From IMG/VR virus record IMGVR_UViG_2974602183_000001, positions 32,001 to 96,000 of that record: a stretch of 64,000 bases of DNA, one strand, 5' to 3'. The position numbers and the translations under genes were made by a program. The DNA comes from a virus. Taxonomy: Duplodnaviria; Caudoviricetes. Below are positions 1-64,000 of this stretch, in pieces (position 1 is the stretch's first letter; every line of letters begins with the position of its first letter). The notes beneath the pieces are model-generated. The model made no database searches. It was not told the DNA's origin and saw only the letters and a program-made list of their open reading frames with translations.

Positions 1-120
1 CAAGGACTCTGCTCCGTGATGTGCTACCATATCTTTGGAAGCCAACATAAATAGAGAGGCTACCTTACCAAGAGTCAGAATCTTCTCTAGGGTTTCAGTA
101 TCAATTACTGTTTTTGACAT
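1..120 (-). CDS. hypothetical protein, runs off left edge (partial)
   Basis: ATG at 120 preceded by AGGA SD and promoter 151-179; frame open to the edge (MSKTVIDTETLERIL...). Confidence 0.65.
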   Translation of the reverse strand, partial: MSKTVIDTETLEKILTLGKVASLFMLASKDMVAHHGAESL

Positions 121-150
121 GTCTGATTCCTTTTCTTAATTTATACAGAT

Positions 151-179
151 ATTATACGGAAATTTAGGCTATTAAGCTA
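151..179 (-). promoter_or_regulatory. phage sigma70-type promoter
   Basis: TAGCTT-17-TATAAT with AT-rich upstream tract; same pattern recurs >20 times in window. Confidence 0.7.
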
Positions 180-196
180 TTAAAGATTTTAATAAT

Positions 197-385
197 TTAC
201 TGCATAGCTGCTATACTAGTGACAACGAACATAAATACTATGCCCATGATTACACCTACTACTGTACCTACAGTAAAGGCCATAGATACTGCTTGTTCCC
301 TAGTTGGCCCTCTACTCCGTAAGCCTGGTGGCCTAGGTGGCTTAGGTACTTGACGCGTTTTTCCTTCTGTTAGGGGCATACACAC
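197..385 (-). CDS. small membrane protein
   Basis: C-terminal hydrophobic helix (AFTVGTVVGVIMGIVFMFVV); packed in gene run. Confidence 0.6.
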   Translation of the reverse strand: MCMPLTEGKTRQVPKPPRPPGLRSRGPTREQAVSMAFTVGTVVGVIMGIVFMFVVTSIAAMQ

Positions 386-387
386 TC

Positions 388-642
388 CTATCGCAATAAT
401 TGTTTAGATAGAGCTAAGATAGTATCGACGGCTAGGCCGTCGTACTCATCTACTAAGTCAGGGTCAGAGGCACAATCATTGCCTTGAGAGTCACATAATC
501 CCGCCCTGTCTACGTGGTCTTCAGAAACCCAGCAAGAGCAGTGAACACACTCAACTACAGGTTCCAGGTCTGTGCTACCACATTGGTCACACTCCTCTAA
601 TAGAACGTCTAAAAGTTCGTGGCAGTTTTTACACCCTTGCAT
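388..642 (-). CDS. Cys-rich putative Zn-binding protein
   Basis: three CxxC pairs; GGGGAG SD. Confidence 0.7.
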   Translation of the reverse strand: MQGCKNCHELLDVLLEECDQCGSTDLEPVVECVHCSCWVSEDHVDRAGLCDSQGNDCASDPDLVDEYDGLAVDTILALSKQLLR

Positions 643-645
643 AGC

Positions 646-918
646 CTACTCCCCTATAGTCAAATCTACTAACTTAGCGTATGTTTTCTGGTCTTCTTCG
701 TCGGCATACTCTACTTCGTAACCTGCTAGGGAAATTACAGTAGATAAGTCTTCTTTATGTACAGGGACTACGCCTTCGCTGGCTTGCTTTGCCGCTTCTA
801 CTTCTGTCAGAATGCCTTGCAATACTTCTTCAGAATCGTCACGGTAGTTAGCCAACTGGTTTAGCTGCTCCATTACCTTAGTGTACAGTTCTTTGCTTAG
901 GATTACGTGGTTACTCAT
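646..918 (-). CDS. hypothetical protein
   Basis: ORF with SD directly downstream of promoter 950-978. Confidence 0.75.
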   Translation of the reverse strand: MSNHVILSKELYTKVMEQLNQLANYRDDSEEVLQGILTEVEAAKQASEGVVPVHKEDLSTVISLAGYEVEYADEEDQKTYAKLVDLTIGE

Positions 919-949
919 CTTTTATCCCTTCTTTTCAGTTTATACAAGT

Positions 950-978
950 ATTATACGGAAAAATCGGACAAAAGGCTA
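950..978 (-). promoter_or_regulatory. phage sigma70-type promoter
   Basis: TAGCCT-17-TATAAT. Confidence 0.65.
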
Positions 979-985
979 ATAAAGA

Positions 986-1279
986 TTAAATGTATTTACG
1001 GTTCCAGCGTAAATCAACGCATTCTTGTAGGGCTTTTCGAGCCTCTTGCAGCTCAGAAATTAAAGTATCCAACTTTTCTAGGCGCTTCCTAGCCTCTGAA
1101 GGGCTTTCTGCGCAGAAGTCTAGGGTTACTACCTTGTAACAGTCTGTGATGCGAATCTCGCTTTGAACGTCAGAGCCCCAATCACCCCTTTCCTTAACAT
1201 ACCAGGATACACTACCAAATTCCTCGTGGGAATCTGATAGGAAGGTTTTATTACGTTTCTTAAATTGTGACATAATCAC
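986..1279 (-). CDS. hypothetical protein
   Basis: ORF with GAGGTG SD (start may be 1273). Confidence 0.75.
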   Translation of the reverse strand: MIMSQFKKRNKTFLSDSHEEFGSVSWYVKERGDWGSDVQSEIRITDCYKVVTLDFCAESPSEARKRLEKLDTLISELQEARKALQECVDLRWNRKYI

Positions 1280-1287
1280 CTCGGATA

Positions 1288-1320
1288 TAAAAATAGGGCG
1301 AGAACTTTCGTTCGCGCCCT
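1288..1320 (-). terminator. intrinsic terminator
   Basis: AGGGCGCGAAC-GAAA-GTTCTCGCCCT followed by ATTTTT on minus strand. Confidence 0.75.
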
Positions 1321-1326
1321 TGGGGG

Positions 1327-1488
1327 TTATTTGACAAGTACCAAGACTGCTCCGTTCGTGTGGATGTTTAGAGTCTGTCTTAGCATTTCTTTAACTCTAG
1401 TAGGGTTTTGTATAAGACTCCAGTTTTGGCTGAAGGTTCCATAGGCTACCCTGCGTAAGTAGCCTTGAGTGTCTTTGCAGTAAATCAT
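1327..1488 (-). CDS. hypothetical protein (53 aa, below track cutoff)
   Basis: GGAGG SD; MIYCKDTQGYLRRVAYG... Confidence 0.6.
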   Translation of the reverse strand: MIYCKDTQGYLRRVAYGTFSQNWSLIQNPTRVKEMLRQTLNIHTNGAVLVLVK

Positions 1489-1496
1489 AATCCCTC

Positions 1497-1805
1497 CTAG
1501 GATTTACTTCGTTTCAGTGCCCGCTTTGCTCTACGTGCCGCTTTGTCTACTGCAACTGTCTCTGGCTGTTTTTCTGACGCTGCCTTACTTACCCTAGACT
1601 TTTCAAGCTCTATTCTTTGGGCTTCTTTGTATTTGGCAATAGTATCTAGGTCTGCCGTTTTGGTGCAAGTTTTATTACACAGTTCATGGGTGCAATATCG
1701 AATATTGGCGTGTTCCACAGGCACAAAGTCAAAGGTTTTAATTGGGGTTCCCCAAGTGCATGTACCGAAAGTCTTATGGAACCATCTACGAATTCCTTTA
1801 AACAT
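1497..1805 (-). CDS. hypothetical protein
   Basis: GAGGTG SD; Cys/His N-part, basic C-tail. Confidence 0.75.
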   Translation of the reverse strand: MFKGIRRWFHKTFGTCTWGTPIKTFDFVPVEHANIRYCTHELCNKTCTKTADLDTIAKYKEAQRIELEKSRVSKAASEKQPETVAVDKAARRAKRALKRSKS

Positions 1806-1828
1806 ATTTCACCTCTTGTAAATCAAAT

Positions 1829-1919
1829 TGGCAGAAGAAGTCGGAATCGAACCGAAACCGTGTCACCACAATCGTAACGCTTTCCAGGCGTACCCCTTCA
1901 CCATCAGGGTTCATCTTCT
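1829..1919 (-). tRNA. tRNA-Ser(GGA)
   Basis: anticodon loop CTGGAAA, long variable arm, GGTTCGATTCC, encoded GCCA. Confidence 0.9.
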
Positions 1920-2085
1920 ATTTAAGTGTAATTTTAAGTGTCTTGACCTCAAAACCTGCTGGGCGATAGTCTTTATGAAGTAGCCACATCGCCTCTTGTA
2001 GGTGTCTAGTGGTCGTTAAAGTGTTAACGCTTCTTTGAAGTCTAGCAAGGTAGTGACCCTGCTTATTAACTAATACATAATACAT
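1918..2085 (-). CDS. hypothetical protein (55 aa)
   Basis: AGGAG SD; MYYVLVNKQGHYLARL...; fills gap between two tRNAs. Confidence 0.55.
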   Translation of the reverse strand: MYYVLVNKQGHYLARLQRSVNTLTTTRHLQEAMWLLHKDYRPAGFEVKTLKITLK

Positions 2086-2100
2086 TACTGGCTCCTAATC

Positions 2101-2188
2101 TGGAGGAAGACAGCAGAATCGAACTGCACCCGTTTCCAAGCAATCTCCTTAGCAGGGAGTCCCACACACCAGTTATGGATTATCTTCC
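2101..2188 (-). tRNA. tRNA-Ser(GCT)
   Basis: loop CTGCTAA, long variable arm, T arm, CCA. Confidence 0.9.
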
Positions 2189-2197
2189 GTTTTATTT

Positions 2198-2322
2198 TTT
2201 GAGCACTCTATCCTCGCAGACTTGGGTTCAGTGTAAACCTAGCCTTTGGTTTCCTCAGGTCACTACTCCAACAGAGCTAGTATCTCAACCAAGAGAGGGA
2301 CTAGCTGTACAGAGTGCTCAAA
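2198..2322 (-). ncRNA. structured ncRNA candidate (~125 nt)
   Basis: perfect 12-bp terminal stem TTTGAGCACTCT/AGAGTGCTCAAA enclosing AGCTAGT..ACTAGCT and another hairpin. Confidence 0.6.
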
Positions 2323-2333
2323 GAATAATTTGT

Positions 2334-2404
2334 TGGCTTGCTGAGGACTTTAACCCCTCCGACCGTGCAAGCGCTTTCAGTTAAACGGTCTTTCAGCAGA
2401 AGCC
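2334..2404 (-). ncRNA. CCA-ended tRNA-like RNA
   Basis: GGCTT/AAGCC-A closing stem, GACCGT/ACGGTC arm, T-arm-like GAGGG-GTTAAAG-TCCTC. Confidence 0.45.
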
Positions 2405-2437
2405 CTACGGTTTGGCGGTACTCCTGTTGTTCTGAAA

Positions 2438-2755
2438 CTAATGTACTTTCTTAAAGAAAGCCGCTACTTTCTTTATGTGGTGGTATATAGCAGCCATTGA
2501 ACTACCTGGGTCTCTAAGTGCTTTTATTAGAGACTTTTCTTGCTCGGTAACTTCCATAGTAACCTTGGCAACGTAATTAGGGAAGCAGTGCTTACACGTA
2601 CCACGCATACATGCAGAATCGTAATGGTCGTCAACTATGTGCTCGTACTTAGAACAATGCTCATAATGCTTGTGTAGTGTAGTCTGTGGCTTACCACACT
2701 CGTCACACTTAGGTTGACGGTCGAGCCATTCTTGAAATGCTGGGTCTTTATTCAT
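2438..2755 (-). CDS. Cys/His-rich hypothetical protein
   Basis: CxxC, HxxHC, CKHC motifs; overlaps upstream ORF. Confidence 0.7.
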   Translation of the reverse strand: MNKDPAFQEWLDRQPKCDECGKPQTTLHKHYEHCSKYEHIVDDHYDSACMRGTCKHCFPNYVAKVTMEVTEQEKSLIKALRDPGSSMAAIYHHIKKVAAFFKKVH

Positions 2756-2930
2756 CTTTCTTCCACTTCCACTTGCCGTTGTTCATGTTAATAGCGTTCT
2801 CTGGTTCTACGTAGTATCTACCACAGCCATCACAGACAATCACATCTACCACGATACCTGTTGAGGTTACATAGTTCTTTAAGTGACAGAAGTGCGTCTC
2901 CCCGCAGTTACATTGTACAAACTTAGACAT
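2748..2930 (-). CDS. Zn-ribbon protein
   Basis: CNCG...CDGCG; AGGAG SD. Confidence 0.7.
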   Translation of the reverse strand: MSKFVQCNCGETHFCHLKNYVTSTGIVVDVIVCDGCGRYYVEPENAINMNNGKWKWKKDE

Positions 2931-2945
2931 TACGTTCTCCTAAAT

Positions 2946-3007
2946 TGCAGCCCCACGTACGGAATCGAACCGCCATCTCCGGAGTATAGACCACTAACTA
3001 GTGGGGC
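2946..3007 (-). ncRNA. tRNA-like RNA lacking an anticodon arm
   Basis: perfect 7-bp GCCCCAC/GTGGGGC acceptor, D-loop-like AGTGG, GCGG-TTCGATT-CCGT T arm, ends TGCA. Confidence 0.65.
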
Positions 3008-3013
3008 ATAATA

Positions 3014-3089
3014 TGGTGCAGCGAGATGGATTCGAACCATCGACACCAAGGGCTTCAACCGAGTGCTCTACCGCTGGAGCTATCGCTGC
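3014..3089 (-). tRNA. tRNA-Phe(GAA)
   Basis: 76-nt cloverleaf, loop TTGAAGC, ACCA; two mismatches in anticodon stem. Confidence 0.88.
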
Positions 3090-3095
3090 GTGATT

Positions 3096-3173
3096 TGGTA
3101 TCCCTAGGCGGATTCGAACCGCTCCTTCCTCCGGTTATGAGCCGAGCGCTTTGACCTATTAAGCTATAGGGAT
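3096..3173 (-). tRNA. tRNA-Met/Ile2(CAT)
   Basis: loop CTCATAA, T arm, ACCA. Confidence 0.88.
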
Positions 3174-3183
3174 TTTAATTTAT

Positions 3184-3702
3184 TTATCTCTTGCCGTTCT
3201 TATAGGCGTCTAACAGGTTTTCCGAGTAAGTACCTACTGCCAGATTGTTTAAATTGTTATTTAGTTTATTATCATCTAGGTGCCTACATAGTAGCCCTTT
3301 ATCCAGATAATCGGGATCTAGGTAAGTTAACGCTAACAGACAGTGAACTGGGATAGGTGCTCTCTTCCCTAATATAGTAGCAGCTACTGTTAAATAACCC
3401 TCTTTATTAATGTAAGGCTCTAACAACTTTCCGCCCTGAAATGCGGTAGAAAGGGAGAGCACTTGACCAGACTTATTAATGTATAGTCCTTCTGTGCCTG
3501 GAACGAGGTCCCAGTCCTCTAAATTAATCGGGTTAGCTAGGCCTTTTAACTGGCTAATACTCTTTTTATGCCACTTACCACAGTCTGATTTTATCTTTAC
3601 TCTTCCATCCTTACCAACTACCAGCTCCTTACCTGAGTGTAAATTAGTTACTGTAAGGGTACTGTGGTTAAACTTATACTTAGAGTACCCAGGTATATCC
3701 AT
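3184..3702 (-). CDS. HNH homing endonuclease (NUMOD4/HNH type)
   Basis: GYLTV...VHCLLALTYL...CRHLDDNKLNNNLNNLAVGTYSEN motif. Confidence 0.88.
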   Translation of the reverse strand: MDIPGYSKYKFNHSTLTVTNLHSGKELVVGKDGRVKIKSDCGKWHKKSISQLKGLANPINLEDWDLVPGTEGLYINKSGQVLSLSTAFQGGKLLEPYINKEGYLTVAATILGKRAPIPVHCLLALTYLDPDYLDKGLLCRHLDDNKLNNNLNNLAVGTYSENLLDAYKNGKR

Positions 3703-4046
3703 AATTATTTCCTACTGATGTGTATTGTATTAGTTAACGCTCTAGTGTACATGTTGCCTACTATCGCTAGAGCAACCTACTTACTAAAACGCTAACGAAT
3801 ACATCTGTATTCGGGGATTACCCTACCGCCTTCCTAATCAGTATCGGTGGACTGGGTTGTGGTTACAACCATAAAATAAGGGACTCTAGTTCTGTATACC
3901 CGACCTCTTAATTAGGATTATTTGCGGTCATAACTACTACATGGTAGCTTGGTTTGGTCACATGCAAATGCAGCGGTGAGTTCATCTGTCGTTAGAGGGC
4001 TCCGGTGAGCCATAGCACTTTCTCAATACAGTAAAAGAATCAAAAT

Positions 4047-4119
4047 TGGCATAGGAGCTAGGAATCGAACCTAGCAGGTACGGGTTTGGAATCCGACCGA
4101 CGCCCAGCGTCCCTCCCAC
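4047..4119 (-). tRNA. tRNA-Trp(CCA)
   Basis: loop TTCCAAA, G73 discriminator, CCA; short D arm. Confidence 0.8.
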
Positions 4120-4125
4120 ATTGTT

Positions 4126-4200
4126 TGGTGCCCTCATCCGGAATCGAACCGAATTCACTGGGTTACAAATCCAGTGCATCGCCAGCAATGCTTTGAAGGC
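4126..4200 (-). tRNA. tRNA-Thr(TGT)
   Basis: loop TTTGTAA, T arm, ACCA. Confidence 0.88.
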
Positions 4201-4211
4201 TTTAAATTATT

Positions 4212-4403
4212 TTAAAGTAGTAGTAGCTTGATTTTCTCAAGACGCTGCTCTTCTTCATACCAATCTATGTAGTCTAGGCTTCCTATTACATATGCTAAGG
4301 CTTCATTAAACATACCTTTACTGATTAGGCTGCCTAGTCTTTCTCTAGCGTGGTCATTCTTTAAATAAGCTACTTTCTTCTCTAACTCTGCTAGCTTAGT
4401 CAT
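4212..4403 (-). CDS. hypothetical protein
   Basis: TAATG coupling to upstream ORF. Confidence 0.7.
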   Translation of the reverse strand: MTKLAELEKKVAYLKNDHARERLGSLISKGMFNEALAYVIGSLDYIDWYEEEQRLEKIKLLLL

Positions 4404-4687
4404 TACTCTTTTCCTTTGTCAGGGTCAGATAGGATACCAGCACAAATTAGGATTTCGTAAAGCAGAGCATCCGCTTTAGAAGTATCACCCAGCATAGCTC
4501 GCATGGTTAGAGCACCGATAGCTTCATCTACGTACTCGACGTTTACAAAACGACGAGTGTTGTGTCCTAGAACATCTACCGCTGCGGTGTCAGGGTTTTC
4601 GCCATCAAAGTGAACAACAGCTCCGTTGTATCGCATTTCACTAACAATCTTACCAACACGCTCTAGTTTTTCATCGTTAAAATCCAT
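4403..4687 (-). CDS. hypothetical protein
   Basis: first ORF after promoter 4719-4747. Confidence 0.75.
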   Translation of the reverse strand: MDFNDEKLERVGKIVSEMRYNGAVVHFDGENPDTAAVDVLGHNTRRFVNVEYVDEAIGALTMRAMLGDTSKADALLYEILICAGILSDPDKGKE

Positions 4688-4718
4688 CGTTCTTGCCCTT
4701 TCTTCATTCTATAAATAT

Positions 4719-4747
4719 ATTATACAGAAATTTGGGCTGTTTAGCTA
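4719..4747 (-). promoter_or_regulatory. phage sigma70-type promoter
   Basis: AAAATCTTCAA-TAGCTA-17-TATAAT. Confidence 0.7.
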
Positions 4748-4851
4748 TTGAAGATTTTAATAAATTATTCCACACTTCGGAGTCTCACCGCAGCTGACCG
4801 GCATCAGGTCGAATACGCGTCCTCAGGGCATGGTTCCTGAACGCTCTTGTT

Positions 4852-4948
4852 TGGCGGAAGAAGTGGGATTCGAACCCACACGCCCGTTAAGTGACTGACG
4901 GTTTTCAAGACCGTTGCCGGTACCCAGAATCTTTCGGCTTACTCTTCC
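4852..4948 (-). tRNA. tRNA-Ser(TGA)
   Basis: ACGGT-CTTGAAA-ACCGT, long variable arm, enlarged D loop, GCCA. Confidence 0.9.
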
Positions 4949-5080
4949 TTTGTTAGTGGCATGCTGCTTCCATGCTCCGACATATTTATAACCCTTACGG
5001 TCTAACGTATGCCACGTGTAGCGCAGACCTCTTTCGATACTTTAAAGACCAGTGAGGCTCTTAACAGGTCTCCTAGAATT

Positions 5081-5157
5081 TGGTACTCGCGGAGGGATTC
5101 GAACCCACATACCGTAGATTTTAAGTCTACTGCCTATGCCAATTTGACCACGCGAGC
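5081..5157 (-). tRNA. tRNA-Leu(TAA), short variable arm
   Basis: GTAGA-CTTAAAA-TCTAC, ACCA, 77 nt. Confidence 0.9.
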
Positions 5158-5160
5158 AGA

Positions 5161-5186
5161 AAATAAAAGGGCGATTGTTCGCCCTT
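5161..5186 (-). terminator. intrinsic terminator
   Basis: AAGGGCGA-ACAA-TCGCCCTT-TTATTTT. Confidence 0.7.
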
Positions 5187-5191
5187 AAGTT

Positions 5192-5268
5192 TGGTACTCG
5201 GGGAGAGACTCGAACTCTCAAAATCTGGGTTCTAAGTCCAGCGCGTATGCCAATTCCACCACCCGAGC
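5192..5268 (-). tRNA. tRNA-Leu(TAG), short variable arm
   Basis: loop CTTAGAA, ACCA, 77 nt. Confidence 0.9.
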
Positions 5269-5275
5269 ATTAAAA

Positions 5276-5323
5276 TGTATTTTTGACCTAGTACGGAGCT
5301 GTAGCGGCTAGGTCAAAAATACA
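5276..5323. repeat. perfect 16-bp inverted repeat
   Basis: TGTATTTTTGACCTAG / CTAGGTCAAAAATACA with 16-nt spacer. Confidence 0.9.
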
Positions 5324-5328
5324 CTTAA

Positions 5329-5510
5329 TTAAAAGACCGGTTAGTGCTGACGTGCCTACCAAGACAATTGAACAGATTCACAACTCACAGAGAATGGCCA
5401 AGTCCATAACAGAGTAACAATTACACAATAAATATAAAAGCGCATCTGCGTGAACGACACTCATTCTTTAATAGTAAGCGGTAGAACCCCAACGCTAACC
5501 AATCTTTTAA
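5329..5510 (-). ncRNA. hairpin RNA with YUGUN-repeat loop in 3' region of coiled-coil gene
   Basis: ~21-bp closing stem whose G-U pairs form on minus strand; loop carries 7 YTGTN units at 7-8-nt period. Confidence 0.65.
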
Positions 5511-5517
5511 AACTTAC

Positions 5518-6048
5518 TTAGGCATCAATAAAGCCAAACTCTACGAGAATGTTGCTAACCATTTCTGGTAACTCTACTTTACCGTTTCCGTTGATGCCTG
5601 CGCATGAATCCTTCACACGCTGAATCTGTCGAGTAAGGTTACGAACATCGGCTCGCACTTTGTCTTGAGATTCATTAGATACGCCTGGGACGTACCTTAC
5701 TTTGCTGTCTTGGTAGGAGGTAGTCGTTGAGACGTCACCCACACGAGACATGTTTTGTTCCATAAACTGCTTCTGCTCAGTAAGCATTGCAATTCTGAGG
5801 GTACGTTCATTAATACCGTTTTCGATATTAAAGGCCGCCTTCAAGTCGCGTAAAGCGAACTTGGCTATTAGGAGTTTGTCCATCTTCTCCACTGCTGCAC
5901 TGATAGCGACTTCTGCAGCTTTGTAGGCATCCTGACGAGTTCCTTGCGTCACTCGTAGTTGCATCCCCAATCGGTCTTTGATGAACTCGATTTCGTTGTC
6001 AATTTCAGACTCTACTCGTGAGACGTCTTTAACTGGCATTTTACGCAT
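5518..6048 (-). CDS. coiled-coil protein, DIP1984/DUF6847-like architecture
   Basis: GGAG SD; long amphipathic helices; pattern RL..Q.RV.QG ... K.RYV..VS...Q..VR.L.RQI..V.D.....N...VEL recalls DIP1984 family (by eye). Confidence 0.6.
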   Translation of the reverse strand: MRKMPVKDVSRVESEIDNEIEFIKDRLGMQLRVTQGTRQDAYKAAEVAISAAVEKMDKLLIAKFALRDLKAAFNIENGINERTLRIAMLTEQKQFMEQNMSRVGDVSTTTSYQDSKVRYVPGVSNESQDKVRADVRNLTRQIQRVKDSCAGINGNGKVELPEMVSNILVEFGFIDA

Positions 6049-6073
6049 TTAGTTTCTCCGTTGTTATAAGTTT

Positions 6074-6169
6074 CACTTTGATGAACTATACTCTAGGAGT
6101 CCGACGACCCGTAACTTGCCTTATTCAGGCCATACTTGGCAACCGTATCAAAAAGCATAGCTCAAAGTG
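6074..6169 (-). ncRNA. structured ncRNA / 5' leader candidate (96 nt)
   Basis: CACTTTGA/TCAAAGTG plus GCTATGCTTT/AGAGTATAGT closing helix; internal TTGCC..GGCAA. Confidence 0.6.
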
Positions 6170-6183
6170 TCCTCAAACGATTC

Positions 6184-7228
6184 GGCCTGAGATTACAGCC
6201 TTAAATGTCCGGTCTTTCACTACCCGTATGTCTTAGGGCTTATCCACCAGTTCTCACTGGTATCCGAACAGCGGTGCAATATTTAGACTCCATGCTGTGG
6301 GAGTGTCATACATGTTTACTCTATCGTTCCATTCCTTCCGAGCTTGCGACCCGTTCGCATCCGCTAAGACGCTAAATTCTTTTTCCGATAAAACATATCA
6401 GGCTTGCGACCTTCTATGCTCCTAGTTCCTTGAGGGGGCTAGGAATTAACCGCCTTTCAACATGTACCGTGGGGCTCTTTTGCTTTTGTAAGTTAGTTGT
6501 ATGAAAACCAAATATTCATAATTACTTCTTTAAGCATTCCCAACTGAGTGTCCCCACAGGAGCCCGTTACCTTTTGGATAACCGGATATTCCACTCAGTC
6601 ATGTCGTTCACGTTCCCGCTACTAAACTCCGTGCAAGATTTAGATTCTTCAACCCAACCTTGTTTTGGTACACACCGCACTTACATGACTGCTCGCACTA
6701 ATGTGTTATACGTTAGACTTTCGTTCTTCTTCCAGAGTTGCATCGAGGCTGACGATTGCGGTCGTCATTAGGGTCTTGGTTATCCCCCTATGTATCCACC
6801 GGCATACCTTACCGATGAACCTCGCTCTAGTTTTCTGACCTTTTCTCCCCTTTTCTTTCGGGAAGCCCTAGAGGTAAATTATATCTAGGAGTCTCGTACT
6901 TTTATCCGTGAACCGTCCGAAGACCGGAGCCACCCTGGGCGGGTAATGACTTTCCTACCTTTCGATAGATTATTCTAACGACCAGATACAGCCGAAAATG
7001 TACAAGTACACTTTTGTGATTCCCCGTGCGCTGCCTTTCGGCACGGTTTATAGCGGACTTGCTAGAATCCAGAAGTGAACTTCCGAAGCTCCTAACCCTA
7101 AGGTGTCGGCAGCTTTATATATTCCCATTACCAGTGGGCTTCGACCGAGAGTACATATACTAGGCACTCCGTGGGTAGGCTCTTGCTAGCCATCCCATAC
7201 CAGAACTGTTGCAAGGCTCTGGTGTCTC
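6184..7228 (-). ncRNA. giant structured ncRNA, GOLLD-like (~1.05 kb)
   Basis: no >=60-aa ORF on minus strand; many GNRA/UUCG-capped hairpins and long-range helices; directly downstream of tRNA-Gln; ends GGCTGTAATCTCAGGCC. Confidence 0.7.
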
Positions 7229-7233
7229 TCCTT

Positions 7234-7310
7234 TGGCGGCGGGTGGGGGATTCGAACCCCTGCGACTTTGGAATCAAAATCCAAGGTTTTACCAATTAAA
7301 CTAACCCGCT
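7234..7310 (-). tRNA. tRNA-Gln(TTG)
   Basis: TTGGA-TTTTGAT-TCCAA, GCCA. Confidence 0.9.
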
Positions 7311-7316
7311 ATTGTT

Positions 7317-7396
7317 TGGTCTAAGGCGAGGAATTGAACCTCTTCAAAGCTCTTTCGATACTGTAAACAGTAGCCTGAACCACAGGCGCACCCAAG
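7317..7396 (-). ncRNA. tRNA-like RNA with non-canonical anticodon loop
   Basis: D arm GCCTG-TGGTT-CAGGC, TACTG-TTTA-CAGTA arm, GAGG-TTCAATT-CCTC T arm, ACCA. Confidence 0.65.
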
Positions 7397-7400
7397 AAAT

Positions 7401-7450
7401 TGGAGGGGCTGGATAAAACCCGACTGGTCTAGAAATCCAATCACACCCCC
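7401..7450 (-). ncRNA. CCA-ended mini tRNA-like RNA (50 nt)
   Basis: GGGG/CCCC-T-CCA acceptor, GATTGG/CCAGTC arm. Confidence 0.5.
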
Positions 7451-7599
7451 TAATTTGGGAGGTTTTACGTACCTCGATTAAGGCTGTCCTCCTGCGACAA
7501 GCTCAACGACTGTTCTGACTTTACAACCGACAGCTCGGTTCTGCCCGCATTATTGAGTTAACAGCTATCTTGGGTGTTGCTGAACTAACGTCTCAAAAT

Positions 7600-7677
7600 T
7601 GGTCGGCACTGTAGGACTCGAACCCACGACCCCTCCGTCCCAAACGGAGCGCTCTAACACTACTGAGCTAAGCACCG
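7600..7677 (-). tRNA. tRNA-Pro(TGG)
   Basis: CTCCG-TTTGGGA-CGGAG, CGG 5' end, ACCA. Confidence 0.92.
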
Positions 7678-7682
7678 GTATA

Positions 7683-7739
7683 TGGTGCGTTGTTACCCTA
7701 GTATCCTCGAAGGCTTATTTCTGAATCTACTAGCAACGC
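7683..7739 (-). ncRNA. CCA-ended hairpin (acceptor-stem mimic)
   Basis: GCGTTG/CAACGC-A-CCA plus CTAGTA/TACTAG helix. Confidence 0.55.
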
Positions 7740-7745
7740 ATTATT

Positions 7746-7828
7746 TGGCACACGCAGATGGACTCGAACCACCATTTTCAGCTCCTCTTACGGATAGGGC
7801 ATTCGTAGTACCCCTCGGCTATGCGTGC
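7746..7828 (-). tRNA. atypical D-armless tRNA-like RNA with ACG (Arg) loop
   Basis: GCACGCA/TGCGTGT-GCCA acceptor, GGGTA-CTACGAA-TGCCC arm, normal T arm, no D hairpin. Confidence 0.65.
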
Positions 7829-7835
7829 ATTAAAT

Positions 7836-7911
7836 TGGTACTGGTAACTGGAGTCGAACCAGCCTTTCTCGATTATCAGTCGAGCACTTTCCCGCGACAG
7901 TGCATACCATT
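7836..7911 (-). tRNA. tRNA-Ile(GAT)
   Basis: CTCGA-CTGATAA-TCGAG, ACCA; odd D arm. Confidence 0.85.
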
Positions 7912-7912
7912 G

Positions 7913-8116
7913 TTATTCATCTTCGTCTTCGTACTCATCGTCGAAGACTGCTATTACGGTTTGGTAATCAAGAGCACCGGCGTCGTCATAGACGTATAGT
8001 TCTCCGGTTTCTGTGTTAAGAATCTTACTAAAACGAAAATAAAATTCGTTATCGAAACACTGACCTAGGTCAGAATATAGTGAGATTTCTTGGCTCTCAT
8101 TGATAAACACAATCAT
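7913..8116 (-). CDS. acidic hypothetical protein
   Basis: start reassigned to ATG 8116 (GGAG SD); longer track ORF overlaps tRNA-Gly. Confidence 0.65.
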   Translation of the reverse strand: MIVFINESQEISLYSDLGQCFDNEFYFRFSKILNTETGELYVYDDAGALDYQTVIAVFDDEYEDEDE

Positions 8117-8131
8117 AATAGACTCCAAAAT

Positions 8132-8207
8132 TGGAATGCCTAGGGGGAATCGAACCCCACTCTGCAACGCTTGGAAGGCGCGCGGCACAACCCGTGTACT
8201 TAGGCAC
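8132..8207 (-). tRNA. tRNA-Gly(TCC)
   Basis: loop CTTCCAA, U73, CCA. Confidence 0.85.
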
Positions 8208-8213
8208 ATTGTT

Positions 8214-8292
8214 TGGGCGGGAGCAGCGCAGGTATTATAGGCTGTTGATTTAGCCTGCGCTTCTGACGATTACCAGCTTCTAGGTAACTCCC
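8214..8292 (-). ncRNA. CCA-ended three-way-junction RNA
   Basis: GGGAG/CTCCC closing, TTACC/GGTAA and AGCGCAGG/CCTGCGCT helices. Confidence 0.5.
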
Positions 8293-8298
8293 ATTGTT

Positions 8299-8394
8299 TG
8301 GCGTGGTTTGGGGAATCTAACCCCTGAGCAAATACTATTCCCGCGAGTATTTTCTATAGAGGAGTCGAACCTCTATGCGCTATAGCAAGACCAC
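8299..8394 (-). ncRNA. tRNA-like RNA with two T-loop hairpins
   Basis: GTGGT/ACCAC-G-CCA; ATAGAGG-TTCGACT-CCTCTAT and GGGG-TTAGATT-CCCC. Confidence 0.65.
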
Positions 8395-8401
8395 TATAAT
8401 T

Positions 8402-8480
8402 TGGCGCGATGTACGGGATTCGAACCCGTGACCTTCTCCGTGACAGGGAGACATCCTAGACCTGACTAGACCAACACCGC
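8402..8480 (-). tRNA. tRNA-Asp(GTC)
   Basis: TCTCC-CTGTCAC-GGAGA, GCCA. Confidence 0.92.
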
Positions 8481-8488
8481 ATTGTTCT

Positions 8489-8662
8489 TTACCAGTTTCC
8501 AGCATTTATCGCTTTCTTTAAGCGACGTTTGCTGATACCGAATTGTTGTCTAACCGTTTTTAGACTGGCTCCATAAGCGTAAGCATACAAAGCTGCTTTC
8601 ATTTTACCACCTTTAGGGATAATCCAACCCATAGAACTAATTACCATAAACTGATTAAACAT
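8489..8662 (-). CDS. small basic protein (57 aa), possible HTH
   Basis: AGGA SD after promoter; GASLKTVRQQFGISKRRLKK. Confidence 0.55.
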   Translation of the reverse strand: MFNQFMVISSMGWIIPKGGKMKAALYAYAYGASLKTVRQQFGISKRRLKKAINAGNW

Positions 8663-8693
8663 AAGTTTTCCTTTTCTCTCAATTTCTAAAGTT

Positions 8694-8722
8694 ATTATAG
8701 CAATAATAAACTCGTTAGGCTA
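8694..8722 (-). promoter_or_regulatory. phage sigma70-type promoter
   Basis: TAGCCT-17-TATAAT. Confidence 0.7.
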
Positions 8723-8740
8723 TTGAAAGTTTTCGTAATT

Positions 8741-8817
8741 TGGCGGAGACAGGTGGACTCGAACCACCGACCAGCAACTTAACAGGATGCCACTCTAACC
8801 AACTGAGTTATGTCCCC
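8741..8817 (-). tRNA. tRNA-Asn(GTT)
   Basis: loop CTGTTAA, GCCA. Confidence 0.9.
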
Positions 8818-8822
8818 AAATT

Positions 8823-8912
8823 TGGTGCCGCAACTAGGAATCGAACCTAGGGAGCCACTTTCGTGACACGGGGTCTACAATCCCGCCGTCCTCCATAGAC
8901 GTTTATTACGAC
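8823..8912 (-). tRNA. tRNA-Tyr(GTA)
   Basis: loop TTGTAGA, long variable arm, ACCA. Confidence 0.88.
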
Positions 8913-9052
8913 GGTAATTTGGTACTCCTGGCATGGCAGAAGATTTTAGTAGAATCTGTCGCATCTACTTTGCCTCTCCAGTACTACTCTATCTTAAACC
9001 TTACATTAAGGCGGAACCGTAGTTCTATTGGTTTATGTACTAGCAGATAGTT

Positions 9053-9128
9053 TGGTGGAATCTGAGGGACTCGAACCCTCGACCTGAGCCTTGCAAAGAC
9101 CCTGCTCTCCCAACTGAGCTAAGACCCC
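9053..9128 (-). tRNA. tRNA-Ala(TGC)
   Basis: loop TTTGCAA, G3-U70, ACCA. Confidence 0.93.
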
Positions 9129-9131
9129 GAA

Positions 9132-9288
9132 ATCTCTTTGATGAAAGCTGTCGTCCAAACCGGTTACAGACAACGTGAACTCCGACTCTTTCGCATACAG
9201 GTTTGCGCGTTGAGGGTGCCCTGAGGATTTCAGCAGTGTTATACCCACATTTAGCTGCTATCGTCTTTGTTCGCTTTCTCGAAGAAAT
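9132..9288 (-). ncRNA. structured ncRNA candidate (~157 nt)
   Basis: closing stem ATTTCTTCGAGAAAGC/GCTTTCATCAAAGAGAT; begins just after promoter 9305-9333. Confidence 0.55.
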
Positions 9289-9304
9289 CTCAATTTGTTT
9301 GATT

Positions 9305-9333
9305 ATTATATCAATTTCCTGTGTCTCAGGCAA
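9305..9333 (-). promoter_or_regulatory. phage sigma70-type promoter
   Basis: TTGCCT-17-TATAAT. Confidence 0.7.
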
Positions 9334-9346
9334 TTGATTTTTTAAA

Positions 9347-9524
9347 TTTCTTTAGCTTAACACCCTAAGCTCCGCGTTACTCTCGTGGGTTTCACAAGGT
9401 ATCTCAAAGCCCTCTTTTACACCATCGGAGTTGCTATCTCCAAGACATCCGCCACCTTGTCATCTCCCTGTCTTCGGGCGTGTTTTCTAGCGCTGGCACG
9501 AGTTCAGAATGTTAACTAAAGAAA
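9347..9524 (-). ncRNA. rod-shaped ncRNA (178 nt), 6S-like size
   Basis: ~21-bp terminal helix TTTCTTTAG-TTAACATTCTGA/TTAGGGTGTTAA-G-CTAAAGAAA; inner ACAAGGT/ACCTTGT. Confidence 0.6.
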
Positions 9525-9547
9525 TCTAAGTAGACCTCTTTAGAATA

Positions 9548-9622
9548 TGGTACTCGGTGCGGGAGTCGAACCCGCCCTCTCAGGTTGAAAACCTGATGAC
9601 CTAACCGATAGTCGAACCGAGC
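9548..9622 (-). tRNA. tRNA-Glu(TTC)
   Basis: TCAGG-TTTTCAA-CCTGA, ACCA. Confidence 0.92.
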
Positions 9623-10125
9623 ATTTGTTTTAATTCATCTAAGGGCATCTGTACCCACTCATGTGAGAAAGAGCTGTTACTATGAAAGTCTTTTTCTCTA
9701 GCTACATAGTCTATGCAGGGTAGATACCATTCTAGTTTAAAGTCCCGAAACGGGGTTCCTGTCTGGTAGTTAAGTAGTCTTGTTTCCGCATCCTTTGCCG
9801 CACCTACTTTATACCATCCAGGGTACGCTGGGTTTGACACTATATACACGTAACCTATGTGATTGGGTATGGAGTGTAACTTACAGAGGATATTTAGTGT
9901 CATTAAGGAAAATACCTTCTGTTTCTCTAACTGCTTTTTGTAATATTGTAGGGACTTGTCTACTTTACCGTATTTCTTCCTGCATTTAGCTCTAGTAACA
10001 AACTTTGCGTACCCGTTGACTATCAAGCTAGGTTTTCTTGAGATAGAATGAAACAGTTTATTTTTGTGAACCCAGTCAAGAAGCTCCTTGACTCTAATGT
10101 CCCGATTATTTTTCTGTGTTTTCAT
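9601..10125 (-). CDS. GIY-YIG nuclease, T5orf172/MUG113-like
   Basis: GYVYIVSNPAYPGWYKVG...RL..YQTGTP...E motif. Confidence 0.85.
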   Translation of the reverse strand: MKTQKNNRDIRVKELLDWVHKNKLFHSISRKPSLIVNGYAKFVTRAKCRKKYGKVDKSLQYYKKQLEKQKVFSLMTLNILCKLHSIPNHIGYVYIVSNPAYPGWYKVGAAKDAETRLLNYQTGTPFRDFKLEWYLPCIDYVAREKDFHSNSSFSHEWVQMPLDELKQMLGSTIG

Positions 10126-10142
10126 AACACCTCAATTTAAAT

Positions 10143-10221
10143 TGGTACGCCGCCCGAGACTTGAACTCGGAACCTACTGGTTAAAAGCCAGGTGCTACTG
10201 ACCAAATTGAGCTAGCGACGT
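10143..10221 (-). tRNA. tRNA-Lys(TTT)
   Basis: loop CTTTTAA, ACCA. Confidence 0.9.
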
Positions 10222-10222
10222 A

Positions 10223-10398
10223 TGGAGTGCTCAGTATAAATTATGCATGGGTATATTTATTAATCGCCTCGCCCATAAGCGATATTCGGTAAACTTCTGC
10301 GCGAACGATGGTAGTCGAAAGTTTCGCAGTTCACCTGAATGTAATTGGGTTCCTAGGCACCGTATCCTAGGTTTTACCTGCATATATTCTTGGGGCAT
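10223..10398 (-). ncRNA. multibranch CCA-ended ncRNA candidate (~175 nt)
   Basis: TATGCA/TGCATA closing; hairpins CCTAGG/CCTAGG, ATTCAGGTGAACT/AGTTTACCGAAT, ATCGCTT/AGGCGAT; ends TCCA. Confidence 0.55.
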
Positions 10399-10410
10399 GC
10401 AGAACCAAAA

Positions 10411-10488
10411 TGGATGCGGGAGAGGGAATCGAACCCTGTACTCCAGCTTATGAGACTGGAAAGGTGACCACACCTACCTACACCCGCG
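10411..10488 (-). tRNA. tRNA-Met(CAT), C1:A72 mismatch
   Basis: loop CTCATAA; CGCGGG 5' end; TCCA. Confidence 0.8.
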
Positions 10489-10553
10489 TTTATTCTTTTC
10501 TCAATTTGTTTGATTATTATATCAAACTTTTCGACTATTGAGCTAATGATTTT

Positions 10554-10886
10554 TTATTTATTTTGGTACTTGCTCAAAATTCGGTCGACTGTATCGAATT
10601 CTTCTTTCGGAAGACTGTCTAAATCAACGTTTTCCATTAGCTTACGCATGTTAGCAAGGTCAGCTTGGCGATGTGCTGTGTACCAGTCACGCACTTCGTT
10701 ATTTAGGATGTCTGTGTCTACATCTTCCTCGATAGCTCTGGTAACTACATAGCAAAGCATACGTGTCAGGTTATCCATATGAGTATGGGCTTTACCTAGA
10801 CTATTTTTTAGACGACGTACTTCTTGTTGGGCGGACTCTTTATCCGCTCGCTCTACGTCGATTGGTTCGTAGCTTCTGCATGGCAT
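10554..10886 (-). CDS. hypothetical protein
   Basis: start reassigned to ATG 10886 (AAGGAG SD; MPCRSYEP). Confidence 0.75.
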   Translation of the reverse strand: MPCRSYEPIDVERADKESAQQEVRRLKNSLGKAHTHMDNLTRMLCYVVTRAIEEDVDTDILNNEVRDWYTAHRQADLANMRKLMENVDLDSLPKEEFDTVDRILSKYQNK

Positions 10887-10924
10887 AATAAGCTCCTTAG
10901 CTTTGTTTTCCAATTTGTTTGAAT

Positions 10925-10953
10925 ATTATATAATACTCAAAGAGATTGGGCAA
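10925..10953 (-). promoter_or_regulatory. phage sigma70-type promoter
   Basis: TTGCCC-17-TATAAT. Confidence 0.65.
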
Positions 10954-10971
10954 ACGTAATTTTAAATTATT

Positions 10972-11048
10972 TGGTTGAGGTAGGCGGACTCGAACCGCCG
11001 ACTCAGGGATTATGATTCCCCAGCTCTGACCTACTGAGCTACACCTCA
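10972..11048 (-). tRNA. tRNA-Met(CAT), possibly initiator
   Basis: GGGGA-ATCATAA-TCCCT, AACCA. Confidence 0.88.
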
Positions 11049-11088
11049 ATTAGAAATTGAGAGGTTGTTTCTCTCAATTTCTGTAATT

Positions 11089-11117
11089 ATTATATCAAGA
11101 TTTTACCTTGAAAGCTA
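11089..11117 (-). promoter_or_regulatory. promoter heading tRNA cluster
   Basis: AAATCTTCAA-TAGCTT-17-TATAAT. Confidence 0.7.
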
Positions 11118-11125
11118 TTGAAGAT

Positions 11126-11419
11126 TTAATCAATGTGGCGGGAAAGTGCCTCGTCAATCGCTTCAATAAGACCGTCTACACCTTTTTCTCGGTATAGTGC
11201 TTTTGCACGCTTAACTTCGCTCTTATACGTGCCCTCTACGTGTTGAAGGGTACGAGTGCTAACAGTAAACTCGTTTTCTTCACCTTTGTTTTGTACGTAG
11301 TCACGCTGAGTAGTGCGTAGGCCACCATAGACCATTTTAGTTTCTAGGATACGACCTGATTCGCTAGAGTTTAGTAAGGCTAGCGTACGAATAAGTTTTG
11401 AATTACGACCTGATGCCAT
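11126..11419 (-). CDS. hypothetical protein
   Basis: ORF 97 aa adjacent to upstream ORF. Confidence 0.75.
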   Translation of the reverse strand: MASGRNSKLIRTLALLNSSESGRILETKMVYGGLRTTQRDYVQNKGEENEFTVSTRTLQHVEGTYKSEVKRAKALYREKGVDGLIEAIDEALSRHID

Positions 11420-11420
11420 A

Positions 11421-11597
11421 TTAGAATAGCCCCTTTTGGTTAGCTGCGTGATAGATTGCTGCTTCTGACTTAGAAACCGAAGTTCCTCGTGAAAGCAACG
11501 CTAGGATTTTTTGTAGACCCTTGAAGCGAGTAGTCATTACTTTCGCTGCGTAGTCATGGTTAGAGAACATCTTCCCTCGGCGCGACATCTTTTGCAT
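11421..11597 (-). CDS. hypothetical protein (58 aa)
   Basis: AAGGA SD after promoter 11628-11656; MQKMSRRGKMFSNHDY... Confidence 0.6.
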   Translation of the reverse strand: MQKMSRRGKMFSNHDYAAKVMTTRFKGLQKILALLSRGTSVSKSEAAIYHAANQKGLF

Positions 11598-11690
11598 GGT
11601 GTTTCCTTGTTTTCTGATTAAGATATTATTATACGAAAATTTAAGAGGTTGGGCAAATAAAGTTTTTAATTATTCGCCCTTAACTGGGGT

Positions 11691-11957
11691 TTAACGAACA
11701 GCGTACCAACCCTTATCGCCACGAGCGATTAGCACTTGGTCTCCAGAAGTTAGGAGAACGCTGTAGAGTGTATTGCCTTTTTTGTCTTTCTCTGTATCAG
11801 AGTAAATCGCTGAGATGCGCTCGATGGAAGAGGAGCGGCTTCGCTGTAGGCGACCCGTGTAATCAGTTGGCGCTTTCGCATTTCGCGCGGTGTATAGGTT
11901 TACCTTTACAGTTTCGCCAACTACAGGTGCTTTTACTACTTTATTAGTGTTAGACAT
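11691..11957 (-). CDS. hypothetical protein
   Basis: GAGGA SD after promoter 11995-12023. Confidence 0.75.
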   Translation of the reverse strand: MSNTNKVVKAPVVGETVKVNLYTARNAKAPTDYTGRLQRSRSSSIERISAIYSDTEKDKKGNTLYSVLLTSGDQVLIARGDKGWYAVR

Positions 11958-12032
11958 AATCTTTCCTCTTTGTCGTTTTTTAATTTATGAAACTATTATA
12001 CGTTTATTCGAGCTATTCAGCAACTGAAGAAA

Positions 12033-12704
12033 TCAACTTTGTAGGGCTGAGGCCTCCAAAATTGCATTGTAAATTTTGTGTGTGTATTTGATTTGATGCT
12101 TGCAGTCATCTAAACCAAAGTGCGGGATACCTTCAAACTCTTCCTGTCCTTTAAAGGACGGGGCTAGAGAATGCAAAGTACGAATATCACGATCGCCACT
12201 GTAACCCCAAGGGTAATCATTTTCTCGATTCGCTCTCTCATACAAATCCGCTACCTTACCGCAATCGAAGCGAGCACCATTGCCATAGATTAGAGGGCGT
12301 GGGCCGGACTCATCAATATCGCGGTCTATTTTGTGTTTATTCTGAATTTCCCATTGATAGGTAATCATACGTACCGTATCCCTGATATGGGTCAGAGCTT
12401 CGTTTACTCCCCACGGAAGTTTACCGATTGTTTGGTTTTGGTAATCGTCCATAGCTAGAAGTAACTTATCGCGGGCTTCTTGTGTCTGAGTTAACCAGAA
12501 ACCTAGAGTACCGCTAGATACCGTTCGACCTGCCTGCAACTGTTCATCTACGGAAAGGTGTAGGGTCATTTCATGTACAATTTTACCAGTGTCGATTTCG
12601 AAAGCTACTAGTGAAATTTCCGGAACTACTGCTGAGTTAGCGGTAGCCAGTGTCTCTAGGTCAGCCATCCATCCTAGGTGTTGATGTAGATTAGGTGCTA
12701 GCAT
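12033..12704 (-). CDS. DEDDh 3'-5' exo(ribo)nuclease, RNase AS-like
   Basis: DLETL, GNGARFD, RDIRTL, HFGLDDCKHQ motifs. Confidence 0.85.
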   Translation of the reverse strand: MLAPNLHQHLGWMADLETLATANSAVVPEISLVAFEIDTGKIVHEMTLHLSVDEQLQAGRTVSSGTLGFWLTQTQEARDKLLLAMDDYQNQTIGKLPWGVNEALTHIRDTVRMITYQWEIQNKHKIDRDIDESGPRPLIYGNGARFDCGKVADLYERANRENDYPWGYSGDRDIRTLHSLAPSFKGQEEFEGIPHFGLDDCKHQIKYTHKIYNAILEASALQS

Positions 12705-12747
12705 ATGGTCTCCTGTGTTGTTAGAATGCTAATATAAATAATAGTAC

Positions 12748-12885
12748 TTATATTAGAACTCTGGGAGGCTCGATATCGTCGAGCCATTCGTCCATCCAGT
12801 TAGTATTGCGGGTGTACTTAGTTCTATCACGATGCACTGCTGCCTTATTAAAGGAGCGTGCGTGCTTAGCTACAAAATTGCGCAT
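12748..12885 (-). CDS. small basic protein (45 aa)
   Basis: AAGGAG SD after promoter 12912-12940; MRNFVAKHARSFNKAAVHRDRTKYTR. Confidence 0.65.
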   Translation of the reverse strand: MRNFVAKHARSFNKAAVHRDRTKYTRNTNWMDEWLDDIEPPRVLI

Positions 12886-12949
12886 AGTATCTCCTTTCAA
12901 ATTAGAAGTATATTATACGCAAAATGTATCTAATTAGCAACTGTAATTT

Positions 12950-13444
12950 TTAATGTTTATCTAGATATTCCTGAAATTCAGCCTCATCCATAGCTAGATT
13001 GGCTAGAGCGTCCGCTGCCCTGTTGCCAACCGCGTTAAAACTATTGCCTGTTGCGTGTCCTGGGACATGAATAACTTCTACCATATCCCCTAACTCTTTA
13101 CATAGGTGGTACACCTGTCGCCATAGCTCTACGTTTTTAACTGGTTTGTTGGCCGAGGTTCTCCAGTGATTCTTTATCCACTTGGGCATCCATTCGTTGA
13201 TTCCCTGTTTTACATAATTAGAATCTGTGCGGATAGACACTTTAACTTTGGCTTTCTTAGCCCACTCTAACGCTCTCAATACTGCCGTTAGCTCGGTGAA
13301 GTTATTGGTATATCCAAAGCTTGAGCCAAAGCCCTCAGATTTAGAGCCTACACGAACCTCGTTCTTGTCGTAAACCACCATTGCCCAAGCGGAGACACCC
13401 TTGCCGTTACCACGAGCCCCTCCGTCAGTAAATACATAATACAT
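12950..13444 (-). CDS. rnhA: ribonuclease HI
   Basis: FTDGGARGN, TNNFTEL, TDSNYV, VKNVELW, HVPGH, N..ADALA; start reassigned to MYYVFTDG. Confidence 0.95.
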   Translation of the reverse strand: MYYVFTDGGARGNGKGVSAWAMVVYDKNEVRVGSKSEGFGSSFGYTNNFTELTAVLRALEWAKKAKVKVSIRTDSNYVKQGINEWMPKWIKNHWRTSANKPVKNVELWRQVYHLCKELGDMVEVIHVPGHATGNSFNAVGNRAADALANLAMDEAEFQEYLDKH

Positions 13445-13695
13445 TATACGCTCCAATCTCTTTCTACAGGAAGATTTCGCAAATCCCATTGCCAAGCATC
13501 GCACACTTTCAAAATCTGTATGCTGGCCATCTCTGGGTCGGTTTCCTCCCACAACCCTGCCAGTAAGGGGTCTTTGTCATCCCTTACACATCTATTTATG
13601 AAATGCTGTCCTAGTCTATAACTAGGCTCCTTTTCCGCAACACCAGAGTACTCTAGTATCAAAGCATGTATAGATATAGTTTTTAGTTCAGCCAT
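13444..13695 (-). CDS. hypothetical protein
   Basis: start at MAELK (13695) downstream of promoter 13727-13755; YRLGQHFIN motif. Confidence 0.7.
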   Translation of the reverse strand: MAELKTISIHALILEYSGVAEKEPSYRLGQHFINRCVRDDKDPLLAGLWEETDPEMASIQILKVCDAWQWDLRNLPVERDWSV

Positions 13696-13761
13696 AGAAA
13701 AGCCCTCAATTCCAGAATATAAGTATATTATACGGAATTGAGGGCTTTTTAGCAATTAAAA

Positions 13762-14592
13762 TTATTCTGAGAACGGGTATGTTATGCTCTCGTGAGAGGT
13801 GTAACCTTCTAGAGTGAAGTCTTCCTTAGTTACCCAAGTTTGTAGGTCTTCTAAAGTCTTAATCTCAGGATTGATGGTTAGTTTAGGCTTACAGAACATA
13901 CTAATGCGGCACATTTGTTCTTCAAACAGCTCTAACTGGTCTTCATAAATGTGTGCATTATTAATTATATGCGTAACTTTTCCTGGCTTATGTCCAGTTA
14001 TCTGTGCCATTAGTGCTAGGAGTACGTAGCACTGAATAGCGTTCCACGACCCCGCCATTGGTACATCTGCACTTCGCTGGATACTAGTCATATGCAGAGT
14101 TCCATTTATTAGCTGGAAACTATGGGTGTGCATACAAGGTCGTAGACAAGCTTTTGCAAAAGTTTCTGGACGCCAGAAGGTAATGATTTCGCCTCGGTCG
14201 TCGATACCAGCCTTCAGGTTCTTGTATACCTTTACAAAGTCAGCCTGAGCTACTGCTCCATAGATTTGTCCACAATCGTTCTCTCCCTTCCTATGGGGGT
14301 TATTTAGCCAAGCCTTTGTTTTGTTGGCATTAGAGAACCAGGTTGGGGCACCTATATCCGCAAAATCTTGTGCGTTTGTTAAACCCCGTACATACCCTAG
14401 CAGCTCCATGATAGGGCCACGGTATGCTTGTTTACGGGTGGTATCTATCGGAAAATCGCCAGCACCTACATCGTAGGTAGCTATATGGATGGGGATAGTT
14501 AGGCAGTTCTTGCCGGTTCTCTCATTGTAAATCCACTCGCCTTCCGTCAGGATTTTGTTACCAAGTTCTAATAGTTTTTGTGTGCCTTTCAA
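13762..14592 (-). CDS. thyA: thymidylate synthase
   Basis: ERTG, LRPC catalytic Cys, QRSAD, AHIYEDQ. Confidence 0.97.
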   Translation of the reverse strand: MKGTQKLLELGNKILTEGEWIYNERTGKNCLTIPIHIATYDVGAGDFPIDTTRKQAYRGPIMELLGYVRGLTNAQDFADIGAPTWFSNANKTKAWLNNPHRKGENDCGQIYGAVAQADFVKVYKNLKAGIDDRGEIITFWRPETFAKACLRPCMHTHSFQLINGTLHMTSIQRSADVPMAGSWNAIQCYVLLALMAQITGHKPGKVTHIINNAHIYEDQLELFEEQMCRISMFCKPKLTINPEIKTLEDLQTWVTKEDFTLEGYTSHESITYPFSE

Positions 14593-15122
14593 TTTTCTCT
14601 CCTAAGGATGGAAACGCAGTAGTGGTAATCCCCTTCACAGCCTGCGGATATCACTTCTAACTTCCTAGTTGGGTGGTAATACAACTTTGATGTGTCTACA
14701 TAGACATCAGCGCTCATTGCATGGATGCCTAAAGGTTTTATGTAGGTATGTAGTATTTCTTGGGCAAAAGGAGCGCATGTTTCCACTACTCCTGCACCTC
14801 CGATAACACATACACACCTATCAAATAGAAACACAATAGAATGTAGTAACAGCTCGGTAATTGCTTCGTTCAGGATTAAGTCTGGTTTTGAACCGTCCTT
14901 CGCCTGAACTTCCCTACTAGACAATACTACGTGTTTTCTGCCAGGTAGTTTAGTGGGTAGTGATTCGAATGTTGCGCTACCCATAAGTAGTGTACAGTCT
15001 TCCGTAAACCTACGAAATTCCTTCATGTCTGCGGACAGGGGCTTACCCCAAGGCAGCCCTCCCTTTAACCCAAACTCGCCCCGTTCTCCTGTGGCTACAG
15101 CCAGTTTAATCATTGCGGTCAT
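14589..15122 (-). CDS. folA: dihydrofolate reductase
   Basis: GLPW, DMKEF, LMGSATFESLP, LPGR, VIGG. Confidence 0.95.
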   Translation of the reverse strand: MTAMIKLAVATGERGEFGLKGGLPWGKPLSADMKEFRRFTEDCTLLMGSATFESLPTKLPGRKHVVLSSREVQAKDGSKPDLILNEAITELLLHSIVFLFDRCVCVIGGAGVVETCAPFAQEILHTYIKPLGIHAMSADVYVDTSKLYYHPTRKLEVISAGCEGDYHYCVSILRREN

Positions 15123-15279
15123 ATAGTTCCTGAGTTAGTGCGGCCTCCATACGGACAAGATTTCGATGCTCTTTCTCTAGGCGTCGCTGCTCATCTTGGA
15201 TTAGATGAATGCGAGAACAAATTTGTTGTTTAGTTAGGCTAGCTAAGTCAACTTCTCGTAGGTCAAGTACTTTGTCCAT
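15106..15279 (-). CDS. small coiled-coil protein (57 aa)
   Basis: GGAG SD after promoter 15306-15335; MDKVLDLREVDLASL... Confidence 0.55.
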   Translation of the reverse strand: MDKVLDLREVDLASLTKQQICSRIHLIQDEQRRLEKEHRNLVRMEAALTQELYDRND

Positions 15280-15341
15280 AGGGTTTCTCCATCAATTAAA
15301 AATATATTATAAGCCAATTCAAATTGAATTGGCTATTGTAA

Positions 15342-16430
15342 TTATTCGAAATCAGCGTCGAAGTCCATGTCTCCGAAGTCAAGGTCGTCACTGTCATCCG
15401 AAATTGCCCCGATTTGGTAGGACGTAATTTGGATTTCTTGAGCTGCTGCCTGCATCTTACTAGAGTCAATGTACTTGGTCATGTAAGGTAGTGGGTTTTC
15501 TTTAATAACTTCAAAGTCAAACGGGATGCCTAGTGCTTCGTACACAGGACGAGCCATGTATAGGATGTAAGACTGTAGTAGCTTCTCATTAAGCCCTACC
15601 ATGTTATCCTCTTCAAAGATATAAGATGCCCAATCTAGTTCTTGCTGAACTACTTCATCCAGGATTGCTTTCAGCTCTTCTGTCATAAGAGCTGCTTCTG
15701 CCGCCCAGCCCTCTTTGTAAAGAAGAATGTTCAGAATCTCGTAATCGAATCGTGTATGTAGTTGCTCATCACGACAGATAAGAGTTACTAGCTGCCCAAT
15801 ACCTTGGAAGACTTTAGCTTCCGTGATGGCGAAAGTAACAGCAAAAGAACCCATGAAAGAAATAGCTTCTAAGGCAAACAATGCTACTAATGCGCGTAAT
15901 AGCGCACGTTTCACTTCTCGCTCACTAGCCTCTTTCGGCAGGTCTTCTAAAGCATCGAATGCTTTTACGATGTTTTGAGAACGCATGATAACCTGCGCAT
16001 TCTCGTAAGTTTCCTGCATCATTTCCGTTGGGTCTTGGAAGGTTTGCTTTACGATATGTGCGTATGTTCGGTTATGGATAGTCTCAAAGAACGCCCAGAG
16101 GTTAATTAGGTTTTCTAGCTCGGGGTTCGTTACGTGCTTAAGTAATAGTGCTCCGATGGAACGAGCCGCTACTGCGTCGGCTAGCATTTGCCAACTAATC
16201 GTGCGTTGCATAGGACGTACTAGGCCTTGTGGTGCCTTTTGCATGTCCATGCGGTCTTGAGTTAGGCTAACTTCAAACTCGTTCCAGATTTGGGCTACCT
16301 GGTCTTGGTACAGCTCCTCTAGTTCAGGGTAGGTTACGTTTACAGTATCCGGTAAGCCCATTTGTTCGTCTAGGAAGAGTTTGTATTTTTGCTTCTTATA
16401 GCCTGTGTTGTTAGGGTTGAACTTACTCAA
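15342..16430 (-). CDS. nrdB: ribonucleotide reductase class Ia beta subunit
   Basis: ETIHNRTY, EAISF, RDEQLH diiron ligands; QEIQITSY tail. Confidence 0.96.
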   Translation of the reverse strand: MSKFNPNNTGYKKQKYKLFLDEQMGLPDTVNVTYPELEELYQDQVAQIWNEFEVSLTQDRMDMQKAPQGLVRPMQRTISWQMLADAVAARSIGALLLKHVTNPELENLINLWAFFETIHNRTYAHIVKQTFQDPTEMMQETYENAQVIMRSQNIVKAFDALEDLPKEASEREVKRALLRALVALFALEAISFMGSFAVTFAITEAKVFQGIGQLVTLICRDEQLHTRFDYEILNILLYKEGWAAEAALMTEELKAILDEVVQQELDWASYIFEEDNMVGLNEKLLQSYILYMARPVYEALGIPFDFEVIKENPLPYMTKYIDSSKMQAAAQEIQITSYQIGAISDDSDDLDFGDMDFDADFE

Positions 16431-16603
16431 CTTAGTTCTCCTTCAATAATATGTACTAAACGTTTAGCGTCTAGGAAAGAGGTGAGACCGAAAGTGCTCT
16501 TTAGCAACTTTCCTGCATCTAACTTAGTAAGCCCGGCAGCGCGAGCTGCCAGGTATACTTCTTTATGTTCTGGAATATACGGAGTATATGTGGGAAAACA
16601 CAT
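16427..16603 (-). CDS. hypothetical protein (58 aa)
   Basis: fills nrdA-nrdB gap with overlapping stop/start at both ends. Confidence 0.55.
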   Translation of the reverse strand: MCFPTYTPYIPEHKEVYLAARAAGLTKLDAGKLLKSTFGLTSFLDAKRLVHIIEGELS

Positions 16604-19600
16604 TATAGTTTACAACCTCCTTCACAGCCCTCGTCTACCTCGGCATTAGCTGCCGCTATAGCATCCTGCGCTGTTTTTGATGTTTTGTCTTTAGTGTTTT
16701 GGTAGTACAGGGATTTAGTTCCTGACTTCCAGAAGTAAATGATTTGTTTGATTAGCTCAGACATAGGAACCTTACCATTAGGGTAGTTCTCAGGAACTAC
16801 GTAAGTATCCGCTGAGATACCTTGGTCTGTCCAGTCCTGCACTCGGCTGTAGTACTGCATGTGGCGAGTATTAGGCACTTCCCAAGCTGTCAAGAAGTTC
16901 TCTTGGTCAACAATGAACTGTACGTTACCTGTTCGTGCTTTCTTGTAGATTACACGCTCACGAGGAGGGTATAGGCCATTTGACGCACCACTAAACACAG
17001 CACTAGATTCTGTAGGCATGTGTGCTACTAGAACTGAGTGTCTGCGAGGAAGACCGCGAATCGACTCCCATGACATGATAGGCTCGTACTTCTTATTGAC
17101 TCGTGTGTCGATAGGCAGCCAATCAGTAATTCCTGTTACAGACTCTCCTGCCTCTTTAGCCATCTTGATAGATGCTTTATACAGGAAGAACATGTGCTGT
17201 TCTGCTAGACGAGACACAGCTTCCAGAGATTCTGGAGAGCCATCGTAGTCCAGGCCATTCTTATACAGGAACTGTGCTAGGCCAGTGATACCGATACCTA
17301 CAGAACGACGCTTTAGCATCTGCTTCTTCATAGGCTCAGTAAGGCCAGGTGCTTTTTCAATCATGCTATCCACGGTGCGTAACGCTACTTCCACGATATG
17401 TTCGATTTCATGTTCTTCAACGTTAGCATAGTTGATTGCTGATAAGCTACAGAATGCTGTCTCACCAATAGAATCACCATTCTCGTCACCTACGTATAAG
17501 TCTAGCATATCTACATATGGTTTAGTAGGTAGGAAGATTTCTTGACATTGCCCTGTCAGAATACCGGCGAACATACCCATACCACGCTTCTCTTCCGTGA
17601 AGCAGAAAGTGTCGTCCACCCGACCTTCGTCTAATACTTCTACTACCTTAATGAAACGCTTAGCGTCTCGTTGTGGTTTTCTAGGTTTCCAACTCAGGCG
17701 CTCTGTAGAGAACCCTAACTCAGATAACTTAAATAACCCATTAGATGTAACGATTAGGCGGTACGACTCCTTACAGTTGAAGTACCCTACGTTACCTGAG
17801 CCATCGTTTAGCGGTAGCAATTGCTTGCCACTTTTCATGTGTTTAACTACTTTTGAGTCCACACCTAAAGTTTGTAACATTAACTGTACGTCTTTTAGGA
17901 ACTCTTTCTCTACCGATACGGCCACTAGCTGTTCGTTTGTACCGTTCCTATAGATGCAACCATCAGCATCCATGTAGCCAGCTAACCATTGAAGACGAGA
18001 TTCAATAGAGTAAGTATTGTCTGGTACGAAAAACTTGTCTCGTAGGCCTGCTACGTTCCCGTAGACTCGATTTTGTTCCGGTTGTTCTTGAAGTCCAGTA
18101 AAGCTAAACTTACCTAGGAGGTCTCGCTTCTCCCCGTATAGGTAAACGCGTCTATCTTTTCCTACTTGGCAACCATCGCCAGAGAAGAACCCGTTTTGGT
18201 ATGCTAGAGGTAAATCCTCGCTACCCTCAATAACCGGTAGGTCGAACTTAATAAGCTTGTCACCCGCCTGTAGTTCGTGGGCACGCTTCTCTACTACCTT
18301 ACCCTTACCATGCCCTACCTGTACGTAGAACTTGTGGTACTCTGTACACTCAAGCTCTTGTCCCGAATCTGTTACTACACGTACTAGTTTTTGGCTTGTT
18401 CCTGTCTTCCTTACAGTTGTAGTAGTGAACTCTTCTCCGTTCCACACCTCTACCTTAGAGCCCTCTAGCTCCGCTATAGGTACGTAACCGTTTCGCGTTA
18501 GGATAGGGGTCTCTGGAGCAACACATAGGTTTGATAGACGAATAGGGTCTTCAAAAGGTGTATGCGAGTTAGCTCGTGAAGCATTAAAACAGTATACACG
18601 TCCAGTCTCTTGGCGTGCTGTTAGGAACTGCTTAAGTAGAGATAAGGCATCTACTGAGCCTGCACTCTTATATTTAGAGCCTTCTGCTTCCCATTCCGCT
18701 AGAGTTACTTTCTCTTTCGAGAAGAATAGCTCGTGCATCTTAGGCGCTTCTAGTAGGTCGTACAGCTTCCACTCTCGCTTAGCTATTACAGCTTCCATGA
18801 ACGCATCATTAATACAGAAGCTATAGTCCAGTTTATCAATACGTTCCTCAATGTCCACTTTCTGTGTCTTCCATTGAAGAAGTTTCTGAATCTCTGGGTC
18901 AATACACTTGTAAGATACTGTTGCTGAACCACCACGGGTTTGTTGCGTCAATGCCTTAACAGCCGAATCAATTCGTTTGTACAGAGAGTGCTTGCCTAAG
19001 TGCTCTACTCGACCGTTCTTGACAGGGGCACCTTTACTACGAGTGTCTAGCTCGATACCGATACCTGCTTTTTTCGCTGTCATTTCATACGCGATATGGT
19101 CTGCTACACCTAGTGAGTGTGTGTTGTCACCACCGGAAATTACACAGCAAGAAACGGAGTCAAAGTCACCTGTACGACCACCGTTTAAGGCAGGCGTTGG
19201 TAGGTTAATCTTTCCTCGTACAATTGCTCGTGCAGTATCCAGAGCTAGCTGCGTGTCTCCATGATGTGCTAAACCGATGCCGATGGCACCTAAAGCAACT
19301 GGCTCTACACACAAGCCTTCGTATTTGGTACAGTATTTATCAGACCATTGCTTAATAGTCCAGTACTCTAGAGGGATATTGGATAGTTCGATTAGCCAAT
19401 TCTCCCACTCAGGGTTATATTTAGGTAGTGTTACTTCACACCATAAACCAAGTTCAATTAGCTGCTCCATGGAACCTTTGAAGTCATCTACTCCATCAAT
19501 ACCTAGTCGTTCGGCGTTTTTTAGGATAATAGCTTCTTCTAGGCGTGCGGCAGCACGAGTATATGCTAAATCTTCTTTTAGAAGACAGTAACGAATCATA

Positions 19601-19770
19601 CTCTCTAGGATTTCTTGAGTTGACACACCGTCATATAAGTTCTTTAGCGTGTTAAGGGAGATATCCGACATCATAGTCGGGTCTACCGCTGCGTATTCTG
19701 CTAGGCGGTTAAGTTTGGTTGCGGAGAATGGTTCTGTTCGTCCGTCGTGCTTTACTACTGTTGAAATCAA
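16603..19770 (-). CDS. nrdA: ribonucleotide reductase class Ia alpha subunit with intein
   Basis: ATP cone, PTP, SCC, SNL-[intein]-CQEI, MPTESS, SLYY, C-terminal CEGGCKL. Confidence 0.97.
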   Translation of the reverse strand: MISTVVKHDGRTEPFSATKLNRLAEYAAVDPTMMSDISLNTLKNLYDGVSTQEILESMIRYCLLKEDLAYTRAAARLEEAIILKNAERLGIDGVDDFKGSMEQLIELGLWCEVTLPKYNPEWENWLIELSNIPLEYWTIKQWSDKYCTKYEGLCVEPVALGAIGIGLAHHGDTQLALDTARAIVRGKINLPTPALNGGRTGDFDSVSCCVISGGDNTHSLGVADHIAYEMTAKKAGIGIELDTRSKGAPVKNGRVEHLGKHSLYKRIDSAVKALTQQTRGGSATVSYKCIDPEIQKLLQWKTQKVDIEERIDKLDYSFCINDAFMEAVIAKREWKLYDLLEAPKMHELFFSKEKVTLAEWEAEGSKYKSAGSVDALSLLKQFLTARQETGRVYCFNASRANSHTPFEDPIRLSNLCVAPETPILTRNGYVPIAELEGSKVEVWNGEEFTTTTVRKTGTSQKLVRVVTDSGQELECTEYHKFYVQVGHGKGKVVEKRAHELQAGDKLIKFDLPVIEGSEDLPLAYQNGFFSGDGCQVGKDRRVYLYGEKRDLLGKFSFTGLQEQPEQNRVYGNVAGLRDKFFVPDNTYSIESRLQWLAGYMDADGCIYRNGTNEQLVAVSVEKEFLKDVQLMLQTLGVDSKVVKHMKSGKQLLPLNDGSGNVGYFNCKESYRLIVTSNGLFKLSELGFSTERLSWKPRKPQRDAKRFIKVVEVLDEGRVDDTFCFTEEKRGMGMFAGILTGQCQEIFLPTKPYVDMLDLYVGDENGDSIGETAFCSLSAINYANVEEHEIEHIVEVALRTVDSMIEKAPGLTEPMKKQMLKRRSVGIGITGLAQFLYKNGLDYDGSPESLEAVSRLAEQHMFFLYKASIKMAKEAGESVTGITDWLPIDTRVNKKYEPIMSWESIRGLPRRHSVLVAHMPTESSAVFSGASNGLYPPRERVIYKKARTGNVQFIVDQENFLTAWEVPNTRHMQYYSRVQDWTDQGISADTYVVPENYPNGKVPMSELIKQIIYFWKSGTKSLYYQNTKDKTSKTAQDAIAAANAEVDEGCEGGCKL
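17548..18525 (-). mobile_element. intein (326 aa) with LAGLIDADG endonuclease
   Basis: N-term CVAPET, block B ECTEYHKF, GFFSGDG and LAGYMDADG, C-term LTGQ/C. Confidence 0.95.
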
Positions 19771-19800
19771 TTAATGCTCCTCTCTCAATTTCTGGAAAGT

Positions 19801-19829
19801 ATTATACAAAATGTTGGGAATATCCGCAA
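19801..19829 (-). promoter_or_regulatory. nrdA promoter
   Basis: TTGCGG-17-TATAAT. Confidence 0.65.
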
Positions 19830-19844
19830 ATGAATTTTTGAAGA

Positions 19845-19869
19845 ATAAAACCCCGCACTAGGCGGGGTT
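19845..19869 (-). terminator. intrinsic terminator after phoH
   Basis: AACCCCGC-CTAGT-GCGGGGTT-TTATT. Confidence 0.8.
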
Positions 19870-19873
19870 AGTT

Positions 19874-21310
19874 TTAAAGGTGCTCGTCAGCAAATTTAGC
19901 TAGGCGAGAGCGGTGTACTCCACCTAGTGTAATCACCTTGGCGAACGGTTCTCCATGGAATTTTTCGGTAGTACAGGCTAGTGCCGAAGTTCTTGGGGTT
20001 ACAATTGGAGAGTCAATCTGATTTAGGGAGCCCATTAGGACAACCTTACAGTACTCACCCGCACGGGAGATTATGGTTTTAACTTGTGACTGAGTTAGGT
20101 TTTGAATTTCGTCTATAATGAAGACTTTGTGAACGATAGAACGGCCACGCATAAAGTTCAGCGCTTTAGCTTGGATGAACGCATCACCACCTTGCTCGTC
20201 AGTTGGAGTATCAGTTGAGCTAACAATGGAGTTATTAGGGTGTAGCTTCATGTTCTTGGTTACTCGTGCCAGGTGCTCTAAGTTATCAGTAACACCACTT
20301 AACCACGGTTTGGTCTTCTCAGACTCATTACCAGGTAAGAAACCAATATCGTCGAACTGAGAGTGCATGCTTCGGGAAACGATAACGTCGTAGTGACGGT
20401 AGCCACGTTTTCCTTTAACCATCTCTACTGCTGCTGCCATAGCTAGCAAAGTCTTACCAGAACCTGCGGCACCGTTAATAATCACAATGTCTAGTTCAGG
20501 GTCTAGTAGGGCGTCTAGGGCAATGGCTTGGTAAAAGTCTTTAGGAACAATACCAGAAGCCTTGCGGTTCAGGAATTGTCCAGCGTTTACGAAAGTAAAT
20601 TCGAGGTACATACCATCTTCGTAGCGAGAATCGCCCTCTACAGGCCCCTCTAGCTGAGCGAAGATACCGTCTTCCTCGTTGATTAACCAATCGTTGATAC
20701 CGAAAGGTTCATCTCCCAGTAATTCTTCGATTACTGAGGTTTTAATTAGGGTGCGACCGCAAGATTTTGAGATAACGTCATCGTTACCTACAGTGCTTAG
20801 CCAGCCGTCTGGCACTTCAAAGTAACCACGAGGTAATAGGTCAGGGTCTTGAACCACTACATCATTACGATACTCTTGAACTTGTTGTACGCCTGCGCCC
20901 CTAGCCTTTAAGCGCATGCAAACATCGTTAGTTACGAGAACAGGTGAGCCCTTGAAAGCTTCTGAGCCTTCGGCTGGTTCTTGCTGATGAATCGTTGCAT
21001 TGATAATTGCATCGTCCGGACAAGTAACTTTAATGGCTTCAGGGACACCGATGTTAGGTAAAACGAATAGTCGTCCACCTGAGTTCATTTCAACGCCGTC
21101 CTCAATAGCATCCATATCTCGGATGATTGAGTCTAGGGTACGGATGACAGCTCGGGCGTCGCGGGCTACATCTCTGTCACTTGACTTCTGTCGGTCTAGC
21201 TCCTCTAGTACAGTCATTGGGATTGCTACGTTATGCTCCTCAAACTTAAGAACAGCATGAGGGTCAGAAAGTAGTACGTTGGTATCTAGTATATATAGTT
21301 TTTGTGACAT
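19874..21310 (-). CDS. phoH: PIN-PhoH (PhoH2-like) protein
   Basis: ILDTNVLL PIN start, GAAGSGKT, MRGRS, DEIQN, HRSRLA. Confidence 0.95.
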   Translation of the reverse strand: MSQKLYILDTNVLLSDPHAVLKFEEHNVAIPMTVLEELDRQKSSDRDVARDARAVIRTLDSIIRDMDAIEDGVEMNSGGRLFVLPNIGVPEAIKVTCPDDAIINATIHQQEPAEGSEAFKGSPVLVTNDVCMRLKARGAGVQQVQEYRNDVVVQDPDLLPRGYFEVPDGWLSTVGNDDVISKSCGRTLIKTSVIEELLGDEPFGINDWLINEEDGIFAQLEGPVEGDSRYEDGMYLEFTFVNAGQFLNRKASGIVPKDFYQAIALDALLDPELDIVIINGAAGSGKTLLAMAAAVEMVKGKRGYRHYDVIVSRSMHSQFDDIGFLPGNESEKTKPWLSGVTDNLEHLARVTKNMKLHPNNSIVSSTDTPTDEQGGDAFIQAKALNFMRGRSIVHKVFIIDEIQNLTQSQVKTIISRAGEYCKVVLMGSLNQIDSPIVTPRTSALACTTEKFHGEPFAKVITLGGVHRSRLAKFADEHL

Positions 21311-21533
21311 TTAGTTTCCTTTTTCTCGTAATAGAGCTTTTCAACTTAGACTATATCATATCAAATATGGGGCATAGATGCAAGTAAAATTTTCTAAAGC
21401 TCACTAACCTACAGTTGTGGTGGTTATTAGAGCGATTTTAAAAATTTTACTTGCCATGAAGGAGGAAGATAGGGTATTAGATATCATTACTAATTTTACG
21501 CGTGCGCGCGAGGAGGATTCCGTAAAAATTTAG

Positions 21534-21562
21534 TAGCCAGGGAGCCGGTTATTTTGTATAAT
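21534..21562 (+). promoter_or_regulatory. phage promoter (divergent from phoH)
   Basis: TAGCCA-17-TATAAT. Confidence 0.65.
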
Positions 21563-21598
21563 ATGCGTATATTCGAAAAATAACCAAAGAGAGCGCAC

Positions 21599-21979
21599 AT
21601 GATTTGGACTAACTACCATGTAAAAGTACACCACCAGATTAAGAAACTAACAGATACTGCCGTAGCTTTGGGAATGGCTCTGGTATGTAGCAACCAGGGG
21701 TTTTCTGTGGCTGTCCATAGGCCTGGGAAAGATGCTTGGGCGCTGCATAAACTTATCAGTATCCATAACCATCACTTCTCTTCTCCTTTCTACCAAGAGT
21801 TAAGTGAGTGGCAAAAGAGGGAAGTGCAAAAGTTACTATTGAAGCCGTACTTTCCTGTAACTATTCAACGCAGCAAAGGTGTCTTAATTACTCCTGATAT
21901 GCGAGCAGAAGAAAGGTTGCATTACATCGAACTTAGACGAAATAAACTAGTTGAACTAGGAATGTGGACTCGTAAATAA
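21599..21979 (+). CDS. hypothetical protein
   Basis: first ORF after strand switch. Confidence 0.75.
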   Translation: MIWTNYHVKVHHQIKKLTDTAVALGMALVCSNQGFSVAVHRPGKDAWALHKLISIHNHHFSSPFYQELSEWQKREVQKLLLKPYFPVTIQRSKGVLITPDMRAEERLHYIELRRNKLVELGMWTRK

Positions 21980-21988
21980 AAAATAGAG

Positions 21989-22017
21989 TTGACGTTTTTC
22001 TTTTCCTTTAGTATACT
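21989..22017 (+). promoter_or_regulatory. near-consensus sigma70 promoter
   Basis: TTGACG-17-TATACT with A tract upstream. Confidence 0.75.
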
Positions 22018-22110
22018 ATATATCTATTCTCTAAAAGGTCTGGACAACCTTTCCCTCAAGTACGCTGGTACTTCTTTAATAAGAGAACTCCTATATACCC
22101 TTTAATTAGG

Positions 22111-22148
22111 GTATTCTTAAATGTTCGGTTCTGAGCATTTAAGAATAC
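22111..22148. repeat. 13-bp perfect inverted repeat
   Basis: GTATTCTTAAATG / CATTTAAGAATAC. Confidence 0.9.
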
Positions 22149-22191
22149 TTTAAGAAAGTAAGTCTTAGCAGCACTATGTCTTAAAAGGCGC

Positions 22192-22360
22192 GACTATCAC
22201 TTTGTAGCCTCAATCCTCGGATTGTGTGAGTCAGTTAACTTCTGTCGACGTGTGGCTTGTAAAGGACTTTATCACCAAGTACGTAACTCCCTGCTTAAAT
22301 GCAAGACTATCACTTTGTAGCCTCAATCCTCGGATTGTGTGAGTCAGTTAACTTCTGTCG
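22192..22360 (+). repeat. two exact 56-bp direct repeats (22192-22247, 22305-22360)
   Basis: GACTATCACTTTGTAGCCTCAATCCTCGGATTGTGTGAGTCAGTTAACTTCTGTCG twice, period 113 bp. Confidence 0.95.
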
Positions 22361-22615
22361 GGTGGGACGTCGGTGAGGCGAGACCTGAGATTTACAATCG
22401 TAAAGTGTTAACACAGAATAAATTTTGCTACCCCGAGCTTCTTGACTCTTGTCTAGCTCAGCCGAGCATTATTACGTCCAAATTCTGTGAGATACTCGAA
22501 ATCTCGCGAGTATATAAAAAATAATATAGTGGCAAAAAATTAACCACCATAGGAGTATAGTTATTAAAGAGAATATCCATGAGCGTATCTCGCTACAGTA
22601 TGGAGGATTTCGCAC

Positions 22616-25600
22616 GTGTTTACCTTTATAGCACAGGTAGAGAACGAAACCGCTCCAGAAGCTTCATCCTACGGATGGGGTCAAAATCGTAAAAAGTACC
22701 TGACCAAGGTATGGCACTCCCCTACAAAAACAACAGATATTTATTTAGCAAAGCATTTTGATGTCGTGGAAGAAGTAACTCCTGCAAGTATGGAGGAGTT
22801 ACGCACACTTGTACTAAAGTACTCCCAAGACCCTAATGTTTGTATGCTACAGCATGCTCTAGCGGAAGGAGCACCACGAAAAAACATTCGCCGTAACAAG
22901 GAAACTTTCAGTGTAGTACCAAAGAGCAAATTCATGGTATTCGATATTGATAGTTTTCCTAGGCCAGAGCACATAGACCCTCTAGATATCCACCAACAGG
23001 CAAAGTATGTCCTAGAACTACTGTCAGAACGGTTCCCTGTATACTTCGATAAGAAGTGTGGATACATTGCTAGGGGCTCTAGTTCCGCAGGTATTAAGAC
23101 AGACACCATCCGAATGCACTTGTACTTGGAGAACACGGTTCCTGTAAATACAAAGCAGCTAGACACTATAGCTGACGAGGTAAACGAAGTCTTTAACGAA
23201 GAATTCAAATGCGACTTATTCGATGACTCTCTTTACACTCGTGCCCACATACTGTACACGGCAGACCCTATATTTGAGGGTTGCATGGAAGACCCTTTTG
23301 GTGTGATGCCACGAACAGTATTCTACAAATCAAGAGTTACGGCATCAATACCACCAACTACTGAGGAGAAGGAGCGTGTGAAAACAGCAACACTAACCGA
23401 AGAAGACCTAGAGAGCATTAAAAGGTTCCAAGGCACAGACATAATTACACCTCCAGTCCGTCGAGTGCTAGACGACATCGAGGAAAACCCTGATAACGTC
23501 TATACCAAAAAAGCACCTCGACTATTCTTCTTGGCAATGGAGGATGGTATAGGATTCGAGCCGCTAAAAGAAGCATTTACTATTGCTATGCAAGACCACC
23601 CTAAGATTGTCTCAGGGGAGAGAAGCATCGACGACTACTTAAAAGCGGCCATGGAATTCTGTTTCCAAACAATCAAATCTCGCGCCATACGCACCATTCC
23701 AGATAAGATAGACATTCGAATCAAACCATATGAGGAAATCCCTCCGGAGGTTCGAAAAGACATCTTAACTGATTGGCCAGTAGAGAAACTGTATCCTGAC
23801 GGTGCAGGAACGGATAACGGCTACCTGTACATCCCAGACATGCCCCCGGTGGGCAAACTTACGTTCTGGAAGGCATCCCTCGGAACTGGTAAGACTACGG
23901 CACTTCAACGTCTAGTTTTAGGTGACGAGATTTTAGGCATCAAGCCAAAGTTTCATGGGCGTATGTTAGCAGTAACTAACACCGTATCTCTAGTAGATGG
24001 CAACGCCGCCAAGTTGGGTGCCCCAACTGATAAGGCGTACTTAGACCCTGCTCACCGAGATTCTTTCCGCCAGAACCCTAATGGACGTATGTCTACTACA
24101 ATCCACTCTTTGTGGAGATTTAAGGAAATGGCTGAGGAAGGTGCGATAGACTTTGTATTCATTGATGAATGCGATGCTGTAATGGATACTTTGCTTAACG
24201 CATCAGCGGTTATTATGAAAGAAAGGGCTAAGTGTATTGACGCTCTTAGTACTATTCTTCGCAGAGCTAAGTATGTGGTTCTAGCAGATGGTGACATTAG
24301 TGAAGAAACCATGTTCTCATACTTTGCACTCTCGGATAAGGAAGTAGCAGCAGTTGATTACAAATTTAACAAGCTAGAAGGCAGCAAAGCTTACGAGTGT
24401 AAGAAAGAAGAAACCGTATGGTTATCAGGAGTTCACGCAAACCTAGACGAAGGCTTGAAAGTTCTAGTGGTATCAGACCTAGGGCCGAAGGCAATCAATG
24501 AAAGAGTTCGTGGACTAGAAATGTTACATCCTGGCCACGTAATCAAGGGTGTGCATTCAGAGTCTACAAAAGACGAAGATATACGAGATATTCTAGAGAA
24601 CACAAACGCTGCGTTAGCTCAGTACAACGTTGATTGTTTAGTGTGTTCTCCATCCGTCGTATCGGGAGTAGACTTCCATTACTTTGATGTTGTAGCTATG
24701 ATTACTAACACAAAGATTGCACCGCCTAACCTAAGATTCCAGGCCTTGCGACGTTGTCGCAAACCTAATAAAGAGTACTGGATTTACACAGACCCAGATA
24801 CTTCTAACTTCTCTACAGGGTACTTCCGTGCGGGGAACACGTACCCAAGTCTGGAAGACTTAATGCGTGAAAAATTCGCACTTCGTAAAAATGCAGAGTT
24901 CTCTGGATTTAAGTCAAACCTACGATTCATGCTAATGGACCAAGGGTGTGAAGTAGTTGTGGATGACTTGTTTGAGGCAGGGCCAGGGGAGACTCTAGAG
25001 ACCACTGTTAAGGACATGTGTGGAGAAGGTGCGAAAGCTGCGGAGCGTGAAGCGATGATTTACGCTATCTTAATGTCTAGAGAAGACCACTTCCCAAGAC
25101 GCTATAACAATGCTTTCGAAGTAAAACAACAAATCGCACACTATTACGAGCTTCCTAGTGTTGATGCTATCTCGTACGACCACGTAGACATGTATATTGA
25201 CCAAGATATTCATACCAAGATGGCTAACTTAGCTGAAGTAGTACGTGGGGGTCTGTACGGTCTGATGAAGGTCAACGCAAGCACATTGGAACGTTTTACT
25301 AAGTTCCTCCGTGTTCACGCTATTCAATGGTATAATGCCACAGGCGAGAACGCCTTCACAGGTTACGGAAGAAAAATGAACATGCGTAACGCTAAATATC
25401 AGGCTAGCCGCATAGGGTTAGTTATTGATATAGAAGACAAAGGCGTGGAGCCTAATTGGGAGCAGTTGCATGACTGGGCTCGTAAGTACTACGAGTATGA
25501 AGAGTTAGCAATCCCTAAAGAGTTCTTGACCGCAGAAGAGAAAGCTAAACTAGCGGAAGCAGCTAGTGATTTGAATCATAAACTACAGCGAGAGGAAGAA

Positions 25601-25654
25601 GCTAGCGATGACTACGGAAGCCTAAGCTGGGTAAACGTTAAGGGGTTCTCATGA
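22616..25654 (+). CDS. obp: replication origin-binding protein (AEP-like N-domain + SF2/UL9-like helicase)
   Basis: VFDID, SSSAG..RMHLYL; ASLGTGKTT, FIDECD, QALRRCR; T5 synteny. Confidence 0.85.
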   Translation: MFTFIAQVENETAPEASSYGWGQNRKKYLTKVWHSPTKTTDIYLAKHFDVVEEVTPASMEELRTLVLKYSQDPNVCMLQHALAEGAPRKNIRRNKETFSVVPKSKFMVFDIDSFPRPEHIDPLDIHQQAKYVLELLSERFPVYFDKKCGYIARGSSSAGIKTDTIRMHLYLENTVPVNTKQLDTIADEVNEVFNEEFKCDLFDDSLYTRAHILYTADPIFEGCMEDPFGVMPRTVFYKSRVTASIPPTTEEKERVKTATLTEEDLESIKRFQGTDIITPPVRRVLDDIEENPDNVYTKKAPRLFFLAMEDGIGFEPLKEAFTIAMQDHPKIVSGERSIDDYLKAAMEFCFQTIKSRAIRTIPDKIDIRIKPYEEIPPEVRKDILTDWPVEKLYPDGAGTDNGYLYIPDMPPVGKLTFWKASLGTGKTTALQRLVLGDEILGIKPKFHGRMLAVTNTVSLVDGNAAKLGAPTDKAYLDPAHRDSFRQNPNGRMSTTIHSLWRFKEMAEEGAIDFVFIDECDAVMDTLLNASAVIMKERAKCIDALSTILRRAKYVVLADGDISEETMFSYFALSDKEVAAVDYKFNKLEGSKAYECKKEETVWLSGVHANLDEGLKVLVVSDLGPKAINERVRGLEMLHPGHVIKGVHSESTKDEDIRDILENTNAALAQYNVDCLVCSPSVVSGVDFHYFDVVAMITNTKIAPPNLRFQALRRCRKPNKEYWIYTDPDTSNFSTGYFRAGNTYPSLEDLMREKFALRKNAEFSGFKSNLRFMLMDQGCEVVVDDLFEAGPGETLETTVKDMCGEGAKAAEREAMIYAILMSREDHFPRRYNNAFEVKQQIAHYYELPSVDAISYDHVDMYIDQDIHTKMANLAEVVRGGLYGLMKVNASTLERFTKFLRVHAIQWYNATGENAFTGYGRKMNMRNAKYQASRIGLVIDIEDKGVEPNWEQLHDWARKYYEYEELAIPKEFLTAEEKAKLAEAASDLNHKLQREEEASDDYGSLSWVNVKGFS

Positions 25655-25953
25655 TATCTAGAAAGATAAGAAGACGCATAGACGAAAATAGGAATCTAGA
25701 AAAGTCTAGGCAGGTAGAAGCTGCTAAGCGGGCGTATAGGGAGATAGTGCTAGCTCTAGGCGAAGAAAAGGTAAAGTTCTTAGTTGGCAGGTACACTATG
25801 TATAGTGAGTCGGATATTAAATATGTCCGACAAATTTTAAGATACTTAGGGGTGTCCGCAAAAGTTTACGTGGTTCCTATAGAAGGAAGGCTAATGGACT
25901 GTAGAAACGTGATAACAAGTACAGGCTTTTCCATAACGGTACAGTATGGCTAA
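25651..25953 (+). CDS. hypothetical protein
   Basis: ATGA overlap with obp. Confidence 0.7.
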   Translation: MISRKIRRRIDENRNLEKSRQVEAAKRAYREIVLALGEEKVKFLVGRYTMYSESDIKYVRQILRYLGVSAKVYVVPIEGRLMDCRNVITSTGFSITVQYG

Positions 25954-26194
25954 GGAATTCACGAGTATAACTATGGGCAAGGAACGCCCTAAAAAGAAAA
26001 AGAAGTATAAAAGATTTCAGCCCCAAGGGTGTCGTGTATTCCCCTTATCTATAGCACTTTTAGGGGCGGATATCATACTTCAATTCCCAATCGTATACCG
26101 GATACAAAAGAACGAAGACTTATCCGCCCTCTTACTTAAACGTAAACGTCTAATAACGGAGTTAAGAAAAGAAAATCTTCAATTGCCGAAATAG
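25946..26194 (+). CDS. basic hypothetical protein
   Basis: overlapping operon ORF. Confidence 0.6.
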   Translation: MAKEFTSITMGKERPKKKKKYKRFQPQGCRVFPLSIALLGADIILQFPIVYRIQKNEDLSALLLKRKRLITELRKENLQLPK

Positions 26195-26237
26195 CCAATT
26201 TATCTTATAATATTTGTATAAATTAATTGGAGAGCTT

Positions 26238-26501
26238 ATGAAGATTCATAGATTAAGAGCCAAGCACAACAAGAGAAAGGAAAAAGTAGCCAAGTCGATT
26301 ATTAGAGACGTAAAGGCTGATTTCTCTTTTTGTAAATACAATTATATAAGAGGACGTAACGTACTCCTCGATGGGTATAATTCAACTATGTTGGCCACAC
26401 GGCTACCTCTGTTATTGAAAGCCCTAAGGTACATTGACATACCCGTAACCTTACACTGGTACGGAGTTAACATGGTAGAACTAGAACTAGGAGACGACTA
26501 A
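26238..26501 (+). CDS. hypothetical protein
   Basis: GGAG SD, ATG 26238, after promoter 26183-26211 (TTGCCG-17-TATAAT). Confidence 0.7.
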   Translation: MKIHRLRAKHNKRKEKVAKSIIRDVKADFSFCKYNYIRGRNVLLDGYNSTMLATRLPLLLKALRYIDIPVTLHWYGVNMVELELGDD

Positions 26502-27205
26502 TGGCTCGTAAAAATTCAAAATCAGCAGCAGACGTAACAGAAGACCAATTTGAAATGGCTCTTGCTGAGCGTGAACAGGGTGCCACTAAGAAACGTCAAT
26601 GTGAAATCCTAGGTATTAACTACAATACCAAACGCCTAGACGAAATGCTAGATAACTATTTAGCAGAGAAAGAACATCGCAAAGAAATGATGCGCAAGAA
26701 CCGTACTAAGCCTCTTTCTCCACAGGAAGAAATTAACATGGCTGAAGCGTATCTTACTGGTGATGCTATTGAAGAAATTGCCAAGCGATACTACCGCTCC
26801 CCAGCCTTAGTGCGTCGTCGCCTAGAGCTTATGGGTCTTTTAGACTTTAAGCTTAGAGAGTCAGCAGACCCTCTAAACCCTGCTATGGTTCCAGAGGAAG
26901 CCATGTCAGAGCGTTTCGCTATTGGGCAAAAAGTATGGGTTCCAGGGTACAAATGTCTAGGTGAAGTTATGGCGGAACATAAGCCTAATGCCGACGGTAT
27001 CTATGCTTATCGAGTGTACCTGCTAGCATCAAATAAACATCGTAACGTAAACTTTTACGCATACGATTTAGGCAGCTTAAAATACCTAGAAGAAAAAGGT
27101 ATCAACCCTAACGTTCTCCAAGACAATATGTCTAGAGAGGACATTGTGTATACTCTAAATGCGGCGTTGCTGGCTGCACGTAAGAACGCTAACAAAGGAA
27201 AGTGA
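26501..27205 (+). CDS. D2: T5 D2-like DNA-binding protein
   Basis: GATKKRQCEILGINYNTKRL and IEEIAKRYYRSPALV HTH segments; T5 synteny. Confidence 0.8.
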   Translation: MARKNSKSAADVTEDQFEMALAEREQGATKKRQCEILGINYNTKRLDEMLDNYLAEKEHRKEMMRKNRTKPLSPQEEINMAEAYLTGDAIEEIAKRYYRSPALVRRRLELMGLLDFKLRESADPLNPAMVPEEAMSERFAIGQKVWVPGYKCLGEVMAEHKPNADGIYAYRVYLLASNKHRNVNFYAYDLGSLKYLEEKGINPNVLQDNMSREDIVYTLNAALLAARKNANKGK

Positions 27206-27335
27206 GGCCTACCTGGCTCCTCACTTTCACATAGCGTAACTCCCAATAACAAAAACTTTCAGTTGCTTAGTGGCTGAAAGTTACGTATAATATATCTATA
27301 AATTCGACAAACGACAACCAAAGGAAGTAATATTT

Positions 27336-27746
27336 ATGACCAAACCTATCTCTTGGACAGATGAGCTTAAAGCAGAAGTAGAATCTCTATACAAAGCAAA
27401 AATGGGTGAACTAGCGGAAGCTAACCCAGAAGCGGAAGAAGGTACTTTCTCTAACGAAGCACTTACTTACGCAGCAGCTGAGATTGGTACATCTGTAGCA
27501 TCAGCTCGTGCACAGCTAACTAAACTAGGTGTGTATGTTAAGCAAATTAACAAAGCTAAGAAAACATCTAATGCGTCAGAAGGTGGTTCTAAGCGTGTGG
27601 GCAAAGCAGAAGCCCAAGGCGAGCTACTCGCAGCCTTTAAAGATGGTGGAGTCACTGACCTAGATGACGACATTATCTCAAAACTAACCGGTAAAGCAGC
27701 ATCACACCTAGCTGCAAAAATCCGCGAACTTCAGTCACAAGCATAA
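27336..27746 (+). CDS. D3: T5 D3-like DNA-binding protein
   Basis: WTDELK, LTKLGVYVK, IISKLTGKAA; promoter 27263-27291. Confidence 0.8.
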   Translation: MTKPISWTDELKAEVESLYKAKMGELAEANPEAEEGTFSNEALTYAAAEIGTSVASARAQLTKLGVYVKQINKAKKTSNASEGGSKRVGKAEAQGELLAAFKDGGVTDLDDDIISKLTGKAASHLAAKIRELQSQA

Positions 27747-27758
27747 GGAGAGTAGTAT

Positions 27759-28085
27759 ATGCGAATGACCCGCTTCCTAGAGTTATCCCAAAAATTCGAT
27801 ACTTTCTATGCTCAATATAAGTATAAGAAAGCTGGTACTCCCAACAAGTCTTTCATCGTGGCTACGACTAACTTCGATACGCCGTACCTGAAAGCAGAGC
27901 TAGAGAAAGCTCCTGAGCATGTACAAAAGCAGGTGGCAAACCCTAAAGATGGTTACGTGGCTCTGTTCTGTTACACAACTAACAAGTTCCGTACAATGCC
28001 TGTGGACGTGTTTACTCATCTTTCCATGCTGAGTTATGAGTTAGACAAACAAGAACGTGATTCACGACGATTTACAAGGGCATGA
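27759..28085 (+). CDS. conserved T5-like hypothetical protein
   Basis: VATTNFDTPYL, LFCYTTNKFR; AAGGAG SD. Confidence 0.75.
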   Translation: MRMTRFLELSQKFDTFYAQYKYKKAGTPNKSFIVATTNFDTPYLKAELEKAPEHVQKQVANPKDGYVALFCYTTNKFRTMPVDVFTHLSMLSYELDKQERDSRRFTRA

Positions 28086-28368
28086 AGATAAGCTGGATGC
28101 AGTCATCTACCAAGATGAAGAATTAGGCATCCAGTTACGCTTCACTGTTTCTGAATTCATGGGTAGGCACTACCTAGGCATTAGGGAGTACTACCTAGAC
28201 TTTGAAGGGGAGTGGCTTCCTACACGGAATGGACTAAGCTTCCCTTATAACCTAGATTCAGTAACTAGACTATACTCAGCTTTTGCCTCTATCATGGCTC
28301 AAGCTGAGGTATCTCAAGAAGTAATAGAAAATCACCATAAACATACTACCCAAGACGAGGACAAGTAA
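28057..28368 (+). CDS. PC4/p15-like ssDNA-binding protein
   Basis: VSEFMGRHYLGIREYYLDFEGEWLPTRNG PC4 signature. Confidence 0.85.
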   Translation: MIHDDLQGHEDKLDAVIYQDEELGIQLRFTVSEFMGRHYLGIREYYLDFEGEWLPTRNGLSFPYNLDSVTRLYSAFASIMAQAEVSQEVIENHHKHTTQDEDK

Positions 28369-29318
28369 TGCAAGAGTATATCCGTTACCTACAAAAGTGC
28401 TACTACGAAGGCAACCCAGTAATCTCTAATGAGGAGTACGATGCACTAGTCTCTCGCTTTGGAGAGGATGGATTGGGTGTGGGCGGCGAATTCAAGCATA
28501 TGTATCGTATGTACTCACTAGACAAGGTGTATCCTGGTCGAGGTGAGGAATTACCACTACCTGTAGAAAAATGCATAGAAACTCCGAAATTGGACGGATG
28601 TGCAATTTCTTTGTTTTACATTGGTAATAAGCTAGTTCAAGGTAACACTCGTGGCGACGGAATAACATCCCCAACCACTTTTGAGCCGTGGAAGCTGGCG
28701 TTGCTTGTACCAGGTGAACTATCTAGTAGCTCTCCTATCCAAATTACTGGTGAGGTAGTTACTACCAATCCTGTAAAAAACATGCGTAACTACGCGTCTG
28801 GAGCTATGCAGCTAAAAGACGAAAAAGAGTTTCGAGAGCGTGTTTTAGAAGGCGGGCTTATCTTCGTAGCTTATGGGATTCAGGAAGCGGAAGACCACGC
28901 AGGTATTTTCCCTCACTATGAGCAGGATATGGCCTGGCTATCTGGTGAAGGTTTCTGTACGGTAGTTGACTCAGACTGGGAAGACTGCCCGCAAGACGGG
29001 CGAGTGTTCCGCCTCTCTAGCAACAGAGATTTCTTCGATGCTGGATTTACCCACAAACATCCTAAAGGTGCATTCGCCGTAAAAGAAGACGAAGAAGGTA
29101 TCTGGACTAAGTTAGTAGACCTAACATGGCAGACTGGTAAGTCTGGTAAAGTGACTCCAGTAGCAATCTTTGAGCCAATCTTTATCGACGATGCAGAAAT
29201 CACCCGAGCAACATTAAACAATGCTGGTTATGTGGAAAACCTAGGAGTCTACGAAGGCTGCGAGGTTTGTGTTATCCGCTCAGGCGGCATTATCCCTAAG
29301 ATTATAGACGTAAGGTAA
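28368..29318 (+). CDS. ligA: NAD-dependent DNA ligase, N-terminal subunit A
   Basis: YY.GNP.ISNEEYD, KLDG, TRGDG, RNYASG, RATLNN. Confidence 0.95.
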   Translation: MQEYIRYLQKCYYEGNPVISNEEYDALVSRFGEDGLGVGGEFKHMYRMYSLDKVYPGRGEELPLPVEKCIETPKLDGCAISLFYIGNKLVQGNTRGDGITSPTTFEPWKLALLVPGELSSSSPIQITGEVVTTNPVKNMRNYASGAMQLKDEKEFRERVLEGGLIFVAYGIQEAEDHAGIFPHYEQDMAWLSGEGFCTVVDSDWEDCPQDGRVFRLSSNRDFFDAGFTHKHPKGAFAVKEDEEGIWTKLVDLTWQTGKSGKVTPVAIFEPIFIDDAEITRATLNNAGYVENLGVYEGCEVCVIRSGGIIPKIIDVR

Positions 29319-29319
29319 T

Positions 29320-29538
29320 ATGAAAAGTAACAAACTAAGAGCTGCGGAATTACAAGTAGAGCGTAACGAGTTATTTATAAAGCTCCATCGGCTGGAGGCA
29401 TTCTTGGACTCTGTCGCAGGACATGAAGTAACAAAAGAACTAGCCGACCAGCTAGAACTACTAGTACAGCAAAGACTAGTAATGATGGAGTATGTAAGTA
29501 TACTCGATGACCGAATAGCACTCCTACAAGGAACTTAA
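29320..29538 (+). CDS. small helical protein (crAss001_48-like pattern)
   Basis: E..EL..KL..L.AFL...LL.QQ..VM.EY..IL..RI. Confidence 0.65.
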   Translation: MKSNKLRAAELQVERNELFIKLHRLEAFLDSVAGHEVTKELADQLELLVQQRLVMMEYVSILDDRIALLQGT

Positions 29539-29850
29539 ATGAAGAACTACGACCTATCAGAGTTAATAAAAACCACAGAAGCCGACCGACTGACTCTCAT
29601 CATTGCGTTAGGTGGTGACGGCGCGGAGGCGGATGCAACCTTGCAAATGGTAGCAAAAATCACCACGTTCTCTTTAGCAGAGAAGCCGTTGTCTGAAAAT
29701 GATGTGTTAGAACTAACTAAGGCACTGACCACATATAAAAACAAAGTGACCACATCCTTAGATACGCTACTGGCTATCATTAATAACGCTCCAGTTGTGG
29801 AATTGACGGAAGAATCAACTATTCAGTCAGCTCCTAAAAAGTACCATTGA
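29539..29850 (+). CDS. hypothetical protein
   Basis: AAGGA SD, abuts previous ORF. Confidence 0.7.
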   Translation: MKNYDLSELIKTTEADRLTLIIALGGDGAEADATLQMVAKITTFSLAEKPLSENDVLELTKALTTYKNKVTTSLDTLLAIINNAPVVELTEESTIQSAPKKYH

Positions 29851-30001
29851 CGCGAATGAATCCTTAGCATATAATATATCTCATGCTTTGGGACACAAGC
29901 GAATTGATTAAAGAGGTCTGGGCATAAAGAGGAAAACTTTTATTTGCCCTCTCAGTATCATTTTGATATAATGAGTATACAAAATAGATAGAAGGACAGA
30001 T

Positions 30002-30751
30002 ATGAACATCCCTACTAATTGCCCAAGCTGCGACTCTCTACTCGAAAGAGTCAAAGACCAACTCTTTTGTCGTAACTCTTCTTGCCCAGCTCAGACAGCA
30101 AAAATTGTTGAAAGCTTTTGTAAGAAGATGAAGATTAAAGGCTTCGGACCGAAGACCATTGAAAAATTAGGTGTTGAGTCCCTATCTGAACTGTATTCCT
30201 TGTCGGAAGACTACCTAACAGAGAAATTAGGAGAGAAGACAGCTACTAAGTTACACGCCGAGATTGCGAACAAACGAGTAGTGGAATTCGGACAGTTTCT
30301 CGGTGCACTAGGAATCCCTTTGATTGGTACCGTAGCTGCTAACAAGCTAGGTATTAAGGCAAACTCTTGGGAAGACGTCACTGAAGCCTCCTGTGCGGAG
30401 GCAGGCTTAGGAGAGAAAGCCACTAAAAACTTATTAGACTGGATGGTTTCACCCCAAGGTGAGGATGTCCGTCAAATCCCTATTACGTTTACCGTAACAG
30501 AACAGTCAACTACAGCGTCCACCTCTGTGGAAGCCAAAGGAGACGTAGTAATTACTGGTAAACTTAACGACTTTAAGAACCGCACAGAAGCTGCTAAGTT
30601 CTTAGAACAACATGGATACTCCGTAAAGAGCGGAGTAACGAAAAAGACTATAGCCCTAATCGTCGAAGATGGTTCTACATCTTCAAAAACAAACAAAGCT
30701 AACGATTTAGGCATCCCAATTCTAACTATCAAAGAGCTTTTAGGCTCTTAA
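30002..30751 (+). CDS. ligB: NAD-dependent DNA ligase, C-terminal subunit B (Zn finger, HhH, BRCT)
   Basis: PTNCPSC...CRNSSCPAQ, IKGFG, LGIPLIG, VVITG..SK..KA..LG; promoters 29847-29875 and 29944-29972. Confidence 0.93.
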   Translation: MNIPTNCPSCDSLLERVKDQLFCRNSSCPAQTAKIVESFCKKMKIKGFGPKTIEKLGVESLSELYSLSEDYLTEKLGEKTATKLHAEIANKRVVEFGQFLGALGIPLIGTVAANKLGIKANSWEDVTEASCAEAGLGEKATKNLLDWMVSPQGEDVRQIPITFTVTEQSTTASTSVEAKGDVVITGKLNDFKNRTEAAKFLEQHGYSVKSGVTKKTIALIVEDGSTSSKTNKANDLGIPILTIKELLGS

Positions 30752-30778
30752 CCCGAAAATTTTTGGAGAAAATCACAC

Positions 30779-31516
30779 ATGGCAAAATTCACTTGGACTG
30801 AAGACAACGTAAAAGCACTAGAAGCAGCAGTAGCTGGCGTAGATGAAGTGTCTCAAGACCAACTTAAAGAAATCGCGGAACAGCTAGGTACTTCAGCTCG
30901 TTCAGTAGGTTCTAAACTTCGTAAAATGGAATATTCTGTGCAGCTAGCAACAGAAGCTGGTAAGCCAAAATGGACAGAAGACGAAGAAGCAGTACTTGTA
31001 GACTTCCTAAACGCTAATGCAGGTAATCTAACTTACTCTGAAATCGCAGCAGCAGTTCTAGATGGTAAGTTCTCTACTAAGCAGGTTCAAGGTAAGATTC
31101 TTTCTCTACAGCTAACAGAGCACGTTAAGCCTACTGAAAAAGCGGCTCCGGTACGCTCTTACTCTGTAGACGAAGAAGCTAAGATTGTTGACTTAGTTTC
31201 AGGTGGTGCTTCTATGGAAGCTGTTGCTGAAGCAATGGGTCGACCACTTAACAGCGTTCGCGGTAAGTGTCTAAGCCTACAAAAAGAAGGTCGCATTAGC
31301 GAAATGCCTAAGCAAGAAACTTCTAGCGCAAAAGCTAAAGAAGACATTCTTGAAGGTCTAGATGTTGCTAATATGACTGTAGCGGAAATTGCAGCAGCAG
31401 TTGACCGTACAGAGCGTGGTATTAAAGCTACACTAACTCGCCGTGGTATCAGCTGTGCAGACCACGATGGTGCAAAACGCGCTGCTAAAATTGCATCTCA
31501 AAAGTCAGCTGAGTAA
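30779..31516 (+). CDS. D5: T5 D5-like multi-HTH DNA-binding protein
   Basis: repeated W/Y-T/S-xDE ... R/K-S/Q-V.GK HTH units. Confidence 0.88.
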   Translation: MAKFTWTEDNVKALEAAVAGVDEVSQDQLKEIAEQLGTSARSVGSKLRKMEYSVQLATEAGKPKWTEDEEAVLVDFLNANAGNLTYSEIAAAVLDGKFSTKQVQGKILSLQLTEHVKPTEKAAPVRSYSVDEEAKIVDLVSGGASMEAVAEAMGRPLNSVRGKCLSLQKEGRISEMPKQETSSAKAKEDILEGLDVANMTVAEIAAAVDRTERGIKATLTRRGISCADHDGAKRAAKIASQKSAE

Positions 31517-31537
31517 TAAAATCTAATTTCTAAGTCG

Positions 31538-31572
31538 AAGGGGTGGGGCGTGAGCCTCGCCCCTTTTCTTTT
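31538..31572 (+). terminator. intrinsic terminator
   Basis: AAGGGGTGGGGC-GTGA-GCCTCGCCCCTT-TTCTTTT. Confidence 0.8.
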
Positions 31573-31585
31573 ATGAGGACACTGA

Positions 31586-32950
31586 ATGAGTATAAATACT
31601 CAAGCAATAGTGCTAAAGCTGTTATTAAGTTCCTCATCAGAATCTGACCTAGTATTAGAGTTTGATGCAGCAAAAAGCGAGTATTTCTCAGACTCTTATC
31701 GTAAAATTCGCCATCTAATAGCGCAGTTCTACGAAAAATACAATAAGCTTCCAAACCTTACGGAGCTACGGTTAGCCAATAACCGCTCCGGTAGCGTGCT
31801 TGCAACTTTAGATGCGTTAGCGAATACAGAACTGCCTGATGAGGTGGAACTGTCCCTAGCTATAGAAGCACTAGAGAGTGAGTACGCACAACAACTATCA
31901 CTAACAACGATACAGAATCTACTACTTAAAGACATTACTCTATTAAACGCTCAAGAAATTACTGAAAGGCTCGCGGAAATCCAAACTCACGTTTCGGACT
32001 CGCTAGACGCTAGTGATAAGGTATTTACTGGTAATAAACTATCTGCTTTCCAATCCACTGAGGATTCAGAGGCGGAAACGGTGCTTACTAGCATAAGCCC
32101 TAGATGGGACTTTGAATACGGTGGTTTACGTAGAGAAGATTTACTATTGCTCGGAGGTAAACGAGGTTCTGGTAAGTCAGTAATGTCAATGAACTTTGCA
32201 GCAAATCAGTACAGGGATGGTAAGATATGTCCGTACTTCACTATTGAGATGCGAGCAGGGGAGACGTTCCAAAGATTCATGGCTAATCTGTCAGGTGCAG
32301 ACGCTATGGATTTACGTAATAATGAAACTTCTGGCACTGATATATTTAAACTTCTAGTTACTCGCGCAGCGATGTTCGAGGACAGCTATGAGGTACTATC
32401 TGGGTTTCTAGAGGAAATGGAAGAGCCGTGTGAGAAAGGTTCTGACCTAGTAGGGTTCGAAGCATCGCTAAGAAATCTACCAGAAGTCACCCCCTTCATT
32501 ATAGTAGACGATTCCCAACTTAGGCTCGCCTCCGTGGATGCACACTTGGGCGCTATAGTGTCTAAGTATGGGGAGCAGGTTACGGCCTGTGTTGTTGACT
32601 ATGTTAACCAAGTTATCGTGGAAGACCAGTCGTCTATGTATGATTGGAAAGACCAGTTAGTAGTGGCAAAAGGTTTGAAGAACCTTGCTCGTAAACATGA
32701 GGTAGCAATGATATCTCCTTACCAAATCAATAATGATGGTGAAGCAAGACTTTCCCAAGCTATCCTAGACCCCGCAGATTACGCTATGGTTATTCACGCG
32801 TATGAAGAAGCGGATATAGTCGTATTGGAAGCCACTAAGGTACGTTCTATTAGTAATGTTACTTTCGCTATGCCTATGGATTGGCAGTGCTTAAGAATAA
32901 AGAACGTAGACTTGACCAAAGAGTTGTTGGAAGATATGCTTGAAAAATAA
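31586..32950 (+). CDS. D6: replicative DnaB-like helicase (T5 D6)
   Basis: GKRGSGKS, FTIEM, VVDYVN, SPYQ. Confidence 0.9.
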   Translation: MSINTQAIVLKLLLSSSSESDLVLEFDAAKSEYFSDSYRKIRHLIAQFYEKYNKLPNLTELRLANNRSGSVLATLDALANTELPDEVELSLAIEALESEYAQQLSLTTIQNLLLKDITLLNAQEITERLAEIQTHVSDSLDASDKVFTGNKLSAFQSTEDSEAETVLTSISPRWDFEYGGLRREDLLLLGGKRGSGKSVMSMNFAANQYRDGKICPYFTIEMRAGETFQRFMANLSGADAMDLRNNETSGTDIFKLLVTRAAMFEDSYEVLSGFLEEMEEPCEKGSDLVGFEASLRNLPEVTPFIIVDDSQLRLASVDAHLGAIVSKYGEQVTACVVDYVNQVIVEDQSSMYDWKDQLVVAKGLKNLARKHEVAMISPYQINNDGEARLSQAILDPADYAMVIHAYEEADIVVLEATKVRSISNVTFAMPMDWQCLRIKNVDLTKELLEDMLEK

Positions 32951-32994
32951 CCGCGCCAAACCAGCCTTAGCGCATACTACTTAGAGGATTACGT

Positions 32995-33870
32995 GTGACC
33001 ACAGACGTGTTAAAACTCTTAAACGAGAAAGGTGTAGAATATACTGAAAAGGGGAACGACTATGTCGTTTCCTGTTTCAACCCAGAACATGAGGACAATA
33101 ACCCCTCGCTAAGAATAGACCGAGACACAGGACGTTTTCATTGTTTGTCCTGTGGCTTTAAGGGGGACTTATTCGACCACTTCGGACAGTACAGAAGCAG
33201 GACTTATGACTTGCTCTATGAGGTGGAGTCCCAAATACAAAACATACTCCTAGAAACTAGAGGTTTAGATATACCGGAATCTAGTGTACCTTTCTCTAAA
33301 GAGTTTAGGGGTATAAAGGCAGAGACTTTTGAAAAATTCCAGGCCTTCACCCACACTGACCCAGAATTCCTAAATAGGGTCGTTTTCCCTATATTCTCCG
33401 TCAGTGGCACTATACCGGCATTGATTGGCAGATACACCCACTCCAATGCAACCCCAAAGTACTTAGTATACCCAGCCTCAGCTAACCTCCCAATTTACCC
33501 TATACCTAAAAATAGTGATACAGTAGTTCTGGTAGAGGGACTTTTTGATGTAGTTAATCTACATGATAAAGGACTGGACACAGCAGCGGCTATATTTGGT
33601 ACTCACAACTTAACCTGGAAGACAGCGGAAGAGAAGCTGGCTCCACTAACCGCATCAGGAATAACTAGGATAGTTTTATTACTAGATGGAGATGGTGCAG
33701 GGCAACTAGCAACCGCTAAGCTAGAGAAACTGATAAAAGCTAAAACCTCGTGTAGGGTGTTCGACGCAAGCGACTTCTTACTTCCTGGGCAAGACCCTGG
33801 CGGACTAGACGAAGATGAAGTGTATCAGTTACAGAATTATATCGAAAAATTATTAGCCAACAAGGTCTAA
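32995..33870 (+). CDS. DNA primase (CHC2 Zn finger + TOPRIM)
   Basis: C..P.HEDNNPS, CLSCG, KY, LVEGLFD, DGDGAG. Confidence 0.93.
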   Translation: MTTDVLKLLNEKGVEYTEKGNDYVVSCFNPEHEDNNPSLRIDRDTGRFHCLSCGFKGDLFDHFGQYRSRTYDLLYEVESQIQNILLETRGLDIPESSVPFSKEFRGIKAETFEKFQAFTHTDPEFLNRVVFPIFSVSGTIPALIGRYTHSNATPKYLVYPASANLPIYPIPKNSDTVVLVEGLFDVVNLHDKGLDTAAAIFGTHNLTWKTAEEKLAPLTASGITRIVLLLDGDGAGQLATAKLEKLIKAKTSCRVFDASDFLLPGQDPGGLDEDEVYQLQNYIEKLLANKV

Positions 33871-33931
33871 TTATTGATATAATATTTAAATAAATGAAGA
33901 AAGTATTATCCATAATAATTGTAGGAAATAT

Positions 33932-36532
33932 ATGTCAAAAATAGCACTAATTGTACCTAAACCTACTAAAACCAACTTTTCTAAGTTGTTCGGTAGGGAA
34001 GTGGATGTCTTTCCACTTACCACTCAATCAGTAAAACGAGTTTTGGTGAAGCACGTTGATATAGATATTGACGTGTATGAGTATGACTGGGTTATCCTAG
34101 TTGGTTCTGAACCATTAAAGTATTTTTCTAAGGAAACCTCTGTAGTAGATATGACTGGTATGCGTGTAGACGCTAAACCTAAGAAAGACTGGTCAGACTA
34201 CGAGAACTTCCTTTGTTCTATGAACCCTGCGGCGCTTTTCTTTAAGCCGGAGGGCAAGCCTGTGTTCGACCAAACGGTTGAGCGTCTAAATTCTCACATC
34301 GACGGAACCTACGTAGAGCCAGAGAAAGTAATCTACAATATCTTCTGCAACCACACTACTCAAGAGGAGTTGGACGAGCAGGAAGATAACTTAGTTATTG
34401 GCTCCATGACTGAGTTCAAGATGTACTTGCGTTCCGTACTAGGGATGCGTCCTAACGTAGTTGCTCTCGACTCGGAAACAGGAGGCTTTTACGCCAGAAA
34501 TGCTGAGATGCTAGGAATATCAATGTCTCACTCCGAAGGCCAAGGGGTCTACGTAAACGCAGACTACTTCGACGAAGAAGTATTTAACCTCATCCAGAAG
34601 GTAGTGGATTGTGAAGACATTCATATAGTATTCCATAATACCAAGTTCGACTGGCACTGGTTTACTCATCACATGGGTATAAGCTTTGAGAAGTGTTTCA
34701 AAGAGAAACGCCTACACGATTCCATGATTCAGCACTATGTTCTGGACGAACGTAAAGGACACGGCTTAAAACCTCTAGCAATCAAGTACACCGATATGGG
34801 TAACTATGATAAAAAGCTAGACGAATTCAAGTCTGAGTACTGTAAGGTGCACAAGATTAAGAAAGAGCAGTTCACCTATGACCTGATTCCTTTCCCAATC
34901 CTCGCAGCTTACGCTGCGAAAGATACGGACGCTACCATACGTCTACACAACAAGTTCTACCCAATCGTAATGAAAAACCCTCGTCTGAAGGAACTTTACG
35001 AGAACTTAATGATTCCAGGTATGCGATTCCTTAAGCGTATGGAAGACCGAGGAGTTCCGGTCTCTAAGAAGAGATTACGTGCAGCTCAAAAATTACTGCA
35101 TGAAGCAATCTTCGAGGCTGAAGAAGAGCTTTACTCACACCCAGCAGTTATCGAGTTCGAAAAGCAGGAAGGTAAGAAATTTAATCCTCAATCCCCTATA
35201 CAGCTACGTGTTTTGCTGTTTGATATAGCAGGGTACCAGCCTACAGGGATTATGACAGACACAGGACAGGACTCCACTAACGCAGAAGTTCTAACCAAAC
35301 TGTCAGAGTTCGGGGACTTACCTAAGTTACTACTAAAAGTGCGTAAAAACACCAAACTACTATCTTCTTTCATTAACAAAATGATTGATAACGTGGATTG
35401 GGATGGTCGTGTACGTACAGGTTTTGGTATCACTACAACTACCTCAGGCCGTCTATCGTCCTCTGGTACAATTAACTTGCAACAACTGCCTCGTGATAAC
35501 CCAATAGTCAAGGGTTGTATTGTAGCTCCTCCAGGCTACAAGATTGTGGCAAAAGACTTGACAACTGCCGAGGTTTATTACGCGGCCGTACTGTCTGGAG
35601 ACAAAGCCCTACAACAAGTGTTCGTTAACATGACTAACGAGCCTGATAAGTACGCGGACTTCCACTCCACTATCGCACACATGGTGTTCAACCTACCTTG
35701 TGAGCCTAACGAGGTTAAGAAGCTATATCCAGCGATGCGTCAAGCATCTAAGGCTATCACCTTCGGTATCTTGTACGGTTCTGGCCCTGCGAAAGTAATG
35801 GAGTCGGTAAACGAAGCTCTACTAGAGCAACACATCGAAATGGGTACTCCGTACAACCCATGTACTCTAGGAGATGCAAAAGGGTACATCGAAACTTACT
35901 TCGGTCGATTCCCTCAACTTAAGAAGTGGATTGAAGAATCTCACGACCAAATACGTCAGTACGGGTTTATCTACAGCTTCTACGGACGTAAGCGTAGACT
36001 GCACAACATCAAGTCTGATGACCGTGGAGTTGTGGGTGGCGAAATCCGTTCAGGATTCAACGCTATCATTCAGTCAGCGTCTTCTGATTCCCTGTTGATG
36101 GGTTGTATAGATGCGGATAATGAGATTGCTGAGCGTGGAATGGACGCAGAAATTGTGGCGCTAGTACACGACTCGATTGTCGCAGTTGTTCGTGAAGACT
36201 TAGTGGACGAGTACTCTGAGCTTCTAGATAGAAATATCCAGAAAGCTAGATTCAATAGTCTTGGAGAGTTCTTAGGTATTGAGGGTACCCCTATCGGTAT
36301 CGAAAGCGACTCTGAGAAAGGAGGCTCTGTAGACTATGGGTGTGGCAAGCTCAAGAAGATGTGGCCAGATTTGGCTGTGCTAGAAGACGAGAAGTTCGCT
36401 ACGGAAGTAACGAGCTGGTTATCTAAGTACGAAACCGACCCTATCCCAGAGGATGACTTGCAGCCTCACGAAAAGGTCTGGGTTGAGAGAGCCGAAAGGA
36501 TAAAGACAGTGGTAGAGGAGGAGTATGCTTAA
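33932..36532 (+). CDS. polA: DNA polymerase, family A
   Basis: DSET exo I, HNTKFD, YAAKD, TSGRLSS, DLTTAE, KAITFGILYG, VHDS. Confidence 0.97.
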   Translation: MSKIALIVPKPTKTNFSKLFGREVDVFPLTTQSVKRVLVKHVDIDIDVYEYDWVILVGSEPLKYFSKETSVVDMTGMRVDAKPKKDWSDYENFLCSMNPAALFFKPEGKPVFDQTVERLNSHIDGTYVEPEKVIYNIFCNHTTQEELDEQEDNLVIGSMTEFKMYLRSVLGMRPNVVALDSETGGFYARNAEMLGISMSHSEGQGVYVNADYFDEEVFNLIQKVVDCEDIHIVFHNTKFDWHWFTHHMGISFEKCFKEKRLHDSMIQHYVLDERKGHGLKPLAIKYTDMGNYDKKLDEFKSEYCKVHKIKKEQFTYDLIPFPILAAYAAKDTDATIRLHNKFYPIVMKNPRLKELYENLMIPGMRFLKRMEDRGVPVSKKRLRAAQKLLHEAIFEAEEELYSHPAVIEFEKQEGKKFNPQSPIQLRVLLFDIAGYQPTGIMTDTGQDSTNAEVLTKLSEFGDLPKLLLKVRKNTKLLSSFINKMIDNVDWDGRVRTGFGITTTTSGRLSSSGTINLQQLPRDNPIVKGCIVAPPGYKIVAKDLTTAEVYYAAVLSGDKALQQVFVNMTNEPDKYADFHSTIAHMVFNLPCEPNEVKKLYPAMRQASKAITFGILYGSGPAKVMESVNEALLEQHIEMGTPYNPCTLGDAKGYIETYFGRFPQLKKWIEESHDQIRQYGFIYSFYGRKRRLHNIKSDDRGVVGGEIRSGFNAIIQSASSDSLLMGCIDADNEIAERGMDAEIVALVHDSIVAVVREDLVDEYSELLDRNIQKARFNSLGEFLGIEGTPIGIESDSEKGGSVDYGCGKLKKMWPDLAVLEDEKFATEVTSWLSKYETDPIPEDDLQPHEKVWVERAERIKTVVEEEYA

Positions 36533-37007
36533 CGCAAAGTTTCCTCTCTACGCGCTAAGAGCTAACTTTGGGAGGGTCGAAGACCCTCCATATATTCTTA
36601 TAAATTCCAGATACCGACAGTATATACTAGACATGCCGTCACTACCTGGAAACTACTTCGAAAGGAGGCTAAAGTTGGCAGAGATGGATACAGGACTACC
36701 ACTGTATCCGTTAAAGGAAAAGTACACTACCATAGCACAAATCCTACGCAATCCCCGAAGGCGGGAGTTTATAGATTCTGATGGAAAAATATGGAAGATT
36801 AGTAAGTGCAAAACCTACCCTATTTCTTCCCATAAAGTATTACACCGCTCTAGAACTTGGAATGGAAAGTATCTGTTACAGACTAGGGTTGGTAACTTCG
36901 TAACGTCAGAAGCTGGAGACTATGTAGTAGTGGTGGACACTCCGAAAGGCAGGATTTTATTCGATGTCTCGGATAAGCCCTCGGAGCGTGTGAGAATCAA
37001 GCTGTGA
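36525..37007 (+). CDS. conserved T5-like hypothetical protein
   Basis: FPLYAL, FIDSDGKI; sits between pol and D10 as in T5. Confidence 0.75.
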   Translation: MLNAKFPLYALRANFGRVEDPPYILINSRYRQYILDMPSLPGNYFERRLKLAEMDTGLPLYPLKEKYTTIAQILRNPRRREFIDSDGKIWKISKCKTYPISSHKVLHRSRTWNGKYLLQTRVGNFVTSEAGDYVVVVDTPKGRILFDVSDKPSERVRIKL

Positions 37008-38356
37008 AAATAGTTCTATCTAATAAAATATATTTAAAACCGGATGAGGAGCTGAAGGAGAGACTACAGAAGCAGCTTACTTACGAGATTATAGACCCCC
37101 AAGCTACCTACCCGAGATACGTCTCTCATTTCGGGCAAGTAGCGGGAGATGTTTACTGGATGCCAAATACTAGGCTAGACTTGTTGAAAGGGATTGACCT
37201 AGAGATAGTAGACAAGAGGATTTCTGTACCTGCTGAAATACCTGAGCCGGAGTTTGCCTTACGAAGCGACCAAGCGGAGATTTGTGAGGATGTAGATGGC
37301 GACTGTATAATCAATGGTGCGCCAGGTTTCGGTAAGACCATTAGTGCCTTGTTCTTGGCGTATAAGTTCCAGCAAAAAACTCTAGTAGTCTGTACAAACA
37401 CGAACATCAGGGCTATGTGGGAGAAGGAAATTAAGAAATGGTTCGGCTTTACTCCTGGAGTCATAGGTGGAGGTAAGTACGAAACCGACCCACCTATTGT
37501 AGTAGCCAATATTCAGACCGTTAGGAAGTATGGCTCAGACTTATCTGATAAGTTTGGCTTACTAATCGTAGACGAGGCACATCACTGTGTAGCAGCTACC
37601 TTTGAACTATTGGTTATGTTCTCCAAGGCTAAAATCAAGGTGGGACTAACCGGTACTTTATGGAGAAAGGATGGACTTCACGTATGCTTCTCTAACTTCT
37701 TTGGTAATAAAGTATATACACCGGCAGAGAACAACACCTTGCCTCCTACAATACACATGTACGAGCTAGACTGTGAGATTCCTGGGGGCTCAGACACTCC
37801 GTGGGCACTAAGAGTCAACGAGCTCTACAAAGACCCTGAGTACTTCCACACAGTAAAGGCCTTAGCCAATGCTTATGCTAAGCTAGGACACAAGGTCTTG
37901 GTCGTAAACGACCGAGTAGAGATGCTAGAAGAATGGAACAAGGATAACCAAGTAGACTCTTACATCATCACTGGAAACGTCGATATGGACGATAGGCTAG
38001 AGATAATGGATACTGTGGCGGATGCCGTGGAACCTACTATTCTGTGGGCTACGCAGTCTATATTTGCAGAAGGTGTATCTTTGGACGAGCTTAGTTGTGT
38101 TATCCTAGCCACCCCTACTAATAATAAGTCCTTAGTGGAGCAGATAGCTGGACGTATTCAGCGTATAGCTGTAGGCAAGGAATTACCTGTGGTGGTAGAC
38201 CTAGGCTTGCAAGGAAATACAGGTCGCAGACACAAGGGAACTAGAAAAGGAATTTACCAAGGACGAGGTTGGGAAATGGTTCGTTACACCAAGAAGAGAC
38301 TTGGACTCGAATTAAAGGAAAAAATCAATAGCCAAGAAGGTGAAACATTGATATAA
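37004..38356 (+). CDS. D10: SF2 helicase (T5 D10, UvsW-like)
   Basis: PGFGKT, DEAHH, TGT, QIAGRIQR. Confidence 0.93.
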   Translation: MKIVLSNKIYLKPDEELKERLQKQLTYEIIDPQATYPRYVSHFGQVAGDVYWMPNTRLDLLKGIDLEIVDKRISVPAEIPEPEFALRSDQAEICEDVDGDCIINGAPGFGKTISALFLAYKFQQKTLVVCTNTNIRAMWEKEIKKWFGFTPGVIGGGKYETDPPIVVANIQTVRKYGSDLSDKFGLLIVDEAHHCVAATFELLVMFSKAKIKVGLTGTLWRKDGLHVCFSNFFGNKVYTPAENNTLPPTIHMYELDCEIPGGSDTPWALRVNELYKDPEYFHTVKALANAYAKLGHKVLVVNDRVEMLEEWNKDNQVDSYIITGNVDMDDRLEIMDTVADAVEPTILWATQSIFAEGVSLDELSCVILATPTNNKSLVEQIAGRIQRIAVGKELPVVVDLGLQGNTGRRHKGTRKGIYQGRGWEMVRYTKKRLGLELKEKINSQEGETLI

Positions 38357-38568
38357 TACTTCTCAGAAATCGAGATAGAAGAAGTGCAAAACCGACCCTA
38401 ACTTAAAAAGTTAAAATTTCGGTAGCTTCGAAGCTCCATTTATTATATAATATTTATAGAAATTGAGAAGTTTAGAAATCCTTCCTGAAAGTTCCCTCAA
38501 CACTTCAAGACCCGTGTAGTAAATAATTTAAAATTTTTCTTGCTACACGGAGTTATTTAGGATATAAT
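38329..38568 (+). promoter_or_regulatory. three tandem promoters
   Basis: TAGCCA-17-TATAAT (38329), TAGCTT-17-TATAAT (38423), TTGCTA-17-TATAAT (38540). Confidence 0.7.
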
Positions 38569-38579
38569 ATCCATCCAAA

Positions 38580-38942
38580 ATGAAATTCTTCAACTACGAA
38601 GCGCTTTACTTACTAGCACTTGGAAACTCTGAGGTTATGGTTAAGCTCTTTGAAGATTACGTTGCTGATAATACGGGGCACGATGTACTTAACGGGGACA
38701 ACTTCATACTGAATCCTCAAGTAGTAACTCAAAACCCCTACAACCTAACGTATCAGCAGCGCGCAGAGTATTTAGGACTCTGCTCCTTACGTAACTATCA
38801 AACCTACGCAACAACAGGGTATACAGACTTAAATATGGCATACGTACCTGAGTACATCGAGCCAAACGTCGTCAAATCAAACCCACTAATCCGCATTAAC
38901 AAAACTGAATTAATCTTTATAGAGGAAAGCATATGTCATTGA
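38580..38942 (+). CDS. conserved T5-like hypothetical protein
   Basis: FFNYE..Y, FILNP, EYLGLCSLRNY; precedes D11. Confidence 0.75.
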   Translation: MKFFNYEALYLLALGNSEVMVKLFEDYVADNTGHDVLNGDNFILNPQVVTQNPYNLTYQQRAEYLGLCSLRNYQTYATTGYTDLNMAYVPEYIEPNVVKSNPLIRINKTELIFIEESICH

Positions 38943-39637
38943 ACTGGGGCGAAGCTCGCGGCGAAGCACAAAAATCTGAAGTAACACACATGAAACTAAC
39001 TAACGGCAACACTCAATTCCGTATCGTATCTGGCGTACTAGCCCGTATGGATTACTGGGTGCACAACTCCGAAGGTAAACCTCGCCCGTTTGAGTGCCTA
39101 CGTTACGACCGCAAACTAGAGAAGTTTGTTGGTGGCGCTGACCCAATCCAAGAAGTAGGTCTTCAAGAAAAAGACCCAGATAACCCAGGCCAAATGCGTC
39201 CACTACGCTGCAAGCGCGCGTATAAGTGCATGGTTATCAACCGTAAAACTGGTAAGCTAGAAGCTATGGACTTGAAAAAGTCAATCTTCGATGGTATCAT
39301 GGAAACTATGGAAGAGCTGGGTATTCAAGACCCAACTACTGTAGATTTCGTTGTGAAGCGTACTGGTGAAAAATGGAACGAAGTCAAGTACAGCATCAAC
39401 CAGCTTGCGACATCTCGCCTAATGGGCGATGAAGAAGTTGCAGCAATGCACGAAGCTGATAAGGAAATTATCGCTACAATGAAGCCTATCGACGAGCTAT
39501 TCCCACGTATGACTCCAGAAGAGCAGCGTAAAGAGCTACAATCTTGGTTATCAGGTGGCTCAGCTAGCGGCAAAAACGAAAAAGATTCAGGTGACGACAG
39601 CGCAGCTGATGAAGCAATTAGCGAACTAGACGACTAA
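38933..39637 (+). CDS. D11: ssDNA-binding protein (T5 D11-like)
   Basis: FRIVSGVL.R..YW, LKKSIF; acidic C-tail. Confidence 0.85.
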   Translation: MSLNWGEARGEAQKSEVTHMKLTNGNTQFRIVSGVLARMDYWVHNSEGKPRPFECLRYDRKLEKFVGGADPIQEVGLQEKDPDNPGQMRPLRCKRAYKCMVINRKTGKLEAMDLKKSIFDGIMETMEELGIQDPTTVDFVVKRTGEKWNEVKYSINQLATSRLMGDEEVAAMHEADKEIIATMKPIDELFPRMTPEEQRKELQSWLSGGSASGKNEKDSGDDSAADEAISELDD

Positions 39638-39646
39638 TTAATGTTT

Positions 39647-39670
39647 AAGGGAGCTTCGGCTCCCTTTCTT
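39647..39670 (+). terminator. intrinsic terminator
   Basis: AAGGGAGC-TTCG-GCTCCCTT-TCTT. Confidence 0.85.
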
Positions 39671-39683
39671 GTTGGAGAACTAC

Positions 39684-40649
39684 GTGAAAATACTGTTTAG
39701 TGCCGATTGGCATATAAAAATAGGGCAACGTAAAGTCCCCGAGGCTTGGCAAAGAAATAGGTTCCATATGATGGTAGACGAGCTTAACAAAGTTGAGGCT
39801 GACCTACACATCATAGGAGGCGATATCTTCGATAAGGCTGATGCTTCCTTGAAAGAGATTGAGCTATATTTCGAACTTATTGCCAAGCTGACACACAAAA
39901 CGATAATCTATTCTGGCAACCATGAAGCCAAGACCAAATCTTATGGCATCCTCCACTACCTAGCAGAAGAAACCACTCGCTGCAACCCATTAGTACAAGT
40001 AGTACTAGAACCTTACCGCTCTAAAGAGTTTGATATTATAGACTTTTTCGAGCTACACAAGGATTGGGAGCCTAGGACTTCAGATATTCTGTTCACGCAC
40101 GTACGTGCAGAGCTTCCTGAGCATATGAAAACAGAGCCAGAAATAGACTTAGCCAAGTTTGACGACTACGCAATCGTATTTGCAGGTGACTTGCACGCTC
40201 ACTCTATGTCTCAGAAGACAGCAGGTGGTACGCCTATTATCTACCCAGGGAGCCCACTAACAACTTCGTTCCATAGAGAATTGGTAGAGGGAGAGAATGG
40301 GTACCTTATTATTGATACGGAACTTGGTGATTGGACTTTTCATAGCCTGGATACTTTACCGCAGCTACTTAGACTCAAAGTAGACTCGGAAGCGGCTATG
40401 AAGGAAGACCCATACCACAGGGTAATATACGAACTTGAGGGTGACTTGCAAACCCTTGGTAAGGTAAAAGATGCCGACTTACTAGATAAGAAGGTAAACA
40501 TCAGCGTCAGTAAAGATGCTACCCTAGAATTAGAGGGCTTAACAGTAGAAGAAGAACTAGCTATATACCTCGCAGAAGTAGAGGGGCTAGAACCACACAC
40601 TATTAAGCGTATTATGAAGAGGTTTGCTAGTGCAGTTAAAACTTCATGA
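39684..40649 (+). CDS. D12: SbcD/Mre11-like nuclease (T5 D12)
   Basis: ADWH, GDIFD, GNHE, GDLH, YPGSP; GTG start after GGAG. Confidence 0.93.
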   Translation: MKILFSADWHIKIGQRKVPEAWQRNRFHMMVDELNKVEADLHIIGGDIFDKADASLKEIELYFELIAKLTHKTIIYSGNHEAKTKSYGILHYLAEETTRCNPLVQVVLEPYRSKEFDIIDFFELHKDWEPRTSDILFTHVRAELPEHMKTEPEIDLAKFDDYAIVFAGDLHAHSMSQKTAGGTPIIYPGSPLTTSFHRELVEGENGYLIIDTELGDWTFHSLDTLPQLLRLKVDSEAAMKEDPYHRVIYELEGDLQTLGKVKDADLLDKKVNISVSKDATLELEGLTVEEELAIYLAEVEGLEPHTIKRIMKRFASAVKTS

Positions 40650-42501
40650 GTTCTTGTTTGACAATGTTTTTGCTTACGGAGAGGGGAACTTAATCTCTTT
40701 TGACGAAGCCAGGGTCACTCAAATAATCGGTGCCAATGGTAGCGGTAAGAGCTCAATCCCAGGAGCTTTAGAGGAGCTGCTGTATAATAAAAACTCTAGA
40801 GGGGTTAAGAAAGCCTCTGTAAAGAATCGCTACTCAGATAACTACAGTATGAAAGCTACCTTCTCCATCGGGGATGACTTCTTCGAAGTAGAGAAGATAG
40901 CCAAGTCTACTGCTAAGGTTAAGTTGCTGAAGAACGGTCAAGACATAAGTGGACATACAGCCACACAAACGTACAAAATCCTAGAGAAAGAAATTGGTTT
41001 GGATTTCTCAACATTCTCTAAGTTAGTATATCAGTCAATGAAGTCTAGTCTAGATTTCCTTACTGCAACAGATACTAACCGTAAGAAGTTCTTAGTGGGA
41101 CTTTTAGGCTTAGAAGAATATGAAAAAATTGAGAGCCAATTAAAAGAATATTCTAAGGATTGTTCAAACGACGTTCAAAGAATCAAGGGCGCGCTAGACT
41201 CGACATCTAGCTGGCTATCTCGTCATTCTTCCATCCCTGATTTAGAAGAAACGGTAGAAATTCCAGAATTCGACGAGACCCTTACCGATGACATTGCTAA
41301 CCTCCGAGCAAAAGTGAGCGGAACAACTGAGCGCAATGAAAGAATCGGCAAACAAAAGCTTACAGTAGCCGCAGCAAAAAATAAACATAAAAAAGCGCAG
41401 CAAGACCTTGAGGCTTTAGGAGAAGCCCCGGAGGAAGCAGACGATAGGTCAGCAGAGCTACAGAAAGTAAATAATGAGCTGAGCACTGTGAAAGCTAATA
41501 TGGCCACAGAGAAAGCTACATACGTTAAGTTCAAGGACTCTGCGGAGAACACGGAGTGCCCAACCTGTGGCTCGTCACTAGACGTGACGGAAGCAGAGAA
41601 AGCTAGAGACGCTGCTAAAGCAAGATGGCTAGCTTTAAGACCAGAGCGAGATAAGCTTGAAGAACAGGTTACGGCCTTAGAGGCTGAGCAGAGTAAGCAT
41701 AAAACCTATGCTAATTATGTAAGACGTTCTGAGACCCTGACTAACATGTTACAGTCAGCAGAAGAGTATTTAACTCAAACCTTGGAAAACTGCCCAGACT
41801 ACGAAACAGAGCCAGAAAGTGTCGAAGACCTAGAAGAACAACTACGCAAGCTGACAAGACAGTCCCAACAACTAAGACGCGAAATTGACAGGGCTACGGA
41901 ACACAACTCTGCCGCAGAGCAAAACAACGCTAAGCGAGAGCAGATTCTAGAGCAGTTGGACGAACGTAGACAAGAACTACAAGAACTAGAAAAGGAGTTC
42001 GAATTAGCGAATGACAAGCTATCTGATTACAAAGTACTTACTAAAGCCTTCGGTGCAAAAGGGCTTGTGGCGTACAAGATTGAAAGCTCAATTAAGTCTC
42101 TTGAAGAAACGCTTAACGAGTACCTATCAGAGCTTACGGCGGGACAATTCGCGTTAGGTTTTGAGCTGTCTGGGACCAAGCTCGACGTTGTCGTATACGA
42201 CAATTCTGAGCTGGTAGAGGTGAACTCTCTAAGCTCTGGTGAGTTTGCTAACGTGCAAGTGGCTACTTTACTAGCTATACGCAAAATACTTAGTACTCTA
42301 AACTCAGTAGATATCAACGTACTGTTCTTAGACGAAATTATTTCTGTTATCGACCCTCTAGGGCGTGACAGGTTAGTAGATTTACTACAGAAAGAAACGG
42401 AACTTAACACATTCCTAGTTTCCCACGGCTATGAGCACCCACTTACTAATAAGCTGTACGTCTCTAAAGAGGACGGGTTTTCAAAGGTTAGGAAAGGCTA
42501 A
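40624..42501 (+). CDS. D13: SbcC/Rad50-like ATPase (T5 D13)
   Basis: GANGSGKS, CPTCG hook, LSSGE, FLDE. Confidence 0.95.
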   Translation: MLVQLKLHEFLFDNVFAYGEGNLISFDEARVTQIIGANGSGKSSIPGALEELLYNKNSRGVKKASVKNRYSDNYSMKATFSIGDDFFEVEKIAKSTAKVKLLKNGQDISGHTATQTYKILEKEIGLDFSTFSKLVYQSMKSSLDFLTATDTNRKKFLVGLLGLEEYEKIESQLKEYSKDCSNDVQRIKGALDSTSSWLSRHSSIPDLEETVEIPEFDETLTDDIANLRAKVSGTTERNERIGKQKLTVAAAKNKHKKAQQDLEALGEAPEEADDRSAELQKVNNELSTVKANMATEKATYVKFKDSAENTECPTCGSSLDVTEAEKARDAAKARWLALRPERDKLEEQVTALEAEQSKHKTYANYVRRSETLTNMLQSAEEYLTQTLENCPDYETEPESVEDLEEQLRKLTRQSQQLRREIDRATEHNSAAEQNNAKREQILEQLDERRQELQELEKEFELANDKLSDYKVLTKAFGAKGLVAYKIESSIKSLEETLNEYLSELTAGQFALGFELSGTKLDVVVYDNSELVEVNSLSSGEFANVQVATLLAIRKILSTLNSVDINVLFLDEIISVIDPLGRDRLVDLLQKETELNTFLVSHGYEHPLTNKLYVSKEDGFSKVRKG

Positions 42502-42716
42502 TGCAGGAACTATTCGATAAACAAAAGAGCGCCTACGAAAGGCTTCTTTACTGCCTAGATGGGAGACATGCCGACCTAGTGCTAGGAAACAAAGGTGACG
42601 CGGACCAATGGATACGCCATATAGATAAAGCGTATGAGGACTATAGGGATACTACGGAAGAACTAGAGCTCGCTCTAAAAGGTACGTTAGCAATTCAAGG
42701 AGGGGACAATGGCTAA
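42501..42716 (+). CDS. hypothetical protein
   Basis: TAATG coupling. Confidence 0.65.
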   Translation: MQELFDKQKSAYERLLYCLDGRHADLVLGNKGDADQWIRHIDKAYEDYRDTTEELELALKGTLAIQGGDNG

Positions 42717-43203
42717 TTCACGAGATAAAGGTCAGAGAGCCGAGTATGCTGTCAGAGACCTACTTAGGGCTGCCACAGGAGCACAATGGGAACGAGTTCC
42801 CGGCTCCGGTGGGTTTGGCTCACAACACGGGCTTAAGGGAGATATTTATCTCCCTAACTCCACAGGCCTAATGAGCCTGTACTGTATTGAGGTTAAACAC
42901 TACGCGGATGAGCAGTTTAACTCTAATATGTTAAAGCAAACAAAGACACAAAGTCAAATGGAAAAGTGGCTCCTGCAAACAGAGCGTGAAGCTGGAGAAA
43001 TGAATGCTAGACCAGTTCTAGTGTTTAAGAAGGATAGAGGCCCTTGGTTCGTAGCCATAAGAACGAAAGACCCTCTAGTGGAGAAGGTAGTTAGTGAAGT
43101 ACCTTACGCCATTATCAAAGTATCGGATGACGTAGAGGAATACTTTGTAGTAGATTTCAAAGCATTCTTAAATAATATTAAGTTGGAGGATTTAGCTAAA
43201 TGA
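42709..43203 (+). CDS. D14: Holliday-junction-resolvase-like PD-(D/E)xK nuclease (T5 D14)
   Basis: SRDKG.RAE, RVPGSG, GD, IEVK. Confidence 0.88.
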   Translation: MANSRDKGQRAEYAVRDLLRAATGAQWERVPGSGGFGSQHGLKGDIYLPNSTGLMSLYCIEVKHYADEQFNSNMLKQTKTQSQMEKWLLQTEREAGEMNARPVLVFKKDRGPWFVAIRTKDPLVEKVVSEVPYAIIKVSDDVEEYFVVDFKAFLNNIKLEDLAK

Positions 43204-44114
43204 TGCAAGGCTGGGAATTACCGAAGAAAGATGAACGAAAGACAGGTAAAAACCTGCTAATTGTGGATGGATTTAACTTAGCTTTCCGATGGAAGCATAA
43301 AGGGCAGTCTGAGTTTGCTACAGACTACCTAAAAACAGTTAACTCTTTAGCTAAATCCTATAGCTGTGAAGATATTGTGGTGTTGTCCGACCATAAAGGC
43401 TCCTACCACAGAAAAGAGCTGTATGAAGGCTACAAAGGAAACCGAGACTACAGCAAACAGACAGAGCAAGAAAAAGAAGCAGCTATGGAGTTCTTCGCCG
43501 GGTTTGATAGAACTATAGACCTAATTACTCGTAGCAGTATGCACTTGGTTAGGTTTACGGGCATTGAGGCGGACGACTTCGCTGCATACCTAGTTATGGG
43601 CTTAGAAGGTGTCTATGATAATATCTGGCTAATCTCAACGGATAAGGACTGGGATGAGTTGCTAAGCCCTAAAGTACACCGATTCTCCTATGCTTCTAGG
43701 AAAGAGTTCTTCTTCAACAATGGAGAAGAAGGGTGTAACTTCTTTGACGAACATGCCTGCGATAACCCTGAACAGTATGTTCTTATGAAGTGCCTAAAAG
43801 GAGACCTATCGGACGGTATTCGTGGAGTAGAAGGAATCGGAGATAAACGAGCCTACAGCATAATCCGAAACTACGACAGCCTTTACGAGCTAATTGATGA
43901 CTTGCCACTACCCGGTAAGCAGAAGTACATACAAAACCTCAATGCTTCAGAGGAAATCCTAGAGCGTAATCTGATGTTAATGGACTTAAAAACCTTCAGT
44001 CCTGAGATTATCGCAGAAAACCCTGAAGCCCTTGAGTACGTCGATAACTTAATTGACACACTGACTAACCAAATTCACGATAGTATTGATGTGGAGGACA
44101 TTTCAGAGCTATGA
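43200..44114 (+). CDS. D15: flap endonuclease / 5'-3' exonuclease (T5 D15)
   Basis: IVDGFNLAFR, YKGNR, EADD, STDKD, GDLSD.I.GVEGIG. Confidence 0.95.
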   Translation: MMQGWELPKKDERKTGKNLLIVDGFNLAFRWKHKGQSEFATDYLKTVNSLAKSYSCEDIVVLSDHKGSYHRKELYEGYKGNRDYSKQTEQEKEAAMEFFAGFDRTIDLITRSSMHLVRFTGIEADDFAAYLVMGLEGVYDNIWLISTDKDWDELLSPKVHRFSYASRKEFFFNNGEEGCNFFDEHACDNPEQYVLMKCLKGDLSDGIRGVEGIGDKRAYSIIRNYDSLYELIDDLPLPGKQKYIQNLNASEEILERNLMLMDLKTFSPEIIAENPEALEYVDNLIDTLTNQIHDSIDVEDISEL

Positions 44115-44536
44115 GACCAGTATTTCAAGTAGAAAACGAAGGCTGTACACCAACCCTAGGTTCGGAGATGGCGGGAGGCATAGACCTCCGAGTAAACGCG
44201 AAAAATCAGTGGATTGACCCAGGCGTAGAATATCATTTCAGCCTAGGTGTTCGTTGCGCTATACCTAAAGGATGGGTTGGGTTGATATTCCCGCGCAGTG
44301 GGCTAGGGGTTAAGTACAAGCTTCGCATACTTAACACCGTAGGTGTTATTGATGCGGACTATAGGGGCGTTATCCGACTAGCATGTACCTTTGAAAAGGG
44401 TTTCTGGATGGAAGACTTTGAGCGTATGTGTCAGATGGTGTTAGTACCCTGCAGAACCGATTTTGTAATCGGGGATGTTGATGTAGAAGAAACCGAAAGA
44501 GGCGAAGGCGGATACGGAAGCTCCGGTCGCACGTAA
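44111..44536 (+). CDS. dut: trimeric dUTPase
   Basis: GGIDL, PRSGL, GVIDADYRG, Q, RGEGGYGSSG. Confidence 0.96.
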   Translation: MRPVFQVENEGCTPTLGSEMAGGIDLRVNAKNQWIDPGVEYHFSLGVRCAIPKGWVGLIFPRSGLGVKYKLRILNTVGVIDADYRGVIRLACTFEKGFWMEDFERMCQMVLVPCRTDFVIGDVDVEETERGEGGYGSSGRT

Positions 44537-44537
44537 T

Positions 44538-44573
44538 AAAAACCCCAGAGTCCTGTAGGACTCTGGGGTTTTT
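44538..44573. terminator. bidirectional terminator between replication and tail modules
   Basis: perfect IR AAAAACCCCAGAGTCCT-GT-AGGACTCTGGGGTTTTT. Confidence 0.9.
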
Positions 44574-44576
44574 GCT

Positions 44577-47500
44577 TTATAGGTCAACACCATCTACTTG
44601 TGAACCAGCCCTAGATTGGTTCTTAGTATAGCCATAAGGAATAGCTAACTCAGAAGTACCGTATAGGCAAGTATCACCATTTAGGTTTGTATATGTACCT
44701 GTACCATCTGTGATGTGAATTGTTGAGTCATCACCCCAACCGTCACTCTTGCCTTGGTAACTTTTTACTGTCGCATCTAAAGAGATTGAGTTACCACCGC
44801 CGTAGTACACTTCACCTTCATCCCCCATATACATACCGTTCCAGTTCCATACAGCATTATTTCCATTTGCTTTAAATATCTGGCCTTTCAGTGGAACGTC
44901 TGCTTTTATGACATAGACTTCACCTTGGTTAACTGGGCTAGACGCTGTATTCACATCTTTAACTATTAAGTTCTTCCAAACCAACTCATTCCAAGCGAAG
45001 TTCATTGATGCCTGTTGGTTGTTAGCCGTTTGATACCATAGAGCTTTAACTGCTGGAGTAGTATCATCAGGTTTTGCTAAATCTAATGTAGCGTGAGTAG
45101 GCAGGTAACCCACCCCAACGTCTAACGTACAAACTTTCTCATGAATCAAGTAATCCTGAAGAGTGTAAGTATGTCTAGCATTCGTAGAAGCACTTGTTGC
45201 TACCTTACCTAATAATGTCTCTACCAGAGTAGCACCTGCTGTTACATGGTGATGATATGTAGCGTGTACTTGCCCCAAACCTTCAGTACTATTCAGTACT
45301 TTCTTATTCGTGCTTTCCTTAGTCTGCTTGGCGAATGCTGTGTAAGGTAGATAATAAATAGTACCCACTACCCCTGACCAATTATCACGTCCGTTAATTG
45401 TGTAATCAAACTCAGTATCAAATGCACCTTGAGTCCACGTCGTACCATTGTCGGTTGTGTAGTAATCGATGCCAATATCCAGTGCTTTACGTGTGTACTT
45501 CCAATTAATACCATTTTGGTCGTCGTTAGTTGGGATAACAGGAATCCAGCCACCTAACCACCCATTAGCTAAAGAAGGTGTTGCTAGAATCTCCGCAGGG
45601 TCACCAATCACATCAATCATAGTGAATTCGCCTGATACGGTTGAATCTGTAGGGTAAACCATAACGACATACATAACGTCTGAGTTATCTCTAGCTAACG
45701 TACTATCAAAATATAGATGAACTGCTGCTATTGTTGAATCAAACCCTCTAGGATATAACTTTGAGTCAATAAACGAGGATACCCAACCTTTAGTAACATT
45801 ATAAGTATAGTAACCCAATGCACCTACAGCAGGGGAATCAGAACCAATATTAGCTAACCCGTTTGGTATATATTCTAAGTTTGGATAAGTTGACGAAGTA
45901 GTACTAGATTTACCCGTTGATTGCGTTGTAAGCACCACTGTTTTTGTTAACGCTTCCTCACCACGGTATGACCCATTTACTACTTTCTGGAATACCTTAC
46001 TTGCTTCTTCTTTAGAAGACATATCCCAAGAAGGCAGACGGTAATCAATTACACCACCTTGACCTGAATTATAGATAGCATCATAGAACTTACCGTCAGG
46101 ACGTTTATTATTACCGTGACTAATACGACCTGAACCCGGTGTTTTAGCAATTTGAGTAGTTGCACTTACGTTAGTAAAACACTTACCGGCACTAGTAATT
46201 CCACTTACTACTCGAGAATCATACCAAGGTAAGTTAGAAGCAGCTCCCCACTTATGCCAAGCAGCGGCACCCATAGGGTTAAACGATGGATGGTAAGCAC
46301 CTTGGTTCAAACGAGGAACTACACCCCATACGTGGAAGTAACACTCCCCGTTTACACCTACACTAGTTAAGTCATCTTGTACTTTGAAAACACCAACTTC
46401 ATTATTGGTATTCCAGCCATAACCTCGGTATTGTCTAACATCTGGGATACTTAACGAAGGAACTGTATCAAGAGTACCTTGCGACCAAACCCGCATAATA
46501 TCCTCAGCATATTCTAAAACCGAACCGCTTGAGTTCGTATTGAACCAGTCTCCGTTACCAGCACCTGCAATAGTACGTTGACGCATACGCCATTGAACCA
46601 AACGACCGTCATCTAACATGAAGATATTATTGGTTTCATCAGATACCATTGCTTTCTTCTGTTCATCCGTAGCTGCCCAGAAATCTACACCCTTACCTTG
46701 TGAACCAGTATCACCATCATATACTGCGTAGTAAGTGACAGGACGATTAGATGTAGTTGTGGTAATACCATTCATTGAAGTAGCTTGGGATTGAACCATT
46801 CCTTTTGGGTAAACAAAAGGGTTAGTTTGAGATACTTCTTCTAGGAAGAACTCGGCACCAAACATATCATGACGGTCGATTACTACTTCTTCGGTTGCTA
46901 AACGAATAGAAGCCGTGTCGTAATAAACTGCGCCTATATTGTCATTTGTTGCTGATAGGTGCAAATACATTGCCGCCGTTTGTGCTTGGAACGTGAATTC
47001 AAAATACCCTGTATCTGTTGTTACTTCGTTTAGTGAATAAGTACCAGAACCTAAATCTGGAGAGTTATTAACACTAATACGTGCTAACTGGCCCGCATCC
47101 ACTGAATCAATATAAACCCCAACCGTTACCATATCACCAACGTCTGCAAATGGTGTAATCTCTTGTGACGCCGCCGAACCTGCTAGTGTTGCGCTGCCTT
47201 GAACTTTTAGCAATGCTGAAGAAGCTACAATTGATAGGGTTGCTCCACGAGTAGCATTCCAATAGCCAGCTACCGGTGCGCGGAAATCTCCATTTTGGCA
47301 CCAACCTTCGAATGCACGACTAACTGCTTCATTAACATCACCATTAGCACTATTACCATACTTAGGGTCAACATCGGTAAGTAAATTCAAAGTAGCATTA
47401 CCAGCACCACGAGCATTCCCAGTAGAGTCGTAAATAACTGTACCATTTGGTGCTTCTGGGAATTTGATTGGACTTTGCACATTACTTGCATCACCATTAT

Positions 47501-48818
47501 TACTTACAATCTCAGAAATGAATCCGGCAATATGGGTAACTGCAAAATCAGTCTTAGAAGTTCCCGAATGAGTAGAACCACTTGAGCGACCCATTACAAG
47601 AGAACCAGAAGTATTTGACTGCCACAAACCTGCATTAATAGCATTTCTGTCTGCGTCTTCTAACTGCAACCCATAATGGTCAAAACCACTAGCTGCACGA
47701 ACAGATTTATTCTGCTCACGCATTTGGTTCAAAGAAGCTTCATTACGTACAAACTGTTTCCATTCAATCTCTGATAGGACATTAGCTGCATCATCAGCAC
47801 TCTGTTGAGCATCTGCTGCACTTTGTGCTGCATTGGCCTCACTCGTAGCAGCGTTACTCTCACTCGTTGCTGCATTAGTTTCGCTTGTAGCTGCATTATT
47901 TGCGGAAGTATTGGCGCTAGACGCAGCCAAAGATGCAACATTCTGCGCAGATTCTGCATTTGATTCAGACGTACTTGCCGCAGAAGCTGAAGCAGCGGCG
48001 TTTGTCTCGCTAGCTTCGGCTGCTGCCTCTGCTATAAGAGCAGCGTCACGAGCGGCCACTGCGGTGTTAGCTGCTTGTATCGCTGTTTCTGATGGAACGT
48101 CCCAAGCAGCTCCATTCCAAAACCTTAGCTCATCCTCAGCACTATTCCAGTAACTAGCACCTACCTGTAGGGGGTTGCCGTCGTTATCCGTTGTAGGGTC
48201 GGAAGCCTTTGCACCTAAGTACTTATCATCAAAATTATCAAATGCTGCTTCTGCGTTGGCTGCGTGAACAGCAGCATTGGTTTCAGATGTCGCTGCGTTG
48301 GCTTCTGAAACGGAAGCCGCTGCCTCACTACTTGCTGCTGCCTGCTTAGACGCTAGAGCTGAAGAAGCTGAGTTCGCTGCGTTAGACTCTGAGCCGGCTG
48401 CTGCTGACGCGCTAGATGCTGCGTTAGCTTCACTACTTGCCGCTGCTTGTTCAGAAGATAGGGCAGCTGACGCAGAGTTTGCTGCTGCCGTCTCGGAACC
48501 CGCTGCATTGGCTTCAGAAGAGGCCGCGTTAGTTTCCGATTCTTTGGAGTTCTTTTCAGGAGAGTCCCAAACATTAGACCCCTCGTAGTAGTATACATAA
48601 CCATCAGTGGTGTTTAGGTAGTAATCTCCTAGCTCCAGAGCTGTACCGTCTACGCGCTCCGTAGGCGCGGTTGGGTGAGCCCCTTGGTATTTAGCTACCT
48701 GAGCTAGCCCCTTTATAGCCCCAACAGTTGGGGCTATATCTAGAACTACTAGCTTATTCTTTTTGCTCTCTAGCTCTAGCGTGTTTTTTATTTGTTCTAG
48801 GTAAATTCTGGTTCCCAT
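44577..48818 (-). CDS. lateral (L-shaped) tail fibre
   Basis: Ala/Ser coiled-coil repeats (SETNAAAS) then large beta-rich region; position of T5 pb1 next to dut. Confidence 0.85.
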   Translation of the reverse strand: MGTRIYLEQIKNTLELESKKNKLVVLDIAPTVGAIKGLAQVAKYQGAHPTAPTERVDGTALELGDYYLNTTDGYVYYYEGSNVWDSPEKNSKESETNAASSEANAAGSETAAANSASAALSSEQAAASSEANAASSASAAAGSESNAANSASSALASKQAAASSEAAASVSEANAATSETNAAVHAANAEAAFDNFDDKYLGAKASDPTTDNDGNPLQVGASYWNSAEDELRFWNGAAWDVPSETAIQAANTAVAARDAALIAEAAAEASETNAAASASAASTSESNAESAQNVASLAASSANTSANNAATSETNAATSESNAATSEANAAQSAADAQQSADDAANVLSEIEWKQFVRNEASLNQMREQNKSVRAASGFDHYGLQLEDADRNAINAGLWQSNTSGSLVMGRSSGSTHSGTSKTDFAVTHIAGFISEIVSNNGDASNVQSPIKFPEAPNGTVIYDSTGNARGAGNATLNLLTDVDPKYGNSANGDVNEAVSRAFEGWCQNGDFRAPVAGYWNATRGATLSIVASSALLKVQGSATLAGSAASQEITPFADVGDMVTVGVYIDSVDAGQLARISVNNSPDLGSGTYSLNEVTTDTGYFEFTFQAQTAAMYLHLSATNDNIGAVYYDTASIRLATEEVVIDRHDMFGAEFFLEEVSQTNPFVYPKGMVQSQATSMNGITTTTSNRPVTYYAVYDGDTGSQGKGVDFWAATDEQKKAMVSDETNNIFMLDDGRLVQWRMRQRTIAGAGNGDWFNTNSSGSVLEYAEDIMRVWSQGTLDTVPSLSIPDVRQYRGYGWNTNNEVGVFKVQDDLTSVGVNGECYFHVWGVVPRLNQGAYHPSFNPMGAAAWHKWGAASNLPWYDSRVVSGITSAGKCFTNVSATTQIAKTPGSGRISHGNNKRPDGKFYDAIYNSGQGGVIDYRLPSWDMSSKEEASKVFQKVVNGSYRGEEALTKTVVLTTQSTGKSSTTSSTYPNLEYIPNGLANIGSDSPAVGALGYYTYNVTKGWVSSFIDSKLYPRGFDSTIAAVHLYFDSTLARDNSDVMYVVMVYPTDSTVSGEFTMIDVIGDPAEILATPSLANGWLGGWIPVIPTNDDQNGINWKYTRKALDIGIDYYTTDNGTTWTQGAFDTEFDYTINGRDNWSGVVGTIYYLPYTAFAKQTKESTNKKVLNSTEGLGQVHATYHHHVTAGATLVETLLGKVATSASTNARHTYTLQDYLIHEKVCTLDVGVGYLPTHATLDLAKPDDTTPAVKALWYQTANNQQASMNFAWNELVWKNLIVKDVNTASSPVNQGEVYVIKADVPLKGQIFKANGNNAVWNWNGMYMGDEGEVYYGGGNSISLDATVKSYQGKSDGWGDDSTIHITDGTGTYTNLNGDTCLYGTSELAIPYGYTKNQSRAGSQVDGVDL

Positions 48819-49264
48819 TATACTACCCCATCACTAAAGTATACTTTACCTTGCATTATTCTAGTCACCACGTCTGATTGGGTATCTCTTACCAAGACGT
48901 CGTAATAGCCTAAGAACCTGATTCTTGGGCTGTATTTATCTCGAGTTGGTTGCGCATAAGGAAGCATCGCAGTTACTTCCGCCCTACCAAGGCTCATATC
49001 CACAACCCCATTAACTGCGTCGGTTTTCTGGAAAGTGAAGCTACCGATATCAGTAGCGGAATCCTCAAGAGAGTCTGCTATACTTCCAGTGAACTCTTGA
49101 TATGTTAAATTAATAGGAGTTTCTACCTCCACGCAGTTCTCATCATTGCCTGTAACAGGATGTTGAGTACACTGCAACTCTGTTTCTTTTAGACGAAGCC
49201 TCAGCCCGAAGTCTGCTCCTTCCTCTAGTATAATATCGTATGTTTTTTGGTCTAAAACGCTCAT
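48818..49264 (-). CDS. fibre collar protein (T5 p132-like)
   Basis: G.VDMSL, RFLGYYDVL, RIMQGKV; synteny. Confidence 0.8.
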   Translation of the reverse strand: MSVLDQKTYDIILEEGADFGLRLRLKETELQCTQHPVTGNDENCVEVETPINLTYQEFTGSIADSLEDSATDIGSFTFQKTDAVNGVVDMSLGRAEVTAMLPYAQPTRDKYSPRIRFLGYYDVLVRDTQSDVVTRIMQGKVYFSDGVV

Positions 49265-49310
49265 TACTGGGCTCCTTTAACAATATATTCTTACCAAAAT
49301 ATTTAAAATT

Positions 49311-49339
49311 ATTATAGTATGGTTTTTTATTTTTGTCAC
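49311..49339 (-). promoter_or_regulatory. promoter for collar/fibre genes
   Basis: GTGACA-17-TATAAT. Confidence 0.65.
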
Positions 49340-49364
49340 GAGAATTTTTTAGAGTAGTATAAAT

Positions 49365-49387
49365 AAAAATAGGGGCCGAGGCCCCTA
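49365..49387 (-). terminator. intrinsic terminator after pb4
   Basis: TAGGGGC-CTCG-GCCCCTA-TTTTT. Confidence 0.85.
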
Positions 49388-49392
49388 CCTTA

Positions 49393-52300
49393 TTAAGATA
49401 ACTCCCCTGAGTCTTTGAATAGGTATGCTACAACATCCGAGTTAATGGTGCGGTAAGATGTACCTAGGGTACGGTACATATACCTAATAGAAGCTATATT
49501 TCTACTAGCGGACACCTGTAATACGTAGGAGGAGGCAGCCTCACCAGCTGGTATCATACCATCTATCGAAGGGATAGTTACTGATGAGGTTAGGTTACTT
49601 CCAGTAAAGTCATATACATAGCTATACTCCCATAGAACGTTATTAGTGGTAGAGTTTACAACCCTTAACCTTATAACGGTGTCAGCAAAGCCAGCATCAC
49701 GTTGTACTATCACAGAGAACCCCGCTCCCCCATTAGACACCCTTAAACTTAAATTTCGAGGGTAAGGCCTAACGGTACCTGTGGAAACTAAAGTAGCTAC
49801 AGTAGCCCAAGTGTTTCCGTAAGTAAAACCTGTGTAGCTAGCGGGGTTGTTCTTAACTATCCCTGAAACGATATCCCCTACTATGTTCTCAGCGTATACG
49901 GTGCCATCGAACACACCATCAGTGAAGTAACCAACACCACGAACAACTACATTGTTAAACTCTGCGTTGCCGTTAATATCCATAGAGAACCCGTCGTTAC
50001 CCTGAGAGTAATTAGAGGACTTAATAACTGTAGAGTTCTGATTAGGATATATCCTATTCTCTGTATATCCATTAGCTGCTGCTTTCGCTGCATTGGCCTT
50101 TGCGGTGGCGTCCGCTGCGGCCGTACTAATAGCTGAGTTTTTAGCCGCGTTTGCCTTAGTCGTAGCATCTGCTGCGGCCGTACTAATAGCTGAGTTTTTA
50201 GCCGCGTTTGCCTTAGACTGCGCACCAGAGGGAGTTTCAGCCCCGATACTAGACGTTGTCACATTGCTATTATCAATGGCGTCTGGTATGTCTCCGGTAA
50301 GTGTCAGCGTCTCTGCTATAATATCCCCTCGGAAGGAATACTTGTCAGTTATAGGGTTAAGCTCAACCCTAGTGCTTCCTGCAGAGTTCCTTGCGTACAT
50401 GATACCGTTAGAGGTCACACCCCACTTCCAGTTAGGTAGGTTGTTATCTGTTACGGAAGTATACCCTGCAACAAAAGCTAGACTAGCACCAGATGTATGA
50501 TTACCACGAATACCTGCGTAAACTCCACTACCTCCGGTATTTCCTATATGCAGGTTCGTACCTAAGATAGTATTAGCTATCAGGGCGTCCGCCGTCAACG
50601 ACCCATCAACCACCATGTTACCGTGAACAGCTAAGGCTACAGTCCCCCATGCTCCAGAGGATGCAGTATCCCATTGTCTAGTAGTAGCGATGGACGGGTT
50701 ACTTGGGTTATACTGAGTTAGGACATCATACTTAGCCGGTGGTCTTCCAAATTGAGATTGGAAGAAAGAGGTAGCTGTACTAGACCGGAAGGTTCCATTA
50801 AACCCAGAGATAGCCTGAGAGTAAAACCCCGGACCATCAGCTCCATCTTGTCCATCTTGACCATCTTGTCCAGGGGCTCCCGTGCCTCCAGTAAGAGCAG
50901 GGGTTGACCAGCTCTCTCCGCCTACTAGGAAGGAAGTAGTAAGGTCTACCAAGCCCACTGAAGTATATAGGTATTGTCCTGAAGGTACTGTAGGTGGAGC
51001 TACAGACCATCCGGAAGGTGGATATGTAGTCTGTGTCGGAGTGCTTGGAGTGGACGAGGCTGCTTTATAGATATTTCTTACCTGAGAGTACAGAGGCCTG
51101 TCCCCTTGAGGAGTACCTATAGCAACGTCTCCAGAAATCCTTAAAGTATCCCCATCCCAACGTATATACTGAGCACTGTTACCTAAATCGAACTTGAATC
51201 GATATCCTCCGGACATCTCGTGACCCATCCAGATACCCTCTGTAGAGTCTCCATACTCAGTCTTACCAGCGGAGCGCAGCTGAGGTGACTGAGTACCGTT
51301 TAAGTTAGTTAACACAAAGTTCGCAGCGTTTATCGTCTCAGAAATTACAGAACCCTTGACGTTCACTGTACCGTTACCATTGCCGTCAGACGTGAAACTT
51401 ATCGGTGCTTCACCTTCTTCGTCTAGTATACCTATTGTAACGTTACCAGTGGCAGCATCTACATTAAAAGACTGCTTCCATACAGAGTTAGCGTCGTCCC
51501 ATACTCTTCCTCTAATGTGGGAGTATGTTAGGTCAATACCTGTCTCATTAGTGAACGAGTTATCAATCGTCGTCGTATCGTCGATTTTAAATATAATATT
51601 ATCTGCGTAGACAACATCATCGGATTCTGGGCCCCAAGCTGTAGTAGCTACTCGATACACTTGCTCTCTGTCGAAAGGGTGGTTAGTAACTACTACGGAC
51701 TTCGCGGTACCTGCGTTAATTACCTCGGCACCTGCCCATTTATCTGATGCACTATTGGAGTCGTATTTGGCTTTGTCTAGTCTCCAAACCACGAATTCTC
51801 TAGCATTGGCTCCGTCTAGCTTCTCCCAGTCCCAAGATATTTTTACGTCGTATCTTTCCGCAGGCTCTTTTAATTTGGCTACCTGGAAAGTAACATTGCT
51901 AACCTTCTCTGGTGGAGTGAATCCCCAGTTAAGTGTTATGTTCTCTAGAGTATCCCAAGAGCTTAAGTCTCTAGTGCTGCCATCTGGGAAGTTAACCACA
52001 CCACGGATGCGAACGTCTATAGCGACCCCAATAGGTAGGCCGGCCACTCCTAGAGTCTGTAGGAAGCCTCCATAGAAGAATCCAGTCCAGTTTGAAGTAC
52101 CTGTAGGAGCCCACTGGGCTTCTATAAGGTCAGCATCTCCATCTAGGTCTAGTGTAAGAACGGGAGGAGCCACACCCACGTCCACTTCCTCTGCTGTAAC
52201 TGTATAAGAGTTAATGGTTGGCTCAGCTCTCGTGGCGGTAGCCACGGGGTCTGAGATTGCCATACCAAAACGTTCAGCCCTAAGCTCCGCGTCTACCATG

Positions 52301-52542
52301 GCATCGAAGTACGCGGCTTCTAGGTTGTACGGAGAGCCTGGGTTTAGCCCAACAGCGAATACATAGTACCTGTCAATGTTTACGTCAGGGGTTTGGGCCG
52401 TACCGTTGACCCAAACCATTTTACCCTGTACGTCTACGTCCGTGTAGGCCGTGTGTTGCATGTAAATGGCCGTATATCCTGGGTAGACGTCAGTGATACC
52501 CATTTTTAGCGGCTGAGTGTTTTCAATCATATTTTTGTCCAT
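49393..52542 (-). CDS. pb4: central straight fibre / spike (T5 pb4-like), extended
   Basis: FNIII-like N-part, beta-rich spike, GxDGQD collagen-like triplets, Ala-rich repeat, GNAEFNNVVVRG gpJ-like C-terminal motif. Confidence 0.8.
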   Translation of the reverse strand: MDKNMIENTQPLKMGITDVYPGYTAIYMQHTAYTDVDVQGKMVWVNGTAQTPDVNIDRYYVFAVGLNPGSPYNLEAAYFDAMVDAELRAERFGMAISDPVATATRAEPTINSYTVTAEEVDVGVAPPVLTLDLDGDADLIEAQWAPTGTSNWTGFFYGGFLQTLGVAGLPIGVAIDVRIRGVVNFPDGSTRDLSSWDTLENITLNWGFTPPEKVSNVTFQVAKLKEPAERYDVKISWDWEKLDGANAREFVVWRLDKAKYDSNSASDKWAGAEVINAGTAKSVVVTNHPFDREQVYRVATTAWGPESDDVVYADNIIFKIDDTTTIDNSFTNETGIDLTYSHIRGRVWDDANSVWKQSFNVDAATGNVTIGILDEEGEAPISFTSDGNGNGTVNVKGSVISETINAANFVLTNLNGTQSPQLRSAGKTEYGDSTEGIWMGHEMSGGYRFKFDLGNSAQYIRWDGDTLRISGDVAIGTPQGDRPLYSQVRNIYKAASSTPSTPTQTTYPPSGWSVAPPTVPSGQYLYTSVGLVDLTTSFLVGGESWSTPALTGGTGAPGQDGQDGQDGADGPGFYSQAISGFNGTFRSSTATSFFQSQFGRPPAKYDVLTQYNPSNPSIATTRQWDTASSGAWGTVALAVHGNMVVDGSLTADALIANTILGTNLHIGNTGGSGVYAGIRGNHTSGASLAFVAGYTSVTDNNLPNWKWGVTSNGIMYARNSAGSTRVELNPITDKYSFRGDIIAETLTLTGDIPDAIDNSNVTTSSIGAETPSGAQSKANAAKNSAISTAAADATTKANAAKNSAISTAAADATAKANAAKAAANGYTENRIYPNQNSTVIKSSNYSQGNDGFSMDINGNAEFNNVVVRGVGYFTDGVFDGTVYAENIVGDIVSGIVKNNPASYTGFTYGNTWATVATLVSTGTVRPYPRNLSLRVSNGGAGFSVIVQRDAGFADTVIRLRVVNSTTNNVLWEYSYVYDFTGSNLTSSVTIPSIDGMIPAGEAASSYVLQVSASRNIASIRYMYRTLGTSYRTINSDVVAYLFKDSGELS
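50114..50216 (+). repeat. exact 46-bp direct repeat, 57-nt period, inside pb4
   Basis: 50114-50159 = 50171-50216; encodes KANAAKNSAISTAAA twice. Confidence 0.9.
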
Positions 52543-55406
52543 CCCACGGATTTAGCTCCGTCATCTGATTCTGCTCGTATCCTAACCCCTAACTGCCTAA
52601 ACATACCTTTAGTGCCTTTAGCAGCTAAGTAGTCTGACTTATTAGCAGGGAGGTCGTATATGTAAGCATAAGCATTACGTATCTCTAGCGAACGAATTAG
52701 GTCACCCGTGTCGAAATCGCCGTCCCAAAATTCCAAATTATAATATATATTATCCATGAAGTCTTCTTCGAATATAGGATTCCATTGTAGGCTAACCTCC
52801 GCACCTTTCCATATTGTCTCATCCCCTGTAATATTGTTCACTAGGTCAAATCCCGTCACCATAGTAAGGTTTTTTGTACCGTCGGGCCCTAGTTGCAAGG
52901 AGAGTATAGCCGGAGAGGAAGATAATCCTTTATTGCCTGCTACCGCTCGGACTTCGAAAGTATAAATCCTATCCTCAGTAATAGTGTCTACAGGAAGCTC
53001 TATGTACGTACTAGGCTCGTCCGTGGAGGAGGCGTTGACTGTGATAGTCGAAGCTACTCCAGTATAGTTGATTGCGTAGTACGTTACGTCAGGAGAGAAA
53101 CTAGGAAGCCATCTTAAATATCCATTCACTCCTTCAGGGTCCCCAGGTATAGAAGGCCTATAGTTCAAATCCCTAGGAGGAAGTACCTTAGTACCTATCT
53201 CTGGAATTTGAGAGTCTCCTATATCCGCCTGAGGGGAGTTAATAAATACCCCATCCTCGTATTCTCGAAGTTTCAGCTTAACCTTACCAGTAGATTGCCA
53301 TACGGTCTCCCTGATTAGGAACTGCTTCTTGTCCCAACCAAAACGCTCATACGTTAAAGTTATTGGGGAGTTAATAGGTAAATCTACATACTTGTAAGGC
53401 ACTGTAATAGAAACCTCTCGGTTGTATCTAGACTTCTTGAGAACTCGTTCCGCTAAAGCCCTAGCACAGTAGTAGTTAGTTATATGTGGAAAGGAGATAT
53501 TGGCTTTTTTCTCTAATTGACTGTCTTCCGCTTTGAAGTCTGCATTAAAGAAAATAATGTCGTTGGATTCCCACCCTATGCCAGGGTCTCTAATATCTGC
53601 CTGCACTGTGTTGTACTTTTCCTTGGACGTAATATCTGAGACTTGAAGTCGTCCACCAACTAAATCTGCCTCGGTTAGGTCCGCCACAGGGTCTTTTAGG
53701 GACTCTACAGTAAGTGCGTACTTACCTTCAATGATATTCAAAGAGGACTCGGCTTGCTCTAACATACTCTTCATGTTTTTAAAGAGAGAAGTCTCTCCAT
53801 TCAACAGTGGGTTGGTTTGCAAAATAGCCTTATTCGCCTCAGTGGTATTGTCCTCCCAACCGATGTATCTCCAGAATGGTACCCACGATAACTCATAGGT
53901 GTTGTCTACTGTACCTAGTAGGTTTGCTACCTCTACAAAAGTATTCAAGTCTATTCGGTCCATACCTACAGCGGCCCCGAAGATAGGGCTATTTAAGTAG
54001 TCTAGCATCTGCCATGCTGGGTTGGTGCTTGTTCTATCATCCCTTACTAGCCCATTCTCATCATAGACAGCTACTTTTCTTCCCTGTATCTCTGCATAGA
54101 TAGTAGGTATTTCTGTTCTTTGGTCGGTTATTTTAAACTCGGCTACCACATACGCAGTGTCTAGTAGCTTATACCTAGAGTCCCAGTACTCTGGTCCCAT
54201 AGGGGTTGGCCCGTTGTTCTGTAGATAGAAGTTTCCGTTAGCTGCTATGTCTACTAGCTTAGAGCATGCTGTCTGGTCTCTTTTACCATGAAATGTCCAG
54301 AAGCTTACTTGCCCTAAACCATCCTGAACGATGTATTCTTGCCCATGTACAGAAGGCGCTGTAGGGTCTTGAGTAGGTGTAGCAACAGAGATAGTGTCCC
54401 CGTTACCTCTTTTTACACCAAAACAAGCTCGCTCATCAGCATCGTTAGTATCATTACATACTAAAGGTTTATCTTCCATCCATATGTCTAAGAATCCATC
54501 TATCTCTCCTTCACAGAAAGCGTATACTACGTATACAGTTGAAGGGTCGTCTAGCAGTGTGTCTGCGAATACTGGGATACCTTGGGTCTTTTGAACCCCA
54601 TAAATAGTAGGGATATTCTTTGCTGCAAGGTTGAACCGCATATCAACCTCTTTTTCCACAGTTTCCCAGTACTCTACAAGGTCGTAAGATTTCTTAATAC
54701 CAAAAAGGCCTGAAGACTTTTTCTTCAGCTTGTAAGCTTGCTCTAGACCTTGGTATTTGGCTAGTATGTTTACGGACTTGTTGGCGTGGAAGAAGCCTAG
54801 GTCCGTCTGATACTCAAATCTCTTAGCCGCGTTGGAGGGAACCTCTTCTCCGTCTTGGTCTACGATAAGACCTCGGTGAGACTCATCGTCCGTTAACCTA
54901 CCATTTACTCGCTCTAAGTCATAGAACTCATTAGCACACTTCCAAGAGATGGTGGATTCGCCCCTAGAAGTAGCTGAGCGGTTTTCGTCGATAGACACCT
55001 CAGTTATGGTACCCTCGAAGAATAGTAGTGTACTACCATCTGCGTAGTAGGGAACTACCTCACCAGTTGTGTTATCTAGTACTACTCTCCATATAGAAAT
55101 CTTCTTGTTCAGGTACTGCTGTGAGCGTACTGCACGGTCTACCTCCTCGGAGGATGCACCAGTTATCTTAATTGTCACGTTATGGGCACTAAGCCTATTA
55201 GACTGCTTAACGTCACTGATATTCTTGACCTTACCAGGGACAAACTCCTGTCCGTCGTACTGGATTTCTCTAGAATAATCTGTGTAGTAGGCAAAGCTAG
55301 CTAGTTCTCCCGGTAGTTCTATTCTAACTAGGTGCGCTAGCTGTACCTTATCATTATTGTTTAAGTAGTCTTTTAGTGCCTGAGTAATCTTACTCGGCAT
55401 GTACAT
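52527..55406 (-). CDS. pb3: baseplate hub protein (T5 pb3-like)
   Basis: GRLTDDESHRGL, IPTIYG, FCEGEIDG, STNPAWQMLDYL. Confidence 0.9.
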   Translation of the reverse strand: MYMPSKITQALKDYLNNNDKVQLAHLVRIELPGELASFAYYTDYSREIQYDGQEFVPGKVKNISDVKQSNRLSAHNVTIKITGASSEEVDRAVRSQQYLNKKISIWRVVLDNTTGEVVPYYADGSTLLFFEGTITEVSIDENRSATSRGESTISWKCANEFYDLERVNGRLTDDESHRGLIVDQDGEEVPSNAAKRFEYQTDLGFFHANKSVNILAKYQGLEQAYKLKKKSSGLFGIKKSYDLVEYWETVEKEVDMRFNLAAKNIPTIYGVQKTQGIPVFADTLLDDPSTVYVVYAFCEGEIDGFLDIWMEDKPLVCNDTNDADERACFGVKRGNGDTISVATPTQDPTAPSVHGQEYIVQDGLGQVSFWTFHGKRDQTACSKLVDIAANGNFYLQNNGPTPMGPEYWDSRYKLLDTAYVVAEFKITDQRTEIPTIYAEIQGRKVAVYDENGLVRDDRTSTNPAWQMLDYLNSPIFGAAVGMDRIDLNTFVEVANLLGTVDNTYELSWVPFWRYIGWEDNTTEANKAILQTNPLLNGETSLFKNMKSMLEQAESSLNIIEGKYALTVESLKDPVADLTEADLVGGRLQVSDITSKEKYNTVQADIRDPGIGWESNDIIFFNADFKAEDSQLEKKANISFPHITNYYCARALAERVLKKSRYNREVSITVPYKYVDLPINSPITLTYERFGWDKKQFLIRETVWQSTGKVKLKLREYEDGVFINSPQADIGDSQIPEIGTKVLPPRDLNYRPSIPGDPEGVNGYLRWLPSFSPDVTYYAINYTGVASTITVNASSTDEPSTYIELPVDTITEDRIYTFEVRAVAGNKGLSSSPAILSLQLGPDGTKNLTMVTGFDLVNNITGDETIWKGAEVSLQWNPIFEEDFMDNIYYNLEFWDGDFDTGDLIRSLEIRNAYAYIYDLPANKSDYLAAKGTKGMFRQLGVRIRAESDDGAKSVGWTKI

Positions 55407-56013
55407 TCTCCCTTAAAGTAAGTTCGAATCCTTGATACATCCCGTTCACGTCAAGGTCTTCGGTAGGGATTGTGTCGTCCACCAAGACCATCTCGAACAA
55501 GATGTTATTGAATATAGGTTTCTCTGTACCGTCTGTTATCTTTGCTAATTTAGGGTATAGCCCTAGGGTTATGCTATTAGATGCGTTATTCGAAGTGTAG
55601 CTAGTTATTTTGTACACCTTGGAATGCCCAGTTATTTTAAATAAATCCCCTATATTAGGTCTGCCACTAAGTGCTGATGCGTTCTGAATAACTATCTGAT
55701 TGCCTTTTTGCCCCGCGGGTACTACAGTGCTATTAGGGTTTCCGGTAACCCTGTAGTTTTCATACTGAGGTAGAAGGACGTCTATAGTATCACCTACCCT
55801 AATAGCTTCCATAACAGCTGCACTTAGTACTGCAAACTCCATATAAAATAACTCAGGATATGTTAACTCTAAAGACCAAAACTGGGCGGCTCCATCTACA
55901 CGTAGTACAGAACCGTTCGGCATTTCGTCGTATATTACAGGGTTATTATCTACAAGACGGGCACCTGTAAAGCCTGGGGCGTCTGCATTAGTGAAAGGGT
56001 CTGGAAGGCGCAT
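55390..56013 (-). CDS. pb9: distal tail protein (T5 pb9-like)
   Basis: MRLPDPF start with AGGAG SD; GDLFK..HSKVYKI; synteny. Confidence 0.88.
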   Translation of the reverse strand: MRLPDPFTNADAPGFTGARLVDNNPVIYDEMPNGSVLRVDGAAQFWSLELTYPELFYMEFAVLSAAVMEAIRVGDTIDVLLPQYENYRVTGNPNSTVVPAGQKGNQIVIQNASALSGRPNIGDLFKITGHSKVYKITSYTSNNASNSITLGLYPKLAKITDGTEKPIFNNILFEMVLVDDTIPTEDLDVNGMYQGFELTLRENVHAE

Positions 56014-56072
56014 AGTTTGTATTCTCCTATAAAGCTCTGTGCCACGATAATTTGTCAATATATTTTATACTT

Positions 56073-56101
56073 ATTATATATAAAACCTCTCAAACTGTCT
56101 A
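56073..56101 (-). promoter_or_regulatory. promoter for pb9-pb3-pb4
   Basis: TAGACA-17-TATAAT. Confidence 0.7.
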
Positions 56102-56119
56102 GAGATTTTTCTACCCGAC

Positions 56120-56146
56120 AAAAAGAAACCCGCACAAAGGCGGGTT
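56120..56146 (-). terminator. intrinsic terminator after tape measure
   Basis: AACCCGC-CTTTGT-GCGGGTT-TCTTTTT. Confidence 0.8.
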
Positions 56147-56150
56147 CTTA

Positions 56151-59100
56151 CTAAGCGTCTCGAACAATAGACCTACCACTCTGGTTGGCCCCTTCCTCTA
56201 ACGCCTCGATAATTTCATCAGCCCTATCTAGGATAGATGCTGCGTCTAACGCCTCAATCTGTAGGATTGTAGGGGCTCTACCCATAGCTCCTGCTGATTT
56301 CTCATTTTCCTCAGCTGTAGGGGTAATCACTGAGTCCACTTTAGGGGTGACTACTTCCGTACCTGTCTCACCTACTAAGTAGGACTTATCCTTGTACATA
56401 TTACCAGAAGAGGCACGTCCATAGAACCCACGGTCACCTAGAGACTCAGCTCGTTCTGCTGCGGAAGCGGAGGAGCTGACATCTACTTTCATATCGTTAG
56501 CTTCTCCCACTTTCAGAGAAGTTGGGTCAGCACCTTCATTAGTAGAGTTACCAAGAGCTGCTAGTTGAGAAGCTGCTGAGTTAGAAGCTTGTTGGTATGC
56601 CATAGCACCTGCAACAGCCACAAGACCTGCGTTTATAAAGCTTAGTGGAGGTGGAGCACTACCTAAAGCATACGCAATACCTGCCGCTGTCTGGATTAGG
56701 ATAGTGGCCTTAGCGTATTTCTCCTGCTCCTTTATCTTCTTCTTGTTCAGTTCTTTTAGCTTCTTCTCTTCTGCTTCACTTAGGTTTTCCTTAGACTGTA
56801 GGGCTGCAATTTCAGCATCTATACTGCCAACCGCTGCCTGCCCAGCCATCTGAATTACACTAGATATACTGTTCAATGCGGATGCTGTAGTAGTTGCAGA
56901 GGCAGCTGCTAAGTCCCCAGCCGATTTAGCTGATTGACCGTAGATTTCCCACGCGTCCGCTGCTGCAAGTACCTGACTCTGCATGTCCGCTATTTCAGGA
57001 CTTAAAGTAGCTACCGTGCTGTCAACTCCCTGTTGGTTATCTTGACGTAGACGTCTAGAGTTTTCCTCTTGAGAGATAACTAACTGTCTCTCCAGCTCCT
57101 TAGTTCTCTCCCTCTGAGCCTCGACTTCAGCCTTGGAGATAAACTCTTGGCGCTGCATAGTCTCTAGGATTGACATCTCTAGGCTAAGTTCTCTTTGTAG
57201 AGTTGTTGTAGAGTCCAGAGGTTCTCTGAATGTACTTTGGTTTCTATTCTCGAATTCGGACTGGATTCTTAGCTTTTCATAACTGCTCTGAATAGACTTG
57301 GCCCGAGCTGCGTTTAGTTTCTGCTCTAGAACCCACTCATCGTAAACCATTTGAGTGGTTTTTTCTTTGATGCCTAACACTGCTGTGGCAGCATCATTGA
57401 TTTTTCTTTGAGCTTCTAACTGTTGCTCTGCGACTAATACTGCCTCATCGAAGCTTGTAAGTCCGTCCAACTCCCTTGCAAGCATTTCTTGCTTTTGCAT
57501 CTCTTTGGTTTGATTCTCTTGAATCTTGGCGTAAGCCTGAATTGCATCTAGCTTGTAGAATTGCTCAGAAGTTATTTTTAGTCTCTCTAAGGCCTCTCTT
57601 TGGGAGATACCTGCCTCAGTTAGTAGGTTTACAGACCTCTGAGCCTCCTTTGCTTCATTAGCTAGCCCAGCGTATGTTCCCTTCTCTGGAGTAAGGTCAT
57701 TAATGATTCCTGTGATGCCACCAGAAAGGCTTCTACTTAAGGTAGTTAAGTTCTGAATCTCAGGAGCGATAGCCTTAACAGTGTCTTTACTAGTACCCAT
57801 AGACTTAGTAAACTCATTTACTGCCCTGGTTGCCAGTAAATATTCTGCTTTAAGAGCGCGCACCTCATCTTCTAGGGGCCCTACCTGTCCTGGGGCAGCA
57901 TTGTTGGCTGCACGAGCAGCTTTACGTAGCTTCTTGTCTAGCTTCTCCTGTTCTTCTAGTAGACCGTTCAGTGCTAGCATGTCATCAATAAAGCCAGGAG
58001 ACACTCTTGCCTCTTTAAGCGTATCAATTACTGGTAAAGAATCAGCTCCTTCACGGCCCCACCTATCAATAGCCTCAAACACACCATTAATCTCGTTTAA
58101 CGTACCAATAACAATATCATTAGTAGCGATTAAGCGTAATAACCTGTTAGTAGCTCCAGATACGTTAGCTCCGAACTTCTCCCAAGCTGTAGATTCTAAC
58201 CTAGAGTCTACTGCACCTAAGTTCTGCTCGGATTTACGTATCACCTCATTAGCCAGCGCTTGTTGTCTCTGGAAGGAGTTTAGGCTGTTAGCTGCAATGT
58301 TATGCTCTGCGGCGTACTGAGCGAACGCTTCGTTTAGTCGAACAGTAATACCTAGTTCGTCTAATAGTTCCACTTCCGCTTTTGATACACCACGTACCAC
58401 ACGGTTAAGTGCATCAGTCATTTCCACACCTAGAACGATGGATGCACGTCTAGCTACTGTGGCAAACTCTGAGATGGTTTGGGTATCGAAGCCAAATGCT
58501 GTAGCAGATGCTGCCTGTCTAAGGGCCGCTTGGTAGCTTACAGCACCGTCAGTAGCTTCTTGCAATGCTTCCGCCACTCCGATGATGGAAATACCTAACT
58601 GTCCAGACATAACTGCAGAGACCTCTTCTAGACGTTCTACACTAGCTGCTTCGTTAAGTAGTCTAAATGCTTCTGTAACCGCGAAGACGTTAGCAGCAAC
58701 TAGCGCGTAAGCGTTTACAATAGAGTTGGAAGACCTGGCCATATCAGAGAAAGTCCTAACTGAGTTGGTACCTTGTCTATTAATGTCCTTTAATCGGTTA
58801 TTTACACGTCTAGCTTGCCCTTCTGTTTGCTCAAAAGACTCACCAACGCCTCTAACATTATTATCCAGTTTTTGTACTGCATTGCCCGTTGCTACGGAGT
58901 TCCTGTTAAGGTCTTGAACCTCTTCTGATAGTCCTACTATATCTGCACGTGCAGCGTCTGCGTTCTCACCTAACTGGTCTAGTACAGCGTCTAGGGTTTC
59001 AGAGGCTTTAAAGGTGTTCGATTCTATGTACTCTAATACATCGTTGAACTTCTCGAAAGAGCCTGTTAGGGAAGTCATGGACGCAGGAACTTTTATGTTG

Positions 59101-59243
59101 GAGAGGCTTTTATTAAGGTCATCCGTGAATATAGCAGCATCATTCAATGCTTCACTTAAAGCCTCTACCTCTTTAGTGGCGGGCTTTATACCACGTCTAC
59201 GTACCTGAATCATTAATTCCTGTACTGATTTGTTATCTGCCAT
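56151..59243 (-). CDS. pb2: tape measure protein (T5 pb2-like)
   Basis: YA.VAANVFA, ELLDELGITVRL, coiled coils, two hydrophobic helices, YLVGE.G.E motif. Confidence 0.92.
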   Translation of the reverse strand: MADNKSVQELMIQVRRRGIKPATKEVEALSEALNDAAIFTDDLNKSLSNIKVPASMTSLTGSFEKFNDVLEYIESNTFKASETLDAVLDQLGENADAARADIVGLSEEVQDLNRNSVATGNAVQKLDNNVRGVGESFEQTEGQARRVNNRLKDINRQGTNSVRTFSDMARSSNSIVNAYALVAANVFAVTEAFRLLNEAASVERLEEVSAVMSGQLGISIIGVAEALQEATDGAVSYQAALRQAASATAFGFDTQTISEFATVARRASIVLGVEMTDALNRVVRGVSKAEVELLDELGITVRLNEAFAQYAAEHNIAANSLNSFQRQQALANEVIRKSEQNLGAVDSRLESTAWEKFGANVSGATNRLLRLIATNDIVIGTLNEINGVFEAIDRWGREGADSLPVIDTLKEARVSPGFIDDMLALNGLLEEQEKLDKKLRKAARAANNAAPGQVGPLEDEVRALKAEYLLATRAVNEFTKSMGTSKDTVKAIAPEIQNLTTLSRSLSGGITGIINDLTPEKGTYAGLANEAKEAQRSVNLLTEAGISQREALERLKITSEQFYKLDAIQAYAKIQENQTKEMQKQEMLARELDGLTSFDEAVLVAEQQLEAQRKINDAATAVLGIKEKTTQMVYDEWVLEQKLNAARAKSIQSSYEKLRIQSEFENRNQSTFREPLDSTTTLQRELSLEMSILETMQRQEFISKAEVEAQRERTKELERQLVISQEENSRRLRQDNQQGVDSTVATLSPEIADMQSQVLAAADAWEIYGQSAKSAGDLAAASATTTASALNSISSVIQMAGQAAVGSIDAEIAALQSKENLSEAEEKKLKELNKKKIKEQEKYAKATILIQTAAGIAYALGSAPPPLSFINAGLVAVAGAMAYQQASNSAASQLAALGNSTNEGADPTSLKVGEANDMKVDVSSSASAAERAESLGDRGFYGRASSGNMYKDKSYLVGETGTEVVTPKVDSVITPTAEENEKSAGAMGRAPTILQIEALDAASILDRADEIIEALEEGANQSGRSIVRDA

Positions 59244-59254
59244 ATTTTACCTAT

Positions 59255-59279
59255 AAAAATAGCGGCACTAAGGCCGCTA
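59255..59279 (-). terminator. terminator-like hairpin
   Basis: TAGCGGC-CTTAGT-GCCGCTA-TTTTT. Confidence 0.75.
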
Positions 59280-59285
59280 ATATAA

Positions 59286-60059
59286 TTAAGCCGTTACGAA
59301 TCGGATGTATTTAGTATCCCAAGCGTACCCGTAACTATAACCGCCGATTAGTGCAGTGTTTTGTTTTCCACCTTCCCTTTCGAATCCGATAGTTAGTGGT
59401 GTGAACCCTCCAGCTACTCCGTGAGTGTGGTAGGCTAGTACCTCACCCGCTGCTAAATGCTCAGAGGTTACGATGCGAATTTTCTTATCTAAGAAGTCCT
59501 TGGCGTCGCTAAGGGCATCTGTACTGATAAGGTCTAAGTAGTCAGCTAAGCTAACGGCAAAGATAATTGGCCCGACAGTATTGAACACGTTAGGCCCCAT
59601 ATCTGCGATAATTGCTTTTAACCCTGCCCAGGTAGCGGCCCCACCAGGAGCTACTGGAATGGTTGCGTCGGCCCTAGCAGCGTCTACGAAGTTCTTCTCC
59701 ATGTCTTTAGCTAGTACTTGGCCTAGCAAAGTTGTTAGGCAATCACGAGGACCTACCATAGGATTCATGTCTTCAATAGTTTCATCAGCTAAGTCTACCA
59801 CAGCTACTGTCTGAGTCTTAGTGATTGAGAGTCCTTGGATAACAAAGGACGTCTGCCCTGCGACAGGCAGGTCTGTGTATGGATGCAGCACTCTACCCGA
59901 TTCTAACTCTACATCTTGCATGATTTGAGAAATCAGAGTCATCTGGTTTAGGGCTGCTTTACGGGTGCTCTCAAGACTTTCGTCTAAAGCATCCGTAATA
60001 TCCTTTTGAATATATGCTCGCTTAGCTTCCGGGGTCATATTCTTAAATGAAGTTGACAT
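59286..60059 (-). CDS. inserted protein with HK97 capsid/encapsulin-like pattern
   Basis: AAGGA SD; colinear motifs resembling HK97 spine helix, A-domain and P-domain strands (by eye). Confidence 0.55.
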   Translation of the reverse strand: MSTSFKNMTPEAKRAYIQKDITDALDESLESTRKAALNQMTLISQIMQDVELESGRVLHPYTDLPVAGQTSFVIQGLSITKTQTVAVVDLADETIEDMNPMVGPRDCLTTLLGQVLAKDMEKNFVDAARADATIPVAPGGAATWAGLKAIIADMGPNVFNTVGPIIFAVSLADYLDLISTDALSDAKDFLDKKIRIVTSEHLAAGEVLAYHTHGVAGGFTPLTIGFEREGGKQNTALIGGYSYGYAWDTKYIRFVTA

Positions 60060-60072
60060 TTATGTTTCCTTT

Positions 60073-60094
60073 AAAAAATTGCCCCCGTGGGGGC
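60073..60094 (-). terminator. terminator-like hairpin
   Basis: GCCCC-CACG-GGGGC-AATTTTTT. Confidence 0.65.
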
Positions 60095-60111
60095 TAAGAT
60101 GGAGAAAAGAA

Positions 60112-60483
60112 TTATTTCTTACTAGCGTTGCGTTTTCGTTCTGCTACCGCCTGTTCTATAGCTTTCTTTTCCATATGTAATATGATATCTGTCACTAATT
60201 CTTTATCCCTAGGACTCCTTACTTCATATATATCGAAGAATACTGGGAGGGCGGAGTAGTCCTTACCTCCGAATATAGAGCCTGTCATTCCGAGAGGTAT
60301 AAACACATCGGATAGGGATTTGTAGATGATATTAGCAATTTGAACGACATGTGGCATATCTGACAGGTCCTTAGGTACCTTGTTAGGGTCGGGTTCCTGC
60401 CCCAACTGCTCACATATCATGTAGTATTTTTCTTTGGTTAGACCTTGTTGGGTTTTAAGGAGCGTATCTAGCCCCTTAAACAC
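60112..60483 (-). CDS. tail assembly chaperone, downstream (gpT-like) part
   Basis: KYYMICEQLGQEPDP, GKDYSAL; position before tape measure. Confidence 0.8.
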   Translation of the reverse strand: MFKGLDTLLKTQQGLTKEKYYMICEQLGQEPDPNKVPKDLSDMPHVVQIANIIYKSLSDVFIPLGMTGSIFGGKDYSALPVFFDIYEVRSPRDKELVTDIILHMEKKAIEQAVAERKRNASKK

Positions 60484-60496
60484 CTCTTCTCTAGCT

Positions 60497-60904
60497 TTAG
60501 CCTCGAAAGTTGTTAAGGTCAGCTAAACAGCTATTAACCCAGCTGTCGAATGTGTTGCTTTGCGTAAGAAGAGTGGTAGCGTTCTCAACAGTGAACTCTA
60601 GCTCGTCTTCTAGCTCCACGGCTGACTCATTGATTAGTAGCATCTGTGCTAGGTACTTATACTTGAAGCCGCTCCACGTTGAAATAACCTCTTTACAGAA
60701 TACCTCATTCCACTTCTCGATGTTGAGTTTTTGGATTGGTGCGCCAACAGATGGGTCGTATTTTGTCTCTAAACAACTCTTACGTAGCTCACTTAGGCGA
60801 GACTTAGAGTTGTAAGTTAGAGTAATTGTTAGACCTTCGAATTCTGGGTGGTCGAAAGTCATAGTTTTTGTGTCTAGGATGATGTTAGCTAAATTAAGGC
60901 TCAT
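60497..60904 (-). CDS. tail assembly chaperone (gpG-like)
   Basis: I..WSGFK, EFTVENA..LL..S..FD.WV. Confidence 0.85.
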   Translation of the reverse strand: MSLNLANIILDTKTMTFDHPEFEGLTITLTYNSKSRLSELRKSCLETKYDPSVGAPIQKLNIEKWNEVFCKEVISTWSGFKYKYLAQMLLINESAVELEDELEFTVENATTLLTQSNTFDSWVNSCLADLNNFRG

Positions 60905-61770
60905 CGTTTTTCTCCATATTGAATAATGACGTCTCCAGATTCTTCTACTGGGGATACGTCCAAGTTATTTTGATAAACAGTTCCTATAGTATTTCTAGGT
61001 ATAATAGATGCAGAGTCTATGCTCAAAGACATAGTGTTCTGCTTAACGTAGAAATCCCCTATAGTGGGTTCAGTAAAGAAGCCATTAGTATCTAAGTTTG
61101 TTGTTATAGTAGCTGATACTATTAAGTCTTCTAGTATTGCATTACCTCTAGAGTATATTCCAGGGGTAAATAAAGATTTATCTTGTCGCCAGTCGGCTAC
61201 TTGCTGTATGCTGAAGGATGCGTTTACCACATTGTTAAATATCTGCTCACCAAAGCCTAGGTATATAGGCGTTAATGGTAGAGGTAGTCCTTGTGGGCTG
61301 GTTTCCAGTTGTGGCATCTCATCGACGTACTCGAAGCTCGCGGCATTAAACACGGTGCCTATACCTAAAGGAGAATCCTTACTCATAAACACGTCTATGG
61401 TCTCTAAGAAACATGGGGATAACTTAATAGTTACTTCAGTATTTGTTAGGTACACATCGAAGTATTCAGGACTTACTGGGATAGAATCAGGAAGTCGGTG
61501 TAAAGGACCTTCTGAAAGGCCTATAAGCTTGAATAGTAGCTCCTCAGTTCTCCCGTCTGTAGCAACTAAGTCTACTTGGACAGTAGTTGATGCCTTCTCG
61601 GAGATTATAGAGTATTTCTTGGCTACTTTCTTAAATAAAGTCTTCCTACGACCAGAGACCTCCGTAAAGGAGGTCTCTAGGCTTATTGAGGAAGCTGCTT
61701 GGTAAGTGTAAGAGCGGCCTTCGTAGACTATAACCACTAGGGCGTTTCTTAAAAGTTGTCTGCTGGCCAC
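60901..61770 (-). CDS. baseplate tube / minor tail protein (T5 p140-like)
   Basis: LLRN start paralogous to pb6; RRKTL; synteny. Confidence 0.82.
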   Translation of the reverse strand: MASRQLLRNALVVIVYEGRSYTYQAASSISLETSFTEVSGRRKTLFKKVAKKYSIISEKASTTVQVDLVATDGRTEELLFKLIGLSEGPLHRLPDSIPVSPEYFDVYLTNTEVTIKLSPCFLETIDVFMSKDSPLGIGTVFNAASFEYVDEMPQLETSPQGLPLPLTPIYLGFGEQIFNNVVNASFSIQQVADWRQDKSLFTPGIYSRGNAILEDLIVSATITTNLDTNGFFTEPTIGDFYVKQNTMSLSIDSASIIPRNTIGTVYQNNLDVSPVEESGDVIIQYGEKR

Positions 61771-61781
61771 TTTAACTCCTA

Positions 61782-62921
61782 TTAAGCTTCACCGTCTCCA
61801 GTGTTGATTAGACGGTCAATTTCTGCACTAGTGAATCGGTCAGAGAAGCCTAAGAAGGCCTCGTCCCCTGCTGAGAAGTCAGTAGGAATACCCTTAAAGG
61901 ATAGGCTGGTACTGATAACGTCAGCGGATTCGATACTAGGTACGTCTAGGTGCGCTGTCGGTAGAACGATAACAGCTGCTGGAGCCGTACCGGAGCTAGC
62001 CACACCACCCATAATCACCGCAATCTCAAAACTAGATGTTACTGATTTTTGTTGCAACATGTCCGCTAGTAACTTCTTAGACCCGTTAGTCTTGTCGTCT
62101 AGGTACGCTGTCATCTCACCTGTAATAGATAGAGACCCGGTGTACGAACCGATAGGAACGTCTAAACAGCTAAGGGTACTAGGAGTTAGGAACGTGATGT
62201 TGTTGGTAAATGTAATAGAACCACCAGTGATAGCGATGTCATACGCTGTGTTAGAATTTCTGTTATCAGTAACTCGTAGGACTGTCAGCTTGTTACGGAT
62301 GTAAGAAGCTTGTAAGTTACAGTCTACAGAAAGAACGTTTGCTGGGTCAAATGGTTGCGAAGGTAGCTCTGATAGTAAAGTACCTTGTCCAGTCCATGTA
62401 GTAGAACCAATACCATCAATATCGTTTGAGATTGTTGCTTCACCTACTTGACAGTTCTCAATAACGTACCATGCACCATCTACATTCATGTAAACATGGA
62501 ACTTCAATAGTTCGTGGTGTTGAGAATCTTTAAAGTCTAGAAGCATGTTAACAGGGTTAGAATGAACACCTGCTGCACTAGTAACGTCGAATGGAGAGCC
62601 AGAAGCTAGGGAGTGCCATAGAAGTGCATCAGGAGTAAACTGATACTCGTCACCACTATCTGGAGTGCCATCTGGGTCTACTAAATACGAACGAATGTAA
62701 GTGGAGAATGTCCAATCCGCTGGCTCTAGTGCGTCATTGAAGCGGGCGGAACCACGTGTAGGTGTTGCACCTGCTTCTTCTAATTCAATATCAGAACTCG
62801 TAGGGTTCTGGTTAAAGGATAGGTCGTCCTGCACTTGGATTTCCCAAGTATTGGTTGTGTCGTGACCTGATAGAACCGTACTTACCCACAGACGGGTATT
62901 ACGGAGTAATTTAACTGCCAT
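61782..62921 (-). CDS. pb6: major tail tube protein (T5 pb6-like)
   Basis: LLRNTRLWVSTV, EAG.TPTRGS.RFNDAL.PA.W.FSTYI. Confidence 0.93.
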   Translation of the reverse strand: MAVKLLRNTRLWVSTVLSGHDTTNTWEIQVQDDLSFNQNPTSSDIELEEAGATPTRGSARFNDALEPADWTFSTYIRSYLVDPDGTPDSGDEYQFTPDALLWHSLASGSPFDVTSAAGVHSNPVNMLLDFKDSQHHELLKFHVYMNVDGAWYVIENCQVGEATISNDIDGIGSTTWTGQGTLLSELPSQPFDPANVLSVDCNLQASYIRNKLTVLRVTDNRNSNTAYDIAITGGSITFTNNITFLTPSTLSCLDVPIGSYTGSLSITGEMTAYLDDKTNGSKKLLADMLQQKSVTSSFEIAVIMGGVASSGTAPAAVIVLPTAHLDVPSIESADVISTSLSFKGIPTDFSAGDEAFLGFSDRFTSAEIDRLINTGDGEA

Positions 62922-62943
62922 TTATATAACTCCTAAAATGTTG

Positions 62944-63432
62944 TTAGCAGAATCTAGAATTCTGCGTCTCGTATCTAACACGCAGTCTGATTTCACCCAT
63001 TGCGTCTGGGGCTAGTAATCCCTCGTCCGTCCCAATCTCTTCGGCTACCACCTCAGTTACTCGATGAGTAGTAACCGAACTATCAGGATTTTCTATAGTA
63101 TATTCAAAATCTTCCGTATTGTCAATGAGAGAAATTAAATCAGATATTACTTTCTCTAGCTCCTCGTCATAGTCTTCTATGTTACTAATATATACTCTAA
63201 TGAACATATTATAGTGGTGCCAGTTAAAGCCTCCAGGGAGGTTCTCAATGCGTTCGGTAGATTTAACTACACTTATAAAGGGGAAGTCGGTTATTTCATC
63301 AAAGTGTAGGATTTTGGTAGAGGCATTTCTACCATACACGTTGGTGTAATAAGGGCCAGTTCCTGTAAAGTTATCTTTGATTATTTCTACAAACTTACTG
63401 GCGATTGCTGTCCTGTGTGTTCCATTGCTCAT
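62944..63432 (-). CDS. tail terminator protein (T5 p142-like)
   Basis: HRTAIA, FDEI.DFP, TDEGLL.P..MGEI...VRY. Confidence 0.85.
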   Translation of the reverse strand: MSNGTHRTAIASKFVEIIKDNFTGTGPYYTNVYGRNASTKILHFDEITDFPFISVVKSTERIENLPGGFNWHHYNMFIRVYISNIEDYDEELEKVISDLISLIDNTEDFEYTIENPDSSVTTHRVTEVVAEEIGTDEGLLAPDAMGEIRLRVRYETQNSRFC

Positions 63433-64000
63433 ATTTGTCTAACCTCTATGTTGTAGGCCTTCTCTAAGACTAAGTCCCTAGCAGCCTTGGCCAACGCTTC
63501 TCCAATTATCCTAACAGGGTCTCTAGCCTTCGATGCCAGTGCCTCGCGGGAGGTCCTGCGTGGGTCGAAAACTTGATATGGATAAATCATATAATTAAAA
63601 TATAAAGACAATTTTTGTTTTTGTCTTTTCGATGGTGTGTTAATTAAGGCTACCTTATCCACTACTGCGGAGTTGACAAACCTACCTGTCCTATTTCTAA
63701 GGGGAGTATTTCTTCCTTTGCCTGCAGAAGGTGAAGTCATTTCCTTCAACATATACTCCTTCATTACTAGATTCAGTAGGAACGTTAGGTTCTTCTGGGA
63801 GATTAGCTTACCTCTAGCGGTTTGAATACCTGCCGAAATTCCGTCTTCCCCGCCTGTCTCATCATAGACTATATTAACACTACCAGTTGTTCTTTTTCTT
63901 AAGATGTTCTGGCCAGCCCCCTCTACCTCGAATCCGTATTGAGTGAGTAACTTAGCACCTACGTCCGCTGCGGCGTCAGCCGCGAGTTCTTCAGTAAGCT
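63429..64000 (-). CDS. tail completion protein (T5 p143-like), 5' partial
   Basis: frame open from window edge; LRNRTGRF.NS, PYQVF, RDP..IIG. Confidence 0.8.
   Translation of the reverse strand, partial: LTEELAADAAADVGAKLLTQYGFEVEGAGQNILRKRTTGSVNIVYDETGGEDGISAGIQTARGKLISQKNLTFLLNLVMKEYMLKEMTSPSAGKGRNTPLRNRTGRFVNSAVVDKVALINTPSKRQKQKLSLYFNYMIYPYQVFDPRRTSREALASKARDPVRIIGEALAKAARDLVLEKAYNIEVRQI

Follow-up and report, generated by a model that had tools for sequence, protein, structure and literature searches.

The tRNA cluster of the phage considered here is interrupted by about a kilobase of DNA with very short open reading frames only, and the question is what this stretch encodes. The window, i.e. 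the whole 64,000-nt stretch of DNA that was analysed, belongs to a virus record of 112,106 bases. ARAGORN found 18 tRNA genes in it, all on the minus strand and in one cluster around the stretch in question. Within 6184–7233, the open reading frames on both strands are all of 65 aa or less, in agreement with an earlier note on this DNA, which had seen no credible ORF in 6184–7228. The stretch lies between tRNA-Gln and an ORF of 176 aa, which gave a weak PHROG match and none to Pfam families. A promoter and terminator scan within 6184–7233 gave nothing usable, and the gap at 7311–7599 folded no better than shuffled sequences (z −0.84).

Positions 6161–7319 are 91–93% identical to Vibrio phages VspSw_1, ValDsh2, valsw3, X1 and SJ1 (Demerecviridae, Pogseptimavirus). 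Positions 6163–7017 have 71.6% identity to V. crassostreae phages of the 70E37.1 type, with about 280 such records among the matches listed. Judged by its nearest relatives, the window phage is a lytic T5-like Vibrio phage of the Demerecviridae, genus Pogseptimavirus, as the earlier assignment to a T5-like phage had it.

Rfam 15 was scanned over the whole window, and 4227 families were searched at E up to 1 over 5300–7700. The family GOLLD (RF02032) was matched at 6184–6601 on the minus strand with 189.9 bits (E 6e-52), over its Rfam gathering score of 150 bits and over model positions 1–416 of 416. It was the sole non-tRNA match in the whole-window scan. In the cmscan alignment 22 positions (11 pairs) are non-canonical in the window and the remaining model pairs are formed. 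The resemblance to GOLLD, which the earlier note had proposed, is thus borne out by a full-length match, and the stretch from 6184 to ~7019 on the minus strand is almost certainly a GOLLD RNA of about 836 nt lying in the tRNA cluster. The features of the locus are as follows.

7234–7310, minus strand: tRNA-Gln (UUG) with encoded CCA (ARAGORN; Rfam tRNA, 54.6 bits), directly 5′ of the non-coding kilobase
7084–7233, minus strand: 5′ part of the leader ('X'), common to GOLLD-less Vibrio Demerecviridae (gap from tRNA-Pro to tRNA-Leu); structure weakly defined
7003–7083, minus strand: X core, a predicted three-way junction of ~80 nt (covariation, model R1)
7081–7064 with 7023–7005, minus strand: X-core helix 1 (closing helix, ~17 bp)
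7063–7061 with 7054–7052, minus strand: X-core helix 2
7046–7040 with 7031–7024, minus strand: X-core helix 3, including GCC-GAAA-GGC
6602–7019, minus strand: GOLLD 5′ region, 418 nt, starting at the homology limit with the 70E37.1/D239 clade
7014–7007 with 7002–6995, minus strand: first predicted hairpin of the 5′ region (RNAalifold-based)
6541–6601, minus strand: first hairpin of the Rfam GOLLD model, taken as P14 (cmscan alignment, covariation)
6478–6540, minus strand: A/U-rich variable linker, unpaired in the Rfam model
6184–6477, minus strand: core of the conserved GOLLD 3′ domain, to the model end (RF02032; the 189.9 bits are for 6184–6601 entire)
5518–6048: ORF of 176 aa, bounding the non-coding stretch on the side opposite tRNA-Gln

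GOLLD is an established family that is known to occur in phages beside tRNAs, and its occurrence in a sister clade of T5-like Vibrio phages is likewise on record already. All five GOLLD-region relatives scanned carry GOLLD above the cut-off at the homologous position. The GenBank record MW824425.1, of the sister clade, has an ncRNA feature named GOLLD at the homologous place, and membership of this phage group in the family is therefore not new. Of 49 IMG/VR records, 32 contained GOLLD above the cut-off, and 24 of these score 250–326 bits; the window RNA falls in the lowest-scoring group (185–199 bits), as do a few IMG/VR phages of 110–250 kb. PMC12286853 lists in its supplements 806 GOLLD sequences, drawn from genomes of phages and bacteria, and these may already include the phages studied here. 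Among the literature matches listed for GOLLD and Vibrio, the only Vibrio-phage works were an ICP1 paper and its preprint, and a Demerecviridae GOLLD may have been published earlier. The ICP1 paper is confined to a comparison of transcript lengths.

When window sequences were compared with 117 IMG/VR loci by nhmmer, the 5′ region and the leader gave no match and the 3′ region five weak ones; other GOLLDs are too diverged for comparison by sequence only. Exact matches to a 20-mer taken at the beginning of the 5′ region occurred only in VspSw_1 and in one unrelated contig (L127). The latter is without GOLLD and was taken as a chance match rather than as a relative.

The Rfam model covers the conserved 3′ region of GOLLD only, and the extent of the RNA beyond it was set by homology, the limit with the 70E37.1/D239 clade lying at 7017–7019 (blastn, MAFFT). 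The resulting RNA has 418 + 418 nt, about 836 in total, compared with 420 + 413 nt, total 833, in env-38 GOLLD, whose 5′ region is given as 1–420 and 3′ region as 421–833 (PMC12286853). The layout also agrees with that of the solved GOLLDs, in which a 5′ region of ~420 nt is followed by a hairpin, the variable linker and then the 3′ region. The linker at 6478–6540 is strongly divergent even between the window and VspSw_1 (alignment columns ~877–930), and in the cryo-EM structure of env-38 GOLLD the linker 497–538 is disordered (PMC12286853). The window RNA has the GOLLD two-domain layout, with base-pair covariation in both halves.

These limits revise the size given in the earlier note. What was read there as a structured RNA of ~1.05 kb is about 836 nt of GOLLD plus a separate leader of ~214 nt that also occurs in GOLLD-less phages. 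It is a member of ordinary size (about 836 against 833 nt) of a known family, and not an unusually large or new-class GOLLD. Likewise, the RNA had been placed just after the CCA of tRNA-Gln; the encoded CCA does adjoin the non-coding stretch, but the GOLLD-homologous part begins ~215 nt further on. The hairpins pointed out earlier are present on the minus strand where they had been placed (GCC-GAAA-GGC at 7033–7042, CTATC-GAAA-GGTAG at 6955–6968, GTC-TTCG-GAC at 6915–6924), as are the GCAA loops at 6340–6352, 6400–6412 and 6751–6766 in the minus-strand sequence. The proposed helix 6543–6550/6592–6599 turned out to be the stem of the first Rfam GOLLD hairpin, and its sequence covaries from one phage clade to the other (TGACTGAGTG/CACTCAGTTG versus TGACCAAGTG/CGCTTGGTTA). 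A further proposed helix, 6596–6604 with 6683–6691, is an exact 9-nt complement; it is invariant in four of six sequences, has 7 bp without compensation in the other two and overlaps the Rfam hairpin.

In the 5′ region, RNAalifold predicted 114 pairs, of which 29 are compensatory on both sides, in six phage sequences that represent effectively about two lineages (four of the window clade, 70E37.1 and D239). The structure was derived from the same six sequences in which the pairs were counted. Of 684 cells, 95.8% are paired, versus 33–42% in slid-partner controls. The 29 pairs changed on both sides compare with 2–5 in slid controls and a mean of 15 in shuffled ones, and none of 500 shuffles reached the observed value. 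Covariation among homologues, which the earlier note had named as a check, is thus found in the 5′ region and in the first Rfam hairpin. The outermost closing helix given by RNAalifold (alignment columns 37–43/437–443) conflicts with the Rfam hairpin; it results from truncation of the sequence at 6595 and was disregarded.

From the final 105 nt of the 5′ region a covariance model (R2) was built and run at E up to 10 on 30 other GOLLD loci from IMG/VR. Two of them matched (L158 and L162; 22.9 bits, rough E 0.014), on the correct strand and with the match ending 1–2 nt before the Rfam 3′ region. Both are in the low-scoring GOLLD subgroup to which the window RNA belongs, and a sequence motif just before the first hairpin is shared. 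Apart from these last ~105 nt, matched in 2 of 30 other loci, the 5′-region sequence is alignable within the Vibrio T5-like phages only. For the 5′ region as a whole, assignment to the canonical P1–P13 is a candidate one, the R2 match being limited to the last 105 nt and to 2 of 30 loci.

A long-range pairing connects the first hairpin with the 3′ region. CUGUGGGG in the internal loop of the hairpin (6559–6552) complements CCCCACGG (6474–6467), just before the next helix; the helix of GAGCCCCAC with GTGGGG suggested in the earlier note is real in this form, with covariation seen both in the sister clade and among other GOLLDs. At these positions the 70E37.1 clade reads GUCGGAA/UUCCGAC, and GUGGGG/CCCCAC is a further example of the pairing. 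Other GOLLDs have GACGGAC/GUCCGUC, GGCAGAC/GUCUGUC, CUCGAAG/CUUCGAG and UGAUAAGC/GCUUAUCA, and further pairs are GGCAAUG/CAUUGCC, AAAUAGC/GCUAUUU and GGUGUAG/CUACACC. When the sequence contexts were read by eye, the longest complement was at exactly this site in 16 of 31 distinct GOLLD sequences; in 15 of the 16 it adjoins a conserved purine-rich motif such as GCAAAAG or GGAAAAG, the remaining one being 70E37.1. An unanchored statistic of complement length did not discriminate (mean 8.39 for true versus 7.25 for mismatched pairs), and the claim therefore rests on helix position and sequence. These pairs show an internal-loop pairing that, as far as sequence comparison goes, is family-wide in GOLLD and covaries across its members.

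The 214 nt adjoining tRNA-Gln (7020–7233) are, by the comparisons that follow, a conserved leader separate from GOLLD. Positions 7011–7125 match 37 Vibrio phage records lacking GOLLD-region homology (Ceto/BBMuffin type, PVo5, pVp-1, VPG01). In all five records inspected (Skimmer, PVo5, VPG01, Ceto, pVp-1) the match lies directly upstream of tRNA-Leu; the gap follows tRNA-Pro, or another tRNA in PVo5, and the pVp-1 record is without tRNA annotation. GOLLD was absent record-wide from these five and from JSF10 and T5, in a scan that found it in the window's own genome and in the 32 of 49 IMG/VR records, which served as positive controls. For the outer part of the leader, 7084–7233, RNAalifold gave 28 pairs, 15 of them compensatory, but the folding term is just −9.9 kcal/mol and the alignment is uncertain.

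The inner part is better defined. In seven sequences the X core has 26 pairs, with 181 of 181 cells paired and 8 pairs compensatory; slid controls gave 34–48% pairing and at most one pair changed on both sides, and the z-score of the fold is −4.1. A covariance model of the X core from 8 sequences (R1) recovered left-out phages: D239 with 27.5 bits (E 2e-5), 70E37.1 with 23.3 bits (E 5e-4) and JSF10 with 75.9 bits. In D239 and 70E37.1 the X-core-like fold has a differing sequence and lies directly 5′ of their GOLLD. JSF10 has more compensatory changes, in all three helices, and in this phage a 61-aa ORF separates the X core from tRNA-Leu downstream. R1 had no match in T5 and no second copy within the 64-kb window. 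Over the 30 other GOLLD loci it gave a single chance-level match (12.4 bits, E 1.3, in L139), downstream of GOLLD. For the X core, Rfam gave no family in the window (E up to 1) or in three other phages (E up to 10). A 16-base X-core pattern occurred in 30 viral and at least 119 metagenome stretches; the metagenome scan added no X-core diversity, because only two already-known phages were left after HMM filtering. Within the data searched, the X core is restricted to Vibrio Demerecviridae, and it is a candidate new RNA motif, outside any described family found.

The X core and the start of GOLLD share nucleotides. The 3′ strand of helix 1 (7023–7005) overlaps the first predicted GOLLD hairpin (7014–7007 with 7002–6995), and the two folds are therefore mutually exclusive. 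Helix 1 covaries between the window clade (AGUUCACUUCUG/CAAAAGUGUACU) and GOLLD-less phages (AGUUAUCUUCUG/CAAAAGAUAAUU); the first GOLLD hairpin has an invariant stem and a variable loop. Where GOLLD is present, helix 1 has a 5′ strand changed in such a way that it would pair with the first GOLLD nucleotides. The energies in the window are near equal, −27.8 kcal/mol for the isolated X core versus −29.0 kcal/mol for a fold of 6990–7090 using the GOLLD hairpin, and the full helix 1 is part of the minimum-energy fold in 70E37.1, Ceto and JSF10. We infer that the X core and GOLLD lie on one precursor, the boundary being set by processing or refolding at helix 1. Across the phages, the stable-RNA gene after the X core is tRNA-Leu in most genera and GOLLD in two clades; in JSF10, a 61-aa ORF and tRNA-Leu follow. 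It is possible, though doubtful, that the X core, as an undescribed motif immediately 5′ of stable-RNA genes, acts in cis, as an endonuclease entry site or as a folding switch that sets the mature 5′ end. If true, maturation of a giant cage-forming RNA would depend on a portable leader module.

The mature RNA could be longer than 836 nt, with the X core (~900 nt, from 7083) or the entire leader (~1,050 nt, from 7233) retained as a functional 5′ extension. The lack of any promoter-like or terminator-like site from tRNA-Gln to GOLLD agrees with this, as does the presence of the X core before GOLLD in all six Vibrio GOLLD phages examined. The same holds for helix 1, whose 3′ strand is the very start of the GOLLD sequence conserved between clades and which covaries, while the competing hairpin is invariant; the minimum-energy fold of 6184–7083 also retains the full X core. 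But six phages with no GOLLD anywhere in their records (Ceto, Skimmer, VPG01, pVp-1, PVo5 and JSF10) have the X core, it adjoins GOLLD at none of the 30 other loci, 7084–7233 has no counterpart in the 70E37.1 clade, and the length equals that of env-38 already without X. A longer RNA is thus considered unlikely. It is less likely still that the X element works as DNA, as a promoter for the downstream stable RNA or as an inverted repeat bound by protein. VPG01 and pVp-1 do read TTGACT, 17 nt, TATAGA there, a good sigma-70 match by eye, and Ceto and PVo5 read CTGACT, 17 nt, TATAAA; however, the window clade and JSF10 have a 14-nt spacer, the promoter scan of the window found nothing there, and a start ~7 nt past the −10 box would land inside the covarying helix 3. 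Moreover, helix 1 keeps G-U pairs (columns 78/155, 82/151 and 94/138), which pair on the minus-strand transcript only and therefore argue for pairing of minus-strand RNA over a DNA-level signal, and the fold is kept despite the different sequence in 70E37.1 and D239.

The two other readings concern the stretch as such. That it wholly or partly encodes small proteins is very improbable. Open frames of 31–65 aa are present, OZ-series records annotate CDSs there and many D-series Vibrio phage records 5–6 'hypothetical protein' CDSs, but the frames never exceed 65 aa, substitutions follow compensatory base pairing and not codons, indels between close relatives are not multiples of three, and the conservation is accounted for by the strong covariance-model match. 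That the stretch is a large structured RNA of another kind (ROOL, group I or II intron, RNase P RNA, tmRNA) has next to no probability, size and a tetraloop-rich look being all that speaks for it. The Rfam comparison that the earlier note had suggested matched GOLLD; at E up to 1 the models for ROOL, introns, RNase P and tmRNA had no match, and 5300–7700 holds only GOLLD, two tRNAs and two chance-level matches, namely tRNA-Sec (22.7 bits, outside the region) and SNORD59 (22.5 bits, opposite strand). ARAGORN likewise found no tmRNA. The preferred reading is thus a GOLLD RNA of about 836 nt behind a separate leader.

In four RNA libraries (environmental metatranscriptomes of three studies), assembled contigs match 6180–6472 and 6553–6998 with 90–98% identity. 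They show that close relatives of the window GOLLD are present in RNA libraries; the contigs are silent on ends, strand and level, and DNA carry-over is possible. Contigs from the four RNA runs were absent from 7039–7233, the tRNAs and the ORF 5518–6048, which carries no evidential weight. From its context, GOLLD would be transcribed together with the neighbouring minus-strand tRNAs and excised from the precursor by tRNA-processing or other endonucleases, with a 5′ cut that may fall in or beside the closing helix of the X core (7003–7083). By analogy with the solved homologues, the copies would then self-assemble into a closed RNA-only cage of 12–14 copies, in which the 5′ regions would form the caps and the 3′ regions the ring, with the linker facing inward. 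That the window GOLLD forms such a homo-oligomeric cage is somewhat probable. Env-38 GOLLD is a D7 14-mer cage (PMC12286853); the solved GOLLDs are the env-38 14-mer (PDB 9MEE) and the 12-mer of Streptococcus agalactiae (9L0R; PMC12990946).

We know of no GOLLD whose role in infection has been established. With low confidence, we suggest a cage or scaffold made beside the phage tRNAs that would hold or exclude a translation-related partner such as tRNA or the ribosome. Adjacency to tRNAs and cage formation are described for GOLLD (PMC12286853, PMC12990946), as are ribosome binding and tRNAs embedded in the linker (PMC12286853, PMC12990946). The GOLLD of a Lactobacillus brevis prophage accumulates in lytic growth and is dispensable for phage production (PMC7567579).

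Atomic structures of GOLLD have existed since 2025, and the window instance adds nothing categorical to them. What it does is to place GOLLD in cultivable lytic T5-like Vibrio phages, in the VspSw_1/X1/SJ1 clade and the 70E37.1 clade. Close relatives without GOLLD (Ceto, pVp-1, JSF10) have the same tRNA-cluster backbone and give a natural comparison set in a workable genetic system. The X core may bear on the excision of GOLLD from tRNA precursors. For annotation, about 280 related records, among the matches listed, have short 'hypothetical protein' CDSs under this RNA, and the Rfam-based GenBank feature marks its 3′ half only.

Compared with the solved GOLLDs (9MEE, 9L0R), the window RNA is matched in full over the 3′ region, keeps the pairing between internal loop and junction, is phage-encoded and lies within a tRNA cluster. 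In contrast to them, it is preceded by the predicted X-core three-way junction, which in the 30 other GOLLD loci searched was never found adjacent to GOLLD. Vibrio phage 70E37.1 (MW824425.1, Demerecviridae, host V. crassostreae) likewise has GOLLD in a T5-like tRNA region, although its flanks differ from those of the window (tRNA-Ile downstream, small CDSs upstream), it is without a counterpart of window 7084–7233, and the GOLLD feature of its record spans only the 421-nt Rfam part. ROOL resembles GOLLD as a large phage-associated RNA that is found near tRNAs and forms RNA-only cages (PMC12286853). It is unlike the window RNA in sequence and fold, with no Rfam ROOL match in 5300–7700 at E up to 1, and it is with GOLLD that the RNA of this phage belongs.

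An RNA fold of about 80 nt built as a three-way junction, the X core, is conserved throughout Vibrio Demerecviridae with compensatory changes. Its positions in the window and in the fetched loci (L-numbers) were as follows.

Window 7003-7083, minus strand: X core
L132 742-825: X core
L003 3479-3561: X core
L131 699-782: X core
L004 1253-1336: X core
L311 604-683: X core
L002 (70E37.1) 3346-3427: X core
L008 (D239) 3345-3426: X core

Directly 3' of the X core lies, in every case, tRNA-Leu, GOLLD, or a small ORF that itself precedes tRNA-Leu. At E values up to 1 in the window and up to 10 in three other phages, the X core matched no Rfam family.

In 70E37.1 (MW824425.1), the 5' strand of helix 1, the closing helix of the X core, is duplicated in tandem: a further copy, about 19 nt long (GGAGTACACTCCTGTCT...; L002 3427-3446), precedes it. 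The same 3' strand of this helix thus has two alternative partners.

The minus-strand gap of 289 nt between tRNA-Pro and tRNA-Gln (window 7311-7599) is gene-free and, taken whole, folded no better than its shuffles (z -0.84). Its 3' end, at 7319-7398, resembles a long-arm tRNA that has decayed; the Rfam tRNA-Sec model gave 22.7 bits here, under the cut-off of 47, and no tRNA was reported at these positions by ARAGORN.

At the other end of GOLLD, the two phage clades stay conserved for about 30 nt beyond the end of the Rfam model (window 6150-6183, minus strand; GAAT..TTTGAGGA..CTTTGAG), and no terminator-like hairpin was found in this segment. The true 3' end of GOLLD may therefore lie slightly past 6184. 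Between GOLLD and tRNA-Leu, an ORF of 176 aa is present on the minus strand (5518-6048), for which no Pfam family was found and PHROG gave only a weak match (phrog_6405, E 0.0066). Since homology to VspSw_1, X1 and SJ1 begins only at 6161, and GOLLD and tRNA-Leu are about 110 nt apart in X1, this ORF looks like an insertion peculiar to the window's phage.

In about 280 Vibrio phage records (OZ19xxxx among them), 5-6 short 'hypothetical protein' CDSs are annotated under the match to the GOLLD region. These are probably over-calls, because in D239 (OZ196063.1, L008 2430-3320), the sole such record scanned, GOLLD exceeds the Rfam cut-off at the same place.

A GOLLD subgroup from IMG/VR records of 110-250 kb (L158, L160, L161 and L162) scored 185-199 bits over longer matches of 458-476 nt. 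At L160 and L161, a tRNA immediately precedes the GOLLD 5' region, whose opening element is a hairpin. All four share with the window the motif TTAGTAGGGA..AACCGAA, directly 5' of the first hairpin of the Rfam GOLLD model.
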